NCBI GenBank assembly: GCA_964014485.1
Contig: CAXHAT010000222.1
Span: 1-11,742 of the forward strand
Source of the DNA: an uncultured Deferribacteres bacterium
Lineage (GTDB): Bacteria > Zhuqueibacterota > Zhuqueibacteria > Zhuqueibacterales > Geothermadaptataceae
DNA length: 11,742 bases
Direction: 5' to 3'
Each line of letters begins with the position of its first letter. Within the stretch, counting starts at the first letter, position 1. The notes under the pieces were generated by a model. It saw only the letters and a program-made list of their open reading frames with translations. It was not told where the DNA came from and did not search any database. The position numbers and the translations under genes were made by a program. Below are positions 1-11,742 of this stretch, one piece after another.

Positions 1-18
1 GATGTGTATAAGAGACAG
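1..18 (+). other. Nextera/Tn5 mosaic-end adapter remnant (sequencing artefact)
   Basis: GATGTGTATAAGAGACAG is the last 18 nt of the 19-bp Tn5 mosaic end AGATGTGTATAAGAGACAG, at the very start of the window. Confidence 0.95.
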
Positions 19-19
19 C

Positions 20-178
20 GCCTACGCCGCCTACGCCGCCTGGGCCGCCTCCTACGCCGCCTCCTCCGCCGGAGATGAAAAACTCAAAGAGACGTATTTA
101 TTTAACCAATCAATACTGCTTTTCGGCATCAACGTTTTCAGGCCGAAAAGATGGAGCAGTTTAATTGACAATCTTTAA
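20..178 (+). CDS. 5'-truncated Ala-repeat phage hypothetical protein (AYAAYAAWAASYAASSAGDEKLKETYLF...)
   Basis: Open frame from the adapter junction to TAA at 176-178, with GCC-TAC/TGG/TCC-GCC repeats at 20-70. Not in the ORF track because it has no start codon. It overlaps the next start at 165. Confidence 0.65.
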   Translation, partial: AYAAYAAWAASYAASSAGDEKLKETYLFNQSILLFGINVFRPKRWSSLIDNL

Positions 179-488
179 ATTCAAGCAATACCGCGGCTTC
201 GTCGAATTTTTCCCCTTCTCGTGGCTACCACAGTTTACTTTCTACGGACGCGACTACTGCGATGTGTGTTGGTTGTGGTTCTGCGCAGGATGGGAAAAGG
301 ATGGACTCACTATGCCCTGGGCATGGTTGCAGCCATGTATCCGATGCGATGGTAAGGGAAAGTACGAAGTCCCGGTGTCCGATCAGTTTAAATTTGTGGT
401 TTTTTGCGGCTATTGCGGGGGGATTGGCAGCACAATGCACACGCGCGGTGTTGACGAAATGTTAGAAATACGACAGAATAAACCGTGA
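165..488 (+). CDS. Phage protein with DnaJ-type zinc-ribbon motifs
   Basis: Two CxxCxGxG motifs (CIRCDGKG and CGYCGGIG); TTG start overlapping the upstream ORF. Confidence 0.65.
   Translation: MTIFKFKQYRGFVEFFPFSWLPQFTFYGRDYCDVCWLWFCAGWEKDGLTMPWAWLQPCIRCDGKGKYEVPVSDQFKFVVFCGYCGGIGSTMHTRGVDEMLEIRQNKP
451..479 (+). promoter_or_regulatory. Possible sigma70-type promoter
   Basis: TTGACG (451-456), 17-nt spacer, CAGAAT (474-479), upstream of the probable non-coding gap at 489-634. The -10 match is weak. Confidence 0.25.
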
Positions 489-598
489 GGGATTGTGAGC
501 GAGCATAATCAGATTGAGTTTATGGCGCGCTTCACGCGACTGTGGGGATCGAGAGCGAGCATGAAAACGCAAAGCATAATGTGGGGATCGAGAGCGAG
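489..598 (+). repeat. Direct repeats: two perfect 19-mers and one degenerate copy
   Basis: TGTGGGGATCGAGAGCGAG at 541-559 and 580-598; GGGATTGTGAGCGAG at 489-503 matches 13 of the last 15 nt. Confidence 0.85.
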
Positions 599-634
599 AA
601 ACCGTCGCTAGTCCAAAAAAAATCACGTAATAAA

Positions 635-937
635 ATGAACTTCCAAAAACTTATCGAACTGGCGGTGAAAGTGGCTGAAACGATTGCCGCCGAAACAGAA
701 ACGGAAGTCGATGATAAAATCGTGGACGTGATGAAATTATTGCTGCAATCCGGCGTACTACGTGGATGGATTGAAGGCTCTGTGTCCACCCCGCCCGGTA
801 CGCTGGGGGTGGTTGAATCGCCGTCCCTGCCCGTGCAAAACGAAATACTCGCGCTGGGATTCGGCTTCGACGCCTTCATTGAACTGATCCCACGTATCAA
901 GCAAATACTCGATCTTATCCGTATGTTCTCTAAGTGA
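635..937 (+). CDS. Hypothetical amphipathic phage protein (possibly lysis/membrane associated)
   Basis: ATG at 635 (MNFQKLIELAVKVAETIAAETETEVDDKIV...) is preferred over GTG 542, which lies in the repeat. Coupled to the peptidase gene by a GTGA overlap. Confidence 0.7.
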   Translation: MNFQKLIELAVKVAETIAAETETEVDDKIVDVMKLLLQSGVLRGWIEGSVSTPPGTLGVVESPSLPVQNEILALGFGFDAFIELIPRIKQILDLIRMFSK

Positions 938-1782
938 GGGCGCTGATGACTCCCGCCGACGTTGCCGAAAGACTGTTCGAAACGGGCTGGCTGGACGATC
1001 CCGACGCGTTGGACGACTTAAAACAGATCGTCAAAACGTATCAGCGATGGCACGGACTAAAACCAGACGGTGACGCCGGGCCAATTACGACACGGCATCT
1101 AACCCTTCCCCGGTTCTGTGGACACCCTGACAAAATGTCAGTGCGAGGACGGCCCGCCAAGTGGCGACACCTCGACGTGACGTATTACGTGGCGGCAGAA
1201 CTGCCCGGCATGAGCCTCGACGAAACGTGGAAAGCAACGGATCAAGCCATGCAGTCCTGGAACCGTGTATCCGGGCTGAAACTCCAACGAGCCGGAAGTT
1301 TCCGCGACGCGAATATCCAACTGACCGTGGGAGCAATCGACGGACCAGGCGGGACATTAGCTTGGTCCAATCTGCCTCCCACCAACCCCTGCGGACAAAA
1401 ATACGACTCCCGCGAACGCGGGTGGAGAAACCTTGTCAACCCAGGTGGGTATATAGACGCCGTGGCCGTCATTTGTCACGAAGTAGGACACGCGCTAGGA
1501 CTCGTACATTCCAGCCGGTCAGGGGCGCTGATGGCGCCCACTTACGCACCGGGGCGAAGGACGCCGCAAGGTGATGACGACATTCCGCGAATACAACGCT
1601 TGTACGGGAAGCCGACAAGCGTACCTGACACCAATGACCCGCCGTCAACGGGCGAAGAACCACAAGTAAAAATCGAACTGAGTATTGGCGGGCGTAAGTA
1701 TTCTGCGGCGGGGACCATGAAGCAGCAATTTACGGTGATCGACGAAGAAAAAATAAAGGATGAGGAGTTCGGGAATTTGTGA
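934..1782 (+). CDS. Matrixin (M10 family) zinc metallopeptidase with N-terminal peptidoglycan-binding-like domain
   Basis: HEVGHALGLVH (HExxHxxGxxH, 1477-1509); Met-turn ALMAP; cysteine-switch-like PRFCGHPD (1108-1131); PG-binding-like VKTYQRWHGLKPDGDAGPIT; DGPGGTLA motif typical of matrixins. Confidence 0.9.
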   Translation: MRALMTPADVAERLFETGWLDDPDALDDLKQIVKTYQRWHGLKPDGDAGPITTRHLTLPRFCGHPDKMSVRGRPAKWRHLDVTYYVAAELPGMSLDETWKATDQAMQSWNRVSGLKLQRAGSFRDANIQLTVGAIDGPGGTLAWSNLPPTNPCGQKYDSRERGWRNLVNPGGYIDAVAVICHEVGHALGLVHSSRSGALMAPTYAPGRRTPQGDDDIPRIQRLYGKPTSVPDTNDPPSTGEEPQVKIELSIGGRKYSAAGTMKQQFTVIDEEKIKDEEFGNL

Positions 1783-1788
1783 GATGCA

Positions 1789-3180
1789 ATGCATATTGGG
1801 GCAATATTACTCGCGGCGGTCATCGCCAGCGTACCGTACTCGGCGGAAGACGCCGCGGCGGTGGCTGCGGACTTGGCGAGTATACCCAAAGAGCAGCACC
1901 ACAAGATTTATTACCTGACTACAGCCGCCGTACCTATCGGTGATCGAGAACGTTTGGCGGCTGTCGGCAAAGCGATCATTGCGTCAAGTAGTAGCCAACG
2001 GTTGGTCGAACGTGTCAACCCTGTACCATTACCCGGCGGACGTTTGTGGAGGCTCGACCTCGATGAAGTCAAGTGGGACGCAAAGCAGTTCCGGGACATC
2101 CTCGAGCGCGAGAATCCATACGGCGGACATTGCCTTGTAGTTAGGTGGGACTGGCTTACCGTATTGCTGTCCGATACCACGCAGTCAGACGCACACTACC
2201 GACTGCTGTACAACGACGAAAATATCGACCGTGAAGGCTTCGAGAAGTTTTTTGGAGTCAACACCGACCCCGATTTTCTCGTAGGCTTGGCCGAAGGAAA
2301 GTCGGGGGTCAATGTGTCGGGCAAGCGGTTCATTCAGGACAATCCGACCGACCAACGAGGATACTACTTTATCACGCTCGACAGTGTGAAGCCGGTAGAT
2401 GACAACGATGTGTTGGAGAGGTTGGACCTAAAGAACTTTAAGTTTGACGCGTCGGAGATTATAGCCGGCAGGGAGATTACATCGCTCAAAGAAGGTAAGA
2501 CGGGGATACTCCAGTATTACTTGTTGGCCGACGACGAGGGAAAAAGAGCGGAAGAAGCGCCGCCGAATATCGCCACCGATCACACGCGGTTCCGCGGTCA
2601 AGCGGCGGTGAGAAACTTCGGGTCGTGTGTGACATGCCACACCCAGGGCCTGAACTTTTTCACGGTGGACGAGTACCGGCAAACGCTGCAAAGTGGAACG
2701 CTGGTGCTCACCAAAGACAAGGCGACTCGCGAAAAAATAGAGCTTATTCATCGTCTTACCAAAGAGTCGTTGGAGTCGCACAACGAGCGATACAACCTGG
2801 GTATTCAGTTGGTGTGCGGGTTGACGGCGCCAGAGTTCAGCAAACAGTACAGTGAAGTGGTCAAGGATTACGACGCCGATTTGTCGATCCATGACGTGGC
2901 TCGCGAGGCCGGGGCGTTTGTCGAGGATATTCGCTACGCTTTGGGCTACTATTCGTTGCAGCATCCTGACAAGAATAAGCTCAGCGCCCGATTGGCGCGG
3001 CTGGCTGTGGACGACACTGAGGAGAGTCGCATCTTGTCTCTTGACCTAAAAATACCAAGGATTAATTGGGAGCAGGACATAAAACAACTCAAAGCGGCGC
3101 TGAAACTTTGGCGGTCGGCGTTGAAAGTGGAGGGTGTAGACGCCCGCGAACTACTCCGCCAAGCAAGAGGGCAAAAATGA
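1789..3180 (+). CDS. Exported protein with a single CxxCH c-type heme-binding motif
   Basis: Signal-peptide-like N-terminus (MHIGAILLAAVIAS...); CVTCH at 2626-2640 in the context AVRNFGSCVTCHTQG; 463-aa uninterrupted ORF. Confidence 0.8.
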   Translation: MHIGAILLAAVIASVPYSAEDAAAVAADLASIPKEQHHKIYYLTTAAVPIGDRERLAAVGKAIIASSSSQRLVERVNPVPLPGGRLWRLDLDEVKWDAKQFRDILERENPYGGHCLVVRWDWLTVLLSDTTQSDAHYRLLYNDENIDREGFEKFFGVNTDPDFLVGLAEGKSGVNVSGKRFIQDNPTDQRGYYFITLDSVKPVDDNDVLERLDLKNFKFDASEIIAGREITSLKEGKTGILQYYLLADDEGKRAEEAPPNIATDHTRFRGQAAVRNFGSCVTCHTQGLNFFTVDEYRQTLQSGTLVLTKDKATREKIELIHRLTKESLESHNERYNLGIQLVCGLTAPEFSKQYSEVVKDYDADLSIHDVAREAGAFVEDIRYALGYYSLQHPDKNKLSARLARLAVDDTEESRILSLDLKIPRINWEQDIKQLKAALKLWRSALKVEGVDARELLRQARGQK

Positions 3181-3794
3181 GATACTTACCGATCCTCGCC
3201 ATTATCTTTTTGGCGATTCTCGTAGTCGCGCCGCTCGACGCCGGCGACGGCTGCGGGGCCTTCTTCGGCGCACACAATTATCAGCAGCGCGTGGTTGTTC
3301 CCAAGCAACACATCAAGCAAAGAGTGGTGGTGCGCAAGCAAGCGGTGGTCGAGCACCATCCGGTGCATACCCCGCATATTCAAAAATTCAACGGCTATGA
3401 CGGCCATGTGTATTATCAAGTCGCCCCCTATGTAACGCAGTCGGCTTACGACCGAGTGCGAGAGACGAAATTGGCCGTGGAAGTCGCCAAGGCGGTGATC
3501 GACGGTCTGATCAAAGGCGGCGCGGTGCCGAGTCAGCAACCAGCCGTGCAACAGCCTGGGACGCTGGGATTAAGGCAAAACAGCGTGTTGTCCGCCAAGT
3601 GCGCCTCCTGCCACACCAGGGGCGGGCAAGGCGAAGCGGCGGGATTGCTCGACGGCACAACCCCCGTCTCGGATACGCTGTTTCGTAAGGCCGTGGAACA
3701 AATCGTGTCGGGAGATATGCCCCCAACAGGCGAGCTTGAAGGAGCCGACAAGGGGCGTGTGATGGACGAACTTTTAGGATTAATCGAGCGATGA
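3177..3794 (+). CDS. Exported class I-like cytochrome c domain protein (Planctomycete-type)
   Basis: ATG 3177 in an ATGA overlap; signal peptide MRYLPILAIIFLAILVVAPLDA; CASCH at 3600-3614; distal Met motif GDMPP (Met at 3717); His/Val/Gln-rich linker. Confidence 0.85.
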   Translation: MRYLPILAIIFLAILVVAPLDAGDGCGAFFGAHNYQQRVVVPKQHIKQRVVVRKQAVVEHHPVHTPHIQKFNGYDGHVYYQVAPYVTQSAYDRVRETKLAVEVAKAVIDGLIKGGAVPSQQPAVQQPGTLGLRQNSVLSAKCASCHTRGGQGEAAGLLDGTTPVSDTLFRKAVEQIVSGDMPPTGELEGADKGRVMDELLGLIER

Positions 3795-4039
3795 GTTTAA
3801 TCGAGTGGCTGTGGACCCTGTTCTTATGGGCCTGGGGCGGAGGCATTATTTTGTTTGCCGTCATGTTTTTTATGGAGTGGTTGTTGAGAGAGATCAAGGA
3901 GGACTGGACCGGCGTAGCCAAACTGGTAACGGCCTGGATATTTTGGCCGGCGGCGCTTGTGGTGCTCATGGTGTGGTGTTTTTGGGAAGCGAGAAGGCAA
4001 TGGCAGTTCGACAAGGCGTCATCGCAGCAACGGTTATGA
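3791..4039 (+). CDS. Small two-TM Trp-rich membrane protein
   Basis: ATGA overlaps at both ends; two hydrophobic stretches; WIFWP motif. Confidence 0.75.
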   Translation: MSLIEWLWTLFLWAWGGGIILFAVMFFMEWLLREIKEDWTGVAKLVTAWIFWPAALVVLMVWCFWEARRQWQFDKASSQQRL

Positions 4040-4155
4040 CGGTCTTGCTGGCCGGGACTCTCGCGTTGTGGCAGGGAGAACGCGCGTTGTGGTTGTGGCC
4101 GCTCCTTATAATGACTTGGTGTTTCATCTATTTTTCAGCAAGAATGAACGAATGA
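4036..4155 (+). CDS. 39-aa membrane microprotein
   Basis: MTVLLAGTLALWQGERALWLWPLLIMTWCFIYFSARMNE; ATGA overlaps with both neighbours. Confidence 0.6.
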   Translation: MTVLLAGTLALWQGERALWLWPLLIMTWCFIYFSARMNE

Positions 4156-4265
4156 GTGTCATAGGATTTGCTTATTTACTTAACCCTTGGTACCTTATCC
4201 TGACTGTGATCATGATCCTTGTTGACATGGTGATCGCAGTCAAAGAAAAAAGAGGCAGAAAATGA
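4152..4265 (+). CDS. 37-aa single-TM microprotein with basic C-tail
   Basis: MSVIGFAYLLNPWYLILTVIMILVDMVIAVKEKRGRK; ATGA overlaps with both neighbours. Confidence 0.65.
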   Translation: MSVIGFAYLLNPWYLILTVIMILVDMVIAVKEKRGRK

Positions 4266-4603
4266 AAGGCTTTATTTTGTGCGGCGTTGTGGCGGCGCTA
4301 TTAGCATTTTCGGTTAGCGAGGCGGAAGCGTTTGATGGCCGGTTGGGATTTCGTAGCCGGTTAGGCTTTCGCGCTCGATTTGTGAGGCCGCGGTTCCGTG
4401 CGCCTTTGCGTTTTCGCGCACCAATTGTTGTGCGTCCGCAGCGCGTGGTTGTGCGCCCTCGCGTACAGCAGTTCGTCCAACCGCAGCGCGTAATCGTGCA
4501 GCCGCAGGTGCAATATGTGCAGCCGCAAGTACAGCAGTTCGTCCAACCTCAGGTGCAGTACGTGCAGCCGCAACAGAGTTGCCAACAACTGTTTGGCTAT
4601 TAA
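4262..4603 (+). CDS. Exported low-complexity Arg/Phe- and QPQV-repeat protein
   Basis: Signal peptide ending AEA; RLGFR x2, FRAP x2 and VQPQ repeats; a 20-bp exact DNA repeat at 4463-4482 and 4529-4548. Confidence 0.8.
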   Translation: MKGFILCGVVAALLAFSVSEAEAFDGRLGFRSRLGFRARFVRPRFRAPLRFRAPIVVRPQRVVVRPRVQQFVQPQRVIVQPQVQYVQPQVQQFVQPQVQYVQPQQSCQQLFGY

Positions 4604-4619
4604 AACGTTGATCCACTCT

Positions 4620-4676
4620 ACGCCGCCGGTGAGACTCGTAGTCGAGTGAACATTGTTCAGCCGGCGGCGTTTTTTT
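4620..4676 (+). terminator. Rho-independent terminator with branched loop
   Basis: ACGCCGCCGG (4620-4629) pairs perfectly with CCGGCGGCGT (4661-4670); T7 run at 4670-4676; begins 17 nt after the stop at 4603. Confidence 0.75.
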
Positions 4677-4698
4677 GTTACGGGGCCTGGAAGGAAAT

Positions 4699-4872
4699 AT
4701 GGCAAGGCCAGAACTCCCGGCAACATTGGTAAAGTCAAAGCCAATACAATGCCACGTAACCTCCATCACCAAGAGAATTGTTGAGCAGATATGTGCTAAG
4801 CGTAATATATCTGAGTCGCACTTCGTAAGGGAATTGATCCTAAGACACATAAAAGAAATTGACGACGATTAA
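4699..4872 (+). CDS. Ribbon-helix-helix (CopG/Arc-like) DNA-binding protein
   Basis: GGAAGGA upstream of ATG 4699; alternating beta strand (PIQCHVT), helix (KRIVEQICAKRN), then ISESHFVRELI, matching the RHH pattern. Confidence 0.65.
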   Translation: MARPELPATLVKSKPIQCHVTSITKRIVEQICAKRNISESHFVRELILRHIKEIDDD

Positions 4873-5233
4873 AGGTCTATTGCTGTTGTTGTGCTGTGTC
4901 GAGATACCGCATTCGCCTGTCGCATGTGAGCATTTCGTCACGGTCGAAATCAACGGCGTATACGACCAAAAGGGTAATCTCACTTTCAACCAAGTAATGT
5001 GGTTTGAATGGGACTGGGGCAACGTGGTGGCGTGGCGTATGGCCAAGGACGAATCAAGGTTTCCGCAGCGTATTAAGGGCAAGTGGACGGTGATCATGTA
5101 CGATCAGAGCGGCAGGATGCGAAAGGTGACTGCGGATCATTACAACCGTACGTGGACGCAGTACGACCGAGAGATTTGGCACCGCAAGATACTCCCTCCG
5201 GAAGATCGTAGAGAATTGATCGGAAATAGATAG
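4859..5233 (+). CDS. Exported hypothetical protein
   Basis: Hydrophobic N-terminus; conserved-looking Trp-rich motifs (VVAWR, TWTQYDRE, LPPEDRR); fills the gap between neighbours. Confidence 0.75.
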   Translation: MTTIKGLLLLLCCVEIPHSPVACEHFVTVEINGVYDQKGNLTFNQVMWFEWDWGNVVAWRMAKDESRFPQRIKGKWTVIMYDQSGRMRKVTADHYNRTWTQYDREIWHRKILPPEDRRELIGNR

Positions 5234-5266
5234 GAGACTAAAATTTATTTACGACTTCAATTTTTA

Positions 5267-5599
5267 TTGGCGTTAAGCGTTTCGTGCGCATATGCTGATG
5301 AGCGTGAGGAGTGCGAGCGACTAGCGCCGAAGTATCAGGCCAAGGTGGAGCAAGTCATGCCCGATGGAACGCGGTGCGACCTGCTCAATTGCGAGTACGC
5401 CATTGAGGTGGACTGGTCGTATAAATGGGCGGAAGCCGTTGGCCAATCGGTGTTGTACGCGATTTGGACAGACCGCCAACCGGCAGTGTTATTGCTGGTG
5501 AGAAATGCGAGAGAAGAGAAGGCGTACTTGCTACGATGCAAAATGGTGTGCGACCGGCTCAAGATCAAGATGTACATCGAGAAAGCGGGGCAACCATGA
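5267..5599 (+). CDS. PD-(D/E)XK-like fold hypothetical protein; start uncertain
   Basis: PDGTRCD...AIEVDW..KWAEAVGQS..YA pattern (D, E, QxxxY-type motif). The frame is open back to 5234, with AGGAG at 5232-5236. Confidence 0.6.
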   Translation: MALSVSCAYADEREECERLAPKYQAKVEQVMPDGTRCDLLNCEYAIEVDWSYKWAEAVGQSVLYAIWTDRQPAVLLLVRNAREEKAYLLRCKMVCDRLKIKMYIEKAGQP

Positions 5600-5898
5600 G
5601 TGAGAACTTTGAAGTTTGGAAAGATAAATTTGCCTGGGGTTCGGTGGCCGGGGTGCTGCTGTGGAATATCACGGCGTCCTGGATGCTTTTCAACCGGCCT
5701 GACATTGACGAGGTGCGGCATATCGTGAGGACCGAAGCCCCTTACGTAGCCGATAAGGAATTGATACGCGAGCAAATGCAGCAAACAGCGGCGGTAAACG
5801 CCAAGTTGTCAGTGTCGATTGATCGCAATACCGAAGCGATCAATTTGTTGCGATTGGAAATCGTGAAGGTGCAGAACGGAGGCATGGCTCGTAAATGA
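5596..5898 (+). CDS. Single-TM plus coiled-coil membrane protein
   Basis: ATG 5596 in an ATGA overlap; TM segment FAWGSVAGVLLWNITASWML; heptad-like C-terminus (SIDRNTEAINLLRLEIVKV). Confidence 0.75.
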   Translation: MSENFEVWKDKFAWGSVAGVLLWNITASWMLFNRPDIDEVRHIVRTEAPYVADKELIREQMQQTAAVNAKLSVSIDRNTEAINLLRLEIVKVQNGGMARK

Positions 5899-6254
5899 AC
5901 GTATTCGACACCACTGATTTCATTACCCGCGATTGCTGCGGCACATGGGGGATGTGGCAATACTGGGCGCAGTTTTTTGACCTGCTGCTTTTTGCCGCCT
6001 ACTTTGTGATCCCGTATTGGTTTTGGCGTCAGACTAAAAACAGTCCTATGTGGCGGCGATGGCCAGTAATCCCGTTGATTGCTTTTTTCCTTGGTTGTGG
6101 GTTAGGACACTTGGCGGATTTCGCCGCTTTTTGGTGGGCGCCATATCGACTTTACACGCTGATCGACGGCTTCACCGCCATTAGTTCTGTGGTGTTTGCG
6201 GTCGGCGCGTCAGTGTTTGTGCATCTCATTCTGGGCGGGGGCGCGGATGAGTGA
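5895..6254 (+). CDS. Stand-alone ETR1-like (ethylene receptor-type) three-TM Cu-binding sensor domain
   Basis: D29-x6-Y36-F-x-I39-P40, C68-G-x-x-H72 and T94-A-x-x-S98 reproduce the spacing of Arabidopsis ETR1 D25/Y32/I35/P36, C65/H69 and T94/S98; three hydrophobic helices; no GAF or kinase domain. Confidence 0.85.
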   Translation: MNVFDTTDFITRDCCGTWGMWQYWAQFFDLLLFAAYFVIPYWFWRQTKNSPMWRRWPVIPLIAFFLGCGLGHLADFAAFWWAPYRLYTLIDGFTAISSVVFAVGASVFVHLILGGGADE

Positions 6255-6699
6255 AACACTAAAAATAATCGAGTCATTTGGCTTGCCGTTGGTTATGTTG
6301 GCGGGGATGGGGTGGTTGTCTCTCCGCGCCGGCAATTATTTTGTGAACAAGGTGTTGGAGCCAGTGCGAGTGCGATTGATTGGCGAAGGGGAGAAGCCGG
6401 GACTGCTCGACAAATATGGAAAACTGGCCGAAGCCGCTACGGAAAGTGTGGAGGGGATGGTGGAGCGGGTTGAACGCCTGAACCATTCTTTCAACCAACT
6501 CGGCAATGAACAGAAGGAAGTCCTTCAAGAAATTTTAGATGTGCACAAGGATGAAAACAGCATTTTTGCGACGAAGAAAACCAATGGAGCGATATTGATT
6601 TTGGCGCGGCAAATTGCAGTACTGGCCGCGGCTATGGACGGCGAAAAAGCGAACGAAATACAGCGGGACGCGGAAAGAATCAAGGAGTTGCTGAGTTGA
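6247..6699 (+). CDS. N-terminal TM plus coiled-coil protein (holin/BhlA-like architecture)
   Basis: ATG 6247 overlaps the upstream stop; IIESFGLPLVMLAGMGWL TM segment followed by helical heptads. Confidence 0.7.
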   Translation: MSETLKIIESFGLPLVMLAGMGWLSLRAGNYFVNKVLEPVRVRLIGEGEKPGLLDKYGKLAEAATESVEGMVERVERLNHSFNQLGNEQKEVLQEILDVHKDENSIFATKKTNGAILILARQIAVLAAAMDGEKANEIQRDAERIKELLS

Positions 6700-6902
6700 A
6701 TCCGCAGCATTACACAACTATTTTTATCATTGGCGTGTTTTTGTTGGTGGTTGCCTATGATTTGTGGGTTATAATCCACCACGGTACGGAGGCCAGCATT
6801 TCGCATGTGGTGCGGTCGTGGAACGCAAAGAATCGGTTTGTGGGCTATACGCTGGCCTTCGCTCTGGGGGCGTTGTTCTGGCACTTTTTTGGATTGGACT
6901 GA
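6696..6902 (+). CDS. Small two-TM membrane protein (holin-like size and topology)
   Basis: TTG start overlapping TGA; two hydrophobic segments; YD...ASIS...LFWHFF motifs. The coding frame is supported by the synonymous-only divergence of its duplicated 3' end. Confidence 0.8.
   Translation: MNPQHYTTIFIIGVFLLVVAYDLWVIIHHGTEASISHVVRSWNAKNRFVGYTLAFALGALFWHFFGLD
6858..6902 (+). repeat. 45-bp direct repeat, copy 1 (3' end of ORF 6696-6902)
   Basis: TTCGCTCTGGGGGCGTTGTTCTGGCACTTTTTTGGATTGGACTGA, 39/45 identical to 7147-7191. Confidence 0.9.
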
Positions 6903-7144
6903 TGAGAGTCAGAGAACTGATTGAACAATTGGAACGGTATTGCGACAAAGAGTCCTTGGTCGTCTTGTCGCGTGATGCAGAGGGCAATGGGTTCAAGCCA
7001 TTGTCGGGCTTGGGCCTAAACAACCGTTATAAAAACGGCGACGTGGGATTGGACCACCTTACGCACGAGTTGGAGGCAAGGGGATATTGCGAAGAAGATG
7101 TGGTGGATGGCGGCGAGAGGTGTGTTGTTTTGTGGCCAGAGTAG
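6902..7144 (+). CDS. 80-aa acidic phage hypothetical protein (RDAEGNGF motif)
   Basis: TGATG coupling at 6900-6904; MRVRELIEQL N-terminus typical of small phage proteins; lies exactly between the two 45-bp repeats. Confidence 0.8.
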   Translation: MRVRELIEQLERYCDKESLVVLSRDAEGNGFKPLSGLGLNNRYKNGDVGLDHLTHELEARGYCEEDVVDGGERCVVLWPE

Positions 7145-7146
7145 AT

Positions 7147-7191
7147 TTTGCCTTGGGCGCGTTGTTTTGGCACTTTTTTGGATTGGATTGA
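7147..7191 (+). repeat. 45-bp direct repeat, copy 2 (orphan gene-end remnant)
   Basis: TTTGCCTTGGGCGCGTTGTTTTGGCACTTTTTTGGATTGGATTGA reads FALGALFWHFFGLD*, identical to the peptide of copy 1. Confidence 0.9.
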
Positions 7192-7204
7192 ATGGGACAA
7201 ACGT

Positions 7205-7735
7205 ATGAATTTAAGTCTTGACCCTGCCGTCCGGCAGCAACAATTAACGACGATCAAAAACTACGTCGAAGCTAATCACTCGGTGAATGGCTCCGGCGTT
7301 TACGACCAATCGACGGCCGACGCCATGAACGCGAAGGCGTCACCTGGCGTGTTTGTCTTCGTCACCTCGGTGAGCGTGGATGAAGTGCGGAATTCGCTTG
7401 ACTGGAGCGAAGTCTTAGACACCGTGTCAGGCTTGACGGGGTTGCAGCAATTTGGATTTAACACGTTGTTCTCCAACGGCGATTATGACCCTTCGCTTGT
7501 CGCGAGCCGTGACGCGCTTGTTAGAATTTTCCCATCGCACATGAGCAGCACGCGCGCGGCTGTGCTGGCGGACGCTACCCGGTTGGCAACGATTGCGGAA
7601 AATCTTTTGGCGGCTGACGGCACCGGACCCGGTGGTGGAAACGGCAGCGCAGCCGCACAATCGAAAGTAATGGGCGAGGGTGCAGAAGGCAACATCACCG
7701 TGGCGATTTTACAAGAGGCGGAGGCGTCCGGCTAA
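7205..7735 (+). CDS. Hypothetical phage protein, probably virion-associated
   Basis: ATG 7205 is preferred because the TTG 7148 extension is just the repeat remnant; TAATG coupling to the next gene. Confidence 0.75.
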   Translation: MNLSLDPAVRQQQLTTIKNYVEANHSVNGSGVYDQSTADAMNAKASPGVFVFVTSVSVDEVRNSLDWSEVLDTVSGLTGLQQFGFNTLFSNGDYDPSLVASRDALVRIFPSHMSSTRAAVLADATRLATIAENLLAADGTGPGGGNGSAAAQSKVMGEGAEGNITVAILQEAEASG

Positions 7736-8352
7736 TGGCAGATTTCACACAGTCCAAAAGTGCGATCATATCTCATCAGGCAGTGACTAATCCCGAGTCG
7801 GTCAAGGGTTCGGCAGTTGATATCCGGGAGGCGCTCGACGCCCTGATTGTGATTCGCCATGCATACATTGAGGCCGTTGATCCGGGAGGGATCGAACCGG
7901 AATTTCATGTCATGGCGTCACTCGATCAAACAGCGTCTCCGCCGGCGGACAGTTGGTTCAAAGTCGTTTCGTTCAAGGCGACCGATCCCGGTGCTGCGCC
8001 GGCAACCGAGGCCATGACCGCCACTGAACCAGCAGCGGAAACGTCGTTGGCGTGCGCGTCAACGACGGGCTTCGCAGCAGGCGACGAGATTTATGTGCGA
8101 GATACTTCGACCGAAGCCAATAGCGAATGGCACGTTATCGACAAGATTGTTACGAACACTTCGATTGATATTTTCGAAGGGTTGGTAAATCAGAAAGACA
8201 ACGCTGATATTATTTGGGGCAGCGCGCAGGCGTTTAGAATTCCTATTCCTGGGAACGTGGGCCACATTAATGTGTATTACTCCAATGAAGGCTCGTCCGC
8301 GCCCAATACGGCCGTAATCGCTGAAGCCCTGGTTAACACCGATCTCGAATGA
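7735..8352 (+). CDS. Putative virion beta-rich structural protein
   Basis: MADF start; acidic, Ala/Thr/Ser-rich; ASTTGFAAGDEIYV pattern seen in phage tail/virion proteins. Confidence 0.65.
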   Translation: MADFTQSKSAIISHQAVTNPESVKGSAVDIREALDALIVIRHAYIEAVDPGGIEPEFHVMASLDQTASPPADSWFKVVSFKATDPGAAPATEAMTATEPAAETSLACASTTGFAAGDEIYVRDTSTEANSEWHVIDKIVTNTSIDIFEGLVNQKDNADIIWGSAQAFRIPIPGNVGHINVYYSNEGSSAPNTAVIAEALVNTDLE

Positions 8353-9239
8353 TAATCAGACAAGAGCGACAACACGATAACATCAATTGGATGTGTCCAG
8401 TAAATTGGATGCATCCCCTAAACCATAAACTGTCATCATTTTGGATGCCGATTCCAAATCAGCCGGGGTGGAAGTCAAATCGAGTTATTGATATTTCTAA
8501 CCCCGTTAATGGATACCACGGGGATATGTCCAGTATGATTGCTGAGGAGGCTTGTGTTCCGAGTGGTAGATCCGATGGGTTTGGCGCGTGGGAGTTTGAC
8601 GGTTCAAATGACAAAATCGAATTAACCCCTCAAGCGGATACTGACCCTCTTGAGCGAGCTTCTAATGATGGCAGTTTCTCAGTTGAAGCGTTTGTTTTTC
8701 CTACAAACAACACGCACGACAATGACATTTTAGTGAAGGGGCAACATGCAGGGGGAAATCCGTTTATACTTTGGCTAGACAATGGTTCCCCAGATGTTTG
8801 GTCAGTATTAATAACTGACAGCGCTCTGCATACCACGGGCGCTCTGCAATCTGCAACGACCGCATTGGCAAATGTGTGGACCCATCTTGTTGTATCGTTG
8901 CAGTCAGATTTAGAAATAAGAATGTGGATAAACGGAGAAGAAGACAGCAATAGTCCTTTTTCCGCTGCAACCATTACAGGCTTAAATAGAACTTCCGACA
9001 CTCTTTTAATTGGTTGGGATTCTGCCAGTACAAGCAACAAGCAATTTACTGGATTGGTCAGACACGTCAAATTTTTCAATGACTTTCTCGCAGACTCAGA
9101 AGCAAAATCACTGTACCATGAAACAATCAACGGCTATCCGACTGTGCTGAACCGCGTGCAATCGCCGTTGGTGAAAATTTCGGCGGCAACGACTAGCTTC
9201 CCCTTCCAGTATTACTACGCGCAGCAGGGGGCTTTGTAG
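8349..9239 (+). CDS. LamG/concanavalin A-like lectin domain protein (putative receptor-binding/virion protein)
   Basis: AWEFDGSND, FSVEAFV, NVWTHLVV...MWING, LLIG, FTGLVRHVKFFNDFLADSEAKSLY match the Laminin_G_3 pattern. Confidence 0.85.
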   Translation: MIIRQERQHDNINWMCPVNWMHPLNHKLSSFWMPIPNQPGWKSNRVIDISNPVNGYHGDMSSMIAEEACVPSGRSDGFGAWEFDGSNDKIELTPQADTDPLERASNDGSFSVEAFVFPTNNTHDNDILVKGQHAGGNPFILWLDNGSPDVWSVLITDSALHTTGALQSATTALANVWTHLVVSLQSDLEIRMWINGEEDSNSPFSAATITGLNRTSDTLLIGWDSASTSNKQFTGLVRHVKFFNDFLADSEAKSLYHETINGYPTVLNRVQSPLVKISAATTSFPFQYYYAQQGAL

Positions 9240-10559
9240 ATGTTCAAGAATACGGGCTCGCAAAAACTGACCGTGCTGGCATTCGCCGACGCCGGCCATG
9301 CCTCGCTGGACGCTGGCGACCGGGTAACCGGCGACGCGGCTAATATCACTTGCAAGATCGAGCAAGACGATGACGGTACGCAATCGGCTTCTAACGACAC
9401 TAACCCTAGCGAAGTCGAAGACGGCCAGTATCGATTCGACCTCACGCAAGCCGAAACTAACGGCGATAAATTAACGTTCTATCCCGAATCTTCCACGGCG
9501 GGCGTGCAGGTGGTGGCGTTGCCGTCCAACGTGATTTACACGCGACCTCCTAATTTTCCAGCGATGGGTATCGAGACAGATGGGCACGTGCATGGCGATG
9601 TGAAGGAGATTGAAGGGGTAGACGCCACTGACCAAATTAATGCGGCCTGCGATACGGCGCTCAGCGATTACGACGGACCCACCAATGCCGAGATGGAGGC
9701 TCGAACACTGGTGGCGGCGAATTATGGGACAGCTTCAAACCAGGTAACAATTGAGAGCAAGATCGACACGGTGGACGGCATTGTAGACAATATTCTTACG
9801 GACACAGCGACCACCATACCGGGTTTGATTTCCGGCCTCAACGACCTGTCTACTGGAGATATTGACACCCGTCTTGCGGCCATCGGCCTCGATCACCTGG
9901 TGTCCGCGGCGGTCGTCGGCGCGGACGTAACAGACAACTCGATTGTCGCCAAGCTGGTGAGTGCTTCGGCCACCGCCGACTGGGACGATTTCGTCAACAC
10001 TACTGACTCGCTCCAGGCGGTGCGCGACCGCGGCGACTCGGCCTGGATCACCGCTACCGGATTCTCGACGCACACCGCGGCCAACGTCCGCACCGAGATG
10101 GACGCCAACAGCACGCAGCTTGCCGCGATTGTGGCCGACACCAACGAGTTGCAAGGTGACTGGACTAACGGTGGGCGGCTTGACCTGATTATTGACGCTA
10201 TCCTCGTTGATACCGGAACGACCCTCGACTCCAAGATTGATACCATTGACACCAACGTCGACTCGATCCTGGCCGACACGGGTACAGACGGCGTGGTGGT
10301 GGCCGCTGGGAGCAAAACAGGCTACTCGCTCGCATCGACGGGTCTTGATCTAGTCGTACCCGCCGATCCGAGCGCGATCCCCGTACTGGGAACGGCTAGC
10401 GTTGTCACGTGGATTGGCTACTTCGGAGCATGGACAGTCAACGAGGTCAATTCGGACAGCGACAGTGTGGACCTGCGCAACTCCGGCGACACTGCCAATC
10501 TGACCACGCATGCCACCAGTGACGACGGGACGACCTTTGTTAGCGGAGCCGCGACGTAA
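9240..10559 (+). CDS. Acidic Asp/Thr/Ala-rich putative tail/virion protein with internal repeats
   Basis: 439 aa; N-terminal GQYRFDLTQAETN domain; repeated KIDTxDxxVDxILxDT and I(L/V)xDT motifs. Confidence 0.75.
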   Translation: MFKNTGSQKLTVLAFADAGHASLDAGDRVTGDAANITCKIEQDDDGTQSASNDTNPSEVEDGQYRFDLTQAETNGDKLTFYPESSTAGVQVVALPSNVIYTRPPNFPAMGIETDGHVHGDVKEIEGVDATDQINAACDTALSDYDGPTNAEMEARTLVAANYGTASNQVTIESKIDTVDGIVDNILTDTATTIPGLISGLNDLSTGDIDTRLAAIGLDHLVSAAVVGADVTDNSIVAKLVSASATADWDDFVNTTDSLQAVRDRGDSAWITATGFSTHTAANVRTEMDANSTQLAAIVADTNELQGDWTNGGRLDLIIDAILVDTGTTLDSKIDTIDTNVDSILADTGTDGVVVAAGSKTGYSLASTGLDLVVPADPSAIPVLGTASVVTWIGYFGAWTVNEVNSDSDSVDLRNSGDTANLTTHATSDDGTTFVSGAAT

Positions 10560-10861
10560 TGGCAATAGACACCCAAGCACGCCGGAGATCCGCCATCGCA
10601 ACGCGGCGTCTACCGTGGATGCGGCGTTTTTCTGCTGGAATTACGCCGGATTCATCTGTGGATGAAGTAGATAGAACACAGCTAGCATTTGTGTATAATG
10701 GCATTGATGTAGGGCAGGTTATTTCAGCGCTGCATCGTGTTGTTGCTGTACAGGCGTATGCCGCGCATGCTGCAACATCGCAGGCACACATGCCCCGCGG
10801 TGTGGCCGGCGACTTCCATGCGGGACATGCAGTGACCGGTCAGGGGGGGCCAAAAACGTGA
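10559..10861 (+). CDS. Hypothetical phage protein (MAIDT..RRSA type)
   Basis: TAATG coupling; ends the structural-like block before an 87-nt intergenic gap. Confidence 0.7.
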   Translation: MAIDTQARRRSAIATRRLPWMRRFSAGITPDSSVDEVDRTQLAFVYNGIDVGQVISALHRVVAVQAYAAHAATSQAHMPRGVAGDFHAGHAVTGQGGPKT

Positions 10862-10948
10862 TTTTTCATAGGGGATTGCTTTCACCCAGGCCCGCCTTTT
10901 TTTCGGTCGCAGAGTCGGCTTTACTGAGGGCCGCAGGGAAATACCTAT

Positions 10949-11230
10949 ATGGGTAAAAAGAAAAAAGCCGATTCTACACCGCCGCCATGGCGAGACAGGG
11001 TGAAAGAGTTTCGCCGCGTTCGGGCGAGTGAGTTGAAGGCGCATGCGCAGAACTGGCGTACTCACCCGGAGGGCCAGCGCAAGGCGATGTCGGCGGTATT
11101 GCGGGAGGTTGGTTTTGCGGGCGCGGTGATTGCGCGCGAGACGGAGAATGGCGGTCTGGAAGTCATCGACGGCCACTTGAGGACGGAGATGGACCCGAGC
11201 GCGGAAACACTCCACCAGATTATGGTCTAG
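10949..11230 (+). pseudogene. ParB/Srx-like N-terminal fragment of a phage ParB-DNA methyltransferase fusion
   Basis: L..H..NWRTHP..Q, EVGFAGAVIARE, VIDGHLR (ParB-like DGHxR motif); runs out of frame about 8 codons after this motif. Confidence 0.75.
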
Positions 11231-11526
11231 GCAACAACGAAAGAACGCAGACAACCGTATGGGAGGTGGACGGTGTTCCTAACGCAGAAAGAAAGGAATG
11301 GAATCACTCAACGCCTAAACCCGTCAAGCTATTTGAAATACCTATTGTCAAACATCTAAAAAAAGGAGAAATTGCGTATGAACCGTTTGCGGGTTCAGGC
11401 CCGCAATTTATCGCCGCCGAGCAACTGGGGCGCAAGTGTTACGGCATGGATATCAGCCCGCAATATTGTGACGTCATCGTACAGCGGTGGGAGAACTTGA
11501 CGGGAAAGAAAGCGACGAGAGGTTAA
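11200..11526 (+). pseudogene. C-terminal fragment of beta-class N6A/N4C DNA methyltransferase
   Basis: RGNTPPDYG..TQTTVWEV, HSTPKPV, EPFAGSG (motif I), AAEQLGRKCYGMDISPQYCDVIVQRW; the catalytic DPPY motif and the N-terminal half are absent. Confidence 0.8.
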
Positions 11527-11527
11527 A

Positions 11528-11742
11528 ATGCCTGGACAAACCGGAAAGAAATTTACCAAGCGAGAGGTGGAGGCTCGGCGAGCACGGGTCATGAAAGCCG
11601 TGCTCCGCGGCGTGAGTCGCGCAGAGTTGGCGCAGCAGGAAAATGTGTCGACGATGCAGATTTGTTACGACATTAAGGCGGTGCGAAAAGAGTGGCGCGA
11701 GTCTCGCATAGACGACTGCGACACGCTGATTACGCAGCAACT
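11528..11742 (+). CDS. HTH DNA-binding protein, probable terminase small subunit (3'-truncated)
   Basis: MPGQTGKKFTKREVEARRARVMKAVLRGVSRAELAQQENVSTMQICYDIKAVRKEW...; HTH pattern; position after ParB-MTase is typical of packaging modules; open to the window end. Confidence 0.7.
   Translation, partial: MPGQTGKKFTKREVEARRARVMKAVLRGVSRAELAQQENVSTMQICYDIKAVRKEWRESRIDDCDTLITQQ

Follow-up and report, generated by a model that had tools for sequence, protein, structure and literature searches.

Introduction

The ethylene-receptor sensor domain is best known in plants and in a few bacteria. In the plant receptor ETR1 it is joined to GAF, kinase and receiver parts, and the bacterial proteins SynEtr1 (Synechocystis) and AzoEtr1 (Azospirillum) are described as carrying PAS and histidine kinase parts and acting through a phosphorelay. 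Seven residues are needed for ethylene binding according to one report (PMC11819568), in which a fragment of AzoEtr1 comprising no more than residues 1-130 is stated to bind ethylene in yeast, and therefore a domain of such a size can be ligand-competent by itself. In ETR1 a polar bridge between Asp25 and Lys91 is reported to pass the binding signal to helix III and the output part (PMC10266040), and the Asp25Asn replacement to lower the ethylene affinity about 100-fold (PMC11971883; PMC10266040).

The DNA studied here, referred to as the window, is the whole stretch of 11,742 nt, and it contains a short ORF in which an earlier note, made from the sequence alone, recognised an ETR1-like domain. 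Small membrane proteins with three helices are also familiar from phages, where class I holins, for example lambda S105, are defined as small inner-membrane proteins with three helices and an N-out/C-in topology. The present analysis indicates that the ethylene-receptor domain occurs free-standing in tailed phages, which raises the question of what use a membrane module that binds copper or a gas would be to a virus.

Results

An ETR1_N protein that ends after its third helix

The translation of the 119-aa ORF carries DLLLFAAYFVIP, AFFLGCGLGH and GFTAISS. It was found to match the Pfam profile ETR1_N (PF25487) with 48 bits, the cut-off being 27 (E 1.6e-12), residues 25-106 aligning with positions 6-88 of the 97 in the profile. 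A six-frame search with the same profile gave 47.7 bits in the genome of the window and no match in any of 14 control genomes, and thus the match is far beyond chance. The AlphaFold2 (AF2) model of the protein (pLDDT 94.6, pTM 0.83) has helices at residues 20-47, 58-77 and 84-114, in agreement with three hydrophobic segments, and a positive-inside loop containing R45, K48, R54 and R55 suggests an N-out, C-in topology.

ETR1_N was the sole Pfam match of the protein, in which GAF/PAS, HisKA, HATPase and receiver output parts were all absent; as the chain stops 5 residues past helix 3, it holds no further domain. Output domains were also absent from the flanking ORFs in Pfam and NCBIfam searches. 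The start codon of the gene, at 5895, overlaps the upstream stop codon (ATGA), and the ATG at 6247 overlaps the final 8 nt of the ORF, an arrangement that points to operon coupling on either side. Hence the ORF reading, the AF2 helices, the profile match and the alignment bear out what the earlier note had described, namely an ETR1-like protein of 119 aa with three transmembrane segments, overlapping start and stop codons, correctly spaced residues D, Y, I, P, C and H, and no output domain. It is very probable that the window protein is a genuine member of the ethylene-binding-domain family, encoded by an intact gene in the genome of a tailed phage.

Structure searches gave little to compare it with. 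Foldseek with the AF2 model disclosed no PDB match at E <=0.001, a PDB profile search yielded nothing beyond coiled-coil noise (best E 0.034), and neither of these searches found a solved structure of the ETR1 membrane domain or a like complex. In the wide fold search (VIA) the highest Z was 8.9; the matches were generic helical bundles, below the meaningful level for such folds.

The window is part of a tailed-phage genome

Positions 11688-11742 of the window overlap exactly, over 55 nt, the end of a 39-kb contig (C62). The first gene of C62 encodes a terminase large subunit (phrog_979, E 3.1e-49), its further genes include those for a head-tail adaptor, neck, DNA-pilot and helicase proteins, and one of its proteins matches phrog_3704, named ferredoxin (E 4.5e-49). 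The joined length, 11,742 + 39,134 - 55 = 50,821 bp, is near that of a 52,338-bp contig recorded with an identical protein. In addition, the 439-aa protein of the window is common in viral contigs, with 139 relatives in IMG/VR. The placement of the gene in a phage, made in the earlier note, was thus confirmed: the window is tailed-phage DNA which, joined with C62, belongs to a genome of about 51 kb.

No overlap that would close window and C62 into a circle was found. The 5' end of the window is adapter-like. In its bin the window contig ranks fourth of 278 as a tetranucleotide outlier, which speaks for a phage origin and makes the host assignment via binning weak. A tblastn search of the bin with the proteins of a complete phage (G041) and a prophage (L017), both described below, gave no packaging or portal match, and beyond the C62 overlap no CRISPR or other short match to the window was found elsewhere in the bin. 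Parts of the window are contained at low depth, with identical letters, in three DNA runs of one study, and no RNA run was listed with window DNA.

The features of the window are collected in Table 1. The product of the gene directly upstream had no match in Pfam, PHROG or NCBIfam, that of the gene directly downstream had only sub-threshold Pfam matches, and the 68-aa protein following it had no family match at cut-off. The M10 peptidase, 4.1 kb upstream of the ETR1_N gene, is the only candidate wall-active enzyme of the window. The smaller haem-c protein reaches 24.4 bits with Cytochrome_CBB3, for which the cut-off is 27, and the larger has no Pfam match. The region of structural-type genes is characterised by the Laminin_G_3 match (62.1 bits) and a match to the virion structural protein phrog_8510 (E 9.2e-09). 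The HTH protein at the contig end may be the small terminase subunit, as the large terminase comes next on C62. Promoter and terminator scans gave hits at chance level (11 vs 8.5 +/- 2.7 and 16 vs 14.2 +/- 3.5, respectively).

Table 1 Features of the window and codons of key residues in the ETR1_N gene.
Feature	Position	Strand	Basis or remark
Peptidase_M10 (matrixin-like) protein	934..1782	+	PF00413 80.3 bits; PG_binding_1 21.5 bits, cut-off 23
Two exported or membrane-anchored CxxCH haem-c proteins	1789..3794	+	463 aa with CVTCH; 206 aa with CASCH
Upstream gene, about 98 aa	5602..5898	+	weakly hydrophobic N-terminal segment, then helical coiled-coil-like region
ETR1_N gene; ethylene-receptor-like, stand-alone, three-helix membrane protein	5895..6254	+	translation, PF25487, AF2
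N-terminal R12-x-x-C15-G16-x-W18 motif	5928..5948	+	before helix 1; probably extracytoplasmic
Asp29 (ETR1 Asp25)	5979..5981	+	gac
Cys68 and His72 (ETR1 Cu(I) ligands Cys65 and His69)	6096..6110	+	Cys68 tgt 6096-6098; His72 cac 6108-6110
Asp91 (aligned with ETR1 Lys91, which pairs with Asp25 in the relay)	6165..6167	+	gac
Downstream gene, 150 aa	6247..6699	+	N-terminal hydrophobic segment, then helical region
68-aa protein with two hydrophobic segments	6696..6902	+	4-nt overlap with preceding gene
Phage structural-type genes	8349..10559	+	Laminin_G_3 protein, 296 aa; 439-aa protein
HTH protein, open at contig end	11528..11742	+	HTH_23 20.5 bits, below cut-off

The copper site is retained and the relay pair is rebuilt

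Residues were counted in 183 ETR1_N domains, 117 from short and 66 from long forms, which were also used for the tree described below. The Cu(I) ligands are nearly invariant: Cys occurs in 114/117 short and 65/66 long forms and His in 114/117 and 66/66, so that the copper site is kept by about 98% of the short forms, and the Tyr of the pocket is present in 113 of these 117. In helix 1, D29, Y36, I39 and P40 correspond to ETR1 Asp25, Tyr32, Ile35 and Pro36, the list of required residues in this helix being that of the earlier note. The N-terminal RxxCGxW motif is conserved to a similar extent, with R, C, G and W in 107, 114, 109 and 114 of the 117 short forms, respectively, and in 64-66 of the 66 long ones; R12, C15, G16 and W18 are each at least 90% conserved among the 104 short forms found in the family search.

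Ile62 in helix 2 of ETR1, which we take to be among the seven ethylene-binding residues, is replaced by Phe65 in the window protein, a conservative change to another hydrophobic residue. The column holds Ile in 96 and Phe in 10 of the 117 short forms, and Ile in 59/66 long forms.

The clearest departure concerns positions 29 and 91. At the first, 62/66 long forms have Asp, while short forms have Asn (68/117) or Asp (32/117); at the second, Lys or Arg occurs in 62/66 long and 24/117 short forms, and among all 117 short forms the column holds Asp in 44 and Lys in 19. The pair of Asp with Lys/Arg is accordingly present in 62/66 long but only 20/117 short forms. An amide is combined with an acid in 38/117 short forms and an acid with an acid in 5/117, the window protein being one of the five. 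The two columns co-vary (Fisher p 1.7e-9, phylogeny ignored). Since the window protein has Asp91 in place of Lys91, the Asp25-Lys91 relay is absent from it, and the reading of the earlier note has to be corrected in this respect. In view of the loss of affinity caused by Asp25Asn in ETR1, most short forms may bind ethylene poorly or may bind another ligand. The short lineage represents a natural experiment in which the copper site is retained, the Asp-Lys pair is rebuilt, and binding is separated from output.

A homodimer is predicted

Dimer prediction, run on an alignment built in the present analysis, gave a pairing score of 0.43 (0.46, 0.43 and 0.40 in single runs), only just above the mark of 0.42 that was reached by 20/30 solved homo-pairs and 1/23 solved single chains; the best of three controls scored 0.00. 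The contacts agreed by at least 89%, with a partner pLDDT of at least 68. In the predicted homodimer helix 1 packs on helix 3 of the partner, and Asp91 touches D29, L32 and H72 of the other chain. A dimer model had been proposed in the earlier note as a way to inspect the Cys/His site, and the one obtained places Asp91 beside the partner's His72.

Short forms constitute a lineage of their own

An HMMER search gave 736 matches, and of the nearest 150 clusters at 50% identity 104 are of at most 250 aa, a share that is biased upward because the best 150 were picked by likeness to the query. In the tree of 183 domains the short and long states change 12 times, as compared with 51-59 times in five shuffles, and the window protein falls in a 36-member, all-short clade (SH-aLRT 77) together with two phage copies. 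Short and long forms also differ in their ETR1_N scores, which were 54.5-89.7 bits for 14 scanned short forms and 98-128 bits for 22/24 scanned long ones.

Stand-alone copies, the search for which in IMG/VR had been advised in the earlier note, were found on 14 IMG/VR viral contigs, among them those of a complete phage and of the cultured Maribacter phage Molly, and all 16 further distinct viral ORFs passed the ETR1_N cut-off (49.7-123 bits). A complete phage genome of 54 kb (G041; direct terminal repeat 144 bp, CheckV 100%) encodes a 125-aa ETR1_N protein with 40% identity and its stop codon present, and shares three genes with the window phage at 40-50% identity. In an Isosphaeraceae prophage (L017) a complete copy of 198 aa was located, with terminase and portal genes some 2 kb away, and Molly gp065 is likewise a complete ORF with its stop codon. 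Across the loci of the 14 viral contigs, the window and this prophage, about two thirds adjoin tail, structural or packaging genes; the copies of L016, L143 and L149 sit among replication genes. Membrane-protein neighbours of the ETR1_N genes were not significantly enriched (12/49 vs 46/261, p 0.17) in a test that relied on a crude predictor based on hydropathy and considered ORFs of at least 60 aa.

Scans with the single protein found no relative in IMG/VR, metagenome contigs or deposited phages, and the locus scans were made with smaller alignments, alignment A1 being too diverse; a metagenome scan with alignment A2 gave 15 loci, mostly on short contigs, which were used for the HMM match list only. 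In deposited phages the queries L011 and L003 had no match, and L012 and L014 matched Mollyvirus records only.

On the evidence of tree and alignment, the window protein is a member of an old, diversified and mostly short-only lineage without output parts, common in uncultivated phages, and is not a recent kinase fragment. The position of the earlier note that homologues are normally fused to output domains conflicts with the 104 short clusters and the 14 viral contigs. A recently truncated host kinase, which the note had named as grounds for refutation, conflicts with the all-short clade and the few changes of state. Its author knew of no described phage system of this kind, and no description of such a phage protein was found in the literature covered, from which two reviews on non-plant ethylene receptors, by Carlew et al. 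and by Papon and Binder, were absent.

The idea of a split gene, with flanking proteins supplying the coiled-coil tail of the relatives of about 200 aa, was rejected: when the window ORFs, including the 150-aa downstream one, were searched with an HMM built from 70 such tails, the lowest E was 0.24. The upstream proteins with a transmembrane segment and a coiled coil in the window and in Maribacter phage Molly did not align at E <=100, or did so with E 8.5; their likeness is architectural and concerns two cases.

Discussion

Proposed function

The best explanation as a whole, to which a probability of roughly 0.4 is given, is that this ETR1_N family member serves as an autonomous, copper-dependent membrane switch. 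By analogy with its receptor relatives the protein would bind Cu(I). Phosphorelay signalling should be impossible for it, so that it would have to act alone in the host inner membrane. Its most likely mode would be a copper-dependent switch sensing a small molecule (an alkene or a gas) or the redox or copper state, which in the course of infection may make the membrane more or less permeable or act on the state of a partner protein within it; the gene would be co-expressed with the tightly coupled genes for small membrane proteins around it. Taken separately, this mechanism is favoured tentatively, at less than even odds. The Phe at the Ile62 position, the minority Asp/Asp state, the non-uniform gene context, the lack of a significant enrichment of membrane-protein neighbours and the dimer score barely above its mark count against it. 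A sensor working through neighbouring membrane proteins, like a Cu sink, had been among the possibilities raised in the earlier note.

In a preprint, ETR1 and ERS1 are reported to be Ca2+-permeable in oocytes and a C65S homologue to lose the ethephon effect (10.1101/2025.10.20.683334), and channel activity is therefore plausible for the window protein. A more specific proposal is that the phage ETR1_N proteins are ligand-gated, cation-permeable switches, whose copper site would bind a gas or small alkene or report the copper or redox state, and would open a leak at the acidic dimer interface (Asp29/Asp91'). This proposal is quite unlikely to hold in full. If true, the phage would tie host depolarisation and the timing of lysis to an environmental chemical cue, and such a sensor-holin would be a kind of phage lysis control new to description.

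Alternative explanations

A holin or antiholin would be a three-helix protein that oligomerises in the inner membrane late in infection and frees the endolysin, its ETR1_N likeness reflecting ancestry only. Size, helix number and topology fit class I holins, and the gene stands among small membrane protein genes in one translationally coupled run. In phage Molly the ETR1_N gene gp065 ends 3 nt before the Amidase_3 endolysin gene gp066, after the tail genes and ahead of the large terminase; the Molly paper reports an amidase and no holin for this phage, and mentions proteins with 1-4 TMDs near lysins (PMC8776804). Molly is however the only one of 16 phage loci where a recognised endolysin adjoins the stand-alone copy, and some copies sit among replication genes. 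The window protein had no PHROG match at E <=0.01 and no Pfam holin match at E <=0.1, the sole match to a holin family being that of L008 (16.8 bits vs a cut-off of 28.4), and the window offers other candidates, since two more of its proteins have two TM segments, one of 82 aa (3791-4039) and one of 68 aa (6696-6902). Cys, His, Tyr and RxxCGxW are near-invariant over relatives that share 25-47% identity, as would be expected of a site for a cofactor or ligand, for which a holin has no use. A holin is considered rather unlikely. In the case of copper or redox handling, the protein would be a membrane Cu(I) sink, buffer or hand-over point belonging to an accessory island of exported redox proteins, brought by the phage to the envelope of its host. 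The retained Cu(I) ligands suit this proposal, as do the genes preceding ETR1_N in the window (the M10 peptidase, the 463-aa CVTCH protein and the 206-aa cytochrome-c-like protein), the ferredoxin-named match on C62, and the order in G041, where the genes for Peptidase_S8, for a di-haem cytochrome c peroxidase (142.9 bits with CCP_MauG) and for two membrane proteins precede ETR1_N, all on one strand when read across the terminal repeat. Yet the window and G041 are one observation rather than two because the phages are related, no cytochrome or copper protein was seen close to the ETR1_N gene of the other phage loci, and the cytochrome match in the window is itself below the Pfam cut-off. With the 1-2 Cu(I) per dimer known from ETR1 work cited in PMC10266040 the protein would be a poor sink, and this role is unlikely.

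The earlier note had considered a decoy for host sensor kinases, that is, an output-less domain that heterodimerises with a host ETR1_N kinase and blocks or locks its signalling. Truncated plant receptors act dominantly, and kinase-fused ETR1_N is common in the apparent host phyla, 19/21 genome matches being long, from Verrucomicrobiota, Planctomycetota, Bacteroidota and others. Moreover, the tail of the relatives of about 200 aa resembles the linker helix of the kinases, and in one genome (G043) a short copy on the chromosome is accompanied by two long ETR1_N proteins. The proposal is weakened because potential targets were not found in the genomes concerned: the bin of the window (97% complete, with its weak host assignment) holds no other ETR1_N match, 40 relatives gave one sub-threshold match of 22 bits, and in the 11.3-Mb lysogen genome G042 the prophage copy is the only ETR1_N. 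The short lineage is old and divergent from the long forms in its scores, and the predicted interface includes residues 29 and 91, where the kinases have Asp/Lys instead, a difference that would not favour mixed dimers. A decoy is thus distinctly improbable. Still less can be said for a functionless, decaying or hitch-hiking remnant, or a bacterial fragment mistaken for phage, which we regard as extremely improbable. The adapter-like sequence at the window start and one gene plainly in pieces (a ParB-like part of 93 aa and a methyltransferase part of 86 aa vs an intact 439-aa fusion in G041) could be cited for it; the ETR1_N ORF, however, is intact with coupled neighbours and a confident AF2 model, its key residues are kept in relatives sharing 25-47% identity, which were found on 14 viral contigs and in one prophage, and the window contig is joined to the terminase-bearing C62.

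Whatever the function, complete proteins of 119-140 aa with little beyond the membrane domain are attractive for structural work and for copper and ethylene chemistry. As a homologue is present in Maribacter phage Molly, whose host is Maribacter forsetii, function is directly testable in a cultured pair.

Comparison with known systems

Among phage proteins, class I holins resemble the window protein in being small and three-helical, and in a late, tightly packed gene run such as that in which it is encoded. Holins of the lambda S105 type lack a metal-site signature, whereas the window protein has a conserved one and matches no holin family profile. Molly gp065 (289 aa, annotated as hypothetical protein) also has an ETR1_N domain (60.9 bits) and no kinase. 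The best fold match of the window protein in a viral structure library is an entry of 289 aa (TM 0.68, rmsd 1.8 A, E 0.027), which to judge by its length is gp065. Unlike the window protein, gp065 falls in another clade, made up of phage proteins only (SH-aLRT 96). It carries an additional C-terminal domain without known family, about 160 aa long, shows no N-terminal Cys motif in the alignment and is encoded directly before an endolysin.

The nearest relatives are short ETR1_N proteins of about 190-215 aa with a coiled-coil tail, found in metagenomes, in prophage L017 and on phage contigs (L008, L009 and L143). The best dozen share 33-47% identity with the window protein; these relatives group with it where short forms prevail in the tree, and have its conserved residues. 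Their helical tail of about 80 residues, absent from the window protein, is like the post-membrane linker of the kinases, and the tail HMM indeed matches long forms at E 1e-6 to 5e-3.

SynEtr1 and AzoEtr1 have an N-terminal domain of the same family, followed by their signalling parts where the window protein ends after helix 3. The latter scores 48 bits on ETR1_N, as compared with the 98-128 bits of nearly all long bacterial forms scanned, with which it shares the RxxCGxW motif, an extra feature with respect to ETR1 and ERS1. With the ethylene-binding domain of these plant receptors it has in common the three membrane helices, the Cys and His of helix 2, which are separated by one helical turn, the helix 1 residues Asp, Tyr, Ile and Pro at ETR1 spacing, and a predicted homodimer. 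It differs from ETR1 in having none of the GAF, kinase and receiver parts, in Asp for Lys91, in Phe at Ile62, and in being encoded by a phage.

The ETR1_N protein

The window's ETR1_N gene encodes an intact, conserved, phage-borne protein without an output domain, in which the residues of the copper site are kept and the relay pair (Asp25-Lys91 in ETR1) is rebuilt; its identity as a phage-borne, output-less ETR1_N protein is considered highly probable. Translation of the ORF (119 codons) gave the three motifs quoted in the earlier note, and the start and stop codons overlap as described there: the ATG and the stop codon of the preceding ORF share bases (ATGA), and the downstream ORF begins 8 nt ahead of the gene's own stop. 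Residues 25-106 matched ETR1_N (PF25487, Pfam) with E 1.6e-12 and a score of 48 bits (curated cut-off 27), which upholds the proposed ETR1-like domain; the protein had no match in PHROGs or NCBIfam. A confident AlphaFold2 model, built with 104 relatives (pLDDT 94.6, pTM 0.83), displays three long helices at residues 20-47, 58-77 and 84-114.

Residues were counted over 117 short and 66 long sequences. Cys68 and His72, equivalent to Cys65 and His69 of ETR1, were each found in 114 short forms, and in 65 and 66 long forms, respectively; Tyr36 (ETR1 Tyr32) occurred in 113 short and 65 long forms, and the N-terminal Arg/Cys/Gly/Trp motif in 107-114 and 64-66. Position 29 (ETR1 Asp25) was Asn in 68 and Asp in 32 of the short forms and Asp in 62 of the long ones, while position 91 (ETR1 Lys91) was Asp in 44 and Lys in 19 of the short forms and Lys or Arg in 62 of the long ones. 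The resulting pairs in the short forms were acid-base in 20, amide-acid in 38, acid-acid in 5 and amide-base in 3, and the two columns co-vary (Fisher p 1.7e-9, a statistic that ignores phylogeny). The window protein (Asp29/Asp91) belongs to the acid-acid group of five, and its equivalent of Ile62 is Phe. As stated in PMC10266040, Asp25 of ETR1 aids copper and ethylene binding, the polar bridge Asp25-Lys91 carries the signal to helix III, and among 1,221 domains the former position holds Asp in 93.55% and Asn in 3.67%; PMC11971883 gives an approximately 100-fold loss of ethylene affinity for Asp25Asn.

The protein is predicted to dimerize. The self-pairing score, a model value, was 0.43 (runs 0.46, 0.43 and 0.40; best of three controls 0.00), barely clearing the mark of 0.42; contact agreement was at least 89% and partner pLDDT at least 68. 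Of 30 solved homo-pairs, 20 attain this mark, as does one of 23 solved single chains. In the predicted dimer, helix 1 packs against helix 3 of the other chain, and Asp91 contacts Asp29, Leu32 and His72 of the partner. Structure, profile and fold searches found no like structure among solved ones, so the score does not reflect memory of a solved complex.

Phage origin of the contig

The window is an entire 11,742-bp contig (C222) of an 8.4 Mb assembly of 465 contigs. As a tetranucleotide outlier it ranks 4th of 278 within its bin, and its GC content is 53.2% versus 50.3 +/- 1.6% for the bin contigs. Its genes run in a single direction with many overlaps. Its last 55 nt are identical to the end of C62, a 39,134-bp contig, and this is the sole such match in the assembly. 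The first gene of C62 codes for the large terminase subunit (phrog_979, E 3.1e-49), and genes for head-tail adaptor, neck and DNA-pilot proteins, a Mu-type portal domain and a helicase come after it; no integrase was matched among the 43 ORFs of C62 and 20 of the window that were scanned. The two contigs add up to 50,821 bp, near the 52,338 bp of a contig recorded with an identical ETR1_N protein. This join, the match of the window's 296-aa Laminin_G_3 protein to a virion structural PHROG and the 139 relatives of its 439-aa protein on IMG/VR viral contigs confirm that the gene resides in a phage. These relatives match in patches (short segments, at most 79% identical), a pattern that suggests a mosaic fibre-like or receptor-binding-like protein.

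The first 19 bases of the window are presumably, by their look, a transposase (Nextera-type) mosaic-end adapter. Since contigs from three public runs continue at position 18/19 into many unrelated sequences, and given these adapter-like bases, the 5' end is an assembly artefact and not a genome end. A GC-rich low-complexity stretch follows the adapter-like bases (window 1-75).

Features of the window, of C62 and of related loci
Feature	Location	Strand or context	Remarks
ETR1_N gene	window 5895-6254	+	
107-aa Cys-rich protein	window 165-488		CxxC pairs (C..C..GKGK, CGYCGG); zinc-ribbon look
Peptidase_M10, 463-aa CVTCH protein, 206-aa cytochrome-c-like protein	window 934-3794	same strand as ETR1_N gene, upstream	
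113-aa protein	window 4262-4603		signal-peptide-like start, Arg-rich stretch, QPQVQ(Y/Q)(V/F)QPQ-type repeats; no family match
439-aa protein	window 9240-10559		
ParB-like N-terminal piece, 93 aa	window 10949-11230		
DNA methyltransferase C-terminal piece, 86 aa	window 11266-11526		
55-nt terminal identity	window 11688-11742		equals C62 39080-39134
214-aa protein	C62 (L139 15159-15800)	minus	phrog_3704 (named ferredoxin, moron/AMG), E 4.5e-49
Peptidase_S8, di-haem cytochrome c peroxidase	G041 (L135) 2055-4422	same strand as ETR1_N, upstream	CCP_MauG, 142.9 bits
ETR1_N-PAS-HisKA-HATPase, 479 aa	L004 9980-11419	phage part or host flank	identical on L004, L005 and L006; contigs of 49-61 kb
ETR1_N-HWE kinase, 371 aa	L144 5956-7071	phage part or host flank	279-kb contig

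The phrog_3704 protein lies between packaging and head genes and has no Pfam match.

Distribution and lineage

Stand-alone homologues, which it had been proposed to seek in IMG/VR, do occur there with phage neighbours. Two pattern scans detected ETR1_N genes on 18 different viral contigs, all of these genes passing the Pfam cut-off (49.7-123 bits); 14 carry a stand-alone copy (L003, L007-L016, L143, L145, L149) and four a kinase-type copy (L004-L006 and L144). Their neighbours are clearly of phage type, namely tail, tail assembly, terminase, portal, endolysin and replication proteins. G041, the phage of L003, is complete (54,317 bp, 144-bp direct terminal repeats, CheckV 100%) and includes portal, head-morphogenesis, neck, tail-spike and DnaB genes. 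Three of its genes also occur, similarly ordered, in the window: ETR1_N at 40% identity, and the ParB-like and methyltransferase parts at 44% and 50%, respectively. These two parts correspond to the opposite ends of a 439-aa ParB-methyltransferase fusion that is intact in G041, and in the window copy the middle was apparently lost. L014 is the cultured Maribacter phage Molly, whose gp065 (289 aa, annotated hypothetical) follows tail genes and lies 3 nt ahead of the amidase endolysin gp066. Searching 50,697 deposited phages with five query proteins gave matches only in Mollyvirus records.

Species-representative genomes yielded 21 matches, 19 long and two short. One short copy, L017 from an Isosphaeraceae MAG, is a prophage copy, as terminase and portal genes lie approximately 2 kb away; no phage gene lies within 10 kb of the other, L033. 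None of 80 viral loci retrieved via the window's 439-aa protein carries ETR1_N, which is thus a sporadic accessory gene.

A HMMER search of 1.84 billion cluster representatives returned 736 proteins at E <=0.001 and 27 at E <=1e-10. Among the best 150 of the 736, 104 have up to 250 aa (22 up to 140, 12 at 141-180 and 70 at 181-250) and 46 are longer, a share of short forms biased upward because the set was selected by likeness to the query. Pfam scanning of 38 of these 150 gave 54.5-89.7 bits on ETR1_N and no second domain above cut-off for the 14 short forms among them, and 98-128 bits for 22 of 24 long ones, with P0040 (52 bits) and P0083 (63 bits) as exceptions. Of the 24 long forms, 21 also contain PAS, HisKA, HATPase, receiver, Hpt or HDOD parts. 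Forms of about 200 aa bear a helical tail, and the tail HMM matches the stretch directly after the membrane domain of long forms (E 1e-6 to 5e-3).

IQ-TREE (quick search, LG+G4, midpoint root) gave a tree of 183 domain sequences, with L005 and L006 left out as duplicates of L004, on which the short or long state changed 12 times, versus 51-59 in five label shuffles of 200. The window protein falls, with L003 and L013, in a 36-member all-short clade (SH-aLRT 77) nested among roughly 100 short proteins and a single long one. Recent truncation of a host kinase, an origin considered in the earlier note, is ruled out by the few state changes and by this clade. Seven phage proteins form a clade of their own (SH-aLRT 96).

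Possible function

The preferred reading, given a probability of roughly 0.35-0.4, is an autonomous copper-responsive membrane switch. The protein would bind Cu(I), act alone in the host inner membrane and respond to copper together with a ligand or the redox state, altering membrane permeability or a partner protein. An effect on permeability is conceivable since ETR1 and ERS1 are described as Ca2+-permeable, ethephon-modulated and Cys-dependent in a preprint (10.1101/2025.10.20.683334). A holin is an unlikely alternative that fits the gene order of Molly, and the available text of the Molly paper (PMC8776804) names an amidase and no holin; at no other locus, however, was an adjacent endolysin recognised. 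A role in copper or redox handling, likewise judged unlikely, would agree with the position of the gene downstream of those for an exported protease and for haem-c proteins in both the window and G041, but these two represent one lineage only.

The earlier note had also put forward a decoy against host sensor kinases. For phage copies this is weakened: no second ETR1_N match exists in the window's bin, one of 40 relatives has a match, below cut-off, and the lysogen genome of L017 has the prophage copy only. The genome of the non-phage short copy L033 does contain two long forms. Overall the decoy appears improbable; because the window's host is assigned by binning alone, it keeps a small probability. 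The protein may instead be a sensor acting through neighbouring membrane proteins, as its gene is translationally coupled to three small ones; these lack relatives at the other loci, and membrane-protein neighbours are not enriched across loci. That the three are the missing tail of the relatives of about 200 aa was rejected by tail HMM comparison. A remnant without function is very improbable.

As the earlier note had supposed, no description of a phage-borne stand-alone ETR1_N lineage was found in the literature searched, although two reviews on non-plant receptors may mention output-less domains; "ethylene" does not occur in the available text of the Molly paper. The ETR1_N family itself is already known, and the interest of the phage forms is good because a homologue in a cultured phage makes function testable and because they offer natural, minimal versions of a domain that has no solved structure.
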